Assembly (NCBI GenBank): GCA_963848835.1
Contig: CAWKFB010000006.1
Location: 180,279-244,278 of the forward strand
Direction of reading: 5' to 3'
DNA length: 64,000 bases
Source: Candidatus Aminicenantes bacterium
GTDB lineage: Bacteria; Acidobacteriota; Aminicenantia; Aminicenantales; UBA4085
In this document: positions 1 through 64,000 of the stretch, piece after piece
Layout: each line of letters starts with the position of its first letter
How positions within the stretch are numbered: position 1 is the stretch's first letter
The notes under the pieces: model-generated
Databases searched by the model: none
What the model was told of the DNA's origin: nothing
The model's input: only the letters and a program-made list of their open reading frames with translations
Program-made: the position numbers and the translations under genes

Positions 1-1
1 C

Positions 2-568
2 CAATGGATGACCGCCGGAGGCGGGATCATCCATCAGGAGATGCCGCAGGCCCAAAAGGACTTCCTCCGGGGGCTCCAGCTGTGGGTCAACCTCCCGGCG
101 GCGAAGAAGATGATGGCCCCGCGCTACCAGGACATCAAGGCGGCCGACATCCCCGAGGTCAGAGAGGGCTCCGGGGCCGTGGTAAAGGTGATTGCCGGGA
201 CCTACGGCCGCGCCCGCGGGCCGGTCCGGGACATCGTCAGCGATCCCGAGTACCTCGACGTCACGCTTCCGGCCGGAGTCCGGTTCGTCCATGACGTCGA
301 ACCGGACCACACCGCTTTCGTCTATGTCATCGATGGGGGAGGGGGCTTCGACGCCGAGGGCACGGCGCTCGCGGCCGGAAAAGCGGGGCTCTACGGGCCG
401 GGCCGGACGCTCATGGCCGCGGCGGGGAAAGAAGGGGCGCGCTTCATCTGCGTTTCCGGCCGGCCGATCGGAGAGCCCGTCGCCTGGCGCGGTTCGGTCG
501 TCATGAACACCGAGGCCGAGCTCGACCGGGCTTACGCCGAGATCGCCTCCAAGACGTTCATTAAATAA
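2..568 (+). CDS. pirin family protein, C-terminal part (5' end outside window)
   Basis: ORF is open from the window edge. QWMTAGGGIIHQEMP matches the conserved pirin WMTAGxGIxHxE region, followed by a cupin-like C-terminal half. Stop TAA at 566-568. Confidence 0.8.
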   Translation, partial: QWMTAGGGIIHQEMPQAQKDFLRGLQLWVNLPAAKKMMAPRYQDIKAADIPEVREGSGAVVKVIAGTYGRARGPVRDIVSDPEYLDVTLPAGVRFVHDVEPDHTAFVYVIDGGGGFDAEGTALAAGKAGLYGPGRTLMAAAGKEGARFICVSGRPIGEPVAWRGSVVMNTEAELDRAYAEIASKTFIK

Positions 569-661
569 TCGGGGGACGTGGCACTCGTTTCCCGATTATG
601 AAGAGATTTCGACAATATTTATTGTCCGAAACCGGGAAACGAGTGCCACGTCCCCTTATTT
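563..661. terminator. long palindrome H1 at a convergent gene junction (candidate bidirectional terminator or palindromic repeat)
   Basis: Perfect 23-bp arms at 572-594 and 633-655 (GGGGACGTGGCACTCGTTTCCCG). The 38-nt loop holds an inner hairpin GACAAT-ATTT-ATTGTC (611-626). A/T extensions aaataa and ttattt flank the stem. It lies between the pirin stop (568) and the GH28 stop (670). GTCCCCTTATTTA occurs twice, at 650-662 and 664-676. Confidence 0.45.
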
Positions 662-669
662 ACGTCCCC

Positions 670-2282
670 TTATTTAATCGCCGTCGCGGGCACGTCGGCG
701 GAAGAGCGGACGGCGGTTTTCGCCTCCCGGGTGTCGTTGTCCGTGAACAGGAGATTGCGGCTTCGCGGCCCGGAGACGCCGAAAAACGTCCCCGTCCCCG
801 CCGCGGCGCGGCAGTCATGAACCCAGGCATTGCGGACGTCCCGGAGCGCGACGGCGGGGCTCGCGGCGGAAGATTCCGCTTGCCGGGCCGTGATCCCGCG
901 AAGGTCCGCCCCGTCCACGTCCTCGAGGGCGAGGGCGCTCTTCCATTTCTCGTAAGAGGGCCCGTCCCAGACGATCTCGACGTCGCGGAGCTTCAGGTTC
1001 CGCGCCCGCCGGAAGGTCAGCGCGTCCACGGACTTGTCGTAGGGGGCGGCGGGATCGTGGGCGATGAAGAGCTTGACGTTTTCCATGGTGATCCCGTCAA
1101 GCGGGCTGTCCGGGTGCCCCTCGCAGACCGAGGCGCCCATCCCCCGGGCGATCACGTTTGAGATCTTGACGTTGCGAATGATCCCGGCCGGCCGGTCGTC
1201 CTCCGGTTTGAGGCTCTTGTGGACCTCGCTCCGCTTCTTGATGTTGAAGTGGAACGGCTCGCCGTCGCCCCACCAGAACCAGTCGTAGCCGGATGCAGTC
1301 GATGGTCAGGTTGGAGAGGACGACGTTCTCGACGATCCCGCCGTCGAAGTTCATGAAGGCGAGGCCGCGGTTGGAGTTCGTGATGACGCAGTTGTCGATC
1401 GTGACGTTCCGGATGGCGTTCATGTTCCCGTCGCAGAACTTGATCGCGCTCGAAGCCGACGAGAGCCGGCAGTTCGTCACCGTGATGTTCTCGCAGGGCA
1501 GGGCCGGGCCGAACCAGTTCATCGAATAAAAGACGAGGGCGTCGTCGCCGGTCTCGATCGTGCAGTTGGCGATGCGCACGTCCTGGCAGCCGTCCGGGTC
1601 GATGCCGTCCGCCCAGACGCCGTCCTTCAGGCTGGAGCGGATGAAGACGCCGTCGATGACCAGTCCGCCGGCAGCCGTACGAGATGCATCGTCCAGGACG
1701 GCGAATCGAGGAAGGAAATCCGGTGATCCGGACGTCCTTGCAGCGCAAGGAGCAGGACGAGCTTGCCGTACTGGTCCGTCTTCGGAAAGCTGCGGACGAG
1801 CGGCCCAGGCTGAGCTTTTCCAGTCTCGGCCTGGTTCGGATAGATGAAATCGTCGTGGATAGTCGCCCTTGGGCCGCCACTCGTAGTCCGCCTGGCCGTC
1901 GATCGTCCCGCGGCCCTCGAGCGTGATGCCCGCCAGGTCCTCGCCGTAGAACAGGGCCTCCTTGTCGAAGGCCTCCTTGCGCTTGGCGGAGAATAGCGGT
2001 CGCGCCCGCCTCGACATGGAGGCGGACCCTGCTGCGGAGATGGATCGTGCCCGTCGTGTATTCCCCGGGGGGAAGATAGACCATCCCCCCGCCGGCCGCG
2101 GCGCAGGCATCGACGGCCTTCTGGATCGCGGCCTGGGCGTCATCGGACTTGATCCCCGAGGCCCCGAAATCCCGGACATTGAACGCCCCGGGCAGTGACG
2201 CCGGGCGAGGGGAGCACGCCGCGAAGGCGAGGAGCAGGACCGCGGAGGCAGCCCGAACGGCCGTTTTCAGCCGGGCGGTCAT
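670..2282 (-). pseudogene. glycoside hydrolase family 28 (polygalacturonase-like) lipoprotein, broken by about 7 frameshifts
   Basis: Lipoprotein signal MTARLKTAVRAASAVLLLAFAAC. Parallel beta-helix motifs (CKDVRITG, SPSWTMHL, GIDPDGCQDVRIANCTIETGDDALVF, NVTIDNCVI) are spread over three minus-strand frames. Shifts lie near 1997, 1858, 1746, 1720 (deletion), 1680, 1667 and 1288. Length check: 1613 nt minus 6 insertions plus 1 deletion gives 1608 nt, or 536 codons. Confidence 0.8.
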
Positions 2283-2437
2283 CCGCGCCGCCCCCGGCCC
2301 ATCGTCCGCCCCGCCGCGCGTTTCGTCTGCATTTTTTGGATCGATCGCGCGGCCGTCGGGTTCCACTTGCCGAGCTTCTTGTTCACGAACCGGGTCTTCT
2401 TGTTCGCGGCGCCCTTTTTGAACGGAATCGCGGTCAT
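2279..2437 (-). CDS. hypothetical small basic protein (52 aa)
   Basis: ATG at 2437 with GGGAGG about 6 nt upstream. Third codon positions are strongly G/C. The TGA stop overlaps the GH28 ATG (ATGA at 2279-2282). Sequence is K/R-rich (MTAIPFKKGAANKKTRFVNKKLGKW...). No family recognised. Confidence 0.4.
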   Translation of the reverse strand: MTAIPFKKGAANKKTRFVNKKLGKWNPTAARSIQKMQTKRAAGRTMGRGRRG

Positions 2438-2595
2438 CACGTTCCTCCCGGCCGTAACCACGGCCGTAAGCTCGATTACCCTCGCCTGCCGGATTATATG
2501 CGGGAGCCGCCGCCCGGGCAACCCACCCCCGCTGCCTCCCTGACAACCTGTTGGCCGGATTGACAGGCCTACGACGATTTGTTACCGTCCCGGCA

Positions 2596-5500
2596 ATGGG
2601 AGCCTCGAAGCCGACTCTCTCGTCCGACGCGGAGATCAACTTCCCGGAGTTCGTCCTCCTGAACGCTTCGGCCGGGGCGGGGAAGACCTACCAGTTGTCG
2701 CTCCGGTTCGTCCAATTCCTCCTCTCCGACGCGATCGCCGAGAAGATGAAAGAGCCCGGTTCCGAAGCGGCGTCCGGTTTGCGCAATCTCCTCGCCATCA
2801 CCTTCACCAAGAACGCGGCCCGGGAGATGAAAGCGCGGATCCTGGGCCGGCTCAAGAAGGCGGCGCTCGGAGACCCGAAAGCGCTCGATGAGCTCGGCGC
2901 CGTGATCTCGGCCCCGCGGGAGGAGATCCAAGAGAAGGCCTTCGGGGCGGTCGAGGACATCATCGAGGGGTATTCGGACCTCCGCGTCGACACGATCGAT
3001 AGCTTCATGTCCGAGGTCTTCCGGGCATCGACCCTGGACCTCGGGATTTCGCCCGACTACGAGATCTCCCTGGAAGGGGCCGAGATCTTCGACTACGCCT
3101 TCCAGCGGTATCTCCGCCGGGTCGGGTCGGGCACTCCGGAAGGAGCCCGGTTCCTCGAGATCACCGGGGATGTCATGTCCTTCGTCCGGGAGGACGGAGC
3201 CTTCATCTGGGACCCCGCGGCCGTCATCGGGGAGAAGCTCACCTCGCTGACCGGCAAGCTGGCCGCCCGGACCTTGCCTCCGGACCTGACCGACCATCGG
3301 CGGGCGATGGGGCCGCTCGAAATGAGGATCAAGGTCCTCGTCGAGCGCATAGCTGCGTCGATCGAGGCGGCGGGCCTCGATCTCAACGCCCAGTGCCATT
3401 TCGGCAAATGGATGAGGGAGGCCGCCTCCGCCGGCCATTTCGTCAAGTTCCTCGATGCGAGCTTCAAGTCGTTTCCGATCAAGAAGCCGAAGGGCGAGGC
3501 CCCTGCGGAGTGCGGGGCGATCGAGCGGGACTGGCCTGAGCTCGAAGAGGCCGTCCGGGCCTACCGGGGCCGCTATGCCCGGGGCTTTTTCCTTCCCTAC
3601 CTCGAAGCCCGGGACAAGCTGGCCGCCACGCTCGCGGAGGTCAAAGCGCGGCGGGGGATTGTCATCCTCGAGGACGTATACACGCAGCTGCACCGCCTCC
3701 TCGGCCGCGGCGAAGTCCCGGAAGTCTATTTCCGGCTCGGGGACCAGATCTTCCACTACCTGATCGACGAGTTCCAGGACACCTCTCCGATCCAATGGGC
3801 GGTGCTGGAGCCGCTCATCGAAAACTCACTCGGCGGGAGGGGGAGCCTCCTCCTCGTCGGGGACACGAAACAGGCCATCTACGGATTTCGCAATGCCGAC
3901 TTCGAGATTCAGGCCGGGATCGTGCGGCAAGCAGGCTCCTTCGAGCCGTTCCCCTCGGTGGAAACCGTCGTCAAGCCGATGGCCGAGAACCACCGGAGCT
4001 GCGGCCGCGTCCTCGAATTCGTCAAGACCGTCTTTCACGGGAATGTGGCCGCGTCGGAGGAATACAGGGATGCGGCCAAGCTCAGCGGCTTGAACGATTT
4101 TGTGCAGGACGTTCCCGCCGAGCGCCGCGCGTCCGGCTACGCCGAATACGCCGAGATCCCCCGCGACGACGAGTCGTGGCCGGAAAAGAAGGAGGTCCAG
4201 GAGCGCGTCCTCGACCTGCTCCGGCGCGGCTTCCGCTTCCGGGACATCGGCATCCTCACCCTCAAGAACGAGTCCGTCGTCCGGATCGCCTCCTGGCTGA
4301 ACGAGATCGAGTTCGGGGGCCGGAGCGTGCCGTTCATCCCTTTCAGCAGCCTCGATATCCGCAAGCGCAAGATCACGGGCGAGATCCTCTCCTTCCTCAA
4401 GTTCCTGGACTCGCCCCCCGACGACCTAGCGTTCGCTGCGTTCCTCCAGAGCGATCTCCTCGCCGAGCGCCTGGTCCGTGATCCGGAGGAGCCGTTCACC
4501 CGTCGCGAGGAGTGGGCGGACCGGGTCCGGCGGTTCCTCTTCGAACGGCGGACGGAGCGCCGCAGCGGGCCTGCCTACACGGATTTCCGCTCGACCTTCG
4601 ATTCCATTTGGAAGAAGTATGTCGGACCCTATTTCAAGGCGGTCGGCTACTTCCCGCTCTATGATCTCGTGACCGAGATCTATCGCGGCTTTGACGTCTT
4701 CAGGAATTTCCCCAGCGAGGAAGCGGCCCTGGCCAAGTTCCTCGAAGCCATCAAGGATTTCGAGGGGATGGGCAAGAACGACCTCGGGGCGTTCCTCTCC
4801 GAAGCGGCATCCGACGAGCGCAGGGAATCGAAGTTGGATATCGATGTCCCCGTAGACATCGACGCGGTCCGGATCATGAGCATCCACAAGGCCAAGGGCC
4901 TTGGGTTCCCGGCCGTGATCCTCCTCCTCTACGGAGAACGGTTTCAGGCTTCGGAATTCTATCTCAGCGACAAAGACGGCTGCGTCCGCGTCCTCCGGCT
5001 GAACGAGACGCTGGCCGGCGCGGACGACGACCTGGAGGAGGTCTACCGTGCGGCCAGGGAGCGGGACCGCGTCGACCGCCTCAACACGCTCTATGTGGGA
5101 TTGACCCGGGCCAAGCAGGAGCTCCACGTCCTCGGGGTGAAGCGCGACAAGGAATCCTATCCCTTCGATTTCTTCGCCGGCTTGGGCGCCCGGCCGCTCG
5201 GAGAAAAAGGGCCGAGCCTCGAAGGGGCCCCGGCGGAAGAAGCGGGTCCGGAGCCCCGCCTCGAGCGGTTCGGAGACGCGGACGTCGTCGGGCGCTCGTT
5301 TACGCCGAGGGGCGCCCTGAGCGACCGCGGCATCCTTCGGGGGATCCACGCCCACGCCATCCTTGCCGGCATCGAATACGTCCGCACCTCATGGGCCGAG
5401 GAGGTCCGGCGGGCGATGGACGGATTGATCATTCCGGAATCGGAGCGGCCGCTGGCCGAGGACGCGGGCCGCGCGATCGCCGCCTATTTCGAGGCGTCCG

Positions 5501-5793
5501 AGCTCTCCGCTCTCTTCGCCGACCGGCCCGGACGGCGCGTCCTGACCGAATTCGATATCTGCGACGCCTCCGGGAACGTCCTCCGGATCGACCGCGCCGT
5601 CGTCGATCCGGGCGCCGTCGCTGTCCTGGACTTCAAGACGGGAAAAGAGTCCGAAGGCGGCGGCAAGCGGGCCGCCGAGGACAGGGCTCAGATGGAAGCC
5701 TATCTCGGGATCATGAGACAGGTCTACCCTGGGCGCGTGGTGGCCGGGATCCTCGCCCATATTGACCAGGGCCGGTGGGAGCGGGTGCCGTGA
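2596..5793 (+). CDS. UvrD/Rep-type helicase with C-terminal PD-(D/E)XK nuclease (AddA/RecB-like)
   Basis: Walker A NASAGAGKT, then DEFQDTSPIQW, VGDTKQAIYGFR, SIHKAKGLGFPAV and YVGLTRAK. C-terminal nuclease motif RIDRAVVD...VLDFKTGK. An alternative TTG start lies at 2551. Confidence 0.85.
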   Translation: MGASKPTLSSDAEINFPEFVLLNASAGAGKTYQLSLRFVQFLLSDAIAEKMKEPGSEAASGLRNLLAITFTKNAAREMKARILGRLKKAALGDPKALDELGAVISAPREEIQEKAFGAVEDIIEGYSDLRVDTIDSFMSEVFRASTLDLGISPDYEISLEGAEIFDYAFQRYLRRVGSGTPEGARFLEITGDVMSFVREDGAFIWDPAAVIGEKLTSLTGKLAARTLPPDLTDHRRAMGPLEMRIKVLVERIAASIEAAGLDLNAQCHFGKWMREAASAGHFVKFLDASFKSFPIKKPKGEAPAECGAIERDWPELEEAVRAYRGRYARGFFLPYLEARDKLAATLAEVKARRGIVILEDVYTQLHRLLGRGEVPEVYFRLGDQIFHYLIDEFQDTSPIQWAVLEPLIENSLGGRGSLLLVGDTKQAIYGFRNADFEIQAGIVRQAGSFEPFPSVETVVKPMAENHRSCGRVLEFVKTVFHGNVAASEEYRDAAKLSGLNDFVQDVPAERRASGYAEYAEIPRDDESWPEKKEVQERVLDLLRRGFRFRDIGILTLKNESVVRIASWLNEIEFGGRSVPFIPFSSLDIRKRKITGEILSFLKFLDSPPDDLAFAAFLQSDLLAERLVRDPEEPFTRREEWADRVRRFLFERRTERRSGPAYTDFRSTFDSIWKKYVGPYFKAVGYFPLYDLVTEIYRGFDVFRNFPSEEAALAKFLEAIKDFEGMGKNDLGAFLSEAASDERRESKLDIDVPVDIDAVRIMSIHKAKGLGFPAVILLLYGERFQASEFYLSDKDGCVRVLRLNETLAGADDDLEEVYRAARERDRVDRLNTLYVGLTRAKQELHVLGVKRDKESYPFDFFAGLGARPLGEKGPSLEGAPAEEAGPEPRLERFGDADVVGRSFTPRGALSDRGILRGIHAHAILAGIEYVRTSWAEEVRRAMDGLIIPESERPLAEDAGRAIAAYFEASELSALFADRPGRRVLTEFDICDASGNVLRIDRAVVDPGAVAVLDFKTGKESEGGGKRAAEDRAQMEAYLGIMRQVYPGRVVAGILAHIDQGRWERVP

Positions 5794-8719
5794 GCGTCGT
5801 CCTCGTCCCGCCTCGATCCGGCCTGATCGCCGCCCTGGCCGACCGCCTCCGTCCCAGGGGCAAGGACTATTCGGGAGCCTGGATCGTCTTTCCTGAAAAG
5901 CGGCCCGGCTATCATCTCCGGAAAGCGCTGGCTGGGCGCGAAGGCACGGGCTTCGTTCCGCCCCGGATCGATTCCTTCGACGGGTTCGTCGACCGCGTCT
6001 TCGAAGAGCGCCTGAAGCGGGCCGCGCCGCTCCTCGACCCGCTCGACGCGGTCAAGATCCTGTTCGACATCCATCGCTCCGGGCCGGCCCCTCTCGACGG
6101 CCTGCCGTACGTCCACCCGGACGACTTCTTCGCTTTCGGACATAAGATGTACGCCGACCTAGAGGGTCTGATCGAAGCCGGAGTCGGCCCGGCGAAGCTC
6201 CGCGAGCTCGACATCGTCGCCGAAGAGGGCCGCGAGCGCAAGATCCCGAAGCGGTCCCGCGGCCGCCTCCAATCCCTCTCGTTCTTCCTGGAGAGATTCT
6301 CCGCAGCCGTCGCCGCGGACGGCCTCTCGACCCCGGCCTCGCGCAAGGCCGAGGTCGCGGCCGCGATGGGTCCCGGCCTCTTTCCGCCGGACGAAGATCT
6401 CTTCTTCGCGGGGTTCTTCGTCCTGACCGAAATGGAACGACGGATCCTCCACGCGGCGGCGGAACGGCCCCGGACGACCCTTCTCTTCCTCGAGGGGCGC
6501 GGGATCGAATCGGCTCCTCGCCGCGATCGGCGCCGAACCGGGTTCGGCCGAGTGCACGGCCGCGGCGCCGGGCCCGCCCCCGCGGCTGAATTTCACCAAG
6601 AGCCCCGACACCCACGGCCAGGTCTTCGCCCTGAACGGCTGGCTCGCGGACCGGCGATCCGCTCCCGGCGGGCTCGACGACCGGAGCGTCGTCGTCCTGC
6701 CCGCGGCGGAGTCTCTTTTCCCGCGTCTATCACCAGACGCTGGCCGCCCTCCCCGAGGACGGCTTCAACATCTCCATGGGCTACCCGCTTTCCCGGACGC
6801 CGCTCTTCACGTTCTTCGAGCACCTCTTCGAGGTCCTCCGGACGCGCGATGACGACGGCCGCGTTTTCGGCCCCCGCTATCTCAACTTCGTTCTCCATCC
6901 CTACACGAAGAACATCTTCTACCGCGACCGGTCGGGCGAGCGCCCCGACGTGACCCGCGTCCTGTTTCATGCCTTCGAGGAGCATTTCGCCCGGAAGGGC
7001 ATGAGCGCGTTCTGGTCGCTCGAGGAGCTCGAAACGGAGGGGAACCTGTGGGCAACGGTCGACGAGCTCTCCAAATCGCTCGAGGACCGGCCGCTCCGCG
7101 GCGAGCTCCGAGACCATCTCCGGTCCATCCATGACGGGACGCTCCGGGACTTCGCCGAGATCCGCGACGCGGCCGATTTCGGCCGGAAGGTCAACCGCGT
7201 CCTCGAGTACGTATACGCCCACTCGTCCGCCCGCCAGCATCCCTTCTTCTATCCCTTCGCCGAGGCCTTCCGGAAGCGTTTCGAAGCGCTGGCCGGGTCG
7301 CGGTTCGGGACGGTCGCCTTCGAGGATCCGTCGAGCTATTTTCACTTGTTCCGGAAGATCGTGACCGGGGGCAACGTCCCCTTCGCCGGGACGCCTTTGC
7401 GCGGGCTCCAGGTCCTCGGCTTCTGGGAGACGCGCGGCATTCCCTTTGAGGATGTCGCCCTCCTCGACGCCAACGAGGGCGTCCTGCCGGCGTTCCCGCG
7501 CTCGGACACGCTCCTGCCCCGCGCCGTCCGAAAAGCTCTCGGCCTGCCCACCTATGCCGACCTCGAGCGGCAAATGGCCTATCACCTCGAGGCGCTCGTC
7601 CGGGGCGCCCGGCGGGTCCAGGTCTTCTATGTCGAAAACAAAGACCGGGAGCGGAGCCGGTTCGTGGAAAGAATCCTCTGGGATCTGGAAAAAGACGGCG
7701 GCGGGCCCCGCGGGAACGGATCCGTCGGCGCCGTCCGGTACGCGGTCGATCTCCGGACGGGAGATCCGGGCCCGGTCGCGAAGACTGCGGACATATTGGC
7801 ATTCCTCCGGGATTTCCGTTATTCCGCTTCGAGCCTCAACACCTACCTCGCTTGTCCGCTCAGCTTTTTCAACGCCCACGTCCTCGGCTTGCGCGAGCGG
7901 GAGTCCGCCGAGGATTCGCTCGAAAGCAAGGACATCGGGTCCCTCGTCCACGCCGTTCTCGAGGACCTCTACCGGCCGTTCGTCGGGAAGACCTTCAAAG
8001 CGTCCGATCTCGGGCGGGCCGGTCTCGAAGCCGCCGTCGAGAGGCGTTTCGGAGAGCGCTTCGGACGGGATCCGAGGGGCGGCGCTTTCCTCCTCAAGCA
8101 CCAGGTCGTCCGGCATCTCCGGGCGTTCCTGTCCCGGTACCAGGCGGAGGTCCTGGCGGACCAGCCCTCAGGCTCGATCAAGCTCCTCGAGCTCGAGACG
8201 AAGCGCGACCTCGAGCTTGCTTTCGGAACTGATTCCTATCCGGCCACGGTCAAGGCCGACCGGGTCGAGGAGAGGAACGGCGTCCTCCACATCTTGGATT
8301 ACAAGACCGGGGCGGGCTCGAAATTCCATGAGATCGGGTTCCATAAGCTGGCGGAGGTTTCGCCGAGTGAGCTTCTCTCAAAGCCGAGGGCCCATTATCC
8401 GGTCGCCTTCAAGAGCGTTCAGATCCCCTTTTATATCCTGGCCTTCTCCCGGCTTTTCGGGATCGCCCGGGAATCCGTCGAAGGCAAGATCGTACTGCTC
8501 GGCAAGACGTCGCCCGACGCGCGATGCGAGTTTTCCCCCTTGGATTCGAAGAGTCGAAAGGACGTCATGCCGCGGGAGCGGAAGCTCGAGATGATGGAAG
8601 CGGTCATCCACGGTCTGCTCCGTGAGATCAACGATCCGGCGGTCCCCTTCGTCCCGGCCGAAGACGCCGCTCTGTGCGCCGAGTGCCCCTACGCCGTCAC
8701 CTGTGATCGCTTAAGTTGA
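5790..8719 (+). pseudogene. AddB-like PD-(D/E)XK nuclease partner, two +1 frameshifts
   Basis: GTG at 5790 overlaps the upstream stop (GTGA). Sensible protein continues across three frames joined near 6510 and 6722. C-terminal nuclease motif HILDYKTG and terminal cysteines CAECPYAVTC resemble AddB-type Fe-S nucleases. Length check: 2930 nt minus 2 gives 2928 nt. Confidence 0.75.
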
Positions 8720-9805
8720 TTTCCTGAGCTCGGCGCAGGTGATGCCCCTGGGATTGAAGCACTTGTTGCAGGAGATGCAGGCGGATTTGGCGATGCGGCC
8801 GGTCCGGAAATCGCGGACGAGGAACGGTTCGCGGATGAACGGCCGGCTGAGCGAAACCATGTCGGCCCGGCCCGAGGCGACGATCCTCTCCATGGCGGCC
8901 AGGGTCCTGTTCCCGCCCAGGCCGATGATCGGGACGGGAAGGGCTTTCTTGAATTTCGACGCGGCCTCGACGAAATAGCCCTCTTCGCTCTCGGCGCGGA
9001 GCCCCTGCCATATCGAGCCCCGGCCCGCTTCGGAAGAGCCTCCGCTAACTTCGATCGCGTCCAGCCCGGCTTCGACCGCCCGCCCAGCCATCTCCAGGCT
9101 ATCCTCGACCTCGAGTCCTCCCGGAAGATAATCAGCGGAATTCCATTTGGCAATGACGGGGAAATCTTTGCCCGCGATCGTTTTGACGGCCCGGACGATC
9201 TCGACGATGGCGCGGACCCGGTTTTCAGCCGAGCCGCCCCATTCGTCCGCGCGCCGGTTGGTATAAGGCGAAAGGAACGCGCTCAGCAGATAGCCATGGG
9301 CGGCGTGGACCTGGACGCCGTCGAAGCCCGCCTCCTTGGCCCGGCGGCCGGCGGCGGCGAAGTCGCGGATGAGGGCCCGGATCTCCTCTCCGGTCAACTC
9401 ACGCGGCAGGACCTTGACCACCGGCTCGAAGACCGCGGACGGGGCGACGGGAATGCCGCCGGCGAGCTTTTCCTTCGTCTGCCGCCCGGCGTGGGCGATC
9501 TGGACGAAGATCTTGGAGGCGTAGCGATGGACGGCGGCCGAGATCCGGCTCAGAGGCTCGATCAACCGGTCTTCGTAGATGCCGGTCTGGCGCGGGCTGG
9601 CCTTTCCGATGGGCTGGACATAGGCGTGTCCGGTGATGATCAGGCCGACCTCGCCCTCGGCGAGACGAGCGAAGAGCTCGACGTGGCGGTCCGATGGCGC
9701 CCCGTCGTCCTCGCCGGCCATGAACTCATGCGTGGCCGAGCGGACGAAGCGGTTCGGGATCGCGGCGCCGGCGATCCGGATGGGGGTGAACAGGATCGAT
9801 TCCAT
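8711..9805 (-). CDS. NADH:flavin oxidoreductase, Old Yellow Enzyme family
   Basis: Intact 364-aa ORF. N-terminal FTPIRIAGAAIPNRFVRSATHE, QIAHAGRQ and HAAHGYLLSAFLSPYTNRRADEWGGS are typical OYE/TIM-barrel flavoenzyme motifs. Confidence 0.9.
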   Translation of the reverse strand: MESILFTPIRIAGAAIPNRFVRSATHEFMAGEDDGAPSDRHVELFARLAEGEVGLIITGHAYVQPIGKASPRQTGIYEDRLIEPLSRISAAVHRYASKIFVQIAHAGRQTKEKLAGGIPVAPSAVFEPVVKVLPRELTGEEIRALIRDFAAAGRRAKEAGFDGVQVHAAHGYLLSAFLSPYTNRRADEWGGSAENRVRAIVEIVRAVKTIAGKDFPVIAKWNSADYLPGGLEVEDSLEMAGRAVEAGLDAIEVSGGSSEAGRGSIWQGLRAESEEGYFVEAASKFKKALPVPIIGLGGNRTLAAMERIVASGRADMVSLSRPFIREPFLVRDFRTGRIAKSACISCNKCFNPRGITCAELRKST

Positions 9806-9873
9806 GCCGCGTATTCTAGACGATTTCTGTCCGTCGGCAAAGCATACGAAGGAAGGCGGGGCTCCCGGGGTTT

Positions 9874-9923
9874 CGGCAAGGGCGGTCTCGCTCGGCGGGA
9901 AATCCTGACGCTCTGCCTGTCAT
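9874..9923 (+). repeat. repeat module X, copy 1
   Basis: 50 nt matching 53213-53262 with one mismatch. The last 44 nt (GGGCGGTCTCGCTCGGCGGGAAATCCTGACGCTCTGCCTGTCAT) are identical. Confidence 0.85.
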
Positions 9924-9944
9924 TCGAGCTCCTAGGATCGCTCC

Positions 9945-10034
9945 GGGATTGCCCCACGCTCACGTTGGAACCCTTCTGGTTCCCCCCGAATTAGGCGGGG
10001 CCCCCCCTCCTGATGTTCGCTTTGGGGCAATCCC
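9945..10034 (+). repeat. repeat module W, full copy (hairpin-closed, about 90 nt)
   Basis: 12-bp closing helix 9945-9956 / 10023-10034. Inner hairpins GGAACC-CTTCT-GGTTCC (9967-9983) and CCCC-loop-GGGG (9984-10000). Near-identical inverted copy at 53820-53912, with partial copies at 53745-53800 and 39119-39180. Confidence 0.8.
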
Positions 10035-10274
10035 TTCGCTCTCTGAGTCTTCCGTATTTTATGCTTGCAACTGGTCACGTGCTCAAACATTCTCGCGGCG
10101 CCGCTACGCGGGGCTACCCGTCGGAGCTCGGGACGCAGAGCTGGGATTTCCCGATGTCGCTCGAGCCGCCCTCGCCTCTCCGCAAGCTCGCCCTTACGCG
10201 GCTTGTACGTTGGCGCACCGGATCATCCCAAGATGCGTGGGCATGCCGAGCGGACGACTCGGACGATGAAAATC

Positions 10275-10355
10275 GGGACGCTCCCAGGACTCATATAAAT
10301 CATCTACCCCACCTGCCGCCCCTAGAACTCGGGGCGGACTGTCGGTAAGCGTCCC
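10275..10355 (+). repeat. repeat module U, copy 1 (candidate structured RNA/ssDNA element)
   Basis: Closing helix GGGACGCT (10275-10282) / AGCGTCCC (10348-10355). A/T box TCATATAAATCATCTAC. Inner hairpin CCGCCCC-TAGAACTC-GGGGCGG (10316-10337), followed by ACTG..GGTA. Confidence 0.75.
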
Positions 10356-10383
10356 TCCCAGCATGTCGCTCATCAGGGTGACG

Positions 10384-10490
10384 CAGCGAATCGGCCAAGT
10401 CTGTCCGCGGCAGGATTCTCGATCGCCGCCGTAAGATGATTGGGTCGCATGCGTCTGATATTCGGGGCGCGAGGGGGGCTCCCTGAGCGG
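10384..10490 (+). repeat. repeat module Z, copy 1
   Basis: Homologous to the reverse complement of 53316-53415. Shared blocks are GCGAATCGGCC..GTCCGCGGCAGGATTC and GCGTCTGATATTCGGGGCGCGAGGGGGGCTCCCTGAGCG. Confidence 0.7.
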
Positions 10491-10510
10491 GCCAGCGCAG
10501 CGAGCTTACC

Positions 10511-10594
10511 GGGACGCCTTCAAAACTCTCATGCATATTTATCTCTCTCTCCTACCTCTCCCAAGACTAGGAGAGGACTGCTGGTAGGCGTCCC
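10511..10594 (+). repeat. repeat module U, copy 2
   Basis: Closing helix GGGACGCCT (10511-10519) / AGGCGTCCC (10586-10594). A/T box ATGCATATTTATCTC. Inner hairpin CCTCTCC-CAAGACTA-GGAGAGG (10555-10576), followed by ACTG..GGTA. Confidence 0.75.
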
Positions 10595-10741
10595 TCCTAG
10601 TTGAATGGAGTCGAGCGAGAGCGAGCGAGCACGGGGAGCGGATTTTTCTCGCTGGGGAAAATCCGCGTCCCGATCAGGGAGTCCCCCGGGAGCCCCGTCG
10701 GATTCACAAGGTATTCCGGTACGTGCTAACGTTAGCGAGGA

Positions 10742-11365
10742 ATGCAACGGAAGAAACCCTCCAAAGGTTTGGTAACATTGGACATGGACGAACAGCATCT
10801 TGTCGGCCGGCTGCAGACGGGCGATGAGGCGGCATTTGCCGAGATCGTCCATATCTACAAAGACAAAATCGTGAATTACCTGTACCAGATCACGGGCGAC
10901 TATCAACGGGCGGTCGACCTGTCCCAGGAGACCTTCATCCGGGTCTTCTTCAAGGCGGACAAATACAAGCCCATCGCCCCGTTCTCGTCCTGGGTCTATG
11001 CCATCGCCTCGAACCTGGCCAAGACCGACTTGAAAAAGCGGCGCCGCATGGCCGCCGTCTCCCTGGACGTCCTGCCGCCTACGGTCGAGCTCAGCACGCC
11101 GAGCGGCGAGGCGTCGGACTCCGGCCTCGTCCGGAACCTCCGCCAGGCCCTGGAGGCGCTCAACCCGCGCTACCGGATTCCGATCATCCTTAAGGACGTG
11201 GAAGGCTATTCCCAGGAGGAGATCGCCGCGATCATCAAGCGGCCGGTCGGGACGGTCAAGGCCCGGATCAGCCGGGGCCGGGCGATCCTCCGCAAACAGC
11301 TCGAAAAGGCCGCCGGGGCGGAGACGCCCCTGCGCGTCCAGGAGTTTCTCGATGGAAGAATATGA
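10742..11365 (+). CDS. ECF-type RNA polymerase sigma-70 factor
   Basis: Region 2 (IYKDKIVNYLYQITGDYQRAVDLSQETFIRVF, FSSWVYAIASN) and region 4 (ILKDVEGYSQEEIAAIIKRPVGTVKARISRGR). An alternative ATG start lies at 10784. Confidence 0.9.
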   Translation: MQRKKPSKGLVTLDMDEQHLVGRLQTGDEAAFAEIVHIYKDKIVNYLYQITGDYQRAVDLSQETFIRVFFKADKYKPIAPFSSWVYAIASNLAKTDLKKRRRMAAVSLDVLPPTVELSTPSGEASDSGLVRNLRQALEALNPRYRIPIILKDVEGYSQEEIAAIIKRPVGTVKARISRGRAILRKQLEKAAGAETPLRVQEFLDGRI

Positions 11366-11726
11366 TCTGCTGAAGCGGCTGGACCGCGTCGCGGCCCCGG
11401 CCGGTTTCGAAGCCCGCGTCGGGGCGCTCCTCGCGCGGCGCCGGGCCGGCCGGGCCCGGGAGATTCGCTCCCGGGTCTTCCGGTACTCGCTGGCCGGGGC
11501 GGGGGCGACGCTGCTCGCGGCCTTCGTCCTCCTTAACACGGTCTTCATCCGACCCGGCGGAATGGCCGGGCTCGCCCAAGGGGGAAGCCCCCGATCGGTC
11601 GCGAGCCTTCCGGTGACGGAGATGGTGGATTACCGGGGCGAGGCGCGGAACGCCGCCCTTCAGCCCGAAGCGCTCTACATTCTGGAAAACGTCTCGTACG
11701 CATCCAATGCCCGAATCCGATATTGA
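11352..11726 (+). CDS. putative membrane-anchored anti-sigma factor
   Basis: Overlaps the sigma gene by 14 nt. Small protein with one hydrophobic helix (YSLAGAGATLLAAFVLLNTVFI). The call rests on position only. Confidence 0.5.
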   Translation: MEEYDLLKRLDRVAAPAGFEARVGALLARRRAGRAREIRSRVFRYSLAGAGATLLAAFVLLNTVFIRPGGMAGLAQGGSPRSVASLPVTEMVDYRGEARNAALQPEALYILENVSYASNARIRY

Positions 11727-11745
11727 CCAGGAGGTCCTGAAACCC

Positions 11746-13332
11746 ATGAACAGAATCGCAAGAATCGCGGCCATCGCGGCTTCCTTCGCCTTGGCCTTTG
11801 CTTCATCGGCCCCGGCCGCCCAGGGGATCCAAGACAAGAAGATCGAGGAGATCACCCGGCAGGTCGCCCCGTCCGTCGTCAAGGTCGAAGCCCGGAATGG
11901 CGTGTTCAAGGTCGCCACCGGCGTCGTGGTCGACAAGGACGGATACATCGTCACGACCGCCCTCGTCTCCCCCCGCACCGAGAAGATCACCGTCGTCACA
12001 ACCGACGGGAAGCGCATCCCCGCCGAGTTCAAGGGGATGGATACCCAGACCCAGCTCGCTCTGATCCAGGCCAAGGACAAGAGCCTGGTCCCGATCGCCG
12101 CGGGGGACGCGATCGAATTAAAGCCGGGCGCCTGGATCGGCGTCGTCGGATTGTCCCCCGAGGACACGCCCGCGGTCACCCAGGGCATCGTCAGCTCCGT
12201 CGCTCCCGACCGGCTCCGGCTCAACGTCTGGGTCGTTCCCGGATCGAGCGGCAGCCCGGTCGTCAACGGCCAAGGCAAAATGGTCGGCCTGCTCCGGGGG
12301 GCCTATTACGACGACCAGCCCGTCGTCTTCGAGTTCCGCGAGCAGCAGGTCGTCGGCTCCGGGACGGTCATCAGCCGCGGCGAGACGCCGTCGGCCGGCA
12401 TGGCCCTGGCGATCCCCGTCGACGTCGTCGTCTCGGTCGCCGCGGACATCAAGAAGAGCGGCAAGGTCGAGCGCGGCTGGCTGGGCGTGACGACATCGGA
12501 CGACAGCGGCCGGGTCGAGATCGTCGAGATCGAATCCAAGAGCCCGGCCGAGCTGGCCAAGCTCAAGGAGGGCGATTTCCTCCTCAAGCTCGACGGCAAG
12601 GAGATCGTCGCGAGCCCCGGTCTGTCGAGCGCGGTCCGGGCCCGCAAACCTGGCGCGGACGTGACCTTCCAGGTCGAGCGGGACGGCAAGCCCGTGGACG
12701 TCCGGGTCAAGCTCGGGGAATATAGCGAGGATAACGCCCGGAGGGAGCTCGAAATGCTCTTCCCGAAGCTCTTTCCGATGACGAAACCGGAGGCCGACGC
12801 TCCCAAGTCCAGGTTGTTCACGCCGCGCAAGCCCTCGACCGCGCCGGCGCCCAACATGTTCCGCCCGTACAACCTTGAGAAGCGCCGCTACATCGGCGTG
12901 ACCCTGCAGACCCTGACTTCCGAGCAGGCCGAATCCTTCGGGGTCAAGGATGGCTATGGGCTCTGGGTCGCCGAGCTCGATCCCGACGGCCCGGCCAAGA
13001 AAGCCGGGATCAAGGTCGGCGACGTGATCCTCAGGGCCGAAGGCAAGAAGGTCGAATCCGCCGACGAGATCAGCGAGCTCATCCAGAGCCGGAAAAAAGG
13101 CGATAAGGTCAGGATCGAGCTCGTCCGCGATAAGAAAATGGCCGCCGTCGAGGTCGAGATTGCCGAGGACGAAGCCGGGGGCTTCTTCCCCGAAGCCGAG
13201 GCGTTCGTCCGTCAGTTCGGGAACGCTTACGAGAAAAACATCAACGAGTACCAGAAGAGCATCGACGAGCTCCGGACGAATAAAACCCTGGAGAAGCTCC
13301 TCAAATCGTCCCGGACCATGGTCCGGATCTGA
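11746..13332 (+). CDS. HtrA/DegP-like S1C protein with two PDZ domains; catalytic His and Asp appear substituted
   Basis: Signal peptide MNRIARIAAIAASFALAFASSAPAAQG. Trypsin-like core with GSSGSPV (Ser retained). PDZ-like segments GWLGV...EGDFLLKLDGKEI and IGVTLQ...VGDVILRAEGKKV. The upstream ATG at 11707 is the alternative start. Confidence 0.8.
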   Translation: MNRIARIAAIAASFALAFASSAPAAQGIQDKKIEEITRQVAPSVVKVEARNGVFKVATGVVVDKDGYIVTTALVSPRTEKITVVTTDGKRIPAEFKGMDTQTQLALIQAKDKSLVPIAAGDAIELKPGAWIGVVGLSPEDTPAVTQGIVSSVAPDRLRLNVWVVPGSSGSPVVNGQGKMVGLLRGAYYDDQPVVFEFREQQVVGSGTVISRGETPSAGMALAIPVDVVVSVAADIKKSGKVERGWLGVTTSDDSGRVEIVEIESKSPAELAKLKEGDFLLKLDGKEIVASPGLSSAVRARKPGADVTFQVERDGKPVDVRVKLGEYSEDNARRELEMLFPKLFPMTKPEADAPKSRLFTPRKPSTAPAPNMFRPYNLEKRRYIGVTLQTLTSEQAESFGVKDGYGLWVAELDPDGPAKKAGIKVGDVILRAEGKKVESADEISELIQSRKKGDKVRIELVRDKKMAAVEVEIAEDEAGGFFPEAEAFVRQFGNAYEKNINEYQKSIDELRTNKTLEKLLKSSRTMVRI

Positions 13333-13336
13333 TGCG

Positions 13337-13918
13337 TCAGGGCTCGAGCCAGCGGCGGGCGAGGGCCCGCAGCTCCTCGGGCGAGAGGCGCGGCGAGCCG
13401 TAGAAGCCCCGGGCGGTCCGCTGGCGGACCGCTTCGTAGAGGATGACGCCGACCGAGACGGACAGGTTCAGGCTCTGGACCATCCCGAACATTGGGACCC
13501 GGATCCGAACGTCGGCCAGCTCGAGCGCCGCGGCGGACAGCCCTTCCTTCTCGTTCCCGAAGACGACCGCCGTCGGACGGGTGTAGTCGATCGCGTCGTA
13601 GGGGACGGCCCCCGGTCCGAGATCGGTGGCGGCGATGAGAAATCCCCGTTCTTTGAGCTCCCGCAGACAGTCGGCCGCGGCGGCGTGATAGCGCAGCTCC
13701 AGCCACTTGTCCGCCCGGGTCGTGATGGCCTTGTTGATCGGGAGCGGCTTTCCGGCCGCGGAGATGATGTCCACGTTCAGGACGCCGGCGGCGTCGCAGG
13801 TGCGGAGGACGGCGTTGGCGTTGTGCTCGTTCGTGACGTCCTCGAGTACGACGTGGAGGTCGGGCTGGCGGCGGGACAGGACCCCCGTCACTCGGGCGAT
13901 CCGTTCGTCGGTCGGCAT
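13337..13918 (-). CDS. SpoU/TrmH-family RNA 2'-O-methyltransferase
   Basis: 194 aa starting at ATG 13918. Contains LEDVTNEHNANAVLRTCDAAGV, AVVFGNEKEGLS and PMFGMVQSLNLSVSVGVILYE (SPOUT knot motifs). Confidence 0.85.
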   Translation of the reverse strand: MPTDERIARVTGVLSRRQPDLHVVLEDVTNEHNANAVLRTCDAAGVLNVDIISAAGKPLPINKAITTRADKWLELRYHAAAADCLRELKERGFLIAATDLGPGAVPYDAIDYTRPTAVVFGNEKEGLSAAALELADVRIRVPMFGMVQSLNLSVSVGVILYEAVRQRTARGFYGSPRLSPEELRALARRWLEP

Positions 13919-13932
13919 GGCGGCCCCGGTTC

Positions 13933-14484
13933 TCAGCCGACGAGCAGCCGGACGATCAGGATCGACCAGACGATGACCGAGCCGAGAAGGGCCCGCGTCT
14001 CGCGGTTCTGGCGGTAGAGGTCCCAGCTGAACGTCGGGCCTTCGCCCGGGGCCCGGCGGCGGAAGGACGGGAAGAAGAGGGGGACCTGCTTCCCGTAGGT
14101 TTCGTACTCCTCCGGGAAGAGGCGCTTCATCCGCCTCAGCTCTTCCATGATGACGGGCGGGTAGAAAACCAGGAAATAGAGGGCGAACAGCCCGACGCAC
14201 CAGATGGAGTTCGCCCCGACGGCCATGGACAATCCGAGAAGAAAATTCCCGAGATAAAGAGGATTGCGGGTGTAGCGGTAGGGGCCGGAAACGGCCAGCT
14301 TCTTTTCCTTGCGGATGTGTCCGGCGGCCCAGCCGCGGATGAGCAGCCCGACCGCGCAGACCGCCAAGCCGATCGCGATCGACCGGACGGAGGGCCGGGC
14401 CAGGGCGATCACGGCGATGAGGACGAAGAGGGCCGCCCGGACGCGCCAGCGGTAGATGAGCGAAACGATCTTGGCTTCAGTCAT
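13933..14484 (-). CDS. isoprenylcysteine carboxyl / phospholipid methyltransferase family membrane protein
   Basis: Multi-pass membrane ORF carrying GPYRYTRNPLYLGNFLL, typical of the ICMT/PEMT family. Confidence 0.8.
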   Translation of the reverse strand: MTEAKIVSLIYRWRVRAALFVLIAVIALARPSVRSIAIGLAVCAVGLLIRGWAAGHIRKEKKLAVSGPYRYTRNPLYLGNFLLGLSMAVGANSIWCVGLFALYFLVFYPPVIMEELRRMKRLFPEEYETYGKQVPLFFPSFRRRAPGEGPTFSWDLYRQNRETRALLGSVIVWSILIVRLLVG

Positions 14485-15470
14485 GGCCGGCGAGCGAGCT
14501 GCGGATCAGGTCGGCGACCTCGCCGGGGCGGACGAGCTTCAGGCACTCGAGCGAATCGCAGGTCCTCAGGTAGCATCGGCTGCATGATATCTCATGATAG
14601 GCCGCTTTGTCTCGCTTCTTGAACGGGCCGTTGCGGCCGGGCAGGGTGGGGCCGAAGATCCCGACCACCGGAACGTCGAGGGCGCAGGCCGCCTGAAGGG
14701 CGAACGTATCGCCGCTGACGAGCAGCGCGGCGCTCTTCAGCAGGGCGAAGATCTCCGGGATCTCGAGGAACGGGGCGGCCGGAGCGCCGCTCCGGGCCGA
14801 GATCGTCTCGGCGGCGGCCTTTTCCTCCGCCGTTCCCCAGAGGAGAAGCGGGGAGAGAGGCTCGTCCCGGAGGATTCGCAGAAGCTCGATCCAGCTCTCG
14901 ATCGGCCAGCGCTTCGTCGGCCAGGCCGCCCCGACGTTGAAGATGACGAGCCTCCGGCCGGATCCGCCGGCGCTCGGACCGATCTTAGCCCGGACCGCGT
15001 CCCGGACCGCGTCGCGGGGATAACGATCGGGAATTCGATGTCCTCCGTTTCGACGCCGACGAGACCGAGGAGCTTGAGGTTCTTACGGATGACGTGGCCG
15101 TCCTCCGGGATCGCGGGAAGGGTCTTCGTGTAGAAGATCGCGGCCGCTTTCTCCCGGAGATTGGGGCGGGAGAAGCCGTAGCGGCGCCGGGCCCCCGAGA
15201 GCCGGCCGAGCAGGGCGGACTTGAGAAGCCCTGGAAATCGAGGACGATCTGGTCCCGGCCGCGGATTCTCTTCCGCCAGCCCGGCGAGCCGCGGACGATG
15301 ATCTCGTCGATCCCCTCGACGAGCTCGAGCAGGGGACGGCCCTTCTCCTCGACCAGCCAGCGGATCGCCGCCCCGGGGAATCGCCGGCGCAGGGCGGCGA
15401 ACGCCGGAACGGCGTGGACGATGTCGCCGAGCGAGCTCGTCCGGACGATCAGGAACCGCTCGGCGCTCAC
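14477..15470 (-). pseudogene. glycosyltransferase family 9 (LPS heptosyltransferase), two -1 frameshifts
   Basis: N-terminus (GTG start) SAERFLIVRTSSLGDIVHAVPAF. Middle VIFNVGAAWPTKRWPIESW. C-terminus VGIFGPTLPGRNGPF...C..C. The three frames join near 15229 and 15017. Length check: 994 nt plus 2 gives 996 nt. The GTG start overlaps the hldE stop (GTGA). Confidence 0.8.
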
Positions 15471-16957
15471 CGTCCCGCTTTCATCCGGGCGACGACGTCG
15501 CGGGATGACCTCGGACGCGCTCCGGATCTTCGGCCCGCCGGCGATGGCGATCCGACCGCCGTAGGCGAGGACGGTCGCTCTCTCCGGGACCGTTTCCTTC
15601 GTGTAATCGGATCCCTTGGCGTGGACGTCTGGCTTGAGGGTCCGGAGGATCTTCTCGACGTTCGGCTCGTCGAAGATCGGTGACGAAATCGACGCAGGCG
15701 AAGGCGGCGATGATCTCCACCCGCTCCGCTTCGGGGAGGATGGGCCGGCCGCGGCCCTTGAGCTTCCGGATCGACCGGTCGCTGTTCAAGGCGACGACGA
15801 GGATGTCGCCTTCGCCTTTCGCCGCCTCGAGGTACCGGACGTGTCCGGCGTGGACGAGGTCGAAGCCGCCGTTGGCCAGGACGATGCGCCGGCCTTTTTT
15901 CCGTTCGGAAGAGACGATGCGGCGGAGCTGGGGGAGGGTCTTGAGCTTCTTCAATGTTCGGAGACGATCGCCTGCTTGAGCTCGAGCGGACTGACGGTGG
16001 CGGTGCCTTTCTTCATGACCACGATCCCGCCGGCGTAATTGGCCAGCCGGGCCGCCTGGGGGAACGTCGCCCCCGCGGCCAGGGCGGCGGTGAAGACGCT
16101 GATGACGGTGTCTCCGGCCCCGGTCACGTCGACGATGTCGGTCGATCCGTGGATGGGGAGGAGGAGCGGCGCCTTGCCCTTCTGGAAGAGGGCCATGCCG
16201 CGCGAGCCGCGGGTGATGAGGAGGGCGGGGGAGCGGAGGGCGGTCCGGAGCGCTTCCCCGGCGGCGACGAGGGCCTCGGTCCCTTCGAGAGTATGGACCT
16301 TGAGGGCGTCCTCGACTTCGGGCTCGTTCGGCGTGGCGATCGTCGCTCCCTTGAATTCGAGGAGCCGGTAGCGCGAGTCGATGGTCACCGGCTTGCCGTT
16401 CTTCTTGAACGCGGGCAGGACGGCGCGGAAGATATCGTCTTTGACCGTGCGGTAGTGGTAGTCCGAGATGAGAAGGGCGTCGCACGTTCCGGAGAGGCGC
16501 TCGAGGGTCCGTTGCATCCTCCGGCGCAGGGCGGCGGATCGGGCACCGGTCCATCGCGGTCGATGCGGAGGATCTGCTGTTTCTTGGTGTTCTCCTCGCC
16601 GGCCAGGATGCGCGTCTTGAGCGGAGTCGAGTAGCTCTTGTCCGTGATCAGGGTCTCGGTCGAGACGCCGTGCTCGCGGAGGATCCGGTCGACCGTCCGG
16701 CCCGATTCGTCGTCGCCGACGATCCCGACGGGGACGGCCTCGACGCCCAGGGCCTTGAGGTTGAGGAGGGCGTTTCCGGCTCCGCCGAGGGAGTATTCGC
16801 GCGTCTGGTAGGATAGGATGAGGACGGGCGCCTCGCGGGAGATGCGCCGGGTCTTGCCGTAGAGGTACTCGTCGAGGATGATGTCGCCCCAGACGGCGAT
16901 ACGGAGGTGGACGAACTTGTCGATGATGGCCAGCAGGGCCAGGGGATTTTCGGTCAT
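15467..16957 (-). pseudogene. hldE: bifunctional D-beta-D-heptose 7-phosphate kinase / heptose 1-phosphate adenylyltransferase, four frameshifts
   Basis: PfkB kinase half (VWGDIILDEYLYGKTRRISREAPV, DVTGAGDTVISVF) and cytidylyltransferase half (IVLANGGFDLVHAGHVRYLEAAK, VALNSDRSIRKLKGRGRPI, PDVHAKGSDY). Shifts near 16541 (-1), 15952 (-1), 15678 (+1) and 15503 (+1). Net length 1491 nt, or 497 codons. GAGAGG lies upstream of the ATG at 16957. Confidence 0.8.
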
Positions 16958-17051
16958 AACCTCTCTGGGCTGATGTTTACCAGAAACGGGGAATCCCGTC
17001 AATCGCGTGCCGGTTGCAAAACGTCTCCCGTTCATCTATAAATAACGGCGC

Positions 17052-17137
17052 GCCGGAGTGGCGGAACTGGCAGACGCGCGGGACTCAAAATCCCGTCCGG
17101 GGCAACTCGGGTGTGGGTTCGATTCCCTCCTCCGGCA
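17052..17137 (+). tRNA. tRNA-Leu (anticodon CAA)
   Basis: 7-bp acceptor stem GCCGGAG/CTCCGGC with discriminator A. D-arm GCGGAACTGGCAGACGC. Anticodon stem-loop CGGGA-CTCAAAA-TCCCG. Long variable arm. T-arm GGGTTCGATTCCC. No encoded CCA. Confidence 0.9.
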
Positions 17138-17148
17138 CAAGGATCGCC

Positions 17149-18252
17149 ATGCCCTCACAACGTCTCGCTTCGGTGGACGCGTTCCGCGGTCTGACGATCG
17201 CGGCCATGATCCTGGTCAACAACCCCGGCAGCTGGAGCTTCGTCTATCCGCCGCTCCGCCACGCCGAGTGGCACGGCTGGACCCCGACCGACCTCATCTT
17301 CCCCTTCTTCCTGTTCATCGTCGGGATCTCGATCGCCCTGTCGTTCTCCCGGCGGCAGGCGGAAGGCCGGAGCCCTCGGAGCCTCTACGGCAAGATCTTC
17401 GAGCGCTCGGCGGCGATCCTGCTCATCGGCTGGTTCCTCCACCTCTTTCCCCGCTTCCGCTTCGCCACGATGCGCATCCCCGGGGTCCTGCCGCGGATCG
17501 CCGTCTGCTTTCTCTTCGGAGCCCTGATCTACCTCAACCTCAAGACGCGCGGCCGGATCGTCCTGACGCTCGCCCTGCTCGCCGGCTATTGGGCGGCGAT
17601 GACGTTCATCCCCGTTCCCGGTTTCGGCCCCGGCGTCCTCGACCTCAAGGGCAACCTGGCTTCCTATGTGGACACGAAGCTCCTGGCCGGGCACCTTTAT
17701 AGGACTGCCTTCGACCCGGAGGGCCCGTTGAGCACGATCCCGGCCATCGCCACGGTCCTCATCGGGACACTGGCGGGGGACTGGCTCCGCTCGGGCCGGA
17801 CGCTCTTCCGCAAATCGCTCGGGATCTTCGGCGCGGGCATCCTGCTGACGGCCGGAGGGCTCCTCCTTCATCCTTTCTTTCCGATCAACAAACAGCTCTG
17901 GACGAGCACGTTCGTCGTCTTCACCGCCGGGGCCGCCCTCCTCGTCTTCGGCGTCTGCTACGTTCTGATGGACCGCTATAATCTCAAGGGCTGGGCCTAT
18001 CCCTTCCTCGTCTTCGGGACGAACGCCATCACGGTCTTCGCCGGCTCGACGCTCATGGTCAAGATCCTCATGATGATCAAGTTCGACGACGGCGGGAAGA
18101 TCGTCAATCCGATGGGTTATTTCTATGCCCACGCCCTCTCGCCGCTCGCCGGCCCTTATCTCGGCTCGCTCCTGTTCGCCATCCTCTTGAACGTCCTGTG
18201 GTTCTTCATCATCTGGCCGCTGTACAGGAACAAGATCTTCATCCGGGTCTGA
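17149..18252 (+). CDS. HGSNAT-like acyltransferase family membrane protein (DUF1624/DUF5009-like)
   Basis: Multi-pass membrane ORF. N-terminal RLASVDAFRGLTIAAMILVNNPGSW is typical of the heparan-alpha-glucosaminide N-acetyltransferase-like family. Confidence 0.7.
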   Translation: MPSQRLASVDAFRGLTIAAMILVNNPGSWSFVYPPLRHAEWHGWTPTDLIFPFFLFIVGISIALSFSRRQAEGRSPRSLYGKIFERSAAILLIGWFLHLFPRFRFATMRIPGVLPRIAVCFLFGALIYLNLKTRGRIVLTLALLAGYWAAMTFIPVPGFGPGVLDLKGNLASYVDTKLLAGHLYRTAFDPEGPLSTIPAIATVLIGTLAGDWLRSGRTLFRKSLGIFGAGILLTAGGLLLHPFFPINKQLWTSTFVVFTAGAALLVFGVCYVLMDRYNLKGWAYPFLVFGTNAITVFAGSTLMVKILMMIKFDDGGKIVNPMGYFYAHALSPLAGPYLGSLLFAILLNVLWFFIIWPLYRNKIFIRV

Positions 18253-18327
18253 GACGCGCGGCCGCGCATTGCCAACCTCCGAAAGCCTGGATTATACTAG
18301 CCTTTCTCAAAACGGAGCTGATCAGCG

Positions 18328-19324
18328 ATGACGGATGCGATCCGGGTCGAAAACCTCCTCAAACGGTTCGAGGATGTGACCGCCGTGGACCGCATCAGCT
18401 TCTCCGTTCCGCAGGGCGAGCTCTTCGGGCTCCTCGGGCCGAACGGGGCGGGGAAGACGACCACCATCAACATCCTCTCGACGCTCATCCGCCCGACGTC
18501 CGGGACGGCCGAGGTCGGGGGCTACGAAGTGACGCGGAACCGCGACCTCGTCCGTAAGAGCATCGGGATCGTCTTCCAGGAGCCGGCCCTTGACGGCAAG
18601 CTGACCGGCCGGGAAAACCTCGAGTTCCACGCCATGATGTACGGGCTGGACAAGGCCGAGCGGCGAAAGCGGATCGCGGCCGTCCTCGACCTCGTCGAGC
18701 TTTCCGAGAAGGCCGCCGTCCTCGTCGAAAAGTACTCGGGCGGGATGAAGCGCCGGCTCGAGATCGCCCGGGGCCTCATCCATCGTCCGAAGGTCCTCTT
18801 CCTCGACGAGCCGACGCTCGGCCTGGACGCCCAGACCCGCCGCCACATCTGGGAGTACGTCCGCAAGCTCAACAAGGAGAGCGGGGTCACGATCATCCTG
18901 ACGACCCACTACATGGAGGAGGCGGATTTCCTCTGCGACCGGATCGCCATCATGGATCACGGGAAGTTCGTCGCCCTGGACACGGCGCCCCGACTCAAGG
19001 ACGTCCTGGGCGGCGACGTCGTCAGCCTGGAGATCGAATCCGGGCTGGAGCCGTTTCTGGCCCGGGCCCGCGGCCTCGACTGGAATCAAACAAGTCCACA
19101 TCCGCGAGAACGTCCTCCATCTGACCATGGACCGCGGCGAGCGCCGCATCCCCGAGCTTGTCGCCCTGGCCCAGGAGCTCGGGGCCGTCGTTTCCTGCGT
19201 CCATCTCCGCAAGCCGAGCCTCGAGGACGTCTTCCTCCACTTCACCGGCCGGACGATCCGCGACGAAGAGATCAGCGGAGCCGAGCGGAGCCGCGGGATG
19301 ATGAATCCCCACGGGAGACGGTGA
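18328..19324 (+). pseudogene. ABC transporter ATP-binding protein, one +1 frameshift
   Basis: Walker A GPNGAGKTT, signature YSGGMKRRL, Walker B VLFLDEPT. The C-terminal domain continues in the next frame from about 19084 (IKQVHIRENVLHLTMDRGERRIPELV...KPSLEDVFLHFTG) and ends at TGA 19322-19324. Confidence 0.8.
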
Positions 19325-20091
19325 TGGCGATCAGCGGCACGGCGGTCTATGTCCTCTGGCTCCGGGAGATGAAGCGCTATGCCCGGGCCAAGTCCAGGAT
19401 CATCGGCTCGCTCATCCAGCCGCTCTTTTTCCTGGCCTTCCTCGGACTCGGCTTCAACCGGATGGCCGTTCCCGGGGTCGCCAGCGGGGTGGATTATATT
19501 CACTTCCTCGTCCCCGGGATCATCGGAATGAGCCTCCTGTTCTCCTCGTCCATGCAGGGCTTGTCCGTGTTGTGGGACCGTGAATTCGGCTTTCTCAAGG
19601 AGATCATGGTCGCGCCGGTCAGCCGCCTGTCCATCGTCCTTGGGCGGATCGCGGGGGGGACGACGACGACCCTGATCCAGGCTTCCCTCGTCCTCATCGT
19701 GTCTTTGGTCCTCGGCTTCCGCATCAGGAATGCCTGGGGATTCGGGCTCGGACTCGTGTTCATGGTTCTCATCGCCTTCGCCTTCATCGGCATGGGGCTC
19801 ATCTTCGCCTCCCGGATGAAGGACATGCAGGGCTTCGGGCTCATCATGAACTTCGTCATCTTCCCCCTCTTTTTCCTCTCCGGCGCGCTCTACCCCCTGA
19901 AGAACCTGCCTGTCCCGGTCCGGGTTTTATCGCTCATCGACCCATTGACCTACGGCATCGACGGCCTGCGCGGGTGCTTGATCGGATCCGCTGAGCGCCC
20001 CATCTTGATCGACCTCGCCGCCCTGGCCGGCTTCGCCGTCCTGATGCTCGTCCTGGGCGCGTATTTCTTCGAAAAAAGCGAAAGCGTTTGA
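19324..20091 (+). CDS. ABC-2 type transporter permease
   Basis: ATG overlaps the upstream stop (TGATG). Six predicted membrane helices. ABC-2 style N-terminus YVLWLREMKRYARAKSRIIGSLIQP. Confidence 0.85.
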   Translation: MAISGTAVYVLWLREMKRYARAKSRIIGSLIQPLFFLAFLGLGFNRMAVPGVASGVDYIHFLVPGIIGMSLLFSSSMQGLSVLWDREFGFLKEIMVAPVSRLSIVLGRIAGGTTTTLIQASLVLIVSLVLGFRIRNAWGFGLGLVFMVLIAFAFIGMGLIFASRMKDMQGFGLIMNFVIFPLFFLSGALYPLKNLPVPVRVLSLIDPLTYGIDGLRGCLIGSAERPILIDLAALAGFAVLMLVLGAYFFEKSESV

Positions 20092-20111
20092 GGACATCCA
20101 AGGAGGGACCC

Positions 20112-21432
20112 ATGACCGCCCGCCGCATGATCGTTGGACTCGTCATTCTTGCCGCCGCGGGAGCGTTCTTCGCCTGCCGGACCGAGCCTCCGCGCGCCGC
20201 GGCCGCCCCGGGCCCGGCCGTCTCGCCCGGGATCGATGTGCTTCTGGCTAAGCATCTCGACCTCATCCGCGGCAAGCGGGTCGGATTGATCACGAACCCC
20301 TCCGGCGTCGGGCGGAGCCTTCGCAGCACGATCGACCTTCTCCGGGAAGCGCCCGAAGTGAAGCTCATCGCCCTCTACGGGCCGGAGCATGGCGTCCGGG
20401 GAAACGCCCAGGCGGGCGAGTTCGTCCCGTATTTCATGGACGAGAAGCTCGGCCTGCCCGTCTTCAGCCTGTACGGCCCCTCCATGAAGCCGGCGGCCGG
20501 GATGTTCAAAAACATCGACGAATACATGCGGTCGTTCGACACGACGCATGAGGACAAGAAGGTCGCCCCGGACATGACCAAGGGCCTCGACGTCCTCGTC
20601 TTCGATATCCAGGACGTGGGGACCCGGGTCTATACGTACGAGGCGACCATGGCCTACGCCATGCAGGCCGCGGCTGAGGCCGGGATCGAGTACATCGTCC
20701 TCGACCGGCCCAACCCCATCGGCGGGACGATCCTCGAAGGTCCGATTCTCGAATACCCCGAGTTCAGCTCCTTCGTCGGGCTCTATGCCGTCCCGCTCCG
20801 GTTCGGCCTGACGATCGGCGAGCTGGCCCGGATGTACAACGACCTGTTCCAGGAGAAGAAGGCCAAGCTCACGGTTATCCCGGCCGAGGGGTGGAAACGG
20901 GAGATGTGGTTCGACGAGACCGGCCTGCCGTGGGTCGTTCCGTCGCCCAACATTCCCACCCTCGAAGCCGCCGTCGTCTATCCCGGCCAGGTGTTCTTCG
21001 AGGGGACGAACGTCTCGGAGGGCCGCGGGACGACCAAGCCCTTCGAGTATTTCGGGGCGCCATGGATCGACGGCGTACGATCTGACGAAGAAGCTCAACG
21101 CCCTGGCCCTCCCGGGCGTCGTCTTCAGAGAACAGTGGTTCACCCCCACCTTCTCCAAATTCACCGGCCAGAACTGCGGGGGCTGCCAGATCCATGTCAC
21201 CGACCGGAGCGTTTACCGGCCGCTGGCGACGACCCTCCACATCATCAAAACCCTCCGCGACGGATACCCCGGTCCATTCGAGTTCCACGCCAAGTATTTC
21301 GACAAGATCATGGGGACGAGCTCGGTCCGGACCGCCCTTGAGGCGGGGAAGGCGGTCGGCGAGATCGTCGCCGGCTTCGAGCCGGGCCTCAGGGAGTTCG
21401 AGGCTAAAAGGAAGCCTTATCTTCTTTACTAA
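20112..21432 (+). pseudogene. DUF1343 (YbbC/NamZ-like exo-muramidase family) lipoprotein, one +1 frameshift
   Basis: AAGGAGG upstream of ATG 20112. Lipobox LAAAGAFFAC. Contains GLITNPSGV, LYGPEHG, VFDIQDVGTRVYTY and PSPNIPT. The frame changes at about 21075 (PWIDG | YDLTKKLNALALPGVVFRE...) and ends at TAA 21430-21432. Confidence 0.75.
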
Positions 21433-21445
21433 AGGAGCCGACGGC

Positions 21446-23020
21446 ATGCCGACCGCGAAGAACGCCTATTACCCTCTCTCGAACCCCATGTCCATGCTCC
21501 TGGACAAACCCGCCCGGGGCTTCCAGCGGAAGGACTTCCTCCGGATCATCGCCGAAAAGGGGATCGAGCGGATCACTTTCCACTACGCCGGACTGGACAG
21601 CAAGCTCAAGGAGCTCAAGATCCCGGTCGTCAGCCCGCTCCAAGCCGAGACCATCCTGGCCGAGGGGGAGCGCGTTGACGGCTCGTCGATCTTCAAGGGC
21701 ATGGTCGACATGGGCTTGTCCGACCTGTATGTCGTCCCGGTCTACAGGACGGCCTTCCTCAATCCCTTCGACGACAAGAGCCTCGATTTCATCTGCCGCT
21801 ACATCACCAAGGACGGCGCGCTGGCCCCCTTCGCCCCGGACAACATCCTGGCCAACGCGGCCGCGCTCCTGGCGAAGACGTCCGGTCTCGAGCTCCGCGC
21901 CCTGGGCGAGCTCGAATTCTACGTCCTATTCGATAAAGGCAAGCCCCTCTATCCGGCCCGCCGCCAGCGCGGCTACCACGCCTCCTCGCCCTTCGTGAAG
22001 AGCGGGCCGATCCTCAACGAGATGCTCCACCACATCGCCCAGCTCACGGGGGCGGTCAAGTATGCCCACAGCGAGGTCGGGTTCATCGAGAGCCTCCAGA
22101 GCGACGTCGAGGAGCTCAAGGACAAGCGGGCCGAGCAGATGGAGATCGAGCTCCTGCCCCGGCCGATCGAGGACATGGCCGATGACGTCGTCCTGGCCCG
22201 CTGGCTCATCCGCAACATCGCCTACCAGCACGGCCTGACGGCCACCTTCACCCCGAAGCTCGAGGAAGGCGTCGCCGGGAGCGGCATGCATTTCCACCTC
22301 GATCTCCGCCGGGAGGGCCGCAACGTCCTCGTCGGGCCCGACGGCCGCCTGTCGACCGAAGCCCGACGGCTCATCGGCGGGCTGTGCGAGTACGCCGACT
22401 CGCTGACCGCCTTCGGGAACACGGTCGCCTCCGCCTACCTCCGGCTCGTCCCGAACCAGGAAGCCCCGACCCGGATCTGCTGGAGCGACCTGAACCGGAG
22501 CGTCCTCATCCGCGTCCCCCTGGGCTGGACGAACGTCCCGGACCTCGCCCATCTCCTGAATCCCCAGGAGAAGGACACCTTCACGCCCGGCGACAGCCGG
22601 CAGACCGTCGAGCTGCGCAGCCCGGACGGCAGCGCCTCGATCCATCTCCTTCTCGCCGGGATGGCCATGGCCGCGGAATGGGGATTCCGGGATGAGCCGA
22701 GCATTCTCTTTCCCGGCGCGCTGCCGCTCGAGCTGGCCGAGAAGCTCTATGTCCAGGGGAACATCTTCGCCGATCCGGAGCTCTTGAAACGCCTGCCCTC
22801 GCTCCCTCCGAGCTGCGTCGCCTCGGGCCGGCTCCTCCTCGAGAAAAGGGCCCTGTACGAGCGCGAAGGGATCTTCCCGCCGAGCGTCACGAGTTACATG
22901 GCCAAGCAGCTCCAGGCCGAGGACGACGAATTCCTCAACTCCAAGATCCTCGCCCGCCCGGCCGACGACCGGCAGAACGAAACCCGCCGGATCATGCACA
23001 AGGACATTCACAAGCACTAG
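21446..23020 (+). CDS. glutamine synthetase family protein
   Basis: AAAGGAG upstream of the ATG. GS catalytic-domain motifs GSGMHFHLDL, ASAYLRLVPNQEAP and VELRSPD. Confidence 0.75.
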   Translation: MPTAKNAYYPLSNPMSMLLDKPARGFQRKDFLRIIAEKGIERITFHYAGLDSKLKELKIPVVSPLQAETILAEGERVDGSSIFKGMVDMGLSDLYVVPVYRTAFLNPFDDKSLDFICRYITKDGALAPFAPDNILANAAALLAKTSGLELRALGELEFYVLFDKGKPLYPARRQRGYHASSPFVKSGPILNEMLHHIAQLTGAVKYAHSEVGFIESLQSDVEELKDKRAEQMEIELLPRPIEDMADDVVLARWLIRNIAYQHGLTATFTPKLEEGVAGSGMHFHLDLRREGRNVLVGPDGRLSTEARRLIGGLCEYADSLTAFGNTVASAYLRLVPNQEAPTRICWSDLNRSVLIRVPLGWTNVPDLAHLLNPQEKDTFTPGDSRQTVELRSPDGSASIHLLLAGMAMAAEWGFRDEPSILFPGALPLELAEKLYVQGNIFADPELLKRLPSLPPSCVASGRLLLEKRALYEREGIFPPSVTSYMAKQLQAEDDEFLNSKILARPADDRQNETRRIMHKDIHKH

Positions 23021-23214
23021 TTGTGCGTCTCGCAAGGCACTTCACCGACTCGCAGTCCGAGGAGACGCACAACATCCGGGGGAGGTTGAGGGGGAATGGA
23101 TTGATTCCCCCTCAGGGGGTCAGCGAAGCGCCGAGGGGGGAGCTTGACTCCCCCCTGGAAGTGTCCCGTCTCTGTGATAAACTGAAGTTGAGGATCTTCT
23201 GAGACGGGACACTT
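23021..23214. repeat. composite hairpin element D
   Basis: Two related large-loop hairpins: TTGTGCGTCTC/GAGACGCACAA (23021-23072) and AAGTGTCCCGTCTC/GAGACGGGACACTT (23159-23214). They flank G-run/C-run hairpins and a V-type core ATTGATTC-CCCCC-TCA-GGGGG followed by the CGAAGCGCC motif. Confidence 0.55.
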
Positions 23215-23218
23215 GGCC

Positions 23219-24277
23219 ATGCCGAAAGAGACCATGACGCCGGCCGAGCGCTGGCGCTCCGTCCTCGGCCGGCGGACCCCCGACCGGCTGCCTCTCGATT
23301 ACTGGGGCACGGACGAGACGACCGCCCTTCTCAAGCGCCATCTCCGGGCGCCGACGAAGCGGAAGATGCTGGAGAAGCTCCACGTGGATTTCCTCGTCGA
23401 GGCCAAGCCCGTCTATATCGGGCCGCGGCGCCCACGGCTGACGGACGTTTTCGGCTGCAAGTTCCGCGAAATCGGCTACGGTCCCGGCCGCTACAGAGAG
23501 TGCGTCTCCGGCCCGCTGGCCGCGTTCTCCTCGGTCGAGGAGATCGAACGGAGCTATCGCTGGCCTTCTCCGGATTGGTGGGATTACAGCGGGATCCCCA
23601 AGAAGCTCCGGGGCCTCGAGCATCATCCGATCCGGGGCGGGGGATCGGAACCTTTCCTCACATATAAGTTCCTGCGCGGCCACGAACAGGCCCTCATCGA
23701 CCTCATCGAGAACCCGGAGATCGTCCATCACGTCCTGAAGAAGCTCTTCGACCTGGCTTATGAGGACACCCGGCGGATCCTCGAAACGATCCCCGGGAAG
23801 GTCACGGTCGTCTACGTCGCCGAGGACATGGGCGGCCAGTCCGACCTGATGTTCTCGGTCGACCACATCCGCGAGTTCCTCCTACCCGGGATGAAGCGGA
23901 TGATCGACCTGGCCCACTCGGCCGGGGCCGCCGTCTTCCATCACAACGACGGAAGCTGCCGCCGCATCCTGCCGGACATGATCGCGGCCGGGATCGACAT
24001 CCTCAACCCGATCCAGTGGCGGTGCCCGGGCATGGAGCGGGAAGGGTTGAAGCGGGATTTCGGGGACAGGCTCGTCTTCCACGGAGGCATGGACAACCAG
24101 CAAACCTTGCCCTTCGGAACGGTCGAGGACGTCCGCCGCGAGGTCCTCGAGAACATCGCCGTTCTCGGCCGGGGCGGGGGATACATCCTTGCCCCGTGCC
24201 ACAGGATCCAGTCTCTGACGCCTCCGGAGAACGTCGTGGCGATGTACGAAGCGGCATACGAGAACGGCTGGAGCTGA
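23219..24277 (+). CDS. uroporphyrinogen decarboxylase (URO-D) family protein
   Basis: 353-aa ORF with a URO-D-like C-terminal half (VFHHNDGSC, LNPIQW, FHGGMDNQ, YILAPCHRIQ). A TTG at 23213 is the alternative start. Confidence 0.75.
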   Translation: MPKETMTPAERWRSVLGRRTPDRLPLDYWGTDETTALLKRHLRAPTKRKMLEKLHVDFLVEAKPVYIGPRRPRLTDVFGCKFREIGYGPGRYRECVSGPLAAFSSVEEIERSYRWPSPDWWDYSGIPKKLRGLEHHPIRGGGSEPFLTYKFLRGHEQALIDLIENPEIVHHVLKKLFDLAYEDTRRILETIPGKVTVVYVAEDMGGQSDLMFSVDHIREFLLPGMKRMIDLAHSAGAAVFHHNDGSCRRILPDMIAAGIDILNPIQWRCPGMEREGLKRDFGDRLVFHGGMDNQQTLPFGTVEDVRREVLENIAVLGRGGGYILAPCHRIQSLTPPENVVAMYEAAYENGWS

Positions 24278-24287
24278 CCGCTTTAAT

Positions 24288-25812
24288 TCAACGAGGGAGC
24301 TTGTCGGCGTAACCCTTGTGACGCGGGAATTCCGCGGCGAGGGAGCGGGTCAGCGCATCGAACCGGGCCGCCGCCTCGCGATAGACGGCCGCGGCGGCGG
24401 GATCGGGCTCGATGACGGGTCCGTCGCGGCGGATGAGCCGTCCCGCGATCTCGGCGATCCCGGTCGTTTCCCCCCGGTCGAGCCCGTGATTCCAGATCGC
24501 CTGGATCGCGGCCCCGTAAGCGGCCGCTTCGCGTTCCGCGGGAACGGAGATGGGCGCGTCCATGACGTCGGCGGCGATGCGCAGCCAGACAGGATTTTCC
24601 GAGCCGCCTCCCGTTGCCCGGAGCTCCGTCGCGGCGAGTCCGAGTGAACGGAGCCGCCGTAATCCGTAGCGCAAGTTCAGACAGATGCCTTCGAACATCG
24701 CCCGGGCGAGGTTCTGAGGCCGGAGATTCCGCGAGGTCAGTCCGAAGAACGCGCCGCTCGCCTCCGGGAGGATAGGCACGCGTTCCCCGTCGAGGTAGGG
24801 GAGATAGATGATCCCTTCCGCACCCGGGGGCGCTTCCGAGGCGGCCGCCGCGAGACCCGCGTGATCGAGCCGGAACAGACGGCGCATCGCGTCCTCGCCG
24901 TTTCCGGCGTTGAGAGTGCAGCTCAGCGGAAGCCACGCTCCCGTGCTGTCGCAAAAGCAGGCGATCTCGCCCCCGGCGTCGACCGCCGGCTTCTCCGCGT
25001 AACATGAGATCGTCCCGGACGTTCCCAGGCTGAGGGTCGCCCCGCCCGGCGAGACATTCCCGGTCCCGATGGCGGCCATCATATTGTCGCCGCCCCCGCT
25101 CGCCACCAGAACCCGCCCGAACCCGAACTTCCGGGCGATCGAGGGCCGGATCGTCCCGGCCGGAGTCCGGGGGTGGACCGGGACGGGCAGGAGGTCCGGG
25201 AGACGAGGATCGATCGTCTCAAGCGCTTCGGTCCGCCAATTTCGCGTCCGGACATCCAATCAGGCCCGTGCCCGACGCGTCGCCGAACTCCATCCGGTAT
25301 TCCCCGGTGAGGTGGAAATTCAGGTAATCGTGGGGGAGGAGGATATGGGCGAGGGCATCGAAGCGGTTCGGCTCGTGGCGCTTCAGCCATAGGATCTTAG
25401 AGGCGGTATAGCCGACGGCCAGCCCGAGGCCGAGCTTTTCGATCGCGCCCGCGGGACCTCCGAGCCGGTCCGTGATTTCGCGCGTCTCTTCGATCGTCGA
25501 CGTGTCATTCCACAGCTTGGCAGGCCGGATCGGGAGGCCGGCGGCGTCGAGCGGCACGAACCCGTGCTGTTGTCCGGATATGCCGACGGCGGCTACATTC
25601 GAGGGATCGATCGAGGATGCACGGATCGCTTCGGCCAGGGCGCTCTCCAGAGCGGCCGTCCACATTTCGGGCCGTTGTTCGCTCGCGCCCGGCGGCAGAC
25701 CGGGGATCATTTCGTGAACGGCCTGGGCCCGCCCGAGCACCCTTCCCGTTTCGGAATCGACGACGAGGACCTTGGTGCTTCCGGTCCCGGAATCCACGCC
25801 GATAGCGATCAT
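24288..25812 (-). pseudogene. xylB: xylulokinase (FGGY family), one +1 frameshift
   Basis: N-terminus MIAIGVDSGTGSTKVLVV...ISGQQHGFVPLD...GDASGTGL. It continues in the next frame as MDVRTRNW...GGGDNMMAAIGTGNV. There is an extra T at about 25258 (ctgaTTggatg). Length check: 1525 nt minus 1 gives 1524 nt. Confidence 0.8.
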
Positions 25813-25819
25813 GACCTGA

Positions 25820-27439
25820 TCAATATACGCGAATCGGGTTCCTGAGGCGGCGGCCCAACTCGTCGAGGAGGACCGGCGTCTGATCGTTCAGCGGGAGCAT
25901 GAGATAGGCGTTCTTCTCGTAGAATTCACTCCCCTCGGGCAGGAAGAGCATCCGGGTGTTCGTGGCGAACTCTCCCCACGTCGAAAGCTGGGCCCGGACC
26001 CAGAAGACATAGTCGGCGTCCGCGGGGGAGTAGAAATACGTCCCCGCCCGGTGCGAAACCGGCCCGGCCGCGTCGAGGCTTGTATTGGCCGCGTTGACCC
26101 TCACACCGAAGATCCCGTAGCGGTTGAAGGAATTGACGAGGCCGACCCATTCCGCTTCGGCCGGGGCGACATGAACCAGCCCGAAGGGCTTTTCCGGAAG
26201 CTCGAGGAGCGGGCGCTCCACGACTCCCTCCTTCGAATCCTTGTAGATCAGGGTGTCGAAGAGCCTCTTGGCGAAGACCATCTGGTCGTTGCGGAGGGCG
26301 ATCACGCCGAGATCCTTGCGGGCGGTCACCCGCGTCTCGACGAGGACGTAAGGCGCGTCCTGCCCGAGCTCATAGCGGACCTCGGCGAAAAGGTCCTTGA
26401 CCCGAGGCAGCGGCCCTTTCCGGGAGTTGGCGTAGAGGAGCGGCCCGTTCTTTTCCGAGACGGACTCCGGCGGGTTCCAATCGAAAGCGTGGTCCCAGGG
26501 CTGTCCGGGCACGGAGACGTCGGGATTGAAGTGGATGACCCGCGACTCGTTATGAAGCTTGATCTTTTCCTTCAGGAACTCGATCGTGGAGATCTGGCCG
26601 CTCTGGGCGTCGAGGCCCAGGGCGATCCGCGAGGTCCGGATCGTCCGGCCGAGGCCATCCCCCGAGACGAAGGGCCCTGCGGCGGGCACGGCTTCGGCTC
26701 CGCCCTTCAGGACGACGAGGACCTTGCGCTCCCGGGCGGCCGCCTTGACCGAAGCCGCGAGCTTCACCGTCGTCGTTTCGGGGTGCGTCGACGCCGCGGT
26801 GATCAGGGGGACATTGTCCTTCCGCTCCAGGACCTGGCTGGGGACGGCTTTTCCGCCGTCGACGACGACGAGAGCGTCCTCGCCGATCTCGGCCTTGGGG
26901 GCGGTGACGGTCAGGGATATGATCTCCCCGTCGCGGGCGATCCCGGCCGGCTCCTCGATCACGAAAGCGGCATGGAAGCCTTCGGCGTACCCTTCGGGGA
27001 TCCCGCCCGCCGCGGGCGCCGCCGACGACCAGACGGCCGTCTTTTCCTTGGTCGGGGGAGCCTTGGCCGCGGGCGCCGCCGTCCGGCCCGTCGCGGGCGG
27101 GCTTTCCACGTAGGCGACCTCGAGCTTATAGGTCTTGCCGGAGATCCAGGCGTAATCGAAGGCGAGGTCGTAGAATCCCGGTGGGAGCGGCTTGGAGGCA
27201 TCGATGGGCTTCCCCGAGCGAAGGAGCATGTAGGGACCCGCGGGTCCGCCGTTCAAAGTCACGCGGACGATGGACGCCGTTCCCTTTTCCTGAGCGAACG
27301 AAGCGCCGATCCGATAGAAAGGATTCTCCGGCGTCGGCGCGGCGAATTCGAGCTTGGCCGGCTCGGCCGCGGGCGGCCGGGCGGCCGAGAATCCCGCCGC
27401 CAGGCACAACATCAAAACACCGAGCATCTTGGTTTTCAT
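25820..27439 (-). CDS. secreted protein of unknown function (539 aa)
   Basis: Intact ORF with signal peptide MKTKMLGVLMLCLAAGFSAARPPAAEP and coding-like G/C third positions. It sits tightly between the symporter and xylB genes. No family recognised. Confidence 0.7.
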   Translation of the reverse strand: MKTKMLGVLMLCLAAGFSAARPPAAEPAKLEFAAPTPENPFYRIGASFAQEKGTASIVRVTLNGGPAGPYMLLRSGKPIDASKPLPPGFYDLAFDYAWISGKTYKLEVAYVESPPATGRTAAPAAKAPPTKEKTAVWSSAAPAAGGIPEGYAEGFHAAFVIEEPAGIARDGEIISLTVTAPKAEIGEDALVVVDGGKAVPSQVLERKDNVPLITAASTHPETTTVKLAASVKAAARERKVLVVLKGGAEAVPAAGPFVSGDGLGRTIRTSRIALGLDAQSGQISTIEFLKEKIKLHNESRVIHFNPDVSVPGQPWDHAFDWNPPESVSEKNGPLLYANSRKGPLPRVKDLFAEVRYELGQDAPYVLVETRVTARKDLGVIALRNDQMVFAKRLFDTLIYKDSKEGVVERPLLELPEKPFGLVHVAPAEAEWVGLVNSFNRYGIFGVRVNAANTSLDAAGPVSHRAGTYFYSPADADYVFWVRAQLSTWGEFATNTRMLFLPEGSEFYEKNAYLMLPLNDQTPVLLDELGRRLRNPIRVY

Positions 27440-27470
27440 ATGACCTCCATCGAGAGACCGCGTCGCCCGG

Positions 27471-29255
27471 TCACGGGATGGCCCATGGGATCCTCCGGAC
27501 GATCTTGGTCAGGACAAACGCGGCGGCGATCCCGCCGGCGAGATAGAGCGCTCCCGGAACGTAGTCCCGGAAGAGGAGCTTCCCGAAGCCGAGAAGGAAG
27601 CACAGGATCAGAAGGACGGCCGCGATCCATCCGGCGAACGGCGCGAAGCCGAGCGGATAAGAGGCGCCGTTGCGGGCAGAGATCGGCTTCCAGAAGCCGC
27701 CCGGCCGGACTTTCCGATAAAAGGCCAGGAGCTGGGCGGCGTCGTCGGGCGGCGTCAGGAACGTCACGGAGAGCCAGACGATGGTGGTGAAGCCGACGAT
27801 GAGGAGAATGCCGACGCCCCAGGGATCGGCGTCGAAGCCCAGGGCGCGGAGGACGGAAGACGCGCCGGAAATGAGTGGAGAATCCGGGTCCGCCCTTAGA
27901 TAGACGGCCATCGCCGCCGAGGCGAGCAGGGCGGAGATTTCCGACCAGGCGTTGACCCTCCACCAGTACCAGCGGAGGAGGAGGACGAGCCCGATCCCTC
28001 CGGAAAGCTCCATGATCAGGGCCCAGCCCGAGCGTATGCTGCCGAGGGCGAAGGAGAAGGCGGTCCCGACGAGGGCGACGACGACGACGAGAATCCGCGA
28101 CGCGCGGACGTAATGGCGCTCGGACGCCCCTTTGCGGACGAAGGGCTTGTAGAAATCGTTGAGGAGATACGAGCCGGCCAGGTTCAGGATGGACTCGATG
28201 GTGGACATGTAGGCAGCGAAGAGGGAGGCGATCATCAGCCCGAGCAGGCCGCGGGGGAGGAAGGCCATCATCCGGGGATAGGCGGCTTCGACGGTTCCCG
28301 TGTCGACGTTCCCCGAGAGGCCCGGCAGGAGGACCATGGCGGCCAGGGCGGTCAGGATCCACGGCCAGGGCCGGAGGATGAAATGGGCGATATTGAACCA
28401 GAGGGTCCCCAGGACCGCGTGCTTCGGGTCCTTGGCGGCGAGCATGCGTTGGGCGACCCAGCCGCCTCCGCCGGGTTCGGCGCCGGGGTAATAGACGGCC
28501 CACCACTGGACAAACAGGGCGACGAAGAAGGCGAGGGGGAGGGCTTTGCCGAGCGGAGGGAATAAGGCCAGGAAATCCTTGCCGCTCCCGGCGGTGGCGG
28601 CCCGGACCGAGTCCATCAGCGCGGCCATCCCGCCCGCCTTTCCCACGGAGACGACAGCCAGGACGACGGCGCCGAGCATGGCGATGGGGAAAAGAAGCAT
28701 GTCCGTGGCTACGACGCCCCAGAGGCCGGCGACCGTGGTGTAGACGACGGTGATCAGGACGCAGACGCCCAGGGCCTGGAGGGCGGTGGCGCCGAAGACG
28801 ATCTGGAGGATCTTGACCATGGCCAGGGTCACCCAGCCGAAAGCGATCCCCGACGCGGGCAGGCCGAGATAAAGGGCCTTGAATCCGCGCAGGAACCGCG
28901 CCGCCCGGCCGGTATAGCGGAGGGCGATGAATTCGACCTCGGTCAAGACGGCCGCCCGGCGCCAGAGATGGGCGAAGAAGAAGATCGTCGCGCCGCCCCC
29001 GAAGAGGAAGGTCCACCAGAACCAATTGCCGGCGATCCCGTCCTTGATGACGATCCCGGTCACGGCGAGGGGAGTGTCCGAGGAGAAGGACGTGGCGACC
29101 ATGGATGTGCCCAGCAGCCACCAGGGAAGGCTCCGGCCGCTGACGAAATATTCGGAGACGCTGCGCCCGGCCCGGCGGCCGAAATAGAGGCCGACCGCGA
29201 TCGAGACGAGGAAATATCCGGCCAGGAGGATCCAGTCGATGGTCGAAAGGATCAT
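27471..29255 (-). CDS. sodium:solute symporter family transporter
   Basis: 594 aa starting at ATG 29255 (MILSTIDWILLAGYF). Multi-pass membrane protein with GRSLPWWLLGTSMVATSFSSDTPLAVTG, typical of the SSF family. The ORF-track N-terminal extension is non-coding-like. Confidence 0.85.
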   Translation of the reverse strand: MILSTIDWILLAGYFLVSIAVGLYFGRRAGRSVSEYFVSGRSLPWWLLGTSMVATSFSSDTPLAVTGIVIKDGIAGNWFWWTFLFGGGATIFFFAHLWRRAAVLTEVEFIALRYTGRAARFLRGFKALYLGLPASGIAFGWVTLAMVKILQIVFGATALQALGVCVLITVVYTTVAGLWGVVATDMLLFPIAMLGAVVLAVVSVGKAGGMAALMDSVRAATAGSGKDFLALFPPLGKALPLAFFVALFVQWWAVYYPGAEPGGGGWVAQRMLAAKDPKHAVLGTLWFNIAHFILRPWPWILTALAAMVLLPGLSGNVDTGTVEAAYPRMMAFLPRGLLGLMIASLFAAYMSTIESILNLAGSYLLNDFYKPFVRKGASERHYVRASRILVVVVALVGTAFSFALGSIRSGWALIMELSGGIGLVLLLRWYWWRVNAWSEISALLASAAMAVYLRADPDSPLISGASSVLRALGFDADPWGVGILLIVGFTTIVWLSVTFLTPPDDAAQLLAFYRKVRPGGFWKPISARNGASYPLGFAPFAGWIAAVLLILCFLLGFGKLLFRDYVPGALYLAGGIAAAFVLTKIVRRIPWAIP

Positions 29256-29263
29256 CGCCGGTG

Positions 29264-30256
29264 TCAGAACCGGACGAACACCCCGCCGCCCAGCCAGATC
29301 CCGGACAGGTCGAGATGGAATTTCCCGCTCCGGACGGCGGTCGGATCGGTCGTCCAGTCGTTGCTCGGATACTCGGACGTCAGGGTTTCCCACGTCCGGG
29401 CGATCGTCGTCGTTTTCAGCCCCCACTCGGAGTCCCATTCGGTCGTGACCCCGTCGCGGACCTCCCGGCCCGGACCGGAGAGCTTGGGAACGGTCCGAAA
29501 GCCGATGTTGACGCCGGCGAAAATGCCGAACCCCCGGCCCAGGAAATAGCTCAGCTTGCCTTCGACTTCGAGGCAGATGCCGATGCCCGTGCCCTCCATC
29601 CGGGTCGTTCCCTGGGTCGTCCGGCCGGTGTCGAGGCGGGGGGAAGCCTCGTTGAAGGACGCGGCCACCCCGCGTTCGAGCCACGTCGACTCGGACACGA
29701 CCCGGCCGAACAGCGGCCCGATCAGCACCCCCCCTTCGGCGGCCCAATTCTCCTTGGCCGGCTCGTAGAGGTGGACGCCGAGGAGCGGGGCCCAGGCGAC
29801 GATCGAGAGCTCGTAAGGCTTGAATTCGAGGCTGAGCTGGTCCGATGTCGCGTCCGCGTAGGTGCGGGTGTAGGCTCCGGCGAGGCTCGTGGTCGCCTTG
29901 GCCCCGAGGCGCTCGGCGCCTAGAGAGAGGATGATGTGATCGCTGATGTTGTATTTGATCCGGGCGCCGAGGGGAAAGGCCGTCTCGAACCCCTTCCAGG
30001 CGCCGTCGACCGTCTCCTTCCAGGACGACAGGACGGCCGAGGTGTAGAGATAGGTCAGGTACGAGTTGTAGAAGAACGACTGCCTGTTGCTCTGGAATTC
30101 CACGGCCTTGTTGATGGAGTTCTCGCGGAGGGTCGTCCCGAACCCGAAAACCTCGATCTGGAGTTTGGACGTCCGCTCGGCCGAAGTCTGGCCGAGCCCG
30201 GGAACGGCCGCGGCGGAAAGGACGGCCCAGCCCAGGATGAGAAGTCGCAGCTTCAT
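29264..30256 (-). CDS. putative outer-membrane beta-barrel protein
   Basis: Signal peptide MKLRLLILGWAVLSAAAVPGLGQ. Alternating amphipathic strands. C-terminal ...GGGVFVRF ends in Phe. Paralogous to 44430-45281. Confidence 0.6.
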   Translation of the reverse strand: MKLRLLILGWAVLSAAAVPGLGQTSAERTSKLQIEVFGFGTTLRENSINKAVEFQSNRQSFFYNSYLTYLYTSAVLSSWKETVDGAWKGFETAFPLGARIKYNISDHIILSLGAERLGAKATTSLAGAYTRTYADATSDQLSLEFKPYELSIVAWAPLLGVHLYEPAKENWAAEGGVLIGPLFGRVVSESTWLERGVAASFNEASPRLDTGRTTQGTTRMEGTGIGICLEVEGKLSYFLGRGFGIFAGVNIGFRTVPKLSGPGREVRDGVTTEWDSEWGLKTTTIARTWETLTSEYPSNDWTTDPTAVRSGKFHLDLSGIWLGGGVFVRF

Positions 30257-30282
30257 GAGGACCTCCAGATGTTCAACCCGCG

Positions 30283-30308
30283 TTCCGTGCGAAACGTTTC
30301 GGATGGAA
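30283..30308. promoter_or_regulatory. 26-bp imperfect palindrome with a perfect 12-bp core CGAAACGTTTCG (LacI-type operator-like)
   Basis: TTCC-GTG-CGAAACGTTTCG-GAT-GGAA lies in the 172-bp divergent region between the OMP-symporter operon (-) and kdgK-eda (+). The CG-centred GAAACGTTTC core resembles LacI/Cra-family operators. Confidence 0.45.
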
Positions 30309-30428
30309 TGCGCGGCCGGCCGCTTCGGGCGGGCCCATTGTATGGCTAAGGCGGGGATGAGTCAACGCGGCCCGGCGCGTGGACATTTCGCTCCGGTTAT
30401 ACTACTATTTTTCCCCCGGAGCCCGACA

Positions 30429-31457
30429 ATGAACTCGATCGCCACGTTCGGAGAGCTGATGCTCCGGCTCTCTCCGCCCGGCCGGGAGCGCCTGCTCCAG
30501 AGCCCGCGGCTCGAGACGCATTTCGGCGGCGGGGAAGCCAACGTGGCCGTGTCCCTGGCCCGCTTCGGGCACCCCGCCCGGTTCATCTCGGTCCTGCCCG
30601 CCAATCCCCTCGGCGACGCCGCCGCGGCCGAGCTCGCCCGCCGCGGTGTCGAGACGTCCTTCATCGCCCGCTCGGGCGGCCGCCTCGGCTTGTATTTTTC
30701 CGAACCGGGCGCCGGGCCGCGTCCGTCCGTGGTCATCTACGACCGGGAGTCGTCCGCCCTGGCCGCGGCCGCGGCCGGAACGATCGATTGGGCGCGGGCG
30801 CTCGAGGGCGCGAGCCTCCTCCATACGACCGGGATCACGCCCGCCTTGAGCCGGTCCGCGGCCGACCTGACCCGGGAAGCGCTTGCCGCGGCCCGGGCCA
30901 AGGGTCTCAAGGTCTCGATCGACCTCAATTTCCGGGCCAAGCTCTGGCGCTATGGAGCCTCCGCGATCGAGGTCATGGGGGAGCTTTTCGCCGCCGCCGA
31001 CCTGGGGATCGCCAATGAAGAGGACTGCCGGATGAGCCTGGGCATCGAAGGCGGCGTCTTCGGGCCGGACGGATCGGCCGACCCCGCCGCGGTCGAACGG
31101 CTGCTCGTACGGGTGAAGGCCGAGTTTCCGCGGCTCGAACGGATGGCGATCACGCTCCGCGAAAGCCGGAGCGCCGACCGGAACGTATGGTCCGCGGCTT
31201 TGCTTGGCCGGTCAGGGTTCCGGATGGGACCCCGCTTCGAGATCTTCCCCGTCGTGGACCGGATTGGAGCCGGAGACGCCTTCGCCGCCGGGCTCATCCA
31301 CGGCTTGGATGTTTTCGAGTCGGAAGGGGAGGCCCTTGACTTCGCCGTGGCCGCGTCCGCCTTCAAGCACACCATCCCGGGGGATTTCAACCTGGTTTCG
31401 GACGCCGAGGTCCGGGCCGTGATGTCCGGAGACGTATCGGGCCGGATCCGCCGATGA
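30429..31457 (+). CDS. kdgK: 2-dehydro-3-deoxygluconokinase (PfkB family)
   Basis: MNSIATFGELMLRLSPPG...GGGEANVAVSLARFG...DRIGAGDAFAAGLIHG, typical KdgK motifs. Lies directly upstream of eda. Confidence 0.85.
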   Translation: MNSIATFGELMLRLSPPGRERLLQSPRLETHFGGGEANVAVSLARFGHPARFISVLPANPLGDAAAAELARRGVETSFIARSGGRLGLYFSEPGAGPRPSVVIYDRESSALAAAAAGTIDWARALEGASLLHTTGITPALSRSAADLTREALAAARAKGLKVSIDLNFRAKLWRYGASAIEVMGELFAAADLGIANEEDCRMSLGIEGGVFGPDGSADPAAVERLLVRVKAEFPRLERMAITLRESRSADRNVWSAALLGRSGFRMGPRFEIFPVVDRIGAGDAFAAGLIHGLDVFESEGEALDFAVAASAFKHTIPGDFNLVSDAEVRAVMSGDVSGRIRR

Positions 31458-31482
31458 ACTCGGGAAGCACGGCGGCGTCGGC

Positions 31483-32127
31483 ATGAGCGTCCCGCGCGAT
31501 TCCGCCCTGAGCGTCATCCTGGAGACGCGGCTTGTCGCCGTGGTCCGGATGAAGTCGGCCGGGGTCCTTCCGGCCGCCGTGGACGCTCTCCGGCGCGGAG
31601 GTGTCCGGGCGATCGAGGTCACCCTGACGACGCCCGGAGCCCTTGCCGTCATCGGCGAGCTTGCCGCAACCAAGTCTCCCGGCGAGATCATCGGCGCGGG
31701 AACCGTCCTCGACGCCTCCGCCGCTGAGCGGGCTATGGATGCGGGCGCGGATTTCGTCGTCTCCCCGGTTCTCGATCCGGAGATCATCCGGGCCTGCCGC
31801 GCCCGCGACGTCTTCGTCTCCGCCGGCGGGCTGACCCCGACGGAGATCCTGGCCGCCTGGCGGGCGGGCGCGGACGTGGTCAAGGTTTTTCCGGCGACTT
31901 CGGCGGGGCCGAAATATTTCAAGGACCTCAAGGGTCCGTTCCCGGAGATCAGGCTGATGCCGACCGGCGGCGTCTCTCCGGAAAATGCGGCCGATTTTAT
32001 CCGAAACGGCGCTTGCGCCGTGGCCTTGGGGACCTCGCTTCTCGACGCGGACCTCGTCCGGTCCCGGGATTGGGACGAGATCGCCGGAAGGGCCGCGCGC
32101 CTCCTGGAGTCTCTCCGTGCGGTCTGA
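31483..32127 (+). CDS. eda: 2-dehydro-3-deoxyphosphogluconate / 4-hydroxy-2-oxoglutarate aldolase
   Basis: Contains VAVVRM, RAIEVTLTTPGAL, GAGTVL, VKVFPA and MPTGGVS, the KDPG aldolase hallmarks. Confidence 0.9.
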   Translation: MSVPRDSALSVILETRLVAVVRMKSAGVLPAAVDALRRGGVRAIEVTLTTPGALAVIGELAATKSPGEIIGAGTVLDASAAERAMDAGADFVVSPVLDPEIIRACRARDVFVSAGGLTPTEILAAWRAGADVVKVFPATSAGPKYFKDLKGPFPEIRLMPTGGVSPENAADFIRNGACAVALGTSLLDADLVRSRDWDEIAGRAARLLESLRAV

Positions 32128-33271
32128 GCGGCGCGGCGCGGTCCGCGCAATTATCGTTTGGGCGGCGCTTTTCCTCCCGGGCCTCGCCGCCGCCGCCCAG
32201 GACATCATGGCCCCGCTTCCTTTTCCCGTCCGCACACATGAGGAATGGTTCCGGATGCAGTATGGCGCGTCCCGCGAGGACTGGACGGCGAAGCTGGGGC
32301 GGGATTACGTCAATCAGAACAGCGGCCCGGCGTGCGTCGTAATGCTCCTTCATTATAAGAAGCGGACCGGGATCAAGAGCGATTTCGGCAGCTTCTCCGA
32401 CAGGCGGTATCCGCTCATCCACGCCGACTCCCGCTGGAAGTTCTGCCGCGCCAACTCTGATAAGGGATATCCGGGCGGCTTCGCCGAGGACGACCAGGCC
32501 GACGTCACGGCGGCCGAGTTGGCCGACGTCCTGACCCAGGAAGACGTTCCGGCGATCCCGCATTCCGGGAAGGCCGAAGCCACGCTGGAGCGGATCGCCC
32601 GGATCCTCTCCCAATCCAACCTGGCCGTCTGCCGCGTCGATCCTTCCGCATATTTCCGGGACGAGCGGTCCGGGAGTCCCCGCTGGGTCGTTGTTTTCGG
32701 AATAACGAAGGATTCCGTCGTGCTTCACGATCCCGGCCGGAACGAGGGCCGGAGCCGGAAAGTCGCCCGCCCGGCTTTCCTCGACGCGCTCCGGCAGGGA
32801 AGCGGGGGAGCCGATCCGGTGATGCTCGAATGCCTGACCTCAGTCGGAAGCTACGGCGACGGCTGGCACGCGGACGGCCGCTCCCGGCCGTTCGGCGAGG
32901 CCTGGCGCCGGTACGGAAAGTGGATCGGCCGGCCGGACAACCCGGGCGGGACGTTCCTCGTCCATTCCGTCGAAAGCTGCGTCGCCCAGGATTTCAAGCA
33001 AGACCTCGACCAGCCCCATTTCGGGAAAGCCGGGTCCAGTCTCGTGTTCCTCGACCGGGGGCGCCTTCGGGCCTTCTGGCTGAAGGGCGAATTCTACGAA
33101 AAATACATGGAGATCTGGGGCTTCCGCGAGCTGGGCTCGCCGCTCACGGACGAGTACACGGCGGGAGGGGCCGTCAAGCAGGATTTCGAAAAAGGCCGGC
33201 TCGAGCTCGCGGGCGGCGCGGTCGCCGTCCGCCTTGCCGCGGGAGCGTCCCCGGCGCCGATCAAGAAGTAA
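32117..33271 (+). CDS. secreted protein with papain-like (C39-like) N-domain and LGFP-like C-terminal repeat
   Basis: GTG start overlaps the eda end by 11 nt. Signal-like AIIVWAALFLPGLAAAAQD. Candidate nucleophile context NQNSGPACVVMLLHY. C-terminal LGSPLTDEYTAGGAVKQDFEKGRLEL resembles LGFP repeats. Confidence 0.5.
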   Translation: MRSERRGAVRAIIVWAALFLPGLAAAAQDIMAPLPFPVRTHEEWFRMQYGASREDWTAKLGRDYVNQNSGPACVVMLLHYKKRTGIKSDFGSFSDRRYPLIHADSRWKFCRANSDKGYPGGFAEDDQADVTAAELADVLTQEDVPAIPHSGKAEATLERIARILSQSNLAVCRVDPSAYFRDERSGSPRWVVVFGITKDSVVLHDPGRNEGRSRKVARPAFLDALRQGSGGADPVMLECLTSVGSYGDGWHADGRSRPFGEAWRRYGKWIGRPDNPGGTFLVHSVESCVAQDFKQDLDQPHFGKAGSSLVFLDRGRLRAFWLKGEFYEKYMEIWGFRELGSPLTDEYTAGGAVKQDFEKGRLELAGGAVAVRLAAGASPAPIKK

Positions 33272-33307
33272 ATGAAGAAGACATCCATCTCAGACCGAGG
33301 AGGCACC

Positions 33308-34297
33308 ATGAATAGACGCGATTTCTTCGTCCGCTCTCTTGCCGGAGCCGCGGTCCTCGGATCGTTGAATCCGAAGCCCCTCCGGTCCGCTCCGGCGCAG
33401 TCATCCGCCAAGACGACCGTCGCCCTGGTCAAGACCATGGACCGGGCCCAGGGGGTTAAAGAGGTCCTGAAGCTCGTCGGGCCGCCCTCTCCCAAGGGGA
33501 AGGCGGTCGTGATCAAGCCGAACTTCAACACCCAGGACCCGACCCCCGGCTCGACGCACAACGACACACTCCGCCAGATCGTTATGGAGATGAAGGCCCT
33601 CGGGGCCGGCTCGATCACGATCGCAGAGCGGAGCGGTCCGCCCCAGACGAAGAAAGTCATGGAGGAGAAAGGCATCCCGGCGATGGCCCAGGAGCTCGGG
33701 TTCGGAATCGTCAATTTCGAAGACCTCGGCCCGGACGGATGGAAGCACTTCAACCCGCCGGGAATCCACTGGCAGAACGGCTTCGACATCGCCCGGGTCA
33801 TCGCCGAGGCCGAGTACCTCGTTTCGACGTGCTGCCTGAAGACGCACGGGTTCGGGGGGATCTTCACCATGTCGCTCAAGCTGTCCGTCGGGACGACGCC
33901 CAAGAGCCTGATGCGCGAGCTTCACGCCGCCCGGACGACGCACATGCGGCGGATGATCGCCGAGCTGAGCCTGGGCTACAAGCCCCAGCTCATCGTCATG
34001 GACGGCATCGAAGTATTCACGGACGGGGGGCCGGGCACGGGTAAGAAGGCCGAAGCGGGCGTCTTCGTCGGCGGCACGGACCGCGTCGCGGTGGACGCCG
34101 TCGGCGTGGCCGTCCTCAAGCTCCTCGGCTCGAACGACGCCATCATGAACACGAAGATCTTCGCCCAGGAGCAGATCCAGCGGGCGGCCGAGCTCGGGAT
34201 CGGGGTGGACGGGCCGGACAAGATCGACCTCGTCGCCTCCGACGCGGCCGGCCGGGCGTATGCCGACAAAATCCGGGCGATCCTGGACCAGGGGTAA
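33308..34297 (+). CDS. DUF362 domain protein with twin-arginine signal
   Basis: GAGGAGG upstream of the ATG. Tat motif MNRRDFFVRSLAGAAVLG. DUF362-like core (VVIKPNFN, CLKTHGFGGIFTMSLK). Confidence 0.75.
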   Translation: MNRRDFFVRSLAGAAVLGSLNPKPLRSAPAQSSAKTTVALVKTMDRAQGVKEVLKLVGPPSPKGKAVVIKPNFNTQDPTPGSTHNDTLRQIVMEMKALGAGSITIAERSGPPQTKKVMEEKGIPAMAQELGFGIVNFEDLGPDGWKHFNPPGIHWQNGFDIARVIAEAEYLVSTCCLKTHGFGGIFTMSLKLSVGTTPKSLMRELHAARTTHMRRMIAELSLGYKPQLIVMDGIEVFTDGGPGTGKKAEAGVFVGGTDRVAVDAVGVAVLKLLGSNDAIMNTKIFAQEQIQRAAELGIGVDGPDKIDLVASDAAGRAYADKIRAILDQG

Positions 34298-34302
34298 GCG
34301 CC

Positions 34303-34878
34303 ATGACCCTCCAAGAGTTGATCCGCAAGCGCCGGACCATCCGGCAATTCGGTCCCCAGCCGGTCGCTCCTGAGGCTTTGTCCAGGATCGTCGACGCCGG
34401 CCGCCTGGCGCCCTCCGCGGCCAACCATCAGCCGCTCGAGTTCATCGCTGTCGACCGTGAAGACCTGCGGGCGAAGATCTATCCCGGTCTGAAATTCGCC
34501 TCGGCGATCGCCCCCGCGGGCTTTCCCCGGCCGGGCAACGAGCCGAAGGCCTATATCTTCACCCTCGTCAACCTGAAGATCCGGGAGAAGATGTACGAAT
34601 ACGACGTCGGGGCGGCGATGGAGAACATGTGCCTCGCCGCGCTGGCCGAGGGGCTCGCGAGCGCTTGGATCATCTCCATCGACCGGGCGGCCATGGCCGA
34701 GCTGTTGGGCGTTCCGGTGGAATACAAGATCGACTCCGTCTTGGCTTTAGGATATCCGGCCCAGGAATCGATCGCCGAGGTCTCGACCGAGACGACGACG
34801 TACTGGCAGGACGAGGATCTGACCTTCCACGTCCCGAAGCGTCCCCTCTCGGCCGTGCTCCACATCAACAAATTCTAG
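34303..34878 (+). CDS. nitroreductase family protein
   Basis: RRTIRQFGPQPV...RLAPSAANHQPLEFI is the classic nitroreductase FMN-binding N-terminus. 191 aa. Confidence 0.85.
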   Translation: MTLQELIRKRRTIRQFGPQPVAPEALSRIVDAGRLAPSAANHQPLEFIAVDREDLRAKIYPGLKFASAIAPAGFPRPGNEPKAYIFTLVNLKIREKMYEYDVGAAMENMCLAALAEGLASAWIISIDRAAMAELLGVPVEYKIDSVLALGYPAQESIAEVSTETTTYWQDEDLTFHVPKRPLSAVLHINKF

Positions 34879-34965
34879 AAATCGCTGCCAGTCATCTGAA
34901 TACGCCAATTTTCCGGACCGTGAAACAGCGAAATAGGCTTATTCAGATGACTGGCACCGATTTCT
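34877..34965. terminator. long palindrome H2 at a convergent gene junction (candidate bidirectional terminator or palindromic repeat)
   Basis: 26-bp arms at 34877-34902 and 34940-34965 (AGAAATCGCTGCCAGTCATCTGAATA) with one C-C mismatch, and a 37-nt loop. Starts inside the nitroreductase stop codon and ends 17 nt before the pmbA stop. Confidence 0.45.
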
Positions 34966-34981
34966 GTGAGCGATCCCGGAG

Positions 34982-36335
34982 CTAGGATCCGGCGATGAGC
35001 ATCTCGGCGACCTTGATAGTCGGGCCGCAGATCGAGCCGCGGAACTCGAGGTCGCTTCCGACCATCTCGATCCCCTTGAGGACTTCGTCCAGGTTCCCCG
35101 AAATCGTGATCTCGGAGACGGGATAAGCGATCTCGCCCTTTTCGATCCACAGGCCGAAGGCGCCCCGGGAGATGTCCCCGGTCACCGGATTCAACCCGTG
35201 GCCGAGCGTCCGGATGAGGAGAAGCCCCTCGGCGCAGGACCGGATGATCTCGTCGGGCGAATGAGGCCCGGCTTCCATGTAGAAGTTATTAGGCCCGGCG
35301 CCCGATCCGGCCGCGTTGCCCGTGGACGTCCTGCCCAGCTTCCGGGCGGCGTAGGTGTCGCACAGGAAGCTCTCCAGGATGCCGGCCGTCACGACCTTCG
35401 TCCGCCGGCAGGGGAGGCCCTCCGCGTCGAACGGGCTCGATCCGGGGCGGCGCGGCATCAGGCCGTCGTCGACGATCGTGATCCGATCGCTCGCGATGTG
35501 CGTCCCGAGACGCTCGGCGAGATACGTCGACCGTTGATAGACCGACGTCCCCGAGACGCAGGAAAAGAGGAAGCCCAGCAATCCCGACGTCATGAGCGGC
35601 TCGAAGATGACCGGAACACGGCGGGTCGCGGATCTTGCGCGGGCTGAGCTGCCGGACGGTCCGGGCGATCGCGGTCCGGGCGATCTTCTCGGGAGGGTCG
35701 AGGTCGCGAAAGTGCGTCTCCGCCGAAAACCAGAAATCCTCGACCTTGTCGTCGGTCGGACCGGCCTGGAGGGCTAGGCTCAGGTCGAAGTGCGTCCGGC
35801 GGAATTCGCCCAGGAAGCCGTTCGAGCTCGCCAGGACGGAGCGCGAATCGCCCGAGGAGAATCCCGCCCCATAGCTGTTGGTGATCCGCTTGTCGGCCAG
35901 GGCGATCCGCTCGGTTTCGAGGGCCAGGCCGATCTTCGTCCTCGGATCGAGCCTCTCGATCTCCGGATCGAAGAGGTCGAGCGCGGCCGGATCGATCCCG
36001 GCCGTGGCGAGCTCGGGCAGGCCGGAGAACGGATCGGGATTGGCCAGCTCGGCGCGCCGGACGGCGTTCCGGATGAGCTCGTGGACCGTTTCCTCCCGGA
36101 GGTCCGAGGACGAGGCGAAGGCGGTCTTGTGGTCCTTGATGACCCGGAAGCCGAGCCCGCGGCTCCCGGCTTCGACCAGGTTCTCGATCTCGCCCATCCG
36201 GATGTCGACAGAGAACTCGACCCCGTCGCCGATCGCGAGCTCGATCTCGTCCGCGCCCGCGCGCCGGCCGAAGTCGACGAGCTTCGCGGCTAGGTCGAGA
36301 AGCGGGCTTGCCGCGGCTCCCAGAGGGGCGCTCAT
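34982..36335 (-). pseudogene. pmbA: PmbA/TldE metalloprotease subunit, one +1 frameshift
   Basis: N-terminal part MSAPLGAAASPLLDLAAKLVDFGRRAGADEIEL... joins the C-terminal part ...TRRVPVIFEPLMTSGLLGF...GPTIKVAEMLIAGS at about 35627. The ATG overlaps the tldD stop (ATGA). Length check: 1354 nt minus 1 gives 1353 nt. Confidence 0.8.
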
Positions 36336-37784
36336 TCGCGTCCTCCGACGGTCATCTTGGAGATCTTGATCGTCGGGCAGCCGTCCATGACCGGGACATC
36401 CTGGCCTTCCTTGCTGCACGTGCCCGTCTGTTGGCTCCAGTCCAGATCGTCGCCGACCATCTCGATCCTGCGGAGGATGTCGAGGTTCGACCCGATGAGG
36501 GTCGCCTGCTTGACCGGGGCGGTCAGGCGGCCGTCCTCGATCAGGAATCCCGAGCTGACGGAGAACGTGAACTTGCCCGAGTCCTCGACCTGGCCGCCTT
36601 GGAACCGGTCGGCATAGAATCCCTTTTTCACCGAGCGTATGATCTCTTCGGGCGGAGTCTCGCCCGGATCGATATAGGTGTTGGCCATGCGCGGGATGGG
36701 GATGTCCGTGTAGTCCTGCCTCCTCCCGTGGCCCGTCGGCTTCATCTTGAGGATCCGCGCGGACAGGCGGTCCTGGAGGAGCCCCCGGACGACGCCGCGC
36801 TCGATGAGCGTGGCTTTGCCCGGGACCGTCCCTTCGTCGTCGATGCTATAGGAGCCGCGGAAGGACGGAATGGTCGGATCGTCGTGGATCGTCACGAGCG
36901 CCGAGCCGACCTTTTTGCCGATCTTGTCCCAGAAGACCGAGGTCTTCTTGCGGATGAAATCCGCTTCGAGGAGGTGGCCGACGGACTCGTGGATGAGCAC
37001 TCCGGCGTGGCCGGGCGAGAGGACGACGGGCATCTCGCCCGCGGGCGCCGGCCGGGCGTCGAGAAGCTGAAGGGCTTCCTCCGCCGCTTCCCGGCCGATC
37101 TCCTCGGGTGTCAGGACGCGGGAGAAATGCTCGAGGCCGACACGGCCTCCGCCGCCCGAGAAGCCGTACTCCCGCAGGCCCGCCTTCTCGGCGATGGCCA
37201 CGCAGGTCAGCTTGACCATCGGCCGCTCGTCGGAGGCGAGATGGCCTTCGGAATCGGCGACGAGAAGGCGCTGCATGCCGCTTTGGAAACCGGCTTTGAC
37301 CTTGTGGACCGCCGGATCGGCGGCCTGGCAGGCGGCGTAAGCCGACCGGACGAGGGCGATCTTGGCTTCGAGCGGGGCCGAGGCCGGCGGCAACTTCGAC
37401 GCGGAAGGGGCTCGGGACGGGACCGATCACGCGAAGATCGGCGGCCTTCGCCGAGGGGGACGAGGCCGCGATGGCGGCCGCGGAGCGCGCGGCCTGGCGG
37501 AGTCTCTCCGGAGAAAGGTCGTTCGTATATCCGTAGCCCGTCTTCTCTCCGGAAAGGACCCGGATCCCGACGCCGAGGGAAACGCTCTCGGATGTGTCCT
37601 TGATGATGTCCTCTTCCATGAAGATGGACTCGTGGGTCCGGTATTCGGCGAAAATCTCGGCGAAATCGCCGCCGGAAGCGAGCGCGGCGTCCAGGACCTG
37701 GCGCAGGAGGGTCGGGGTCAGGCCAAAGCGGTCTTCGAAGGAGAACATGTCGGCCATTCTGGCATAGATAAGCGGCTCCCGCAA
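36332..37784 (-). pseudogene. tldD: TldD metalloprotease, one +1 frameshift
   Basis: HESVGHLLEADF (HExxxH) and the GFYADRFQGGQV...GTCSKEGQ core. The N-terminal and C-terminal frames join at about 37393. Start is TTG at 37784 or ATG at 37757. Confidence 0.8.
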
Positions 37785-37808
37785 GAAGGGCTCCGGGATT
37801 GTACCTTT

Positions 37809-37969
37809 CCCGAAGCGCCGACGATTCCCTTTGCCCGTGCCGCTTTCGGATTTTCGTATTGATTTCTACCCCCCAGCCCCCCTACGACAAACAGGGGGGA
37901 TTTGAAAGCGGCTCGGGAAAGGTGTGCAGGGGGGAGAAGATCAATAAGGAAATTTGGGGGCGCTTCGGG
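37809..37969. repeat. nested head-to-head pair of V-type repeat units
   Basis: Outer helix CCCGAAGCGCC (37809-37819) / GGCGCTTCGGG (37959-37969). Inner unit at 37828-37922 has its own roughly 18-bp helix, an A/T box GTATTGATTTCTA and hairpin CCCCCC-TACGACAAACA-GGGGGG. A second A/T box TTATTGATCTTCTCC reads on the minus strand (37935-37955). Confidence 0.7.
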
Positions 37970-37993
37970 CCATCTTCGGAAATCGCCCCACGC

Positions 37994-39025
37994 TCACTTC
38001 CTGGCCGGCGAGGGAGCGCGCCGTCGCCGGGAGCGGAGCGAGAGAACCAAAATGGCGAGGGCGGCGAAGCCGTATTCGAACAGATTCGTGATGAGATGAA
38101 GGCTGAAGCCCGAGAGTACTGCGGTCGCCCGGTCGAGACCCATCAGGGCGAAAGCGAGGACCCAGGCCGATTCCCAGGTCCCGAAATCGGCGATCCCTTT
38201 CACGGGAAGGATCGAGGTGAGCTCCGCGGCGGTGATGGCCAGGATGAACTTCCAGAGGGCGAACTCGCCGAGGTCGGCCCCTTGGGCCCGGAGGATGGCC
38301 TGCAGGAGGACAAAGAGGGACAGGTACTTTAGGAGCCGGATGATCGAAGACACGAGGAAAAGGGGGAAGGCGATCGCCCGAGCCTGGATCCCGGCCAGGG
38401 ACAAAACGGTTTCGTCGAGCTTCCCGACGGCGTGCCGGGCCTTCGGCTTGTCGGCGAGGCGAAAGAGCCGCAGGACGCCCCGGACGAGACGGATGAAGAA
38501 ACGCGTCGCGGGGACGATCTTCCAGGCCAGGGCGAGGACCAGGATAAAGTATCCCAGGGCGAGCCCGATGAGAAGCGGGCCGGGCACGACGCTGGGCGCC
38601 GTCCGGGCGAAAAGGAGCGCCGCGAGGACGAAGGGAGACAGAGTCAGGAAATCGAAGACGAGCATGATGACCAGGGTCGATGCCGCGGCCTCGAACGGAA
38701 GGCCGATATTTCGGTTCAGGACGACTATATAGGAAAGCGATCCGATCCGGGCGGGCAGGAGGTCCTCGAGACCGTTCCGGACGAACGTGACGAGGAACAT
38801 GTCCCCCCAGCCGATCTTATGAGGCGCGAGCAGCCATTTCGAGCGGGCGGATTTCGCGATGGTCGCGACAAGGCTGATGAGGAGATAGAACGCCAGGCCG
38901 GGGACATGGATCCGGCTCAGCGTTCCCCAAAGATCGCGGAGGGGGATCGAGCTGAAGAGCCAGGCAAGCAGAGCGGCGGCGATTAGAATCGAGATCAGGA
39001 TGGAGAGCGGCTTCTTGCCCCGCAC
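37994..39025 (-). CDS. flippase-like / lysylphosphatidylglycerol-synthase-TM-region family membrane protein
   Basis: Eight predicted helices with a family-like LLPARIGSLSYIVVL segment. Probable GTG start at 39025; the ORF-track ATG at 39130 would read through repeat DNA. The 3' end overlaps a W-type repeat fragment (AATCGCCCCACGCTCAC, 37980-37996). Confidence 0.6.
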   Translation of the reverse strand: MRGKKPLSILISILIAAALLAWLFSSIPLRDLWGTLSRIHVPGLAFYLLISLVATIAKSARSKWLLAPHKIGWGDMFLVTFVRNGLEDLLPARIGSLSYIVVLNRNIGLPFEAAASTLVIMLVFDFLTLSPFVLAALLFARTAPSVVPGPLLIGLALGYFILVLALAWKIVPATRFFIRLVRGVLRLFRLADKPKARHAVGKLDETVLSLAGIQARAIAFPLFLVSSIIRLLKYLSLFVLLQAILRAQGADLGEFALWKFILAITAAELTSILPVKGIADFGTWESAWVLAFALMGLDRATAVLSGFSLHLITNLFEYGFAALAILVLSLRSRRRRAPSPARK

Positions 39026-39118
39026 GGCCGTATCTTCGCATTGTCGTTCGGGGCCCGTCAACCCAATCGAGCGCCCACGATAATGGATTGTGGGCTCCCG
39101 GTGAAGAGGGTCAAGGGG

Positions 39119-39180
39119 AGCGAACATCACGGAAGGGGGGCCCCTTTGGGGGGAACCGGGACGGGTTCCCCCGTGAGCGT
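39119..39180 (-). repeat. repeat module W, partial copy without closing helix
   Basis: GCGAACATCACGGAAGGGGGGCCCC..GGGGGGAACC-GGGACG-GGTTCC..CGTGAGCG aligns with 53832-53898 and with the reverse complement of 9956-10020. Indels relative to the other copies break any common reading frame. Confidence 0.65.
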
Positions 39181-39290
39181 TGAGTCATCCCGTAGCTCTC
39201 CTTGTTTGACCCGGTTCATCATGATATTCTGAAACTCCAAAAATGGGACCGATCATCGGCATTTTCCCGCTCTTCGCCCAGGAGGCCGAC

Positions 39291-41954
39291 ATGCTTTCGA
39301 CGCATCCTATCCGATCCCTCGTCGTCCTCGCCCTGGTTCTGGGGGCAATCGCGGCCGTCCGCGCCGTTGCCGCCGCCCCATCCGGGCCGGGAGCTCCGAC
39401 GGACCTCAAATGCGAATATCTCGTCGATCCTCTGGGGATCGACGTCCGAGAGCCGCGGCTGTTCTGGATCCCCTCGCATCCCGACCGGGGCGGGAAGCCT
39501 TCGGCCTACCAGATCCTCGTTTCCAAGGATCCTTCCTGCGCCAAAGGCGACGTCTGGGACAGCGGCGAAGTGGTTTCGCCCGAATTCATTCAGATCGTTT
39601 TCAAGGGCAAGCCGCTCGTCTCCGACACGACCTACTATTGGAAAGTCCGGACCTGGGACGCTTCGGGCGCCGTCGGCCCGTACAGCACGGTAGCCAAGTT
39701 CTCCACGGGCCTGCTGACCCCGTCTGAGTGGAAAGCCAAGTGGATCGGTGGAGGGAACGAGCTGCGGAAGGAATTCGAGGCCCCCGGAACCGTGACGCGG
39801 GCCTTCGTCTATATGAGCGGGCTCGGGTATTCCGAGCTCTATCTCAACGGCGCGAAGGTTGGGACGAGCGTCCTCGACCCGGCCTGGACGACTTACGAAA
39901 AGCGCGTTCTCTATGCCGCATACGACGTGACCGCCATGATCCGAAAAGGAAAGAACGCTCTGGCCGTCATGCTCGGGGAAGGCTGGTACAAGAACCGGGC
40001 CCTCCTCCTCGAGCTCCATCTCGAGACGACGGGCGGGAAGACGGCCGTCATCGTGAGCGATGAAAGCTGGAAGGCCGCCCAAGGGGCCATCGTCGAGGAT
40101 AGCGTTTATCACGGCGAGGCCTACGATGCCCGTTTGGAGACGCCCGGCTGGGACCTCCCGGGCTTCGACGACAAAGGATGGAAGAAAGCGGCCGCCGTCG
40201 CCGGGCCGAAGGGCGCGCTTTCCGCCCAGATGATGCCGCCGATCCGGGTCGTGGATACGCTCGTTCCGCTCAAGATGACGAGCCCGAAAGCCGGGACCTA
40301 CGTCTTCGACATGGGGCAGAACGCCAGCGGCTGGGCCCGCCTGCGGGTTTCCGGGCCGCGCGGATCGGCTATCCGCCTGCGCTTCGCCGAGCTCCTCTAC
40401 GACAACGGGATGATCAACCGGGAAAACCTGCGGAGCGCCCGGGCCGAGGACGTCTATATCCTCAAAGGAGAAGGGGAGGAGACCTACGAGCCGCGGTTCA
40501 CGTATCACGGCTTCCGCTACGTCGAGGTGACCGGTCTTCCCGGGGCGCCGAACGCCGAGACCCTCCGCGGCCGGGTCGTCTACTCGAGCGTGGGCCAGAC
40601 CGGCGCGTTCACCGCCTCGAAGCCGGTCCTGAACGCGCTCCAGCGCATCATCACCTGGGGCCAGAAGACGAACCTCCACAGCATCCCCACCGACTGTTCG
40701 CAGCGCGACGAGCGGATGGGCTGGATGGGCGACGCCCAGGGGACGGCCGAAGAGGCGATCATGAACTTCGACATGGCCGCCTTCTACACGAACTTCGTCC
40801 GGGACATCCGCGACGTCCAGGACGAGGCCGGGACGATCACGGACACCGTCCCGCACATCTGGGGCTCGCGCCCGGCCGACCCGGCCTGGGGCACGGCCTA
40901 TCCGCTCCTCTGCTGGTACATGTACCGCTACTACGGCGACCGCCGCGTTCTCGAGGAGAATTACGCCGGCCTGAAGAAATACGTCGATTTCCTCCGTTCC
41001 AAGGCCGAGAACGGCGTCCTCAAGTACAGCTACTATGGCGATTGGGTGGCCGTGGACAAGACGCCGGGGGCGCTCGTTTCGGATTTTTATTATTACTACG
41101 ACACGAAGGTTCTGGCCGAGATCGCCGCGGTCCTGGGAAAGTCCCAGGACGCGGGAGAATATGCCCGGCGCGCCGATGAGATCAAGGCGGCCTTTCATAA
41201 GGAGTTCTTCGATCCGAAGACCGGCAATTACGCCAACGGGACCCAGACCGCCAATGCCCTGGCCCTCTTCCTCGAGCTCGGACCGGAGCCCGCCCGCGGC
41301 TCGGCCTGGGGAAACCTGTTCGACAACGTCGCCTACAAGAACGACTCCCACTTGACGACGGGCATCATCGGGACGAAGTACATCATGGAGGTCCTGACCC
41401 GCCAGGGCGCGACCGACCTGGCTTACGATATCGCCTGCCGGACGACCTACCCGAGCTGGGGCTATATGATCGAGAACGGGGCGACCACGCTCTGGGAGCT
41501 GTGGCAGAAGCGCGAGGGCCCGTCCATGAACTCCCACAACCATCCGATGTTCGGGAGCGTAGGCTCGTGGCTCTACAAAGCGTTGGCCGGGATCGATATC
41601 GATCATTCCGCCCCCGCCTATGAAAAGATCCGCATCGAGCCCGGGATGGTCCGCGACCTGACCGCAGCTTCGGGAACGATCCAAACCGTCCGGGGCCGGG
41701 TGGCTTCGGTCTGGACGAGGTCCGATGACGCCGCCCGGCTCGACGTCATCATCCCGGTCGGAAGCGAAGCCGAGGTCGTCCTGCCGAAATTCAAGCTCAG
41801 GGAGGTCGTCCTCAAGGAAGGCGGGACTGTGATCTGGCGGGGCCAGAAAGCGGCGGGCCGGGTCCCCGGCGTGCTCGATTGCCGGGAAACTTCTTCATCG
41901 ATCGTTCTGAAGATCGGCTCGGGGGCTTATGCCTTTGAATGGACGGGCCGGTGA
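39291..41954 (+). CDS. alpha-L-rhamnosidase (GH78)
   Basis: GGAGG lies 5 nt upstream of the ATG. Signal peptide present. GH78 hallmarks: KCEYLVDPLGID..PRLFW, YYWKVRTWD, ELYLNG, TDCSQRDERMGWMGDA, WGYM...GATTLWELW. Confidence 0.9.
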   Translation: MLSTHPIRSLVVLALVLGAIAAVRAVAAAPSGPGAPTDLKCEYLVDPLGIDVREPRLFWIPSHPDRGGKPSAYQILVSKDPSCAKGDVWDSGEVVSPEFIQIVFKGKPLVSDTTYYWKVRTWDASGAVGPYSTVAKFSTGLLTPSEWKAKWIGGGNELRKEFEAPGTVTRAFVYMSGLGYSELYLNGAKVGTSVLDPAWTTYEKRVLYAAYDVTAMIRKGKNALAVMLGEGWYKNRALLLELHLETTGGKTAVIVSDESWKAAQGAIVEDSVYHGEAYDARLETPGWDLPGFDDKGWKKAAAVAGPKGALSAQMMPPIRVVDTLVPLKMTSPKAGTYVFDMGQNASGWARLRVSGPRGSAIRLRFAELLYDNGMINRENLRSARAEDVYILKGEGEETYEPRFTYHGFRYVEVTGLPGAPNAETLRGRVVYSSVGQTGAFTASKPVLNALQRIITWGQKTNLHSIPTDCSQRDERMGWMGDAQGTAEEAIMNFDMAAFYTNFVRDIRDVQDEAGTITDTVPHIWGSRPADPAWGTAYPLLCWYMYRYYGDRRVLEENYAGLKKYVDFLRSKAENGVLKYSYYGDWVAVDKTPGALVSDFYYYYDTKVLAEIAAVLGKSQDAGEYARRADEIKAAFHKEFFDPKTGNYANGTQTANALALFLELGPEPARGSAWGNLFDNVAYKNDSHLTTGIIGTKYIMEVLTRQGATDLAYDIACRTTYPSWGYMIENGATTLWELWQKREGPSMNSHNHPMFGSVGSWLYKALAGIDIDHSAPAYEKIRIEPGMVRDLTAASGTIQTVRGRVASVWTRSDDAARLDVIIPVGSEAEVVLPKFKLREVVLKEGGTVIWRGQKAAGRVPGVLDCRETSSSIVLKIGSGAYAFEWTGR

Positions 41955-41959
41955 GGCGG

Positions 41960-42846
41960 ATGATGCGCGCGGACGAAACCGACGAACTGATCCTTCGGGC
42001 GCTCGAAGAGGACATGCCCTTCGGCGATATCACCTCGGAGAGCCTCATTCCCCCGCGGGCGCTGGCCCGGGCCTTGCTCATGGCCAAGCAGCCCGGAGTC
42101 CTGGCCGGCCTCGAGGCCGCGATCCGCGTCTTCCGGGCGCTCGACCCGCGCGTCTCGGTCAACCGTTTCCTCTGCGACGGCGCGGCGTTCAAAGCCGGGG
42201 ACATCCTGGCCGAGATCGAAGGCCGGGCGGTCACGATCCTGGCCGCGGAGCGGACCGCGCTCAACCTCCTTCAACGGCTGTGCGGCATCGCCACGATGGC
42301 CCGCCGGTACGTCGATGCCGTCGCGGGCACGGGTGTCCGATCCTCGACACCCGCAAGACGACCCCGGGCCTGCGCGCCCTCGAAAAATACGCGGTCCGGA
42401 TGGGCGGGGCGTCGAATCACCGGGCGAATCTGTCGGCGATGGTCCTCATCAAGGACAACCACCTCATGATGGTCCCGGATATCGTCCGGGCGGTCAAGCG
42501 CGTCCGGCGGCGGGCGGGGAAGAAGATCCTGGTCGAGGTCGAAGTAACGAGCTTCGCCCAGGCCCGGAAAGCCGTCGCCGCCGGGGCCGACTGGATCATG
42601 CTCGATAATATGAAGCCCGCGGAGATGAAGCGGATCGTCCGCTGGATCGCCGGGCGGGCAAAGGTCGAGGCTTCGGGGAACATCGACCTGTCCACGGTCC
42701 GGAGCGTCGCGCGGACGGGTGTCGACTACATCTCCTCGGGCAAGCTGACCCATTCCGTCGAGTCCGTCGATATCAGCCTGGAGTTCCTCGGCCCGCTCGG
42801 ACGGAGCGTCAGCCGGCTGGGACCCAAGGTCCGGAGGAAGTCATGA
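41960..42846 (+). pseudogene. nadC: nicotinate-nucleotide pyrophosphorylase (carboxylating), one -1 frameshift
   Basis: LEEDMPFGDITS...ERTALNLLQRLCGIAT joins ILDTRKTTPGLRALEKYAVRMGG..NHR...IKDNH...MLDNM at about 42339. The stop overlaps the nadB ATG (ATGA). Length check: 887 nt plus 1 gives 888 nt. Confidence 0.8.
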
Positions 42847-44423
42847 CGACACGCCCCCCGGAGCATCTGTCCTCGGATGTCCTCGTCATCGGCTGCGGCA
42901 TCGCCGGAGCGAGTGCCGCCCTCGAGGCGGCCAAGCGCGGATTGAAGGTCATCGTCCTGTCGCGGAACGCGGACCCGCGTGAATCGAATTCCTTTTACGC
43001 CCAGGGGGGGATCGTCACCCTCGGCCCGGACGACGATCCCGCGCTCCTGCGCGACGACATCATCCGGACGGGCGACGGCATCAGCAATCCCGAGGCGGTC
43101 GATGTCCTCGTCGAAGAGTGCAAGCCTCTCGTCGAGGGGATCCTCATCCGGGAGCTGGGCGTGCCTTTCAGCCGCAACGCGGCGGGCGAGCTGGATTACG
43201 CTCGGGAAGCCGGGCACTCCCGCCGCCGGATCCTCCATGTCCAGGACTCCACGGGCCGGACGATCGAGGAGCATTTCATCGCCCGGCTTTGCGCGTTCCC
43301 CAACGTCACCCTCCTCCCGGGCCATACGGCCGTCGACCTCCTCACGATACCCCATCACTCCAGGAACGCGATCGACTATTACCATCCCCCGCGCTGCCTG
43401 GGGGCCTATGTCCTCGAGAACGCTACGGGGAAGGTCAAGTCCATCTTTGCCTCCCAGACGGTCCTGGCCGCGGGCGGCTGCGGCTCGGTCTTCCTCCACA
43501 CGTCGAACCCTCCCGACGCGATCGGCGCCGGCTACGCCATGGCCCTCCGCGCCGGGGCCCGCATCGTCAATATGGAGTACATCCAGTTCCATCCGACGTC
43601 CCTCTTCCACAGGGACGCGGCGAATTTCCTGATCTCCGAGTCCGTCCGCGGCGAAGGGGCGCGTCTCAAGACGCCGGACGGCCGGACGTTCATGGAGAAA
43701 TACAGCGACAAGGCCGACCTGGCTCCGCGCGACGAGGTCTCCCGGGCGATCTACGAGGAGATGATCAACACGAACTCGAGCCACGTCCTTCTCGACCTGG
43801 CGTCCTACGCGAAAGTGGACATCGCCGCCCGGTTTCCCCTGATCCACCAGACCTGCCTCCGCTTCGGGATCGACATCACCCGCGATCCCATCCCCGTCGT
43901 CCCGGCCGCGCATTTCTGCTGCGGCGGGGTGCTCGTCGACATTTGGGGAACGACGTCGCTCGACGGCCTGTCCGCGGTCGGGGAGGTCGCCTGCACGGGA
44001 CTCCACGGGGCGAACCGGCTGGCTTCGACGTCGCTCCTCGAAGGCCTGGTCTGGGGGACCCGGGCCGGGCGGAGGATCGCCGAACGTCTCGGCGCGGCCC
44101 GGCCGCCGTCGCCGGCCAATGTCCACGAATGGTATTATCCCGACCGGGAGGAGGCGATCGATCCCGCCCTTGTCCAGCAGGACTGGCTGACCATCCGCTC
44201 GATCATGTGGAACTATGCCGGGATCATCCGCACGGCCAAGCGCCTCGAGCGGGCCAAAGCGGACCTCGAGTATCTCCGCCACCGGATCGAGCGCTTCTAC
44301 CGGGAGGCGATGATGGACGCCTCCTTGGTCGGTCTGAGGCACGGGATCGAAGTCGCCCTGATGATCACCCACGCGGCGCTGGCCAATCCGGTCAGCCTGG
44401 GGGCGCACTACGTGAAGGCGTGA
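42843..44423 (+). CDS. nadB: L-aspartate oxidase
   Basis: FAD fold DVLVIGCGIAGASAALEA, then AQGGI, EYIQFHPT, GGVLVD and LHGANRLASTSLLEGLV. Intact 526 aa. Confidence 0.9.
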   Translation: MTTRPPEHLSSDVLVIGCGIAGASAALEAAKRGLKVIVLSRNADPRESNSFYAQGGIVTLGPDDDPALLRDDIIRTGDGISNPEAVDVLVEECKPLVEGILIRELGVPFSRNAAGELDYAREAGHSRRRILHVQDSTGRTIEEHFIARLCAFPNVTLLPGHTAVDLLTIPHHSRNAIDYYHPPRCLGAYVLENATGKVKSIFASQTVLAAGGCGSVFLHTSNPPDAIGAGYAMALRAGARIVNMEYIQFHPTSLFHRDAANFLISESVRGEGARLKTPDGRTFMEKYSDKADLAPRDEVSRAIYEEMINTNSSHVLLDLASYAKVDIAARFPLIHQTCLRFGIDITRDPIPVVPAAHFCCGGVLVDIWGTTSLDGLSAVGEVACTGLHGANRLASTSLLEGLVWGTRAGRRIAERLGAARPPSPANVHEWYYPDREEAIDPALVQQDWLTIRSIMWNYAGIIRTAKRLERAKADLEYLRHRIERFYREAMMDASLVGLRHGIEVALMITHAALANPVSLGAHYVKA

Positions 44424-44429
44424 CGGCGG

Positions 44430-45281
44430 TCAGAACCGCAGCCTGAGCCCGGCCGAGATCCCGAACCCGCTGAGGTCGAGTCCGGCCGCCCGCACGTTGA
44501 CGAAGGACGGCTCCGCCGGCTCGTCGGCGGAGAATGTCCCGGACGGGTATGCCTGAGTTCCCACGATCAGGTCATAGGCCCAGAACTTGGCCTCCGGCGT
44601 CTGGCTGGCGCTCTGGCCGAGAAACCAGCTCGTCGTATCGGCCAGATCGCCTTTGAGTTGGCTGATACGCAGGAGACGTCCGTCGGCCTGGAGGACGAGA
44701 GCCAGCCCCGGACGGAGGGCCCATTCCAAAGTCGCTCCCCCTTGAATTCCGATCGTCCCGGTCTTGGCGGAGAATTCGCGGGAATCGCCGTAGGCGAAGA
44801 AATCCGTTCCCAGGGATTGGCGGTGCCGGAAATCGACGAGATAATATCCCGCCCCTCCGAAAAGATCGAGCCCGAGGCGTTCCGCGAGGGGGACGGAGGT
44901 GTGCAGGTTGAGGGTGATCGGGATGACGGACAGCTTGGAATCGAACGCGTCTTCCAGGTTGACGAAGAGCCAGAAATATCGGAACCGGTTTTCGACGCTC
45001 ATCCGCTCGTAGCCGGCGCCGATCCCGATTTCCAGGTTGTTCGCGACGGGGATGAGGACCTCCAGCCCGCCGCGGAGGTCGAGCCGGAAAGGCCGGAAGC
45101 TCCCCTCGAGGCCGCCGGCGGCGTCGCGCAGCGCGTCATAGGCGCCCCGGAGGGAGCGGCTGTAGTCTCCATCGAGGAGATAGTTCATTCCGCCCGTCAG
45201 CTTGACGGAAACGCCGGCCCAGGCTCCGGCCGTGGCGAGGAGGAGGAAGGTCCCGCAGAGGAGGGCGGCCCGTTTTCGCAT
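44430..45281 (-). CDS. putative outer-membrane beta-barrel protein (paralog of 29264-30256)
   Basis: Signal MRKRAALLCGTFLLLATAGAWAG. The C-terminus ...LDLSGFGISAGLRLRF parallels ...LDLSGIWLGGGVFVRF of the other copy. Confidence 0.6.
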   Translation of the reverse strand: MRKRAALLCGTFLLLATAGAWAGVSVKLTGGMNYLLDGDYSRSLRGAYDALRDAAGGLEGSFRPFRLDLRGGLEVLIPVANNLEIGIGAGYERMSVENRFRYFWLFVNLEDAFDSKLSVIPITLNLHTSVPLAERLGLDLFGGAGYYLVDFRHRQSLGTDFFAYGDSREFSAKTGTIGIQGGATLEWALRPGLALVLQADGRLLRISQLKGDLADTTSWFLGQSASQTPEAKFWAYDLIVGTQAYPSGTFSADEPAEPSFVNVRAAGLDLSGFGISAGLRLRF

Positions 45282-45390
45282 GTTCGTTTCCCTACTTTTC
45301 AGTTTAATTGAATGTCCGCGAAAGTCAAACCGTTTGACATTTCGCACGTCGCGGTTAAAATAAGTTGTTTAAAATCACGGAGTTCATGAC

Positions 45391-48165
45391 ATGGCCGATC
45401 CGAACGAAGTCAAGGAGACGCTCAACCTGCCGAAGACCGGCTTCTCGATGAAGGCCCGGCTCGCGGAGAAAGAGCCCGAAATCCTGAAGAAATGGTCCGC
45501 GATCGATCTCTACGGCAGGATCCGGGCCGCCCGGAAGGGGAGCCCGGCGTTCGTCCTGCACGACGGTCCTCCCTACGCCAACGGGAACATCCACCTCGGC
45601 ACGTCCATGAACAAGATCCTCAAGGACTTCATCATCAAGTCGAGGACGATGGCGGGATTTGACGCGGCCTACCTTCCCGGCTGGGACTGCCACGGTCTGC
45701 CCATCGAGATCCACGTCGACAAGATCCTCGGGGCGAAGAAGAAGGACATGTCCGTCATCGAGATCCGGGACGTGTGCCGCGAGTACGCCCTGAAGTACGT
45801 GGACGTCCAGCGCCGGGAGTTCATCCGCCTCGGCGTGCTCGGAGAATGGGAGGCGCCCTATCTGACCATGGATCCCGGATACGAGGAATCCGTCCTCCGC
45901 TATCTCGCCGATTTCATGGCCGAGGGGAGCGTGTTTAAGGGCAAGCGTCCGGTCCACTGGTGCCCCCATTGCCGCACCGCGCTGGCCGAAGCCGAGATCA
46001 TCTACAAGGACAAGACGTCGCCTTCGATCTACGTCAAATTCCCGGTCGGCCCCGAGGTCGAGGAGCGCTTCCCGGTCCTGAAAGGCCGCCGCGCCTCCGT
46101 CGTCATCTGGACGACGACGCCCTGGACGCTTCCGGCGAACCTGGCCATCGCCTTCCATCCGGAGTACGAGTACGCCGCGTTCGAGGCGGGAAGGGAGGTC
46201 CTCATCGCGGCCAAGCGGCTCGTCCCGGTCCTGGCCGAGCTCTTCGGCCTTGGGGATCCGAAGATCCTGGCGGCATTCAGGGGCAAGGACCTCGAGGGGC
46301 TCAAGGCCCGCCATCCCTGGATCGACCGCGATTCGCTCTTCGTCCTGGCCGACTATGTCACCCTTGACGACGGCACGGGCTGCGTCCACACGGCTCCCGG
46401 CCACGGCTACGAGGACTACCTCACCGGCCTGGCTTACGGCCTCGACATCTATACGCCGGTCGATGATGAGGGGCTCTTCCTTCCCGAGGTCGAACGCTAC
46501 GCCTGCCAGTTCGTTTTCAAGGCGAACAAAGTCATCAACGCCGACATGAAGGCCGCCGGCGTGCTCCTCCACGAAGGCGAGATCAGCCATTCCTATCCCC
46601 ATTGCTGGCGCTGCAAGAACCCGGTCATCTTCCGGGCCACGTCGCAGTGGTTCATCTCCATGGACAAGACCGGGCTCCGGAAGCGGACGATCGAGGAGAT
46701 CAAGCGCGTCCGCTGGATCCCGTCCTGGGGCGAGGAGAGGATCTCGAACATGATGGAGGCCCGGCCGGACTGGTGCATCTCCCGGCAGCGGACCTGGGGC
46801 GTCCCGATCTCGGCCTTCCAGTGCCGCGACTGCGGGGAGCCTCTGGCGAACGCGGCGATCGCCCGCTACGTGGCCGCGATCTTCGGCCGGGAGGGCTCGA
46901 ACGCCTGGTTCGTCCGGCCCGCGGCGGAGCTCCTGCCGCCGGGGACGACCTGCCCGAAGTGCGGCGGGACGCGCTTCGACAAAGAGAACAACATCCTTGA
47001 CGTCTGGTTCGAGTCCGGCTCGAGCCACAACGTCCTCGGCCGGAGGCCGGATCTGCCGTACCCGGCGGACGTCTACATCGAAGGGCACGATCAGCACCGC
47101 GGCTGGTTCAACAGCTCGATCGTCGTGGGCGTCGCGGCGCGCGGCCGCTCGCCCTACACGACCTGCATCACCCACGGCTTCGTCCTCGACGCGCAGGGCA
47201 AGGCGATGTCCAAGTCGGCCGGGAACGTCATCGAGCCCGGGGCGATCATCGCCCGGGACGGGGCGGAGATCCTCCGGCTGTGGGCGGCCATGCTCAACTA
47301 CAAGGAGGACGCGCCGTTCGGCGGGGAGCTCCAGCAGAGGCTCGGCGAAGCCTACCGGAAGATCCGCAACACCTGGCGCTTCCTCCTCAGCAACCTGTAC
47401 GATTTTTCGCCCGACTCGGATTCCGTCCCGGCCGCGGAGCTCGAACCCCTCGACCGCTGGGCCCTCGATCGGGCCGCCGCGGTCGGCCGAAAAGTGCTCG
47501 AAGCCTATGACGCCTACGAATATCATCCGATCTTCCACGCGCTCTACAACTTCTTCACCGTGGACCTGAGCGCGTTCTACCTCGACATCCTCAAGGACCG
47601 GCTGTACTGCTCCGCGGCCGCCTCCAAGCCCCGCCGCTCGGCCCAGACCGCGATCTTCCGCATCCTCAAGGAATCGCTGCTCCTGGCCGCGCCCATCCTG
47701 CCCTTCACGACGGAGGAAGCCTGGGAAGCGCTGCCGGCCTTCGCCGGGAAAAGCGACTCGATCCATCTTGAGCTCTTCCCCGAGCTCGGGTCGACTTGGC
47801 TCGAACCCGCGGAGCGGGCGGATTGGGAGGTTCTCCTCCAGGTCCGGGACAAGGTCCTCAAGGAGCTCGAGGGTGCGCGGGAGCGCAAGCTCGTCGGGAA
47901 CGCTTTGGAGGCCCAGGTCCGCATCCAGGCCGCGCCGGCGGCGGCCGAGGTCCTCGAGCGGCACCGCGGCGGCCTGTGCGCCCTGTTCATCGTTTCAGAC
48001 GTCGTCGTCGAGCCCGGGGCCGGCGAGGAGACCACGGTTTCCGTGGTCCGGGCGCCGGGCGGGAAGTGCGTCCGGTGCTGGAGCTATTCTCCCGCCGTCG
48101 GGACGATCGCCTCCCATCCGGAGTTCTGCGAGCGCTGCGCGGGCGTCGCGGCGGAGCGGCCGTGA
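45391..48165 (+). CDS. ileS: isoleucine--tRNA ligase
   Basis: HIGH (PYANGNIHLGT) and KMSKS (KAMSKS) motifs, editing domain, and C-terminal zinc cysteines (CVRC...CERC). Intact 924 aa. Confidence 0.95.
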   Translation: MADPNEVKETLNLPKTGFSMKARLAEKEPEILKKWSAIDLYGRIRAARKGSPAFVLHDGPPYANGNIHLGTSMNKILKDFIIKSRTMAGFDAAYLPGWDCHGLPIEIHVDKILGAKKKDMSVIEIRDVCREYALKYVDVQRREFIRLGVLGEWEAPYLTMDPGYEESVLRYLADFMAEGSVFKGKRPVHWCPHCRTALAEAEIIYKDKTSPSIYVKFPVGPEVEERFPVLKGRRASVVIWTTTPWTLPANLAIAFHPEYEYAAFEAGREVLIAAKRLVPVLAELFGLGDPKILAAFRGKDLEGLKARHPWIDRDSLFVLADYVTLDDGTGCVHTAPGHGYEDYLTGLAYGLDIYTPVDDEGLFLPEVERYACQFVFKANKVINADMKAAGVLLHEGEISHSYPHCWRCKNPVIFRATSQWFISMDKTGLRKRTIEEIKRVRWIPSWGEERISNMMEARPDWCISRQRTWGVPISAFQCRDCGEPLANAAIARYVAAIFGREGSNAWFVRPAAELLPPGTTCPKCGGTRFDKENNILDVWFESGSSHNVLGRRPDLPYPADVYIEGHDQHRGWFNSSIVVGVAARGRSPYTTCITHGFVLDAQGKAMSKSAGNVIEPGAIIARDGAEILRLWAAMLNYKEDAPFGGELQQRLGEAYRKIRNTWRFLLSNLYDFSPDSDSVPAAELEPLDRWALDRAAAVGRKVLEAYDAYEYHPIFHALYNFFTVDLSAFYLDILKDRLYCSAAASKPRRSAQTAIFRILKESLLLAAPILPFTTEEAWEALPAFAGKSDSIHLELFPELGSTWLEPAERADWEVLLQVRDKVLKELEGARERKLVGNALEAQVRIQAAPAAAEVLERHRGGLCALFIVSDVVVEPGAGEETTVSVVRAPGGKCVRCWSYSPAVGTIASHPEFCERCAGVAAERP

Positions 48166-48638
48166 TGCGGGCCAACGGCAAGTACCTCGGCTTGATGGCC
48201 GGGCTCGTCGCCCTGGACCAGCTGACCAAGGCGATCCTGGTCAAGTCCGTCGCCCTTTACGGATCGATCACCGTCATCCCGGGGTTCCTCGACCTGTCTC
48301 ATGTCCGCAACAAGGGGGCGATCTTCGGGATGTTCAACCGGTCCGGGGCGAAGAGCGTCACTCTTCTTCTCGTCATCGCCTCGGTCATCGCCCTCGGCTT
48401 CGTCGCATATTACTTCCTCAAGACGCCCGCCTCCCAGCCCTGGACGAAGACGGCCCTTTCCCTCATCCTGGCCGGCGCGGTCGGAAACCAGATCGACCGT
48501 TTCTTCAGGGGAAGCGTCGTCGATTTCGTCGAGATCCACGTCAAGAGCTTCACCTGGCCGACGTTCAACGTCGCCGACGCCTGCATCTCGACCGGCGCGG
48601 TCCTCTTGGCCGCCCTTATCATCCTCAGGAGAACCTGA
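48165..48638 (+). CDS. lspA: lipoprotein signal peptidase II
   Basis: ATG overlaps the ileS stop (TGATG). Contains NKGAIFG, GNQIDR and FNVAD motifs. Confidence 0.9.
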   Translation: MRANGKYLGLMAGLVALDQLTKAILVKSVALYGSITVIPGFLDLSHVRNKGAIFGMFNRSGAKSVTLLLVIASVIALGFVAYYFLKTPASQPWTKTALSLILAGAVGNQIDRFFRGSVVDFVEIHVKSFTWPTFNVADACISTGAVLLAALIILRRT

Positions 48639-49438
48639 TGCATCCGATCCTGTTCAAGCTCGGCCCGGTGACCGTCCATTCCTACGGCTTCATGATGGCC
48701 CTCGGCGTGGCCGCGGCCCTCTGGTTCCTGGCCCGGGAAGGGAAGCGCCAGGGCATGGACGCGTCCCGCCTCCTCGACGCCGCCTTCTTCGTCATCATCG
48801 TCTCGCTTCTCGGAGCGAAGCTCATCCTGCTCGTCGGCGACCTGTCCTATTACCTGAAGAACCCCAAGCAGCTCTTCTGGATCGCCCGCTCCGGCGGGGT
48901 GTTCCAGGGCGGGCTCGCCTTCGGCATCCTCTTCGCCCTGTGGTACTTCCGGCGCAAGAAGATCCCGACCTGGAAGGTGGCCGACATCGCCGCTCCGGCC
49001 GTCGCCCTCGGCCACGGCTTCGGGCGGATCGGCTGCTTCCTGGCCGGATGCTGCTACGGAAAAGAATGCACGCTCCCCTGGGCCGCGACGTTCCATGACG
49101 CTTACGCCCACGACCTGACCGGAGTCCCGATCGACCAGTCGCTCCATCCGGTCCAGATCTACGAGGCCATCCTCAATTTCCTCAATTTCCTCTTCCTGGC
49201 CGTGCTCCTCCGCCGCAAGTCGTTCGACGGGCAGGTCTTTCCCGTCTACATCATCAACTATTCGGTCATCCGGTACTTCACCGAGCTCTTCCGGGGCGAC
49301 CACGCCGAAGGGACCTACCTCTTCCGCGGCCCGTCGGCCCTCCTCAGCGTCTCCTACCCCCAGTTCTTCTGCCTCGTCGGCCTCGTCGCCGGGATCCTCC
49401 TCTATCGCGTCTTCAAACGCCGGCGCCGTGACGCATAA
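48638..49438 (+). CDS. lgt: prolipoprotein diacylglyceryl transferase
   Basis: ATG overlaps the lspA stop. Contains YGFMMALG, GRIGCFLAGCCYG and HPVQIYE motifs. Confidence 0.9.
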   Translation: MHPILFKLGPVTVHSYGFMMALGVAAALWFLAREGKRQGMDASRLLDAAFFVIIVSLLGAKLILLVGDLSYYLKNPKQLFWIARSGGVFQGGLAFGILFALWYFRRKKIPTWKVADIAAPAVALGHGFGRIGCFLAGCCYGKECTLPWAATFHDAYAHDLTGVPIDQSLHPVQIYEAILNFLNFLFLAVLLRRKSFDGQVFPVYIINYSVIRYFTELFRGDHAEGTYLFRGPSALLSVSYPQFFCLVGLVAGILLYRVFKRRRRDA

Positions 49439-50363
49439 GACCTTCCGCATCGGTCCGGACGCCGGGGCCGGAGAGCGGCTCGATGTCTTCCTCGCCCGGC
49501 GCATCCCCGATTTCGCCCGGGCCCAGTTCCAGCGCTTCATCGACAAGGGCTTCGTCTTCGTCAACGGGGAGCGCCGCAAGCCCAGCCTGAAGCTCCGCGC
49601 CGGCGACAAGGTCGAGGCCGATATCGAGATCCCCGAGCCGGGCGCGCCCCAGCCCGAGGACATCCCGCTCCGGGTCATTTACGAAGACGAGTCGATCGCC
49701 GTGATCGACAAGCCCTCCGGCATGGTTGTCCATCCGGGCGCCGGCGCCCGGTCGGGCACGCTCGTCCACGCCCTTCTCCATCGGTACCCCGAGATCCGGG
49801 GGGTAGGGGAGGAGGACCGGCCCGGGATCGTCCATCGCCTCGACAAGGAGACCTCGGGCGTCATCCTCGTCGCCCGGACCGCGGCGGCGCATCTCGAGCT
49901 CAAGAGGCAGTTCAAGGCCCGCGAAGTCAAGAAAGTCTACCTCGCCCTCATCGCCGGCCGTCCCGCGCGGGAGGAGGGCAGCTTCGACTGGCCGATCGGC
50001 CGGCACCACCGCCACGGCGAGCGGATGTCGATCAAGACCGACAAGCCGCGCACGGCGATCACGGATTACCGGATCGCCCGGACGATCGGGGACTTCACCC
50101 TCCTCGAGGTCCGTCCCTTGACCGGGCGGACCCATCAGATCCGGGTCCATCTCGCCGCCGCCGGCCACCCGGTGGTGGGGGACCGCCGCTACGGGTCGCG
50201 AAAGACGGGCGAGACGACGTTTCCCCGGCTCTTTCTCCACGCCCGGGAGCTGTCGTTCCGTCATCCGGTCACCGGGGCTCGACTCGCCTTCGCTTCGCCC
50301 CTTCCCCCCGAGCTCGACGCCGTCCTCGAGTCGCTTGAATCGCCGCCCGGTCCTGGTGTATGA
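49428..50363 (+). CDS. rluD: RluA/RluD-family 23S rRNA pseudouridine synthase
   Basis: S4-like N-terminus, HRLDKETSGVILVA catalytic motif, and GRTHQIRVH. Confidence 0.9.
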   Translation: MTHKTFRIGPDAGAGERLDVFLARRIPDFARAQFQRFIDKGFVFVNGERRKPSLKLRAGDKVEADIEIPEPGAPQPEDIPLRVIYEDESIAVIDKPSGMVVHPGAGARSGTLVHALLHRYPEIRGVGEEDRPGIVHRLDKETSGVILVARTAAAHLELKRQFKAREVKKVYLALIAGRPAREEGSFDWPIGRHHRHGERMSIKTDKPRTAITDYRIARTIGDFTLLEVRPLTGRTHQIRVHLAAAGHPVVGDRRYGSRKTGETTFPRLFLHARELSFRHPVTGARLAFASPLPPELDAVLESLESPPGPGV

Positions 50364-50434
50364 TGACGTTTCTTTTACGCCGTTTTTAAGCGCTCTCCGC
50401 TCGTCGGAACGACCACAGACTGGGAGGATCGCGT

Positions 50435-52528
50435 ATGAAAGACTATGCGCCCGAAATGATCCGCAACGTCGCCCTGATCGGCCATGGCGCCTCGGGGAAG
50501 ACCTCTCTCGCCGCGGCCGTCCTCTTCGACGGCGGCGCGACCGGCCGGCTGACCAAGGTCGACAAGGGCAACACGGTCACTGATTTCGAGCCGGAGGAGA
50601 TCGACCGGAAGATCTCGATCAGCTCGGCCCTCTGCTTCGTCGAATGGAACGGCTATAAGATCAATATCCTGGACACGCCCGGCTACAGCAACTTCCTCTG
50701 GGACACCCGAGCCGGGCTGCGGGCCGTGGACGCGGCCGTCGTCCTCATCGACGGCGTCGCGGGCGTCGAGGTCGGGACGGAGAAAGTCTGGGAGATGATC
50801 GACGAGCTCGCCCTGCCCCGCTTCGTCCTCATCAACAAGCTCGACCGCGAGAACGCGAGCTTCGAACGGGCCGTCGCCGCCGTCCACCAGTTCTTCGGCC
50901 GGCAGGCCGTCCCCGTCCAGATCCCGCTCGGGGCGGAAAAGGACTTCCGCGGCGTCATCGACGTCATCCTCCAGAAGGCCTGGGTCTTCGACAAGGACGA
51001 GAGCGGAAAATTCAAGGTCGAGCCCGTCCCGGCCGAGTTCAAGGCCGAGGCCGAGAAGCGCTACAAGGACCTCGTCGAGATGGTCGCCGAGAACGACGAG
51101 AAGCTCATGGAAAAGTACCTTGAAAAAGGGGAGCTGACCCCTGAAGAGGTCATGGCCGGGTTCAAGGCGGGCGTGTTGAAGCACCAGCTCTACCCCGTCT
51201 TCGCCGCATCGGCCCTCCTCAACATCGGCATCCCGCCCTTCCTCGACGGGATCGCCGCCTATGCCCCGTCGCCTTTGGACACGCCCGAGACGCCCGTCTC
51301 GATCAACGGCCAGGGGGCGGAGCTCAAGCTCAGCGCCGATTCTCCGTTCGCCGCCCTCGTTTTCAAGACAATCTCCGATCCGTATACGGGCCGGATCTCG
51401 ATGATGCGGGTCCTGGCCGGAAAGGCCAACCCGGATTCGACCGTGGCCAATCCGGGCAAGGAGACGGAGGAGAAGCTCGGGGGGCTCTTCTACCTCCAGG
51501 GCAAGGAGCAGGTCCCGGCCGGCCAGGCCAAAGCCGGCGATCTCATCGCCACGGCCAAGCTCAAGGCGACCTCGACGGGCGACACGCTCTCGGCCAAGGG
51601 ATCGGGGATCCTCATCCCGCCGATCAAGTTCCCCGAGCCCTCGATCTCGTTCGCCATCGAGCCCAAGACGCGGGCCGACGAGGACCGCATCTCCCAGGCC
51701 TCGCACCGGATCATGGAAGAGGACCCCACCGTCCGCTTCGAGCGCGATCCGGACAGCGCCCAGCTCCTCATCTCGGGGGGCGGCGAGCTTCATGTCCGCA
51801 TCATCACCGAAAAGCTCAAGAAGCGCTACAACGTCGACGTCGAGCTCAAGCCTCCGAAGGTCTCCTACAAGGAGACGATCAAGGGGCGGGCCGACGTTCA
51901 GGGCCGGCACAAGAAGCAGACGGGCGGCCGGGGCCAGTTCGGCGACGTCTGGATCAAGATGGAGCCCTTGCCGCGCGGCAAGGACTTCGAATTCGAGGAC
52001 AAGATCTTCGGCGGATCCATCCCGCGGAACTTCATTCCCTCGGTCGAGAAGGGGGTCATCGACGCCAAGAAGAAGGGCGTCCTGGCCGGCTACCCGGTCG
52101 TGGATTTCAAGGTCATCCTGTACGACGGGTCGTACCACGAAGTCGATTCGTCGGACATCGCCTTCAAGATCGCCGCCTCCAAGGCCTTCAAGCTGGCCAT
52201 GCAACAGGCCAAGCCGACCATCCTCGAGCCGGTCATGAACGTCGAGGTCTACACGCCCGAAGCCTACATGGGCGACATCATGGGCAACCTCAACGGCCGC
52301 CGGGGGAAGGTCTCGGGCATGGAGCAGAAGGGGCACATGCGGATCCTCAAGGCCGTGGTCCCCATGTCCGAGATGCTCGACTTCGAGCCGACGCTGACCT
52401 CGATCACGGGCGGCCGGGGATCGTTCATCATGGAATTCTCACACTATGAGGAGGTCCCCTCGCACCTCCAGCAGAAGATCATCGCCGAAGCGATCAAGGA
52501 AGGCCGGGTCCGGCCCGAGGAGGAGTAA
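50435..52528 (+). CDS. elongation factor G family GTPase (divergent P-loop, paralog-like)
   Basis: GGGAGG upstream of the ATG. G1 is GHGASGKTS where canonical EF-G has AHIDAGKTT. G3 DTPGY and G4 NKLD. EF-G domains II-V are present (GDTLS, GGGELHV, SYKETI, FEDKIFGGSIP). Intact 697 aa. Confidence 0.85.
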   Translation: MKDYAPEMIRNVALIGHGASGKTSLAAAVLFDGGATGRLTKVDKGNTVTDFEPEEIDRKISISSALCFVEWNGYKINILDTPGYSNFLWDTRAGLRAVDAAVVLIDGVAGVEVGTEKVWEMIDELALPRFVLINKLDRENASFERAVAAVHQFFGRQAVPVQIPLGAEKDFRGVIDVILQKAWVFDKDESGKFKVEPVPAEFKAEAEKRYKDLVEMVAENDEKLMEKYLEKGELTPEEVMAGFKAGVLKHQLYPVFAASALLNIGIPPFLDGIAAYAPSPLDTPETPVSINGQGAELKLSADSPFAALVFKTISDPYTGRISMMRVLAGKANPDSTVANPGKETEEKLGGLFYLQGKEQVPAGQAKAGDLIATAKLKATSTGDTLSAKGSGILIPPIKFPEPSISFAIEPKTRADEDRISQASHRIMEEDPTVRFERDPDSAQLLISGGGELHVRIITEKLKKRYNVDVELKPPKVSYKETIKGRADVQGRHKKQTGGRGQFGDVWIKMEPLPRGKDFEFEDKIFGGSIPRNFIPSVEKGVIDAKKKGVLAGYPVVDFKVILYDGSYHEVDSSDIAFKIAASKAFKLAMQQAKPTILEPVMNVEVYTPEAYMGDIMGNLNGRRGKVSGMEQKGHMRILKAVVPMSEMLDFEPTLTSITGGRGSFIMEFSHYEEVPSHLQQKIIAEAIKEGRVRPEEE

Positions 52529-52555
52529 GCCGGCGTCCGCCCCCGCGGCGGACCT

Positions 52556-53140
52556 TCAGTCGGCCGACCAATCGATCGGCCCGAACTTCTGTTCGATCTC
52601 TTTGGTCAAGTCGGTGATCTTCGCTTTCAGGATGTAGAGATCCTGCATCTGGCCGGTCTGGTCCTTGACATAATCCGGAAGGATGCTCTGGTCGTGGAAA
52701 CCCATCTTCCGGGCCAGGTTGAGGGCGGCTTCCTGCGGTTTCATCATCCAGACCGTGACCGTTTCCACGTTCTTTCGTAGGGCGAGCCTGTAGAGCTCCC
52801 GCATCAGGATCATGCCCACGCCGCGGCGCTGGAACGCCGGGGCGATGATCACCCTCAGCTCTCCCTGGTGGCGCCTCCATTCTTCGAAAGGCAGCTCCAG
52901 GACGCCTTTGCCGATGATCGCGCCGCCGGTTTCGGCCAGGATCCGGAAGTGGTAGCCGAAGTCCATGAGCTTGATCCGCTGCTCCATGGTCTTGCGGTTG
53001 GTCACGTCGATCCGGAGATAGCGCCGGTCTTCGGGCGGGAGGGTCGCGTAGAAATTCATCAGGGCCTCGAAATCCTGCTTGGGGTCCATGTCCCGGATGG
53101 TAATCTCCGCGCCGTCCTTCAAGACTTCGCGCTTGAGCAT
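52556..53140 (-). CDS. GNAT family N-acetyltransferase
   Basis: Acetyl-CoA motif FQRRGVGMILMRE. 194 aa. GGAAGAGGAGGG lies upstream of the ATG. Confidence 0.8.
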   Translation of the reverse strand: MLKREVLKDGAEITIRDMDPKQDFEALMNFYATLPPEDRRYLRIDVTNRKTMEQRIKLMDFGYHFRILAETGGAIIGKGVLELPFEEWRRHQGELRVIIAPAFQRRGVGMILMRELYRLALRKNVETVTVWMMKPQEAALNLARKMGFHDQSILPDYVKDQTGQMQDLYILKAKITDLTKEIEQKFGPIDWSAD

Positions 53141-53212
53141 GATCCCTCCTCTTCCTTCCTGATTCGACTATAGGTCCGCCCCCCTCCGTTGTCAAGAAAG
53201 TTCGGGATGGAT

Positions 53213-53262
53213 CGGCGAGGGCGGTCTCGCTCGGCGGGAAATCCTGACGCTCTGCCTGTCAT
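53213..53262 (+). repeat. repeat module X, copy 2
   Basis: Matches 9874-9923 (49 of 50 nt, with 44 contiguous identities). Followed at 53272-53285 by CGGGGCTCCCGGGG, which precedes X in the other island. Confidence 0.85.
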
Positions 53263-53315
53263 CGAAAAGAACGGGGCTCCCGGGGGCTCCCCCGGCTCAC
53301 GAAGAATGTTCGCCT

Positions 53316-53415
53316 TAGGGAGCCCCCTCGCGCCCCGAATATAAGACGCGGACGTCCTGCGAGTTTTCGTCGATCTCGGTGAATCCTGCCGCGGACGGCT
53401 CGGCCGAATTCGCCG
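53316..53415 (-). repeat. repeat module Z, copy 2
   Basis: Its reverse complement aligns with 10384-10490. Confidence 0.7.
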
Positions 53416-53540
53416 CATCCTTCCCCCGACCCGGGGGACCCCATCCGGCTCATCGTCCGAGTCGTCCGTACGTCAGGCGCGCGCTCCCAATGGCCGATCG
53501 TGGGACGGTGAGCGAAGATATCGCCATCGTACCTGCGGGA

Positions 53541-53623
53541 GGGACGCCTACCTGCAGTCCCTTCGAGTCGTAGAAGGGGAAGGGGATGTAGAGAATTATA
53601 GATAAGATTCCGGAAGGCGTCCT
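53541..53623 (-). repeat. repeat module U, copy 3
   Basis: Read on the minus strand: AGGACGCCT ... TATAATTCTCTAC ... CCCTTC-TACGACTC-GAAGGG ... ACTGCAGGT-AGGCGTCC. Same architecture as 10275-10355 and 10511-10594. Confidence 0.75.
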
Positions 53624-53648
53624 GGTCTTATGCGCGGTCCGAAGATCG

Positions 53649-53731
53649 CCCGAAGCGCCCCCCGAATTTCTTTATTGATATTCTCCTCCCTGCCCCCCAA
53701 CTAACATGGGGGGATTCGTCGGCGCTTCGGG
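53649..53731 (+). repeat. repeat module V (U-like unit with a different closing helix)
   Basis: CCCGAAGCGCC (53649-53659) / GGCGCTTCGGG (53721-53731), plus CGAAT/ATTCG. A/T box TTTATTGATATTCTCC. Hairpin CCCCCC-AACTAACAT-GGGGGG. Related copies at 37809-37969 and 23080-23125. Confidence 0.7.
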
Positions 53732-53744
53732 AAAGGAACGAACC

Positions 53745-53800
53745 CGCGCTTCGCGGAGGGAACCCGCTCGGATTCCCCTTGTGAGCATTGGGGCAATTCT
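53745..53800 (-). repeat. repeat module W, second degenerate copy
   Basis: Minus strand reads AATTGCCCCAATGCTCAC-AAG-GGGAATCC-GAGC-GGGTTCCC-TCCGCGAAGCG, which parallels the 5' half of W. Confidence 0.5.
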
Positions 53801-53819
53801 GAAAAACTCTCCGGGCGGA

Positions 53820-53912
53820 GGGATTGCCCATAAAGCGAACATCAGGAGGGGGGGCCCCGCCTAATTCGGGGGGGAACCAGGAGGGTTCCAACGTGAGCTT
53901 ATGGGCAATCCC
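53820..53912 (-). repeat. repeat module W, full copy (inverted relative to 9945-10034)
   Basis: Closing helix GGGATTGCCCAT/ATGGGCAATCCC. Hairpins GGAACC-CTCCT-GGTTCC and CCCC-GAATTAGGC-GGGG. The tail CCTCCTGATGTTCGCTTT is conserved. Confidence 0.8.
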
Positions 53913-53978
53913 GAAGCCGTTTGACTTGGACCCTACGGGTTCATATCATACGTCCGGCTCGAAAAGGAGAATCCATCC

Positions 53979-55241
53979 ATGATCCACAGCCCGCTGAAGA
54001 TGATCGCGCTCATGACCCTTGCCGCGGCCTCGGTACTCGCCCTGGGCGCCGCGGCCCAGGACGCGGCCGGCGACCCGACCCTCCGTCTCAAGCTCGGCGA
54101 TCCGCGCTTCAAGGACAAGACCCTCGATATCCCCGCCGACAGTCTCGTTTCGGTCGAGACGGGGAAGCCGGTGCCCTTCGCCAAGATGATCGAGGAGATG
54201 AAAGCGGCCCGGATCATCCACGTCGGCGAGACCCATAACTCCAAGCCCATCCACGATTTCCAGGCCCGAATCATCCGGGCCCTGTACGCACAGGACCGCG
54301 GCCTCGTCATCGGCCTGGAGATGTTCCCGGCGACGATGCAGGACGTCCTCAACAGGTGGAGCCTGGGCATCCTGTCCGAGGAGGAGTTCATCCGAGAAGC
54401 CCGCTGGTACGTCACCTGGAACTTCAACTTCGGCTTCTACCGCGACGTCTTCGTCTTCGCCAAGGAGAACCGCATCCCGATCTACGGCTTGAACGCTCCG
54501 CGGGAGATCATCACCAAGATCCGGATGAAGGGCTGGGACTCTCTGACGGACGAGGAAAAGGCCCTTGTCCCGAAGCCCGACCTGACCCACGCCGAGCACC
54601 GGGAGCTCATGAAGCAGATCTTCGGCGGCGCGGAGATGCCCCACGCCATGGCAGGAGCTGGCGGCGCGGAGGCGATGTTCGAGGGCCTCTACCGGGCCCA
54701 ATCGGCTTGGGACGAGGTCATGGGCTCGAACGCCGCCGCGATCACCGAGCGGGAGCGGAAGAAGATGGTCGTCCTGGTGGGGTCCGGGCACCTGATCTAC
54801 AACCTCGGCCTCAACCGGCGGGCGTACGAGAAGAGCAAGCTGCCCTTCAAGACGGTCATCGGCGTGTTCGTCGACAAGAGTAAGACGGTCGAAACCGTCG
54901 CCCGTAGCCTGGGGGATTATCTCTTCGGCATCGCCGAGGAAGCGCGGCCGGCGTATCCCTCGATCGGGATCGGATTCAAGAAGGTCAAAGACCTCGACAA
55001 CCTCTTCGTCGAGACGAAGCCCATCGATGGCGTCGCGAGGGGCCAGGACATCGAAAAGGGAGACATCGTCCTGACCGTGGACGGCCGGACTTGGACGGAC
55101 GCGAACGAGCTCCGGACTTATCTGGCCGCCCTTCCTTGGGACGGAGAAGTCAAGCTCCACATCCTGCGCGCGGGCGTGGAGAAGGACGTGACGCTCAAGA
55201 TCACGATGAGCCCGCCCCCTCCGCCGCCGGCGAAAAAGTGA
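53979..55241 (+). CDS. ChaN-like (haem-binding uptake/Tiki superfamily) protein with C-terminal PDZ domain
   Basis: Signal peptide. IIHVGETHNS and VLVGSGHLIYNLGL are typical of the ChaN family. PDZ-like IGIGFKK...GDIVLTVDG. Proline-rich tail PPPPPPAKK. Confidence 0.65.
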   Translation: MIHSPLKMIALMTLAAASVLALGAAAQDAAGDPTLRLKLGDPRFKDKTLDIPADSLVSVETGKPVPFAKMIEEMKAARIIHVGETHNSKPIHDFQARIIRALYAQDRGLVIGLEMFPATMQDVLNRWSLGILSEEEFIREARWYVTWNFNFGFYRDVFVFAKENRIPIYGLNAPREIITKIRMKGWDSLTDEEKALVPKPDLTHAEHRELMKQIFGGAEMPHAMAGAGGAEAMFEGLYRAQSAWDEVMGSNAAAITERERKKMVVLVGSGHLIYNLGLNRRAYEKSKLPFKTVIGVFVDKSKTVETVARSLGDYLFGIAEEARPAYPSIGIGFKKVKDLDNLFVETKPIDGVARGQDIEKGDIVLTVDGRTWTDANELRTYLAALPWDGEVKLHILRAGVEKDVTLKITMSPPPPPPAKK

Positions 55242-55257
55242 TGGGGAGGCAGCGAAC

Positions 55258-56217
55258 ATGAGAACTCTTTTCCATAAAACCATCGCCGCCGCGTGTCTTT
55301 TCCTCCTCCTCGCAACCAGCCTTCCGGCCCAGGAAGGGGGGAAGCTCCCCGTCCTCGACCGGTTGAAGGCGCGCATCGAGCGCGTCGTGCGGAACGCGGA
55401 CGGTACGGTCGGCGTCGCCGTCCGGCACATCGAGTCCGGCCGCGGATTGGTCGTGAATGGAGACGTCCTCTTTCCGATGGCCAGCGCCTTCAAGGTCCCG
55501 ATCCTCACCGAGCTCCTGGCGCAGGCGGCCGAGGGAAAGTTCAGCCTGGAGGACGAGATCGTCGTCGCGAAGGACGACCAGCATCCCGGAAGCGGGATGA
55601 TCTCCTCCCTCATCGTGCCGGGGATCAAGCTGTCGGTCCTGAACATGGCCCATTTCATGATGATGATCAGCGACAACTCGGCGACCGACATGCTCCTCGA
55701 AAAAGTCGGCCCGGCCAGCGTGAACGCCCGGTTGCGGGCCGCCGGGATCGAAAGAATGACCGTCGGCCGCTCCTGCCAGGCCATGATCCAGGACTACCGC
55801 GAGGCGGTTTCGGGACTGAAGACCCGCGAAGAGCGGAAGAAGGCGATCGTCGCTTATGGAGAGAATCCCGACGACGCGGCGACTCCGGTCGCGATGAACA
55901 ACCTCCTCGAGAAGATCGTCCGCCAGGAGATCCTGGACCCGGCGAGCTGCGACCTGATCCTGGCCATCATGCGGAAGTGCGAAACGGGCGCGGCCCGGAT
56001 CAAGGGATTGCTGCCCCCGGGGACCGCCGTCGCCCACAAGACCGGGACGATCGCGGGGACGGTCAACGACTGCGGCGTGATCACCCTCCCGGACGGGCAG
56101 GGGCGGATCGTCCTGACCGTGTTCTGCAAAGACTTCATGGGTCCGACCGAGGACGTCGAAGCCCTGATCGCCGGGATCGCCCGGGTCGTCTACGATTGTT
56201 TCTACTTCACGGACTGA
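55258..56217 (+). CDS. class A beta-lactamase-related serine hydrolase
   Basis: Signal peptide. SxxK (MASAFK), SDN (ISDNSATD) and KTG (HKTGT) motifs are all present. Confidence 0.8.
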   Translation: MRTLFHKTIAAACLFLLLATSLPAQEGGKLPVLDRLKARIERVVRNADGTVGVAVRHIESGRGLVVNGDVLFPMASAFKVPILTELLAQAAEGKFSLEDEIVVAKDDQHPGSGMISSLIVPGIKLSVLNMAHFMMMISDNSATDMLLEKVGPASVNARLRAAGIERMTVGRSCQAMIQDYREAVSGLKTREERKKAIVAYGENPDDAATPVAMNNLLEKIVRQEILDPASCDLILAIMRKCETGAARIKGLLPPGTAVAHKTGTIAGTVNDCGVITLPDGQGRIVLTVFCKDFMGPTEDVEALIAGIARVVYDCFYFTD

Positions 56218-56226
56218 CCCGGCCGC

Positions 56227-57111
56227 TCACTTCTTTTCGGTCAGCTCGAGATAGATGGTCTCGACGAGGCTCGGCCATCCCCGTCCGGCCGAGCCCGCGG
56301 GCGCCTCGGGGATCCCGAAGACCGTCTTGACCTCGGCGAGGGTTTTCCCTTCCTTGACCAGGGCCGCGATCTTGGCCTGCTTTTCCCGGATGGAGGCGAG
56401 AACCGTTTTGAGCTCGTCCTTGGTCAGGGGATCGTTGTGCCCGCTGAGGTATGTGTCCGCGTCCAGGGCGATCATGGTTTCGAGGGCCTTGGCGTAGCCC
56501 TCGGATGTCCCGTGCTTCTGCCGGTGGATCAGCGGATCCCGGCCGACAAACGCCAGGTCGCCGGCGAAAGCGGCCTTGAGGCCGCGGAAATAGACGATCG
56601 TGTCGCCGGCCGTATGGGCCGGGCCGGCGGGGATGAGGTCGATGACCTCGCCCCCGATCCGGAGGCTGAAGGTCCGGGTATAGGTTTGGGTCGGAAGATA
56701 AGCCCGCAGGCCTTCGAGCTTCTCGCCCTTGAAAGCTTCTTCCATTTCCCCCTTCGTCGCCTCGCTGGCGAGGATCACGGCTCCCTTCGGATACCCCTCC
56801 AGGCCGTTGACGTGGTCCCCGTCGCTATGGGTGATCAGGATGTGGGTGATCGGCAGGGAGGTGATCTTTGCGATCTCCGCGACGGTCCGGCGGGTCGCCT
56901 CCGCGGTCATCTTCGCGTCGACCGCGATCACGCCCTGATCGTAAACGTAAAAACCGGTATTGGCCATGGACCCCTTGACGAAATACAGCCCGCCCCGGAT
57001 CTTTTGAACGACGGGTGCCTGGGACGGCGCGGCTTGCGGCCCGGCGGCCGGGGCTTCGGATGCGGGGATGAGAAAGGCCAAGGCCAGCAGAACGGGTGTC
57101 ATCGATATCAT
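56227..57111 (-). CDS. MBL-fold metallo-hydrolase, secreted
   Basis: AAGGAGG upstream of ATG 57111. Signal peptide. HxHxDH motif (ITHSDGDHVNG) and a downstream GPAHTAGD. Confidence 0.8.
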   Translation of the reverse strand: MISMTPVLLALAFLIPASEAPAAGPQAAPSQAPVVQKIRGGLYFVKGSMANTGFYVYDQGVIAVDAKMTAEATRRTVAEIAKITSLPITHILITHSDGDHVNGLEGYPKGAVILASEATKGEMEEAFKGEKLEGLRAYLPTQTYTRTFSLRIGGEVIDLIPAGPAHTAGDTIVYFRGLKAAFAGDLAFVGRDPLIHRQKHGTSEGYAKALETMIALDADTYLSGHNDPLTKDELKTVLASIREKQAKIAALVKEGKTLAEVKTVFGIPEAPAGSAGRGWPSLVETIYLELTEKK

Positions 57112-57189
57112 GAGAGCCTCCTTGGAAGGGTCGGGCATCCTTTTATAATCCAGCCGCCGGGTCGGGGGCAAGCGGACCGGGTTCAGATT

Positions 57190-57873
57190 CTAAGGATGCG
57201 GCCGCGGGTCGATGAGGCGCCTGACCTTCTCGACCGTCGCGGTGTGGGCGACTAAGCCCGCCATCCGCAGCAGCGACATGGGCGACGTCCGGACCTCGAC
57301 CCGGCCGGCCTTGACCGCCGCGATGATCGAGGCCGTGTCTTTGTCCGCGTCGACGAGGGAGTAGGTCATCCCGAACTGGCGCAGGTCGTGGCTGTCCGAA
57401 TTGCCCACGAGGGGCTTGCCGAAGTCCCGCGCCGTCCGGACCGCGGCCTTGTTCAGGTTGAGCAGGGGATTGTGATAGCAGGTGAACTCGATCGCGTCGA
57501 TCCAGGGCAGCAGGAGAAAGAGCCGCTTGCGGAGCGACTTGAAAAAATGGAAGAACGGATGCGGGGCGATGGTCAGGCTCCGATCGCTGTAGAGACGGGG
57601 AAGATCGCGGAGAGTACAGCCCTCGAGCCGGGGTTCGAACTCAGGATTGATCACGACGATGTGAGCGTCATCGGCCGTGATCTCGACGCCGGGGAGGAGA
57701 AGCAGGCCGCGCGCCTCGGCCGCGGCGGCCAGGGAAGGGGACCAGACGCCCCGGTCGTGGTTCGTCACGGCCAGGGCGTCGAATCCGAGCTCCGCCGCCC
57801 GCTCGAACAGCCGTCGGGCGGTATACTTGACGTAGTCCTTCGGATCCTCCCGGGTGTGGACGTGGAAGTCCAC
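57190..57873 (-). CDS. PHP domain phosphoesterase family protein
   Basis: VDFHVHT with GTG as the probable start, then ALAVTNHD and GNSDSHD. The longer ORF-track N-terminus overlaps mdh and looks non-coding. Confidence 0.65.
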   Translation of the reverse strand: MDFHVHTREDPKDYVKYTARRLFERAAELGFDALAVTNHDRGVWSPSLAAAAEARGLLLLPGVEITADDAHIVVINPEFEPRLEGCTLRDLPRLYSDRSLTIAPHPFFHFFKSLRKRLFLLLPWIDAIEFTCYHNPLLNLNKAAVRTARDFGKPLVGNSDSHDLRQFGMTYSLVDADKDTASIIAAVKAGRVEVRTSPMSLLRMAGLVAHTATVEKVRRLIDPRPHP

Positions 57874-57899
57874 CTTGAGAGGACGGCGCTTCGCGGCCC

Positions 57900-58832
57900 T
57901 CAGAGTTTCGTCTCTTCGACCGTTTTCTTGACCGACAGGACCGTCTTGTCGAGCTGGGCCCGCTCCTCGTCGTTGAGCTTGATTTCGAAGATCTTCTCGA
58001 TGCCCTTGGCCCCGATGAGGGCCGGAACGCCGATGAAGAGGCCGTGGATCCCGTACTCGCCCTCGCACAGGGCGGCCGAGGGGAGGATGCGGCGCTTGTC
58101 CTTGAGGAAGGACTCGGCCATGACGATCGCGCTCCAAGCCGGGCTGAAGAACGCCGAGCCCTTGCCGAAGAGCTTGACGATCTCGGTTCCGGCTTCGCGG
58201 GTCCGCAGGGCGAGCTTGTCGATCTGCTCCTTGGTCGCGATCTCGGTCAGGGGCACACCGCCGACCGTGGTCAGGCGGGGGAGGGGCACCATGTCCGGGC
58301 CGTGCCCGCCGAGGACGGCGCCGGCGACGTCGGTCACGGACACGCCGAGCTCCATGGCGACGAAGGCTCTCCAGCGGGCCGTATCGAGAGTGCCGGCCAT
58401 GCCGACGACGCGGTTTTTGGGGAAGCCGGTCAGCTTGTAGAAGGCGTAGACCATCGCGTCCAGGGGGTTCGTGACGATGATGCAGAACGCGTTGGGGGCG
58501 TACTGCTTCACGCCCGCCGCGACCTTGGTGATGATCTCGATATTGACCGCGAGGAGGTCCTCGCGGGTCATCCCGGCCTGGCGGGGCTTGCCGGCCGTGA
58601 CGATGACGACGTCGGCCCCGGCGATGTCCGCGTAGTTCGAGGTGCCGGTGATGTTCGCGTCGTAGTTGCCGTGGGGAGCCATCTCCATGAGGTCGAGGGC
58701 CTTGCCCTTGGCCGGGTTCTCGAGCTCGGGGATGTCGAGGATGACGATGTCCCCCATTTCCTTCTGCGCGGCGAGCATGGCCAGGATCTGTCCGATCTGG
58801 CCGCCGCCGATCAATGCGATCTTCTTTCTCAT
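57900..58832 (-). CDS. mdh: malate dehydrogenase (LDH-like family)
   Basis: AAGGAGG upstream of the ATG. Contains KIALIGGGQIGQ, IVTAGKPRQAGMTREDLL, VTNPLD and GGHGPDMVPL. Confidence 0.9.
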   Translation of the reverse strand: MRKKIALIGGGQIGQILAMLAAQKEMGDIVILDIPELENPAKGKALDLMEMAPHGNYDANITGTSNYADIAGADVVIVTAGKPRQAGMTREDLLAVNIEIITKVAAGVKQYAPNAFCIIVTNPLDAMVYAFYKLTGFPKNRVVGMAGTLDTARWRAFVAMELGVSVTDVAGAVLGGHGPDMVPLPRLTTVGGVPLTEIATKEQIDKLALRTREAGTEIVKLFGKGSAFFSPAWSAIVMAESFLKDKRRILPSAALCEGEYGIHGLFIGVPALIGAKGIEKIFEIKLNDEERAQLDKTVLSVKKTVEETKL

Positions 58833-58987
58833 ATGAACCTCCTTCGGAATGAATGCGCCGTTCGTAAAAGGCATTCTAGTGGAACGTCCGGCTAAAATCA
58901 AATTGCTTGGAGCCGGTGAATTCAATAAACTAGGGGCGGTTTCATAGCACCGCCCGGACGTGAGAGGGCGGTCCCGAGGAGTTCATC

Positions 58988-61538
58988 ATGCTGGAATCGT
59001 ACCGGAAGAATGAGGAAGAACGGCGCGCTCTGGGCATCCCACCCCTGCCCTTGAGCCCCGAAGAGACGGCCGAGGTCTGCCGGCTCCTCGAAGCCCCGCC
59101 GCCGGGCGTGGGACCGGATCTCCTCGCCCTCCTCCGCGACCGGGTTTCGCCGGGGGTGGATCCCGCGGCCAAGGTCAAAGCGGAATGGCTCGCCCGCGTC
59201 GCTTCGGGCTCGGTCTCTTCGCCGGCCCTTTCCCGGTCCGAAGCCGTCGCCCTCCTGGGCACGATGCTCGGCGGCTACAACGTCGCTCCGCTCGTCGGCT
59301 TGCTCGACGATCCCCAGCTCGGTTCCGAGGCCGCCCGTGCCCTCGGCCGGACCGTTCTCGTCTATGGCGCTTTCGACAAGGTCGCCGACATGGCGGCTTC
59401 GCACCAGAACGCCAAGGCCGTCATGCGCGCCTGGTCCGAGGGGGAGTGGTTCCTGTCGCGTCCGCCCCTGCCGGAGAGCGCGACCCTGACCGTTTTTCGC
59501 GTCGACGGAGAGATCAACACCGACGACTTTCTCTCCGGCAAAGCAAGCTTCGACGCGGCCCGACATTCCGCTCCACGCCCTGTCGATGGGACAGACGCGC
59601 TTCCCCGGCGGTCTCGCGGCGATCGCGGGCTTCAGAGCCGCGGGCAAGCGCGTAGTCTTCGTCGGCGACGTGGTCGGCACCGGCTCGTCCCGGAAATCGG
59701 CCTGCAACTCGGTTATGTGGCACATCGGCGAGGACATTCCCTTCGTCCCCAACAAGCGCCGCGGCGGGATCGTCCTGGGCGGGAAGATCGCCCCGATCTT
59801 CTTCAACACCACGGAGGACTCCGGCGGGCTGCCGATCGGAGAGGTCGACGTGAACGGGATGAAAATGGGAGATGAGATCGTCTTGGACCTCAAAGCCGGG
59901 GTCATCCGCGGCGCGGGCGGAAAGGTGTTATCACACTTCAGCCTCAAACCGGCCACGCTCCCCGACGAGTTCCGAGCCGGCGGCCGATTGAACTTCATCA
60001 TCGGCCGGGCCTTGACCAACAAGGCGCGAGCCCGTCTGGGGCTTCCCGAAGCCGAATTCTTCACCCGCGTTGAAAACCCAAAACCCAAGCCGGCTCAGGC
60101 GTATTCGCTGGCCCAGAAGATCGTCGGCCGGGCCTGCGGCCTCCCCGGCGTCCTGCCCGGGACGGCATGCGAGCCGAAGATGACCACGGTCGGGTCCCAG
60201 GACACGACCGGGCCCATGACCGCCGACGAGCTCAAGGAGCTGGCCTGCCTGGAGTTCCAGTGCGGCCTGTTCATGCAGTCGTTCTGCCACACCGCCGCCT
60301 ATCCCAAGCCCGCCGACGTGAAGATGCACCGAACCCTGCCGGGTTTCATGATCGAGCGGAAGGGCGTGGCCCTCAATCCCGGCGACGGCGTCATCCATTC
60401 CTGGCTCAACCGCCTGCTCCTGCCCGACACGATGGGCACGGGCGGCGATTCGCACACCCGATTCCCGATCGGCCTCAGCCTGCCGGCCGGGTCCGGCCTC
60501 GTCGCCTTCGCCGGAGCGCTCGGGTTCATGCCGCTCGACATGTACGAGTCCGTCCTCGTCCGCTTTCGCGGGACTCGCCGGCCCGGGATCACCCTCCGCG
60601 ACGTCGTCAACGCCATTCCCTATTTCGCCATCAAGGAAGGGCTCCTGACCGTGGCCAAGAAGGGCAAGAAGAACGTCTTCAATGATCGGATCCTCGAGAT
60701 CGAAGGGCTGGACGATCTGACCGTGGACCAGGCCTACGAGCTGACCGACGCCTCCGCCGAGCGCTCGGCGGCCGGAAGCGTCATCGCCCTCAAGGTCGAA
60801 GCCGGTGGCCCGTTTCCTCCGGAGCAACGCCGCCCTGATGAAGAAGATGATCGAGGCCGGCTACCGGGACGCAGAGACGCTCAAGCGCCGGATCGACGCC
60901 TGCGAGGCCTGGCTGGCCAAGCCGTCCATGATCGAACGGGACGCCAAAGCTGAATATGCCGCCGTCCTCGAGATCGACCTGGCACGATATCCGCGAGCCG
61001 ATCCTGGCCTGCCCGAACGATCCCGACGACGTCAAGCTCCTGTCGGACGTCGCCGGCGACCGCATCGACGAAGCCTTCATCGGCTCCTGCATGGTCAACA
61101 TCGGCCATTTCCGGGCCGCCGGCCGCATCTTCGACAAGGCGCCGCTATCCCGAAGACGCGGATCTGGATCACGCCGCCGACGAAGATGGATGATGATCCA
61201 GCTCAAGAAAGAAGGATATTATTCGATCTTCTCCCAGGTCGGGGCGCGGACGGAGATCCCCGGCTGTTCGCTCTGCATGGGCAACCAGGCCCGCGTCGCA
61301 GCCCGGCGCGACCATCATCTCGACCTCGACGCGCAATTTCGACGACCGGATGGGGGACGGGGCGCGGGTCTACCTCGGCTCGGCCGAGCTCACCGCCCTC
61401 GCGGCCCTGAAGGGCCGGCTGCCCGCGGCCGAAGAGTACTTCACGGTCATGAAGGAAAAGGTCCTCCCCGCCGCGGCCGACATCTATCGCTACCTTCAGT
61501 TCGACGAAATGAAGGATTTCACTCTGATCTATGCCTGA
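58988..61538 (+). pseudogene. acnB: aconitate hydratase 2 / 2-methylisocitrate dehydratase, six frameshifts
   Basis: Collinear with E. coli AcnB from MLESYRK to the C-terminus ([103 protein letters not shown]). Shifts near 59530, 60801, 60985, 61141 (-1), 61190 and 61300. Length check: 2551 nt minus 5 plus 1 gives 2547 nt. Confidence 0.85.
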
Positions 61539-61574
61539 ACGGCCGCGGTTCGGCCGTCCGGAAGGAGAAACGGA

Positions 61575-62333
61575 ATGATCTCACTCGAAGGCAGGAAAAC
61601 CCTGATTACGGGCGGATCCCGGGGGATCGGCCGGGCGACGGCCCTCCTTTTCGCCCGGGCCGGAAGCGACGTCGCCTTCACTTACGGCTGCCAGGAAGCC
61701 GCGGCCCTCGAGGTCCTCAAGGCCATCGAGCCGACCGGCCGGGCCGGTCTCGCCTTCAAGTGCGATATCGCGGACGAGGCCGCGGTCCGGAACGTCGTCG
61801 CGGAGATCGTCCGGGCCTGGGGCGGGATCGATGTCCTCGTCAACAACGCCGGGATCTGGACCGGTCTCGAGATCGGAGAGTCGGACACCGACGCCTGGAA
61901 GGAAACGCTCGCCGTCAACCTGGACAGCGTCTATTATTTCAGCGACGCCGTGATCCCGCACATGAAGGCCCGGAAGCGGGGCTGGATCATCAACGTCGGC
62001 TCGACGGCCGGGATCCGGGGCGAGGCCCATCACTCCCACTACGCCGCGACGAAGGGGGCCCTGAACGCCCTGACGAAGTCCTGGGCCGTCGAGTTCGCGC
62101 CTTGGGGGATCCGGGTCAATTGCGTCGCCCCCGGCTGGGTGGACACCGACATGTGCACCGAGGTGTTCAGCGACAAGGATTTCGAGGAGAGCGTCCGCCA
62201 ATCCATCCCCTTGAAGCGCATCCCGCCGGCCGAGGATATCGCCGGTCCGATCCTCTTCCTGGCCTCCGACCTGGCCCGGCACATCACCGGGGCGATCATC
62301 AGCGTCAACGGCGGGTCCGTCCTGTGCGGATGA
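61575..62333 (+). CDS. short-chain dehydrogenase/reductase (FabG-like 3-oxoacyl reductase)
   Basis: [14 protein letters not shown], and the S...YAATK catalytic motif. Intact 252 aa. Confidence 0.85.
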
Positions 62334-62411
62334 AAAGGCGGGGAAAATCCTTCAATTTTTCCTTGACAGGCCTTTCCGGCTTGTGTTATTGAAGGTTGCG
62401 TATCAGGTATT

Positions 62412-63299
62412 ATGGGTAAGAAACATCTCTCCCTGATCGTCATCCCCCACACCAAAACGACCACTCGGACTCTGTCCTTTTCCAAGAGGACGGTCCGGCT
62501 GGCGGTCTGGTGCGGATCGATCGCGGCCGTGTTTCTGCTCGGCGTGACGGCCGATTACCTCCGCATCCGGATCTCGAACCGGAGCTACGGCGCGCTGAAG
62601 GCGGAGAACCAGACGCAGAAGGAAACGATCCGCGAGTACGAGGCCAAGATGGGGTCCCTGGAGACCCGGGTCAAGGGCTTCGACGAATACATCAAGAAGC
62701 TGAACCTGATGGCCGGGATCACGACCGAGCAGACGCTCAAGGACTTCAACGTCGGCGATTATCCGCGGGACGAGGAAGCGGCCCCCAACAGCGGCCCGGT
62801 TCCGCCGCCCGGCGCCCAGATCCAGGGCCTGCAGAACAAGGCCGACGATCTCCAGCGGAGCTTCGACACCCTGAAGACCTTTTTCGAGAGCAACGCCTCC
62901 TTCCTGGCTTCCCAGCCGAGCATCTGGCCGACGAACGGCTGGACCTCCTCCGGCTACGGGTATCGGATGGATCCGTTCACCCAGAAGCAGACGTTCCATT
63001 ACGGGCTTGATATCGTCGCGACCGGGGGGAATCCGGTCGTCGCTCCGGCCGACGGATTCGTCGCCGAAGTCAGCCGCTCGGGCCAGTACGGCAACTCCAT
63101 CGTCCTCAGCCACGGCGGCGGCCTGACGACGCTCTACGGCCACCTGAGCAAGATCAACGTCGCCTCGGGACAGAAGATCAAGCGCGGGGATCTGATCGGC
63201 AATGTCGGCAGCACGGGAAAATCGATCGGTCCGCACCTCCATTACGAGGTCCGGATGAACGGTAAACCCGTCAATCCCGTCAGGTTCATCCTCGATTAA
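62412..63299 (+). CDS. M23 family metallopeptidase with N-terminal membrane anchor and coiled-coil
   Basis: HYGLDI and GPHLHYEVR LytM-type zinc motifs. Confidence 0.85.
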   Translation: MGKKHLSLIVIPHTKTTTRTLSFSKRTVRLAVWCGSIAAVFLLGVTADYLRIRISNRSYGALKAENQTQKETIREYEAKMGSLETRVKGFDEYIKKLNLMAGITTEQTLKDFNVGDYPRDEEAAPNSGPVPPPGAQIQGLQNKADDLQRSFDTLKTFFESNASFLASQPSIWPTNGWTSSGYGYRMDPFTQKQTFHYGLDIVATGGNPVVAPADGFVAEVSRSGQYGNSIVLSHGGGLTTLYGHLSKINVASGQKIKRGDLIGNVGSTGKSIGPHLHYEVRMNGKPVNPVRFILD

Positions 63300-63320
63300 T
63301 CCGCCGGACGGACGGCCGGA

Positions 63321-64000
63321 TCACCCCAGGATCTCTCCCGCTTCCACGCGTCCGCCGGCCGCATAAGCGCGGGCATCCATGACCTTCCGGCTCTCGGGCT
63401 GGAGCTCGAGGATGCGATAGACGGAACCGTCGCCGCAGACGACGTCGATTCCGGCGCCGGAGAAGGCGGCCAGCGTTCCGGGGGCGGCCGCGCGGACTTC
63501 CCGGCTCTCGACCAGCCCGCCCTTGAGCAGGTTCAACCGCACGCCCCGCCGGAACGTGAACGCGCCCGGGCGGGGAGTGAAGGCGCGGATTCTCCGCTCG
63601 ATCTCGATCCCGGGGGCGGACCAATCGATCCGGCCTTCCTCCTTGGCCAGCTTGGGGGCGAGCGTGGCCGCGGCATGATCCTGGGGAGCGAACGGGATCG
63701 ACGCGATCCGCTCGAGCGTGCGCTTGAGCAGATCCGCGCCGATCGCGGCCAAGCGGGCTTCGAGCTCCCCGGCGGTTTCCGCGGGGAAGATGGCGGTCTC
63801 GGCCGTGGTCAGGACGTCCCCTTCGTCCATTTTTGCGTTCAGCCGGAAGATCGTGACCCCCGTCCGCTCCTCGCCCCGGAGGATGGCCCATTGCACGGGA
63901 GCGGCGCCGCGGTATTTCGGCAGAAGCGAAAAATGGACGTTGATCGAGCGCCATGGAGGAAGGTCGATTATAGAGGAGGGGATGATCTGGCCGAAGGCGA
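63321..64000 (-). CDS. fmt: methionyl-tRNA formyltransferase (5' end outside window)
   Basis: NVHFSLLPKYRGAAPVQWAILRGEERTGVTIF reads through to the window edge. The C-terminal domain ends at 63321. Confidence 0.85.
   Translation of the reverse strand, partial: AFGQIIPSSIIDLPPWRSINVHFSLLPKYRGAAPVQWAILRGEERTGVTIFRLNAKMDEGDVLTTAETAIFPAETAGELEARLAAIGADLLKRTLERIASIPFAPQDHAAATLAPKLAKEEGRIDWSAPGIEIERRIRAFTPRPGAFTFRRGVRLNLLKGGLVESREVRAAAPGTLAAFSGAGIDVVCGDGSVYRILELQPESRKVMDARAYAAGGRVEAGEILG

What the first reader, a model, noticed from the sequence alone, without database searches (positions are those of the whole stretch)
9857..10697. Gene-free 0.84-kb mosaic island of shuffled repeat modules bounded by a perfect 14-bp inverted repeat
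The 936-bp gap between the divergent OYE (-) and ECF sigma (+) genes has no credible CDS. It consists of modules reused elsewhere in the window.

- **Order on the plus strand:** P (CGGGGCTCCCGGGG, 9857-9870), X (9874-9923), W (9945-10034), about 240 nt of locally unique sequence, U1, Z, U2, then an X-like hairpin GCGGATTTT...AAAATCCGC (10638-10668).
- **Boundary:** the exact reverse complement of P lies at 10684-10697.

The layout resembles enterobacterial BIMEs (mosaics of REP and accessory motifs) or a non-autonomous element with terminal inverted repeats. The motifs themselves are unfamiliar to me. No transposase is present in the window.
Basis: seen in the sequence. Interest (0 to 1): 0.7.

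Follow-up and report, generated by a model that had tools for sequence, protein, structure and literature searches.

The report
Nested mobile hairpin repeats, one flipped
The gene-free stretch between the OYE and sigma-factor genes is a pile-up of small hairpin-shaped repeat elements inserted into one another in an uncultured Aminicenantes-like bacterium, and its interior lies flipped between its 14-bp inverted ends compared with related genomes; it is a new example of a known kind of bacterial repeat DNA, not a new kind of system.

Summary
P (9857-9870) and its exact reverse complement (10684-10697) bound an 841-bp non-coding island with no Rfam or Pfam match.

The modules are separate hairpin or terminal-inverted-repeat (TIR) units nested inside each other:
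- **Q:** an outer hairpin element whose arm ends are P and P'.
- **X-long:** a roughly 305-bp hairpin (9873-10177).
- **W:** a three-stem unit nested in X-long.
- **U1, U2, Z, Y and hairpin H.**

All families recur in four other intergenic sites of the window and in related metagenome contigs, always between genes.

- **Presence or absence:** orthologous OYE/sigma spacers hold 841, 601 or 191 bp between P ends, a rearranged island of about 390 bp (L022), or nothing (123-bp spacer). The second island (53141-53978) is also absent in a relative.
- **Inversion:** the window's interior is inverted relative to L010 and L012, with breakpoints inside P.
- **Structure:** W and U stems show compensatory changes but almost no wobble pairs.
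- **Enzymes:** no recombinase or transposase domain was found in the 47 ORFs outside the island that were scanned, out of roughly 55 to 60 genes.

Best reading (0.7): a lineage-specific nest of non-autonomous MITE/REP-like hairpin repeats. A programmed switch is not excluded (about 0.1).

The parts
9813..9840 (-). OYE core promoter (TTGCCG-16-TAGAAT, 7 nt before the ATG), outside the island and conserved in relatives
   Evidence: the only sigma-70-like site found in 9700-10900. The same -10 box and spacing are visible in L010, L012 and L014.
9857..9870 (+). P, the left island end (CGGGGCTCCCGGGG). It is a copy of the tip of a Q-type hairpin arm and one breakpoint of the inversion.
   Evidence: Conserved at island ends in L010, L012 and L022.
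9873..10177 (+). Paired arm segments are 9875-9886 with 10165-10176 (my reading of the sequence) and 9896-9905 with 10144-10153. It is 244 bp in relatives and expanded here by W1.
   Evidence: arm pairs in the window, L010 and L016. (L010:9369-9612 is 92% identical to L016:7409-7648 and 69% to window 9871-10177).
9941..10038 (+). W1, a three-stem hairpin unit nested inside X-long. The outer stem is 9945-9956 with 10023-10034.
   Evidence: (z-score -4.7).
10235..10269 (+). Y, a short module that recurs inverted in island 2 (53450-53484).
   Evidence: (I13).
10275..10355 (+). U1, a hairpin unit: outer stem GGGACGC/GCGTCCC, an AT-rich segment, and an inner hairpin that covaries between copies.
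10380..10487 (+). Z module. Its 3' end (10463-10491) is the left arm of the Q hairpin element.
   Evidence: I1.
10463..10697 (.). Q hairpin element. The arms are 10463-10491 and 10669-10697 (29 nt, 83% complementary). U2 and hairpin H lie in its loop, and P' is the tip of its right arm.
   Evidence: I1 in the window, I1 in L010. (the L010 Q element has an 83% copy in L004:1193-1345 at an unrelated locus).
10511..10594 (+). U2, a second U copy, nested in the loop of Q.
10632..10672 (+). H hairpin (GCGGATTTT...AAAATCCGC). It lies next to P' here but next to the OYE-side P in L012 and L022.
   Evidence: I4.
10684..10697 (-). P', the right island end, exact reverse complement of P and the second inversion breakpoint.
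10698..10783 (+). Conserved sigma-proximal flank outside the island. It holds the palindrome GCTAACGTTAGC (10725-10736) and an ECF-type-looking motif (TGCAAC-N18-GTT) about 20 nt before the likely start at 10784.
   Evidence: 88% identical to L010 over 100 nt. The promoter reading is my inference from the sequence.
53141..53978 (.). Second island, between the GNAT and ChaN genes, built from the same families: X arm 53212-53262, P 53272-53285, mini W/Q hairpin 53272-53338, Z 53314-53419 (minus), Y 53450-53484 (minus), U3 53531-53622 (minus), V 53638-53746, W2 53816-53916 (minus).
37794..37980 (+). V module between two tandem genes. It has long arms (CCTTTCCCGAAGCGCC type) and further copies in island 2 and in L001, L015, L016 and L018.
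   Evidence: (I5, I10).
39112..39195 (-). W3, a divergent W copy in the 112-bp spacer between the LPG-synthase and rhamnosidase genes.
34877..34965 (.). T hairpin (35-nt arms, 91% complementary), followed by a W-type end (GTGAGCGATCCCGGAGC). It shows only a weak 34-nt match (82%, E 0.008) to the hairpin repeats at L004:950-1050 and L006:12021-12111.
   Evidence: (I6).

Best explanation
The island is a nest of small non-autonomous hairpin-shaped repeat elements, each bounded by terminal inverted repeats. They are MITE/REP-like and specific to a narrow clade of uncultured Aminicenantes-like bacteria.

**Shown**
- There are at least five families (Q/P, X-long, W, U, V, plus Z, Y, H and T). Each has complementary arms around a variable interior.
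- They occur only between genes. They are present or absent at orthologous sites. They sit inside one another, for example U inside W at the same W position in two unrelated loci.
- The island lies between the OYE core promoter and the conserved sigma-proximal flank.
- P and P' are the tips of the arms of the outermost (Q-type) element.
- The segment between them is inverted in this genome relative to L010 and L012, with the breakpoints inside the 14-bp arms.

**Inferred**
- The units are copied in trans by an enzyme encoded elsewhere. It is probably a type that leaves no target-site duplication, such as an HUH/Y1 (RAYT-like) or IS110-like enzyme, and it probably prefers the loops or junctions of existing hairpins.
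- The inversion is a single evolutionary 'loop flip' by recombination or template switching between the inverted arms.
- The island is tolerated because it does not disrupt either promoter. Any effect on expression, such as insulation or RNA hairpins when read through, is secondary.
For: **1. Dispersed families**
- A blastn of the island against the window finds copies in 53141-53978 and 39119-39202. add 37794-37980 and 34877-34965.
- The U motif hits 9 metagenome contigs. In 8 of them (all but L005) W lies in the same intergenic spacer, adjacent in most.
- X-long and Q have 83-92% copies at unrelated loci.

**2. Presence or absence at orthologous sites**
- Length between P ends is 841 bp (window), 601 bp (L010) and 191 bp (L012). 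L022 has a rearranged island of about 390 bp.
- L014 has only a 123-bp spacer without P or X, and no island module was detected in L015.
- Island 2 is 838 bp here, 664 bp in L016 and 135 bp (empty) in L018, L019 and L020.

**3. Nesting**
- U sits in W right after ...GCGAACATC in L008 and L009. V sits inside W in L001 and L016. Q sits inside W in L004. W1 sits inside X-long. U2 and H sit inside Q.

**4. Copies within the genome are more alike than orthologs**
- X is 50/51 identical between the two islands, against 85-93% to X in L010 and L012.
- The W1/W2 core is 42/42 identical (I1).

**5. Inversion**
- Local alignment score of the window interior against L010 is 114 flipped and 27 unflipped. 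Against L012 it is 44 and 21.
- The flanks outside P are collinear (62 against 5, and 42 against 9).

**6. Hairpins are maintained**
- W: 95.4% of cells paired, 13 of 28 pairs with changes on both sides, 0 of 500 shuffles as high.
- U: 97.2% paired, 5 of 19 pairs with changes on both sides, 0 of 500 shuffles.
- Pairs are almost all Watson-Crick, with no excess of G-U on either strand. This fits DNA-level arms better than an RNA read from one strand.

**7. Nothing else explains it**
- No Rfam family, no Pfam in the island ORFs, and only the OYE promoter is predicted.
Against: - No target-site duplication is visible at any module end (read by eye).
- No transposase or recombinase was found in the 47 window ORFs scanned or in the Pfam gene tables returned for the fetched loci. 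Mobility is therefore inferred, not shown.
- The genome-wide copy number is unknown, because the source genome and its close relatives are not in the genome collection.
- Compensatory changes and sequence-conserved loops and junctions (W: CGCTCAC and TGATGTTCGC; U: loop TAGGACTC and GGACTGC) suggest the units are constrained rather than purely decaying junk. The constraint could be recognition by an enzyme, or a host function such as an RNA element.
- Gene conversion between copies, rather than transposition, could explain the high similarity within the genome.
Confidence: 0.7

Rival explanations
1. Programmed invertible switch (inverton). A site-specific recombinase flips the P-bounded segment, so that different internal signals face the ECF-sigma operon or OYE, giving phase-variable expression.
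For: - The inverted-repeat-bounded segment lies between divergent genes, and both orientations exist among relatives, with breakpoints inside the conserved 14-bp repeat.
- The 9-mer GGGGCTCCC/GGGAGCCCC occurs six times in 64 kb, all inside the two islands.
- Four of the six closest sigma homologs found (97-98% identical) lie on contigs of 1-2 kb. L011 and L013 end inside the island. That could reflect heterogeneity, or simply repeats.
Against: - Only one flip among four island-bearing species is needed to explain the data. No orientation polymorphism within a population was seen.
- No recombinase was found in the window ORFs scanned or in the flanks of relatives.
- No sigma-70-type promoter is predicted inside the segment.
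- Both genes keep conserved promoter-like sequence outside the segment.
- Relatives do without the island altogether.
- L022 shows further internal rearrangements not bounded by P. This points to general instability of inverted repeats.
Confidence: 0.1
2. Functional structured RNA. The modules, W and U above all, are cis-regulatory or small-RNA motifs, and the island is a long structured leader of the sigma operon or a cluster of sRNA genes.
For: - There is strong covariation and there are conserved unpaired nucleotides in W and U.
- W folds far better than shuffles (z-scores -4.7 and -6.6).
- U carries a TATAAT-like AT-rich box before its inner hairpin.
- C-rich CCCUCC stretches recur in unpaired positions. 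This is my own reading of the sequences.
Against: - Copies occur in every context and orientation, including downstream of convergent genes and antisense to both neighbours.
- They interrupt one another.
- Pairs are over 94% Watson-Crick, with G-U no commoner than A-C.
- Both strands fold equally well.
- No Rfam match.
- The likely sigma promoter lies downstream of the island (my inference).
Confidence: 0.15
3. Chance similarity or an assembly artefact. The inverted repeat and the inversion come from misassembly of repeats in a metagenome-assembled genome.
For: - A perfect inverted repeat of 14 bp or more is not very rare by chance (3%).
- The window carries several genes split into adjacent ORFs, which suggests indel errors.
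Against: - P and P' are conserved at the island ends in independent assemblies from other samples.
- A 14-bp repeat is shorter than the k-mer sizes usual for assemblers (my background knowledge), so it should not cause a false inversion.
- Module families recur in many independent contigs with covariation.
Confidence: 0.03

Closest known systems
REP/BIME and REPIN elements of Proteobacteria (mobilised by RAYT, a Y1/HUH transposase)
   Same: - Intergenic hairpin-forming repeats, clustered into mosaics.
- Units in both orientations, with recurrent tail-to-tail dimers. Here W and U face each other across a conserved linker in 5 loci.
- No target-site duplication.
- Copies persist with maintained stems.
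- REPs nested inside larger palindromes and mosaic intergenic regions are described in PMC3733652.
   Different: - Units are 85 to about 305 bp with multi-stem interiors, not 20-40-bp single hairpins.
- There is no unpaired GTAG or CGTC head next to a short stem. U contains GTAG and CGTC, but inside its stems.
- No RAYT gene was seen in about 245 kb of available DNA.
- Copy number per genome is unknown.
Bacterial MITEs with structured interiors (Correia/NEMIS of Neisseria, ERIC/IRU of enterobacteria, modular BOX elements of pneumococcus) - comparison from my own knowledge
   Same: - 50-300-bp non-coding units with terminal inverted repeats.
- Dispersed in intergenic DNA, with presence or absence between strains.
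- Able to fold as RNA when co-transcribed.
- Modular or nested variants exist.
   Different: - No target-site duplication, whereas Correia elements duplicate TA.
- No related full-length IS was found.
- Several unrelated families nest into each other at defined positions.
- Sequences are unrelated to any known family (no Rfam or plasmid hit).
IS elements that target REP hairpins (IS1397/ISKpn1 and IS110-family ISPpu9/10; PMC1525189, PMC12288879 listed)
   Same: Insertion aimed at palindromic repeat units rather than random DNA. Here U enters W at one position in two loci, and inserts also lie in the W P2 and P3 loops.
   Different: Here the inserting units are themselves non-coding hairpins, and no transposase gene is attached.
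Invertons, or phase-variable invertible promoters (E. coli fimS; Bacteroides Mpi-controlled promoters) - comparison from my own knowledge
   Same: A segment of a few hundred bp bounded by short inverted repeats, lying between or upstream of genes and found in both orientations.
   Different: - No invertase was found.
- No promoter is predicted inside.
- The orientation difference is seen only between species.
- The segment is dispensable in relatives.
Small hairpin-loop inversions in chloroplast non-coding DNA - comparison from my own knowledge
   Same: Recurrent inversion of a loop between short inverted repeats without any dedicated recombinase. This is the best analogue for the P/P' flip and for the internal Z rearrangement in L022.
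   Different: The loop here is 813 bp for 14-bp arms, much larger than typical plastid cases.

Membership tests
REP/BIME | Unit is a 20-40-bp imperfect palindrome with an unpaired GTAG (or CGTC) tetranucleotide at one end (PMC3733652) | tested here: not met
   Units are 85 to about 305 bp with two or three internal stems. In U, GTAG and CGTC lie inside paired stems.
REP/BIME | REPs in alternating orientation separated by conserved linkers | tested here: inconclusive
   A W-then-inverted-U dimer with the linker ...ATCCCGTCGCCGACCTGCAGGAGGGACGCC recurs in L001, L003, L004, L006 and L009. In the window's island 1, W and both U copies are co-oriented and far apart.
REP/BIME | High copy number (tens to hundreds per genome) | not testable with these tools
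   The source genome is not retrievable and the lineage is absent from genome contigs. Local density is 5 sites in 64 kb.
REP/BIME | Cognate RAYT (Y1 transposase) gene flanked by the repeats | tested here: inconclusive
   No transposase domain appears among the 47 window ORFs scanned outside the island or in the Pfam tables of L010, L012, L014-L019 and L022. Only about 245 kb was available.
MITE | Terminal inverted repeats around a short non-coding interior (50-500 bp) | tested here: met
   W arms are 12-16 bp, U 8 bp, X-long 12-14 bp plus a further 10-bp pair, Q 29-33 nt, V about 16-21 nt. No Pfam match in the ORFs.
MITE | Multiple dispersed copies | tested here: met
MITE | Presence or absence at orthologous sites | tested here: met
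   Island 1 is absent in L014, and no island module was detected in L015. Island 2 is absent in L018, L019 and L020.
MITE | Target-site duplication flanking each copy | tested here: not met
   No direct repeat flanks P/P', W, U or X-long in filled sites, nor in comparisons of filled with empty sites (inspected by eye).
MITE | A related autonomous IS with the same ends | not testable with these tools
Inverton (phase-variable invertible segment) | Segment bounded by inverted repeats and found in both orientations | tested here: met
   Window against L010 and L012. This is between species only.
Inverton (phase-variable invertible segment) | Both orientations coexist within one population | not testable with these tools
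   No reads are available. Look-ups of near-identical strains were exhausted (one search used the last one).
Inverton (phase-variable invertible segment) | Site-specific recombinase (adjacent or global) | tested here: inconclusive
   None among the scanned ORFs of the window or in the neighbouring genes of relatives. A distant global invertase cannot be excluded.
Inverton (phase-variable invertible segment) | Promoter or other directional signal inside the segment | tested here: not met
   The consensus scan finds only the OYE promoter, which is outside the segment. ECF-type or other promoter classes were not scanned.
Known RNA family (Rfam 15) | Covariance-model match at or near the gathering score | tested here: not met
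   Only a tRNA was found in the window. The best island hits have E of 0.87 or worse and fall far below gathering scores.

The most novel reading that the evidence does not exclude
W, U, V, Q and X-long could form a set of structured nucleic-acid elements that home site-specifically into each other's loops and junctions, using a mobilisation machinery not yet described for this phylum. That could be single-stranded DNA hairpin recognition or an RNA-guided recombinase encoded elsewhere. The P-bounded loop could then be flipped by the same machinery and act as a heritable switch next to an envelope-stress sigma operon.
Probability: 0.1. Interest if true: 0.7.

Novelty: new member of a known kind. 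Interest (0 to 1): 0.4.

Why it matters
- **New territory:** I know of no description of repeat families in Aminicenantes, an uncultured sediment and subsurface lineage, and one three-term literature search returned only an unrelated paper. This window gives at least five families with clear anatomy, nesting rules and covariation-supported structures.
- **Practical use:** the covariance model for W and the U motif can serve as lineage markers and as flags for contig breaks in metagenome assemblies. Several related contigs end inside these islands.
- **Annotation:** these findings warn against annotating such islands as regulatory RNAs or as phase-variation switches without read-level evidence.
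- **Biology:** hairpin repeats grow by nesting in the promoter-free gap between divergent genes and can be inverted between 14-bp arms. If the mobilising enzyme were found, the defined insertion point of U in W would make the target recognition directly testable.

Tried and rejected
- **Known RNA families.** Rfam at gathering and at E up to 10 on both islands gave nothing. I considered a hammerhead-like reading of W because of its CUGAUG box and three-way junction. I rejected it because the order of conserved strands does not fit on either strand and Rfam is silent.
- **Coding potential.** Eight island ORFs have no Pfam match. Relatives differ by large insertions and deletions.
- **Source genome.** Exact-protein look-ups for sigma and OYE, and for the 100% hit P0001, failed. 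Cluster look-up gave no names or accessions. The lineage was inferred only from the names of homologs (Candidatus Aminicenantes / Acidobacteriota).
- **Genome-collection scans.** The U motif gave 0 hits. The W motif gave 1 hit, L021, which lacks the rest of W and looks like chance. The viral collection gave 0 and plasmids gave no match.
- **Recombinase or transposase search.** Pfam on 47 window ORFs outside the island found none.
- **REP membership via GTAG/CGTC tags.** Not met.
- **Target-site duplications.** None found.
- **Strand of a putative RNA.** G-U against A-C counts show no asymmetry.
- **U as an sRNA gene with its own promoter.** The AT-rich box has no convincing -35, and the scan finds no promoter there.
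- **Orientation of W relative to neighbouring genes.** Uninformative, because most sites are divergent or convergent spacers.
Full report
**1. Checking the observation**

The sequence is as described.
- P (CGGGGCTCCCGGGG) lies at 9857-9870 and its exact reverse complement at 10684-10697.
- The flanking genes are an Old Yellow Enzyme family reductase (8711-9805, minus strand) and an ECF sigma factor, followed by a Pfam-less 124-aa ORF (a putative anti-sigma factor, inferred from position only) and an HtrA-type protease.
- The ORF-to-ORF gap is 936 bp. Most close homologs were called at 193 aa, some at 207, so the true sigma start may be 10784 and the gap 978 bp.
- The eight ORFs in the gap have no Pfam match.
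- Rfam reports only a tRNA elsewhere in the window, and nothing near significance in either island.
- A perfect inverted repeat of 14 bp or more is not rare by itself. It arises in 3% of composition-matched random regions. What makes P real is its conservation at the island ends in other genomes, described below.

**2. The modules are real repeat families**

A blastn of the island against the window finds a second island at 53141-53978, between a GNAT acetyltransferase and a ChaN/PDZ lipoprotein gene. It carries X, P, Z, Y, U and W, mostly in the opposite orientation. The same search finds a third W at 39112-39195. Related modules also sit at 37794-37980 (V) and 34877-34965 (T). Short repeats in the 64-kb window are confined to these intergenic sites.

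One scan of metagenome contigs with a 20-base U motif returned nine contigs. In eight of them (all but L005) W lies in the same intergenic spacer, adjacent in most.

In these contigs the modules are always intergenic. They occur upstream of genes, downstream of convergent genes and antisense to both neighbours.

Two motif scans of 185,579 species-representative genomes found no true copy. The viral and plasmid collections have none either. Homologs of the flanking proteins are named Candidatus Aminicenantes or Acidobacteriota. The families therefore appear restricted to a narrow uncultured clade.

**3. Anatomy: each module is a hairpin unit, and the units are nested**

- **W.** W has a 12-16-bp outer stem (GGGATTGCCC / GGGCAATCCC). 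It has conserved junction strands (CGCTCAC and TGATGTTCGC) and two inner hairpins. It folds far better than shuffled sequence, with z-scores of -4.7 and -6.6.
  - A covariance model built from W1 and W2 finds 12 copies in the DNA held.
  - 95.4% of cells are paired, and 13 of 28 pairs show changes on both sides. No shuffle out of 500 reaches these values, and the slid controls are far lower.
  - Caveat: that alignment is fitted to the model, so the pair counts lean towards the structure.
- **U.** U has an 8-bp outer stem (GGGACGCC / GGCGTCCC), an AT-rich stretch and a 7-bp inner hairpin with a conserved loop.
  - On a plain MAFFT alignment of 13 copies, 97.2% of cells are paired. Five of 19 pairs carry compensatory changes, and 0 of 500 shuffles are as high.
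- **X.**
  - Its arms pair in two segments: GGCAAGGGCGGT with GCCGCCCTCGCC (my reading of the sequence), and CGGGAAATCC with GGATTTCCCG.
  - In relatives it is 244 bp long and occurs in both islands at 92% identity (L010:9369-9612 and L016:7409-7648).
  - In the window it is expanded by W1, which replaces an internal segment.
- **P'.** P' is the tip of the right arm of a Q-type hairpin element.
  - The arms are 10463-10491 and 10669-10697, 29 nt long and 83% complementary. U2 and hairpin H lie in its loop.
  - The Q element of L010 has an 83% copy at an unrelated locus, nested inside a W (L004:1193-1345).
  - Small intact Q hairpins contain the W junction motifs (GCTCAC ... ATGTTCGC) between GGGGCTCCC and GGGAGCCCC arms. 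They occur in island 2 (53272-53338), L003 and L022. P-type arms are therefore a variant of W-type arms.
  - The 9-mer GGGGCTCCC/GGGAGCCCC occurs six times in the window, all inside the two islands.
- **Nesting is recurrent and position-specific.**
  - U lies inside W immediately after ...GCGAACATC in both L008 and L009.
  - V lies inside W in L001 and L016.
  - Another insert sits in the W P2 loop in L008.

**4. Comparative evidence: gain or loss, and inversion**

Homologs of OYE, ChaN and sigma led to orthologous loci.

Island 1, measured between the outer edges of P:

| Genome | Identity to the window | Island 1 |
|---|---|---|
| Window | - | 841 bp |
| L010 | OYE 88% | 601 bp |
| L012 | OYE 86% | 191 bp |
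| L022 | sigma 94% | rearranged island of about 390 bp |
| L014 | OYE 84% | none: 123-bp spacer without P or X |
| L015 | OYE 73% | none of the island modules detected |

Island 2 is 838 bp in the window and 664 bp in L016. It is absent from L018, L019 and L020, which have a 135-bp spacer.

The flanks outside P are collinear in all genomes, but the interior is not.
- In L010 and L012, P plus X lies on the sigma side.
- In L012, the block GCGTCCCGATCAGGGAG plus P' lies on the OYE side. L022 also has the H-type hairpin next to its OYE-side P.
- In the window the arrangement is the reverse.
- The local alignment score of the window interior against L010 is 114 when flipped and 27 unflipped. Against L012 it is 44 and 21.
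- The flanks score 62 and 42 in the collinear orientation, against 5-9 otherwise.

The breakpoints therefore lie within the 14-bp arms. One inversion in the window's lineage explains the pattern. L022 also has part of Z inverted relative to the rest, so rearrangements between inverted copies are not limited to P.

**5. What it most likely is and does**

- **Shown.** The island is a nest of TIR-bounded hairpin repeats. They belong to dispersed families, are gained and lost at orthologous sites, and are maintained as hairpins.
[quoted passage not shown] X is 50/51 identical between the two islands, against 85-93% across species. The W core is 42/42 identical.
- **Inferred.** The units are copied in trans by an enzyme encoded elsewhere.
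  - No target-site duplication is seen. The units prefer hairpin loops and junctions.
  - Both points favour a mechanism of the HUH/Y1 (REP/RAYT-like) or IS110-like kind over a DDE transposase.
  - No such gene occurs in the 47 window ORFs scanned outside the island (out of roughly 55 to 60 genes) or in the Pfam gene tables returned for the fetched loci.
  - Stem pairs are over 94% Watson-Crick. G-U pairs are no commoner than A-C (U: 2 against 3; W: 3 against 5). Both strands fold equally well. This fits constraint at the DNA level, such as arm-to-arm homogenisation or enzyme recognition, better than an RNA read from one strand.
- **Position.** The island sits between the two core promoter regions.
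  - The OYE promoter (TTGCCG-16-TAGAAT, 7 nt before the ATG) is the only sigma-70-like site found, and it lies outside P.
  - The 86 nt between P' and the sigma start are conserved. They contain an ECF-like TGCAAC-N18-GTT motif. The promoter reading is my inference.
  - The insertion therefore need not disturb either gene, which explains why it is tolerated and can grow.

**6. Rivals**

- **Programmed inverton.** This remains possible: inverted repeats, two orientations, and a location next to a stress sigma operon. Against it, there is no invertase and no internal promoter. There is no within-population evidence, and close relatives lack the segment. I give it about 0.1.
- **Functional-RNA reading of W and U.** Covariation and conserved loops favour it. 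Context-free distribution, mutual interruption and the lack of wobble asymmetry weaken it. I give it about 0.15. It is not exclusive of mobility.
- **Artefact.** This is very unlikely, given independent assemblies.

**7. Comparison with known systems**

The island works like REP/BIME/REPIN and MITE nests. PMC3733652 describes REPs inserted in larger palindromes and mosaic intergenic regions in Neisseria. IS elements that target REPs are known.
- **REP/BIME membership fails on unit size and on the GTAG/CGTC head.**
- **MITE membership** is met for terminal repeats, size, dispersion and presence or absence. It is not met for target-site duplication.
- **The P flip** resembles hairpin-loop inversions known from plastid non-coding DNA (my own knowledge).

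**Verdict.** These are new families of a known kind of element, in a phylum where I know of none described. Interest is moderate, at 0.4.

Noticed in passing
window 24288-25812; 34982-36419; 36332-37784: Three genes appear split into adjacent or overlapping ORFs: an FGGY kinase in two pieces and two PmbA/TldD-type peptidase genes, each in two frames. This suggests frameshift-type indel errors in the assembly, or pseudogenes. The lengths of C and G runs inside the repeat modules may therefore be unreliable.
   Followed up: partly
window 10725-10736: A perfect 12-bp palindrome, GCTAACGTTAGC, lies about 50 nt upstream of the sigma start. It is conserved in L010 and partly in L022, but not in L012. 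It could be an operator site for a regulator of the sigma operon.
   Followed up: no
window 34877-34985; L004:950-1050; L006:12021-12111: The window has a roughly 90-bp hairpin with 35-nt arms. It abuts a W-type end (GTGAGCGATCCCGGAGC). L004 and L006 share an 87%-identical hairpin repeat (GGTGCCAGTCATCT... arms), to which the window hairpin has only a weak 34-nt match (82%, E 0.008).
   Followed up: partly
L011:1-127, L013:1-117, L017:1-141, L023:1-79: Several short contigs from other samples end inside or right next to these islands. Four of the six closest sigma homologs found (97-98% identical) lie on contigs of only 1-2 kb. The repeat nests seem to break metagenome assemblies.
   Followed up: partly
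L001, L003, L004, L006, L009 (e.g. L006:11222-11419): W and an inverted U recur as a tail-to-tail dimer with a conserved linker (...ATCCCGTCGCCGACCTGCAGGAGGGACGCC...). This may be a composite unit of about 210 bp.
   Followed up: partly
window 567-660: A 31-nt inverted repeat (90% complementary, 32-nt loop) lies between the Pirin-like gene and the next gene on the opposite strand. It is probably a terminator-like hairpin and is unrelated to the module families.
   Followed up: no
L022:16534-20624: About 6-10 kb from the sigma gene, this relative carries small hypothetical genes plus HTH_17 and AAA_25 domain genes. These are absent from the syntenic part of the window and may belong to an integrated mobile element.
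   Followed up: no
window 17052-17137: A tRNA gene, the only Rfam hit in the window.
   Followed up: no

What the first reader, a model, noticed from the sequence alone, without database searches (positions are those of the whole stretch)
9945..10034. Module W: ~90-nt unit whose 12-bp closing helix carries two compensatory pair changes between copies
The closing helix differs between the two full copies.

- **Copy A (9945-10034):** GGGATTGCCCCA ... TGGGGCAATCCC.
- **Copy B (53820-53912, minus):** GGGATTGCCCAT ... ATGGGCAATCCC.

Position 11 changes from C:G to A:T, and position 12 from A:T to T:A, so pairing is kept. Inside the unit, GGAACC-loop-GGTTCC is retained in all three copies with different loops (CTTCT, CTCCT, CGTCCC). 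A CCCC-loop-GGGG hairpin varies in loop length (GAATTAGGC against AAA in the 39119-39180 copy). The indels destroy any shared reading frame, so conservation is at the nucleic-acid level.
Basis: seen in the sequence. Interest (0 to 1): 0.6.

Follow-up and report, generated by a model that had tools for sequence, protein, structure and literature searches.

The report
Mobile hairpin repeat family in Aminicenantes
Module W is one of about 100 copies of a small hairpin-folding DNA repeat that fills the gaps between genes of an uncultured sediment bacterium; its matched stem changes are real, but they look like the signature of selfish repeat DNA, not of a new RNA gene.

Summary
The window's own partial genome (2.6 Mb) holds 83-109 W copies. 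In the closing helix, 11 of 19 pairs show changes on both sides (0 of 500 shuffles reach this).

The evidence favours a dispersed, fast-turning-over palindromic DNA repeat (MITE/REPIN/BIME-like) over an RNA gene:
- Copies lie between genes in every orientation.
- Stem mismatches show no strand bias (16 G:T against 19 A:C).
- Copy number is patchy between genera (0 to 83).
- Strains 89-97% identical in a flanking protein differ in presence, orientation and core type at the same junctions.
- The same arm variants occur with different cores, and nine copies share an identical 64-nt core while arms differ, so modules are reshuffled.

W is a local derivative of a wider undescribed family. A conserved three-way-junction core (GGAACC..GGTTCC, a variable hairpin, CCCCCCTCC) sits in a 201-bp element with 18-bp terminal inverted repeats in another Aminicenantes genome, in both orientations. 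That family has no Rfam match and no literature hit.

No partner transposase and no target duplication were found. W's 5' end sits 0-6 nt after stop codons, or 3-7 nt from -35 boxes.

The parts
9940..9944 (+).
   Evidence: More than 90% conserved in 60 copies; coordinates.
9945..9956 (+). Copy A: 5' arm of the closing helix (GGGATTGCCCCA)
9958..9963 (+). Copy A: invariant GCTCAC; it faces GTTCGC across a TC/TC internal loop
   Evidence: Invariant in 60 of 60 copies. In other genera it reads GCTCGC/GCTCGC or GCCCCC/GGGGGC.
9967..9983 (+). Copy A: hairpin 1, GGAACC-CTTCT-GGTTCC
   Evidence: conserved across genera.
9984..10000 (+). Copy A: hairpin 2, CCCC-GAATTAGGC-GGGG; the stem sequence differs between subtypes but still pairs
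   Evidence: hairpin 2 covariation in the wider family.
10001..10020 (+). Copy A: C-rich strand CCCCCCCTCC followed by TGATGTTCGC (the GTTCGC part is invariant)
10023..10034 (+). Copy A: 3' arm of the closing helix (TGGGGCAATCCC)
10035..10039 (+). Copy A: 3' box (CC)TTCGC; the usual GGAGAG-TTTTT tail is degenerate in this copy
53820..53917 (-). Copy B: GCTTCG box plus full W with a 16-bp closing helix (core subtype A)
53781..53819 (-). Copy B tail: TCCGCCCGGAGAGTTTTTC, then the start of a second 5' arm (AGAATTGCCCCAATGCTCAC)
53692..53798 (-). Degenerate second W-like copy in tandem behind copy B
   Evidence: nhmmer hit C6:233970-234076; sequence.
53921..53949 (+). Promoter-like site (TTGACT, 17 nt, TATCAT) of the gene starting at 53979; its -35 box starts 3 nt after copy B's 5' box ends
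39118..39196 (-). Third copy: 5' box and arm, GCTCAC, hairpin 1 (loop CGTCCC), hairpin 2 (loop AAA) and GTGATGTTCGC are present; the 3' arm is lost
9860..10700 (.). Repeat island that holds copy A: every stretch of the 936-bp divergent gap from 9860 on is repeated 9-128 times in the genome

Best explanation
**What it is.** Module W is a non-coding, non-autonomous palindromic DNA repeat of an uncultured Aminicenantes-type bacterium. It is akin to MITEs, REPINs and the mosaic BIME clusters.

**How it most likely works.**
- One strand folds into a T-shaped hairpin: a closing helix, an internal loop flanked by the invariant GCTCAC and GTTCGC, and two small hairpins.
- Inferred: this fold, in single-stranded DNA, is what an unidentified enzyme or the replication/repair machinery recognises when copies are made or converted.
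- Only copies whose arms still pair are propagated, so arm variants always appear compensated.
- Copies also exchange modules with each other (cores against arms).
- Copies are gained, lost, replaced and flipped quickly in the few neutral bases between stop codons and promoters.

**Shown:** multicopy dispersal, covariation, module reshuffling, turnover between strains, patchy taxonomic spread, and kinship with a terminal-inverted-repeat element in other genomes.

**Inferred:** the single-stranded DNA intermediate and the enzyme.
For: - **Copy number.** 109 nhmmer hits or 83 covariance-model hits in 2.6 Mb.
- **Location.** Copies are intergenic and occur in every orientation: 32 divergent, 26 convergent, 22 co-directional with W in the genes' orientation, 13 co-directional with W opposite to it.
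- **Closing helix.** 11 of 19 pairs have changes on both sides; 0 of 500 shuffles reach this.
- **Strand symmetry.** Mismatches are 16 G:T against 19 A:C.
- **Arms against cores.** Within core type A, nine copies share an identical 64-nt core, yet the 21 type-A copies carry 18 different arm pairs. The same arm types occur with cores A, B and C.
- **Strain comparison at one gene.**
  - A strain 97% identical in the protein has an unrelated 88-nt spacer where this genome has a 488-nt W array.
  - Two strains at 89% identity have a W at the same junction after the stop codon (one of them with the identical junction sequence), but with other cores.
  - On the promoter side, identical outer junctions hold W in the opposite orientation and of another subtype.
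- **Patchiness.** 0 to 83 copies among 41 relatives, differing within genera. Only 7 of 401 genomes sampled from the phylum have a match, and every multicopy one lies in the same order.
- **Relatives.** In one complete genome the core sits in a 201-bp element with 18-bp terminal inverted repeats. It is found in both orientations relative to the asymmetric frame.
- **Not a known or gene-linked element.** No Rfam family matches. No neighbouring gene recurs across 120 loci.
- **Precedent.** Compensatory hairpin changes are described as common in REPINs (PMC3116915).
Against: - **No partner enzyme.** The Y1 (RAYT-like) transposase in this genome is flanked by a different repeat that carries GTAG. 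W-like elements lie next to none of about 30 Y1 loci in relatives.
- **No target-site duplication.** The CTYCG boxes on the two sides do not co-vary. Nothing obvious flanks the 201-bp relatives.
- **No clean empty site.** Sites that lack W carry other sequence instead.
- **A functional signature.** The core sequence is strongly conserved inside different outer frames and in MAGs labelled as other phyla. This is also what a functional RNA or protein-binding module would show.
- **Placement.** The tight position next to stop codons (20 of 35 copies against 2.1 expected) could reflect a function in mRNA 3' ends.
Confidence: 0.65

Rival explanations
1. W acts mainly in RNA as part of mRNA 3' ends. 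Placed right after a stop codon, the long hairpin and the GGAGAG-TTTTT tail would end or stabilise the transcript, or stall terminating ribosomes, as has been reported for REP sequences close to stop codons in E. coli (own knowledge, not checked here). Mobility would only be the means of delivery.
For: - In 20 of 35 copies whose upstream gene reads into W, the stop codon lies 5-12 nt before the arm, that is 0-6 nt before the GCTCC box. Uniform placement predicts 2.1.
- A T-run follows the tail in about 70% of copies.
- Among copies between co-directional genes, 22 are in the genes' orientation and 13 are opposite.
Against: - 32 of 67 full copies have their 5' side facing a gene that reads away, often only 3-7 nt from its -35 box. 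There no 3'-end role is possible.
- The simple terminator scan does not call the tails.
- Wobble pairs show no strand preference.
- Orthologues without W have only 10-20 nt between the convergent stop codons, so any insertion there must abut a stop codon.
- A strain 97% identical does without W at the same site.
Confidence: 0.18
2. The three-way-junction core is a free-standing functional RNA (a small RNA, ribozyme or protein-binding RNA) present in many gene copies.
For: - Junction sequences are invariant while helices co-vary.
- The core is conserved across genera and in MAGs labelled Methylomirabilota, Elusimicrobia and Omnitrophota.
- The C-rich CCCCCCUCC strand resembles an anti-Shine-Dalgarno motif (my reading of the sequence).
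Against: - Upstream flanks are not conserved, so there is no shared promoter.
- Copies occur in all orientations and contexts.
- No Rfam match.
- 0 to 83 copies per genome, and absent from most relatives.
- Turnover between strains.
- No strand bias in wobble pairs.
- The core is found in both orientations within the same frame.
Confidence: 0.07
3. W copies are kept as chromosomal binding sites for a host DNA protein (nucleoid, gyrase or IHF-like), as proposed for BIMEs of enterobacteria. The conserved GCTCAC/GTTCGC loop and hairpin 1 would be the protein's site.
For: - Mosaic, BIME-like arrays of alternating arms and two kinds of linker.
- Invariant motifs inside variable helices.
- Even spread over all contigs.
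Against: - Most genomes of the same family have none.
- Close strains differ at the same site.
- No candidate protein co-occurs.
Confidence: 0.08

Closest known systems
REPINs (REP doublets forming hairpins) mobilised by RAYT / TnpA-REP tyrosine transposases (Bertels & Rainey 2011, PMC3116915)
   Same: - About 100 intergenic copies per genome.
- Two inverted arms around a spacer, folding into a long hairpin.
- Compensatory changes across the hairpin are common.
- Copies occur in higher-order clusters.
- Populations are lineage-specific.
   Different: - The arms have no GTAG or CGTC tag.
- Here the variable part is the arms and the conserved part is the spacer (core), the reverse of REPINs.
- The only RAYT-like gene with flanking repeats in this genome carries a different, GTAG-type REP.
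- No RAYT locus in relatives is flanked by W.
Bacterial MITEs with structured interiors (Correia/NEMIS of Neisseria, ERIC, RUP, MITEAba12; own knowledge and PMC6382973)
   Same: - Small (about 100-200 bp), non-coding, with terminal inverted repeats.
- Dispersed between genes and differing between strains.
- They can sit next to promoters and gene ends.
- The relatives in another genome are 201 bp long with 18-bp terminal inverted repeats.
   Different: - No target-site duplication and no parent insertion sequence were found.
- The arms of W vary by compensated changes instead of being a fixed transposase site.
- The same core occurs in unrelated outer frames.
BIMEs of enterobacteria and RIMEs of rhizobia (intergenic mosaic elements; own knowledge)
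   Same: - Palindromic units in alternating orientation, joined by a small set of linker motifs.
- They are stacked into repeat-only islands between genes.
   Different: - The unit here is a branched, roughly 90-nt three-way junction, not a 35-nt stem-loop.
- No IHF- or gyrase-type partner is known.
T-shaped terminal hairpins with flip/flop orientation of parvovirus-type linear ssDNA replicons, processed by HUH nickases (own knowledge; analogy only)
   Same: - A long closing helix holds two small internal palindromes.
- Both orientations of the interior occur relative to the outside (seen in the related 201-bp element).
- A conserved motif sits in the stem next to the junction.
   Different: - Chromosomal, dispersed, and not at the ends of a replicon.
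- No nickase was linked to it.
- In this genome W itself has a fixed orientation relative to its tail.

Membership tests
REPIN / REP-RAYT system | REP unit of 20-40 nt with a conserved GTAG (or CGTC) tag at one end | tested here: not met
   The W arms read GGGATYGCCC and carry no GTAG or CGTC tag. A separate GTAG repeat (GGGGACGTAGCACTCATTCCCC) does exist in the genome.
REPIN / REP-RAYT system | Two inverted REPs around a spacer that fold into a hairpin, with compensatory changes | tested here: met
   Closing helix of 12-16 bp; 11 of 19 pairs have changes on both sides. The literature statement is in PMC3116915.
REPIN / REP-RAYT system | A single-copy RAYT gene flanked by its own REPs | tested here: not met
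   - The three PF01797 loci in the genome are not flanked by W.
- The covariance model finds no W-like element (best E-value 0.78) in 31 Y1 loci from this genome and relatives.
- Caveat: the genome is only 60% complete.
MITE | Terminal inverted repeats | tested here: met
   - W arms of 12-16 bp.
- Some composites end in GCTCCGGGAT...ATCCCGGAGC.
- The related 201-bp element has 18-bp terminal inverted repeats, CTAATGCAAACGCGATAA.
MITE | Target-site duplication flanking each copy | tested here: inconclusive
   - The CTYCG boxes on both sides do not co-vary within copies.
- No direct repeat is evident beside 11 copies of the 201-bp relative.
- No clean empty site was available.
MITE | Small and without coding capacity | tested here: met
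   95-107 nt in 12 length classes, so no common reading frame.
MITE | Presence/absence between close relatives | tested here: met
   A strain 97% identical in the flanking protein lacks the 488-nt W array. Other strains carry other cores or the opposite orientation at the same junctions.
MITE | A parent insertion sequence with the same ends | tested here: not met
   None was seen in the genome. No gene recurs next to 120 related loci. No match in the plasmid or phage collections.
Known structured RNA family (Rfam 15) | A match to a curated covariance model | tested here: not met
   Only a tRNA passes in the window. The best hits on W have E-values above 2. None is found for the canonical relatives.
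Independent RNA gene | Own promoter, fixed strand and evidence of expression | tested here: inconclusive
   - Upstream flanks are not conserved.
- No wobble-pair strand bias.
Intrinsic terminator | G+C-rich hairpin directly followed by a T-run, downstream of and co-oriented with genes | tested here: inconclusive
   - A T-run is present in about 70% of tails.
- Only 35 of 67 copies follow a co-oriented gene.
- The consensus scan does not call the tails.

The most novel reading that the evidence does not exclude
The conserved three-way-junction core is a portable functional nucleic-acid module in its own right. The core comprises hairpin GGAACC..GGTTCC, a variable hairpin, CCCCCCTCC, and a stem with a fixed internal loop.

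It could be the recognition and processing site of an unidentified single-strand DNA enzyme (rolling-hairpin or HUH-like), or a small catalytic or protein-binding RNA.

The module hitch-hikes in unrelated outer frames: W arms here, and a 201-bp element with terminal inverted repeats elsewhere. It flips orientation inside them, and it has spread among Aminicenantales and into MAGs labelled as other phyla.
Probability: 0.2. Interest if true: 0.75.

Novelty: new variant of a known kind. Interest (0 to 1): 0.45.

Why it matters
**A caution for RNA discovery.** Clean covariation among copies within one genome is not evidence for an RNA gene when the copies are palindromic repeats that reshuffle modules.

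**An undescribed repeat family.** This abundant family occupies nearly all the gene-free DNA of an uncultured sediment lineage. It butts directly against stop codons and -35 boxes, so it probably shapes transcript ends and promoter spacing there.

**An open lead.** A sequence-conserved branched core recurs inside different mobile frames and in both orientations. That points to a mobilising or processing activity which, if found, would be new.

Tried and rejected
- **Hammerhead ribozyme.** W contains CUGAUG, but it is not conserved (the C subtype has CCAAUG). There is no GAAA and no Rfam hit.
- **Integron attC site.** GCCCAAC resembles the R'' box. However, copies are dispersed among syntenic housekeeping genes rather than in cassette arrays, and the 3' side lacks GTTRRRY.
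- **Cores inserting into pre-existing empty hairpin frames.** The genome has no W-type arm pair with a short loop; 70 arm pairs enclose 56-85 nt.
- **Stop codon supplied by the element.** The stop codon is at the same position in orthologues without W.
- **Strand bias along a complete chromosome, as expected for IS200/IS605-type insertion.** The count is 15 forward and 14 reverse, intermixed.
- **Correlation with Y1 transposases.** 37 of 41 relatives have them regardless of W count.
- **Transposase between split W halves.** The 1.1-kb stretch at C11:25760-26871 holds only more repeats. A loose scan for arm pairs gave only noise.
- **Exact-protein look-ups of two flanking genes.** Nothing was found.
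- **Sequence strings in the literature.** No hit.

Full report
**1. The observation**

- Copy A (9945-10034, plus strand) closes with GGGATTGCCCCA/TGGGGCAATCCC.
- Copy B (53820-53912, minus strand) closes with GGGATTGCCCAT/ATGGGCAATCCC. Its helix in fact continues to 16 bp.
- The third copy (39118-39196) is on the minus strand and has lost its 3' arm.
- GGAACC-loop-GGTTCC occurs three times in the window against 0.07 expected.
- No Rfam family matches.

**2. A large family with strong covariation**

The window lies in a 2.6-Mb, 23-contig, 64.5% G+C assembly that is about 60% complete.
- Iterated nhmmer finds 109 W hits, 67 of them full length. A covariance model built from 60 distinct copies finds 83.
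- The conserved unit is longer than 90 nt. It runs GCTCC box, W, CTYCGC, cGGAGAG, TTTTTC, and then the start of a second 5' arm.
- The three main core subtypes (A, B and C) differ in both hairpins but keep pairing. GCTCAC and (A)TGTTCGC are invariant.
- In the closing helix, 11 of 19 pairs show changes on both sides in 78 cells. None of 500 shuffles reaches this, and slid structures collapse to 37-51% pairing.
- Lengths fall in 12 classes (95-107 nt), so no common protein frame exists.

**3. Why this is not evidence for an RNA gene**

- *No strand preference.* Mismatches in the helix are symmetric: 16 G:T against 19 A:C. Neither strand is favoured as an RNA.
- *Any orientation.* With my own rough gene calls, copies are intergenic. 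Of them, 32 lie between divergent genes and 26 between convergent genes. A further 22 lie between co-directional genes in the genes' orientation, and 13 in the opposite orientation.
- *No shared promoter.* The upstream flanks are not conserved.
- *Arms vary more than cores.* Within core type A, nine copies share an identical 64-nt core, yet the 21 type-A copies carry 18 different arm pairs.
- *Modules are reshuffled.* The same arm types (for example GGATTGCCCCAC and GGATCGCCCAAC) occur with cores A, B and C. Point mutation plus selection in place cannot give 0 of 64 changes in the core alongside several compensated pairs in 26 arm positions. Arms and cores must be reshuffled between copies.
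- *Not insertion into empty frames.* Empty arm frames do not exist in the genome, so this is exchange among full copies.
- *Precedent in mobile DNA.* Compensatory changes across the hairpin are reported as common in REPINs (PMC3116915).

**4. Turnover between strains**

Using a lipoprotein gene flanked by W on both sides (C23:40726-41607), I fetched 80 related metagenome loci.

*Downstream, convergent side*
- This genome has a 488-nt array that starts TAA-GGC-GCTCCGGGATCGCCC.
- A strain with 97% protein identity has an unrelated 88-nt spacer instead, most of it a perfect hairpin.
- Two strains at 89% identity have a W right behind the same stop codon. One of them shares the junction sequence TAA-GGC-GCTCCGG with this genome. 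Both carry other cores.
- More distant orthologues have only 10-20 nt between the two stop codons.

*Upstream, promoter side*
- This genome and the 97% strain share identical outer junctions: CCAAAAG|GCTCCGG ... CCGGAGC|T..TTTTGCAAAAAG.
- Between those junctions they hold W in opposite orientation and of a different subtype.

**5. Placement**

- In 20 of the 35 copies whose upstream gene reads into W, the stop codon lies 0-6 nt before the GCTCC box. Uniform placement predicts 2.1.
- Of the 32 copies whose 5' neighbour reads away, 9 have a promoter-like site. In 8 of those 9 the -35 box begins 3-7 nt from the box.
- Copy B is one such case: TTGACT at 53921.
- The stop codons and promoters are native, because they are conserved in orthologues without W.
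- The simplest reading is that ancestral spacers were tiny, so any tolerated insertion abuts these signals.
- A role in mRNA 3' ends for the co-oriented subset cannot be excluded.

**6. Distribution and relatives**

*Among relatives*
- Among 41 relatives the model finds 0 to 83 copies, differing within genera (40, 30 and 1 in one genus; 8 and 0 in another).
- A core pattern matches only 7 of 401 genomes sampled across the phylum. All multicopy ones belong to the same order.
- The copies in other genera are a "canonical" form. It has a long co-varying outer helix, GCCCCC..GGGGGC in place of GCTCAC..GTTCGC, and GGAACCAGTCCCGNCGGTTCC. A variable hairpin 2 and CCCCCCTCCGCTAC follow.

*In public species genomes*
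Most are from Candidatus Aminicenantes MAGs, but some MAGs are labelled Methylomirabilota, Elusimicrobia, Omnitrophota and others.
- Some of the odd labels are probably wrong. "Eubacteriales" and "Terriglobales" loci share 72-76% nucleotide identity with this genome over more than 5 kb.
- The same comparison supports the Aminicenantes placement that earlier notes gave.

*In one complete Aminicenantes chromosome*
- It carries 29 copies, 15 forward and 14 reverse, intermixed.
- The core lies in a 201-bp element with 18-bp terminal inverted repeats.
- About 9 of 20 copies have one orientation of the core relative to the asymmetric frame, and about 7 have the other.

*Not previously catalogued*
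- The canonical form has no Rfam match.
- The sequence strings have no literature hit.
- No listed paper combines Aminicenantes with MITE or REP terms.
- The canonical form has no match in the plasmid or phage collections.

**7. Search for a partner**

- The genome has three Y1 (PF01797) loci. One is a typical RAYT-like gene flanked by inverted GTAG-type REPs, a different family. None is flanked by W.
- Y1 genes occur in 37 of 41 relatives irrespective of W count. No W-like element lies in 31 Y1 loci.
- No protein family recurs next to the 120 related loci.
- No target-site duplication was found.

**8. Verdict**

- W is a real, abundant, hairpin-folding DNA repeat. It is best filed as a new variant of the MITE/REPIN/BIME kind.
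- Its compensated arm differences reflect a requirement for arm pairing plus module exchange, not the slow evolution of an RNA gene.
- The mechanism of spread is inferred, not shown.
- The conserved branched core that recurs in different frames and orientations is the part that remains strange.

Noticed in passing
L035 (G000:C7:59853-60179 and flanks 59362-59515, 60451-60520): A single-copy RAYT-like Y1 transposase gene (about 246 aa, with an HFHL motif). It is flanked on both sides by inverted copies of a different, GTAG-type REP (GGGGACGTAGCACTCATTCCCC) that has 17-32 copies in the genome. This is a textbook REP-RAYT system alongside the W family.
   Followed up: partly
window 9860-10700: The whole 936-bp divergent gap around copy A, from 9860 on, is built from at least five other repeat modules with 9-32 copies each. 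Almost no unique DNA lies between the two genes.
   Followed up: partly
L048:2126-2213: In a strain 97% identical in the flanking protein, the convergent spacer is mostly one perfect long hairpin (GGGGTCGCGTCTACACTTTCCACTTTT...AAAAGTGGAAAGTGTAGACGCGACCCC). It is unrelated to W and sits exactly where this genome has a 488-nt W array.
   Followed up: no
L277-L296 (G042, complete Aminicenantes chromosome): A 201-bp element with 18-bp terminal inverted repeats (CTAATGCAAACGCGATAA) carries the conserved three-way-junction core. The core plus inner stem occurs in both orientations relative to the asymmetric frame (about 9 against 7 of 20 copies).
   Followed up: partly
L140, L162, L195, L185, L138: Contigs from MAGs labelled 'uncultured Eubacteriales', 'Terriglobales' or 'Acidobacteria' share 70-76% nucleotide identity with this genome over 5-8 kb. 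Those taxonomic labels look wrong or very coarse, which shrinks the apparent cross-phylum spread of the element.
   Followed up: partly
L128, L132, L158, L184, L206, L213: Two Methylomirabilota-labelled MAGs carry their own multicopy subtype of the core (GGAACCCTCCCGTGGTTCC, with flanks GAATCAGAGTGACA...GTCCGGGTCCTG). If the binning is right, the element has crossed phyla.
   Followed up: no
G000:C13:86953-87038 and C13:83293-83386: Variant copies in which the outer GCTCCGG box is mirrored directly as CCGGAGC, without the CTCCGCC insert. One of them has a fully palindromic interior (GCTCAC...GTGAGC), so it lacks the otherwise invariant TC/TC internal loop.
   Followed up: no
window 17052-17137: A tRNA gene: the only Rfam match in the window at gathering score.
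   Followed up: no

What the first reader, a model, noticed from the sequence alone, without database searches (positions are those of the whole stretch)
10275..10594. Three copies of an ~82-nt hairpin-closed unit with fully compensatory stem changes: candidate new structured RNA or ssDNA element
Copies lie at 10275-10355, 10511-10594 and 53541-53623 (minus strand).

- **Closing helix:** all share GGGACGC(C)T / AG(G)CGTCCC.
- **A/T box:** TATAAAT, ATATTTAT or TATAATT, inside otherwise GC-rich DNA, followed by a C/T-rich tract.
- **Inner hairpin:** the stem sequence differs completely between copies yet is always perfectly paired (CCGCCCC/GGGGCGG, CCTCTCC/GGAGAGG, CCCTTC/GAAGGG).
- **Loop and tail:** the 8-nt loop is conserved (TAGAACTC, CAAGACTA, TACGACTC), followed by conserved ACTG-NN-GGTA.

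Stem covariation with conserved loops indicates selection on structure. The fixed polarity (C-rich arm always 5') argues for a single-stranded functional form. I recognise no described motif.

Caveat: the A/T box lies inside the closing helix. If it acts as a -10 promoter element, that helix could not form in the RNA.
Basis: seen in the sequence. Interest (0 to 1): 0.78.

Follow-up and report, generated by a model that had tools for sequence, protein, structure and literature searches.

The report
Mobile hairpin repeat in Aminicenantes spacers
The three hairpin units are real copies of a short palindromic DNA repeat that comes and goes between closely related strains of an uncultured Aminicenantes bacterium, so it is most likely selfish mobile DNA rather than a new RNA gene.

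Summary
**Observation:** confirmed. Three ~88-nt copies lie at 10273-10358(+), 10509-10597(+) and 53538-53625(-). They share a closing helix, an A/T box, a C/T tract, a covarying 7-bp hairpin and a conserved tail.

**Family:** an unbiased 3'-anchor search and a covariance model found 12 more copies in independent metagenome assemblies. A sister family (f2) has the same architecture but a different closing helix.

**Distribution:** there was no hit in Rfam, plasmid, phage or viral collections. There was none in 1.13 Mb from about 70 other Aminicenantes species.

**Why probably not an RNA gene:**
- Copies sit between back-to-back canonical sigma-70 promoters, outside the transcription units.
- They have no -35 box, no fixed -10 register and no terminator.
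- They are absent from the same spacers in strains 84-96% identical, and one is flipped in another strain.
- They occur nested inside other palindromic repeats.
- Stem changes are almost all full Watson-Crick swaps (27 double changes, 1 wobble).

**Best reading (about 0.6):** a new lineage-specific module of a BIME/MITE-like mosaic of mobile palindromic repeats. It is probably copied through a DNA hairpin by an enzyme encoded elsewhere. No transposase, target duplication or transcript evidence was obtained.

**Score:** moderate-to-low interest; new member of a known kind.

The parts
10273..10358 (+). f1 repeat, copy 1 (inner stem CCGCCCC/GGGGCGG; closing helix GGGACGCT/AGCGTCCC)
   Evidence: 92.5 bits, E = 1e-20. 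Same subfamily as L010:4304-4392.
10509..10597 (+). f1 repeat, copy 2 (inner stem CCTCTCC/GGAGAGG). It is a strain-specific gain.
   Evidence: 96 bits. In L097 (sigma gene 96.3% identical at the nucleotide level), 29 nt stand in place of the window's 113 nt, between identical flanks of 42 nt and about 78 nt. L011 shares the 29-nt state.
53538..53625 (-). f1 repeat, copy 3 (inner stem CCCTTC/GAAGGG)
   Evidence: 83.9 bits. The same spacer in L152 carries an f1 copy in the opposite orientation. In L154 the spacer is only 135 nt and has no repeat.
53650..53731 (+). f2 repeat: same architecture as f1, different closing helix (CCGAAGCGCC/GGCGCTTCGG), inner stem CCCCCC/GGGGGG. It lies head-to-head with copy 3.
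   Evidence: 54.8 bits with model R2. 90.8% identical to the f2 copy at the same position in L152.
37835..37917 (+). f2-type repeat with a third closing helix (CCGTGCCGCTTTC/GAAAGCGGCTCGG), nested inside another f2 copy
   Evidence: 50 bits.
37794..37980 (-). Outer f2 copy. Its inner hairpin position is occupied by the nested copy at 37835-37917.
   Evidence: (pairs I5, I10).
9940..10051 (-). 'A' repeat: 16-bp terminal inverted repeat GGGATTGCCC(C/A)TAAGC with a G-rich hairpin and a GGAACC hairpin inside. It is the carrier in which f1 or f2 is nested in other loci.
   Evidence: I1, I2; 87.8% to 53803-53917. Absent from L013 at this position.
53803..53917 (+). 'A' repeat. Its right end lies 7-9 nt upstream of the -35 box of the ChaN-family gene promoter.
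39119..39202 (+). 'A' repeat (left end truncated), again ending about 10 nt upstream of a -35-like box of the downstream rhamnosidase gene
   Evidence: The promoter was read by eye.
9858..9870 (.). Left arm (GGGGCTCCCGGGG) of the inverted repeat that bounds the spacer core, which is inverted relative to relatives
10684..10696 (.). Right arm (CCCCGGGAGCCCC) of that inverted repeat
53167..53195 (-). Canonical sigma-70 promoter TTGACA-17-TATAGT of the GNAT gene. Copy 3 lies about 340 nt upstream of it.
   Evidence: Conserved in the minimal spacer of L154.
53921..53949 (+). Canonical sigma-70 promoter TTGACT-17-TATCAT of the ChaN-family gene
10703..10732 (+). Probable promoter of the ECF sigma gene (TTCACA-18-TAACGT with TG upstream), downstream of copy 2
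   Evidence: Read by eye. Conserved in L013 and L097. Inferred, not scored by the scan.

Best explanation
**What it is.** The unit (f1) is a non-coding palindromic interspersed DNA repeat of about 90-110 bp. It is one module of a lineage-specific mosaic of nested hairpin repeats (f1, f2, 'A' and others). These fill the promoter-distal part of intergenic spacers in one narrow Aminicenantes lineage.

**How it most likely works.**
- It behaves as non-autonomous mobile DNA. New copies appear in spacers, often inside or next to other palindromic repeats.
- Copies are probably made through a folded single-stranded DNA or cruciform intermediate. The closing helix and inner hairpin would be recognised by structure by an enzyme encoded elsewhere in the genome.
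- The stems stay strictly Watson-Crick for one or both of two reasons. The DNA hairpin may be what is needed for mobility. Alternatively, intrastrand template switching may copy one arm onto the other.
- It is not a promoter and not a free-standing RNA gene.
- Its visible effects on the host are expansion of divergent spacers from about 135 to about 840 nt, and a supply of inverted repeats that go with inversions.

**Shown:** family membership, hairpin covariation, gain and loss between strains, nesting, position outside transcription units.

**Inferred:** the single-stranded DNA mechanism and the trans-acting enzyme.
For: **Gain and loss between close strains.**
- Copy 2 is replaced by 29 unrelated nt, between identical flanks, in L097. 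That strain's sigma gene is 96.3% identical at the nucleotide level.
- L011 shares the 29-nt state.
- The OYE-sigma spacer is 324-733 nt without f1 in L011, L013 and L016, against 936 nt in the window.
- The GNAT-ChaN spacer is 135 nt with just the two promoters in L154. It is 664 nt with f1(+) in L152, and 838 nt with f1(-) in the window.

**Narrow distribution.**
- 0 hits in 185,579 species genomes for the 3' anchor.
- No real hit in 1.13 Mb from about 70 Aminicenantes species with models R1 or R2.
- Nothing in plasmids, phages or viral contigs.

**Several subfamilies per genome.** The window has three different inner stems and L010 has two.

**Nesting and mosaic order.**
- f1 is inserted at GCGAACATC^AGGA of the 'A' repeat in L009, L010b and L002.
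- f2 lies inside 'A' in L001 and L152.
- One f2 copy lies inside another f2 copy at 37794-37980.

**Position outside transcription units.** Canonical TTGACA/TATAAT promoters lie next to the genes, and the repeats lie between them.

**Type of compensation.** There are 27 double-change cells against 1 wobble cell, with 97.3% of cells paired. Both strands fold equally well.

**No known RNA family**.
Against: - No transposase, RAYT or recombinase was found among about 38 window proteins scanned. None appears in the called genes of the related loci. Only 64 kb of the genome is in hand.
- No target-site duplication is visible. The flanks (ATC on the left, AGG on the right) are conserved rather than duplicated.
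- The copy 2 polymorphism is a replacement (29 nt for 113 nt), not a clean insertion.
- Between f1 and f2 the helices differ while the unpaired A/T box and C/T tract are kept. That is the pattern expected of a functional folded strand, and it is unlike typical MITEs, which keep their ends and vary inside.
- Only about 15 f1 and about 6 f2 copies are known, and most were found through a fixed 3' anchor.
Confidence: 0.6

Rival explanations
1. The unit is a structured non-coding RNA, either a small RNA or a cis-acting leader. Its closing helix, internal loop and hairpin would be maintained by selection on RNA folding.
For: - Strong compensatory variation in the inner hairpin and closing helix.
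- The loop, the C/T tract and the 3' linker are conserved.
- The same architecture with three different closing helices occurs in f1 and f2.
- Folding z-scores are about -3.
- Three half-compensated pairs are A.C on the reported strand, which means G.U on the complement (c3, L152, L008). If it is an RNA, the complement may be the functional strand.
Against: - The scan found no promoter in the unit, and the only terminator-like hit touching it is a weak 5-bp stem on the minus strand at the 5' edge of copy 1, within chance expectation.
- The units lie between divergent sigma-70 promoters, outside the mRNAs.
- They are absent from orthologous spacers of strains 84-96% identical.
- Orientation is flipped at the same locus in L152.
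- There is 1 wobble cell among 28 variant cells.
- There is no Rfam match.
- Orientation in non-divergent spacers is mixed. L001, L005 and L006 are co-oriented with the genes; L002 and the nested f2 are opposite.
Confidence: 0.15
2. The unit is regulatory double-stranded DNA. It could be a portable promoter, with the A/T box acting as a -10 element. It could also be a binding or bending site for a nucleoid or regulatory protein that acts on the neighbouring divergent promoters.
For: - An AT-rich box inside 65% G+C DNA is present in every f1 and f2 copy.
- Copies sit in promoter regions.
- The companion 'A' repeat ends a constant 7-12 nt upstream of the -35 box of five different genes.
Against: - The A/T box has no conserved TAnnnT register and no TTGACA-like -35 box. 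The scan calls no promoter in any copy.
- The minimal spacer of L154 has both promoters and none of the repeats.
- IHF and ECF-type consensus matches, checked by eye, were inconsistent between copies.
- Compensatory stem changes are not expected for a sequence-specific double-stranded DNA site.
Confidence: 0.12
3. The unit is a folded single-strand recombination site or cassette boundary, analogous to integron attC or shufflon sites. Modules in these spacers would then be shuffled and inverted by a site-specific recombinase.
For: - The spacer core 9858-10696 is cleanly inverted relative to L013 and L016 between 13-bp inverted repeats.
- Modules occur in different orders and orientations in different strains.
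- Architecture is conserved while sequence is variable, as in attC sites.
Against: - The inversion end-points are a different repeat (GGGGCTCCCGGGG), not f1.
- There are no attC core sites (RYYYAAC/GTTRRRY).
- There is no integrase or invertase in the window or the related loci.
- No cassette ORFs are present.
- Inversion could arise from ordinary homologous recombination between inverted repeats.
Confidence: 0.08

Closest known systems
BIMEs of enterobacteria and RIMEs of rhizobia (intergenic mosaic elements built from palindromic units). This comparison rests on my own knowledge.
   Same: - Short palindromic modules are combined in variable order and orientation within intergenic DNA.
- They are lineage-specific and non-coding.
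- They vary between strains.
   Different: - The modules have no REP-type GTAG or CGTC tag.
- f1 is a compound unit with a closing helix, a 26-nt one-sided A/T-rich loop and an inner hairpin.
- Copies sit between divergent promoters rather than downstream of genes.
REP/REPIN elements mobilised by RAYT tyrosine transposases (PMC3116915, PMC3733652)
   Same: - Hairpin-forming extragenic repeats are thought to move as folded single-stranded DNA through a single-copy enzyme acting in trans.
- Several families can coexist in one genome.
- Stems covary between families.
   Different: - PMC3733652 describes REPs as 20-40 bp palindromes with an unpaired GTAG or CGTC tag at one end. They lie mostly between unidirectional or convergent ORFs, and often occur as inverted dimers.
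- f1 is about 88 nt.
- Its GTAG lies inside helix 2 rather than being an unpaired tag at the foot of the hairpin.
- Copies are single or in direct tandem.
- Copies favour divergent spacers.
- No RAYT was seen.
Bacterial MITEs such as Correia (Neisseria) and ERIC/IRU (enterobacteria). This comparison rests on my own knowledge.
   Same: - Imperfect palindromes of about 100 bp with terminal inverted repeats.
- Presence/absence polymorphism between strains.
- Nested variants occur.
- They can fold when transcribed.
   Different: - No target-site duplication.
- No known parent insertion sequence.
- The terminal helices differ between f1 and f2 while the interior is conserved, which is the reverse of most MITE families.
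- The copies are not in transcribed regions, as far as promoter positions show.
Integron attC sites. This comparison rests on my own knowledge.
   Same: A folded single strand with paired ends, internal unpaired bases and a variable terminal hairpin. Structure is conserved more than sequence.
   Different: - No R''/R' core sequences.
- No cassette ORFs.
- No integrase.
- The internal loop is asymmetric and 26 nt long.

Membership tests
REP/REPIN (RAYT-associated) | 20-40 bp palindrome with an unpaired GTAG or CGTC tag at one end (PMC3733652) | tested here: not met
   The inner hairpin is 22 nt and has no tag at its foot. GTAG occurs in GGTAGGCG, but it is paired (TACC/GGTA) and lies 6 nt from the hairpin. 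The whole unit is about 88 nt.
REP/REPIN (RAYT-associated) | Units commonly paired in inverted orientation (REPIN doublet) | tested here: not met
   f1 copies are single, or in direct tandem in L010. The only head-to-head pair is f1 with f2.
REP/REPIN (RAYT-associated) | A RAYT (Y1 transposase) gene in the genome, flanked by the repeats | not testable with these tools
   No Y1_Tnp hit among about 38 window proteins. Only 64 kb of a contig of at least 374 kb is available.
REP/REPIN (RAYT-associated) | Located mainly downstream of genes, between unidirectional or convergent ORFs | tested here: not met
   At least 7 loci are divergent spacers: window R1 and R2, L004, L009, L010, L152 and L154.
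MITE | Terminal inverted repeats | tested here: met
   GGGACGCC/GGCGTCCC, 8-9 bp. It is intact in 11 of 13 copies and compensated in copy 1 and L010b.
MITE | Target-site duplication flanking each copy | tested here: not met
   Flanks are ATC/ACC on the left and AGG/ATG on the right in most copies, with no direct duplication. The copy 2 site shows a 29-to-113 nt replacement.
MITE | Insertion polymorphism between related genomes | tested here: met
MITE | A parent autonomous element with the same ends | not testable with these tools
   None is present in the DNA held.
Mosaic intergenic repeats (BIME/RIME-like) | Several distinct palindromic modules combined in variable order and orientation in spacers | tested here: met
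   f1, f2, A, X, B-C-D and a GGAATTAAGG-type palindrome are found in different combinations in the window, L001-L010, L098, L099 and L152.
Described structured RNA (Rfam family) | Match to a curated covariance model | tested here: not met
   Gathering mode gives only tRNA-Leu. In E-value mode the best hit has E = 0.82, to a plant microRNA.
Independent small-RNA gene | Own promoter and terminator, and conservation at orthologous loci | tested here: not met
Sigma-70 promoter | TTGACA-like -35 box, 16-18 nt spacer, TAnnnT -10 box in a fixed register | tested here: not met
   The scan finds real promoters beside the genes but none in the units. The A/T box register varies: CATATT, CGTATT, TGTATC, CGTGTT and others.
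Integron attC | RYYYAAC/GTTRRRY core sites, cassette ORFs and an integrase | tested here: not met
   The sequences are absent from the units. There is no integrase in the window.

The most novel reading that the evidence does not exclude
f1 and f2 are not merely selfish palindromes. They would be the folded single-strand recognition modules of an undescribed recombination system, either DNA sites or short guide-like transcripts. That system would insert and shuffle cassettes between 'A'-type termini at a fixed distance upstream of sigma-70 -35 boxes, creating strain-variable, invertible upstream regions for core genes such as an ECF sigma operon.
Probability: 0.1. Interest if true: 0.75.

Novelty: new member of a known kind. 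Interest (0 to 1): 0.35.

Why it matters
**What it adds.** The finding is a well-delimited, previously undescribed family to the catalogue of bacterial interspersed palindromic repeats. It is the first I could find for Aminicenantes (literature search).

**Practical uses.**
- It explains why these spacers break metagenome assemblies and differ between near-identical strains.
- It warns against reading hairpin covariation in repeats as proof of an RNA gene.
- It offers strain-typing markers.

**Possible wider interest.** It could be a tractable case of nested mobile palindromes. This would need confirmation of two regularities seen here:
- the 'A' repeat ending a constant distance upstream of -35 boxes;
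- the clean inversion of a whole upstream region between strains.

Tried and rejected
- **Small ORF on the reverse strand.** The ORF (MHESFEGVPV.., preceded by an AGGAG-like tract) was rejected. The ATG is missing in copy 3, L002, L004 and L005, and the frame shifts in L007.
- **Alternative 3' hairpin CTGCAGG/CCTGCAG.** It would compete with the closing helix. It is perfect in only 3 copies, and changes in the other copies are not compensated.
- **A/T box as -10 with GGGACG as -35.** There is no conserved register, and the scan is negative.
- **IHF consensus (WATCAANNNNTTR) and ECF-type GGAAC..CGT motifs.** Both were checked by eye and were inconsistent between copies or wrongly spaced.
- **Orientation bias toward the downstream gene.** This looked significant at first, but it is automatic in divergent spacers. 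In co-directional spacers the orientation is mixed.
- **The 29 nt in L097 as a relic of an inverted f1.** Local alignment is no better than shuffles.
- **Two weak model hits in other Aminicenantes.** L029 and L043 both lie in coding DNA and are chance matches.
- **52 viral contigs with the 15-mer anchor.** None carries the element.
- **Exact-protein look-ups of the window's own contig.** Three failed, so more of the source genome could not be fetched.

Full report
**1.
- The three units are at 10273-10358(+), 10509-10597(+) and 53538-53625(-).
- All described features are present:
  - the closing helix GGGACGC(C)/(G)GCGTCCC;
  - an A/T box;
  - a C/T tract;
  - inner stems that differ but are perfectly paired (CCGCCCC, CCTCTCC, CCCTTC);
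  - 8-nt loops;
  - the tail ACTG-NN-GGTA-R-GCGTCCCTCC.
- A further short helix, TACC/GGTA, extends the closing helix.
- Similarity is far beyond chance: blastn E = 2e-12 for copy 2 against copy 3, and covariance-model E = 1e-18 to 1e-21.
- Both strands fold about equally well relative to shuffles.

**2. Host and setting.**
- Sigma-factor homologues and 80 genome loci place the window in Candidatus Aminicenantes (Acidobacteriota). The nearest species representative is only 79% identical in that protein.
- The window is core chromosome. It encodes EF-G, IleRS, glutamine synthetase, AddAB-like proteins and others, with no transposase or recombinase among the proteins scanned.
- The units lie in the only two long spacers of the window, and both are divergent:
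  - OYE(-)/ECF sigma(+), 9806-10741;
  - GNAT(-)/ChaN-family(+), 53141-53978.

**3. It is a family, but a narrow one.**
- A 21-nt pattern taken only from the 3' tail gave no hit in 185,579 species genomes.
- The same pattern gave 10 metagenome contigs. Nine carry the complete unit, including parts the pattern did not require.
- Model R1 found a further tandem copy in L010. Model R2 found copies in L152 and L154. This makes about 15 f1 copies.
- The models also revealed a sister family, f2, at window 53650-53731 and 37835-37917, a split copy at 37794-37980, and copies in L001 and L152.
  - f2 has the same order of parts as f1.
  - Its closing helices differ: CCGAAGCGCC/GGCGCTTCGG, or CCGTGCCGCTTTC/GAAAGCGGCTCGG.
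- Neither model found a real copy in 1.13 Mb from about 70 other Aminicenantes species.
- Nothing was found in Rfam, plasmids, phages or viral contigs.

**4. Covariation is real but of a particular kind.**
- The test used 16 sequences.
- 97.3% of cells pair, and 10 of 19 pairs show changes on both sides.
- No shuffle reaches these values, and the slid controls drop to 44-58%.
- There are 27 cells with a double change and only one with a single-sided (wobble) change.
- Subfamilies are defined by linked variants (inner stem plus C/T tract). Several subfamilies coexist in one genome.
- Strict Watson-Crick compensation with almost no G-U is what a DNA palindrome shows. The mechanism could be selection on a DNA hairpin or intrastrand template switching (mechanism described in PMC8794818). 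It is not typical of RNA families; this last point is my inference.
- Caveats:
  - the alignment was fitted to the model;
  - cells are not independent events;
  - the 3' arm of the metagenome copies was fixed by the search.

**5. The units are outside the transcription units.**
- This organism uses canonical promoters:
  - TTGACA-17-TATAGT for GNAT;
  - TTGACT-17-TATCAT for the ChaN-family gene;
  - TTGCCG-16-TAGAAT for OYE.
- The repeats lie between these back-to-back promoters.
- In L154 the GNAT/ChaN spacer is only 135 nt. It consists of the two promoters with 19 nt between the -35 boxes.
- The A/T box has no fixed TAnnnT register and no -35 partner.
- The scan found no terminator following the units. 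The only terminator-like hit near one is a weak 5-bp stem on the minus strand at 10274-10286, within chance expectation.

**6. The units come and go between strains.**
- L097 has a sigma gene 96.3% identical at the nucleotide level. It has 42 identical nt to the left and about 78 identical nt to the right of the copy 2 site, but 29 unrelated nt instead of the window's 113 nt.
- L011 shares the 29-nt state.
- L011, L013 and L016 (sigma protein 89-94% identical) have spacers of 324-733 nt without f1.
- At the GNAT/ChaN locus:
  - L152 has f1 in the opposite orientation to copy 3;
  - the neighbouring f2 is conserved at 90.8%;
  - L154 has neither.
- Strains with 97-98% identical sigma proteins (L098, L099) have entirely different upstream content.

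**7. The units are part of a nested mosaic.**
- The same spacers hold other repeats.
- One is an 'A' element with 16-bp terminal inverted repeats GGGATTGCCCATAAGC and two internal hairpins.
- f1 is found in two positions:
  - inside 'A' at GCGAACATC^AGGA (L009, L010b, L002);
  - between an 'A' right end and the next 'A' left end (L001, L004, L005, L007, L010a, L152).
- f2 replaces the G-rich hairpin of 'A' in L001 and L152.
- One f2 copy is nested in another at 37794-37980.
- The core of the OYE/sigma spacer (9858-10696) is cleanly inverted relative to L013 and L016, between 13-bp inverted repeats.

**8. Interpretation.**
- The best-supported reading is a new, lineage-specific mobile palindromic repeat. 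It is one module of a BIME/MITE-like mosaic, propagated in trans, probably through a DNA hairpin.
- What is missing:
  - a mobilising enzyme;
  - a target duplication;
  - a clean insertion junction;
  - any expression data.
- One feature fits a functional folded strand better than a classical MITE. Unpaired segments are conserved while helices covary between f1 and f2. The RNA and recombination-site readings therefore keep some probability.
- The orientation argument for RNA collapses. Co-orientation is automatic in divergent spacers and mixed elsewhere.

**9. Comparison with known systems.**
- f1 fails the defining features of REP/REPIN: tag, size, dimer arrangement and location (PMC3733652, PMC3116915).
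- It fails MITEs on target duplication. A parent element could not be tested.
- It fails attC sites, promoters and all Rfam families.
- It meets the looser definition of intergenic mosaic palindromic repeats.
- I found no paper on such repeats in Aminicenantes.

**10. Verdict.** It is a new member of a known kind, of moderate-to-low general interest. A small chance remains that the nested, promoter-adjacent, invertible arrangement reflects an undescribed recombination system.

Noticed in passing
window 9858-10696 (arms 9858-9870 and 10684-10696): The whole core of the OYE/ECF-sigma spacer is inverted relative to L013 and L016. The breakpoints lie in the 13-bp inverted repeat GGGGCTCCCGGGG/CCCCGGGAGCCCC, while the flanks stay collinear. 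This could be an invertible upstream region or a one-off recombination.
   Followed up: partly
window 53803-53917, 39119-39202, 9940-10051; also L001, L005, L009, L152: The 'A' repeat (terminal repeats GGGATTGCCCATAAGC) ends a nearly constant 7-12 nt upstream of the -35 box of five different genes. Its termini also enclose different cargo: a G-rich hairpin, f1, f2, or a GGAATTAAGG-type palindrome.
   Followed up: partly
window 37794-37980: One f2 repeat is nested in inverted orientation exactly where the inner hairpin of another f2 repeat should be.
   Followed up: partly
window 9873-9923 and 53212-53262: A 51-nt direct repeat, 98% identical ('X', GGCGAGGGCGGTCTCGCTCGGCGGGAAATCCTGACGC...). It is also present next to the sigma gene in L013 and L016, and in L152. 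Its function is unknown.
   Followed up: no
window 34877-34965; also L098, L005, L007: A 35-bp-arm palindrome (..GCCAGTCATCTGAATA../..TATTCAGATGACTGGC..) is followed by an 'A'-right-like end (GTGAGCGATCCCGGAGC). It is related to GGAATTAAGGTGCCAGTCATC-type palindromes in other strains, and so represents another repeat family.
   Followed up: no
window 24288-25812, 34982-36419, 59586-62392: Three genes appear split into adjacent or overlapping ORFs: FGGY kinase, PmbA/TldD, and possibly aconitase. The aconitase case is weaker: the second ORF (60956-62392) had no Pfam hit, but L152 calls a single 847-residue gene there. These may be frameshift errors in the assembly or pseudogenes.
   Followed up: no
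L006 about 4300-4330 (minus strand): A sigma-54-type promoter (TTGGCACGATAGTTGCTT) lies about 75 nt downstream of an f1 copy. So f1 can sit where enhancer or bending sites usually lie. This is a single case.
   Followed up: no
window 10742 versus 10784: Most homologues of the ECF sigma factor are 193 aa. The real start is therefore probably the ATG at 10784, not 10742.
   Followed up: partly
window 567-660: A 31-bp-arm inverted repeat, 90% complementary, lies between two genes near the left edge. It is probably a terminator or another palindromic repeat.
   Followed up: no
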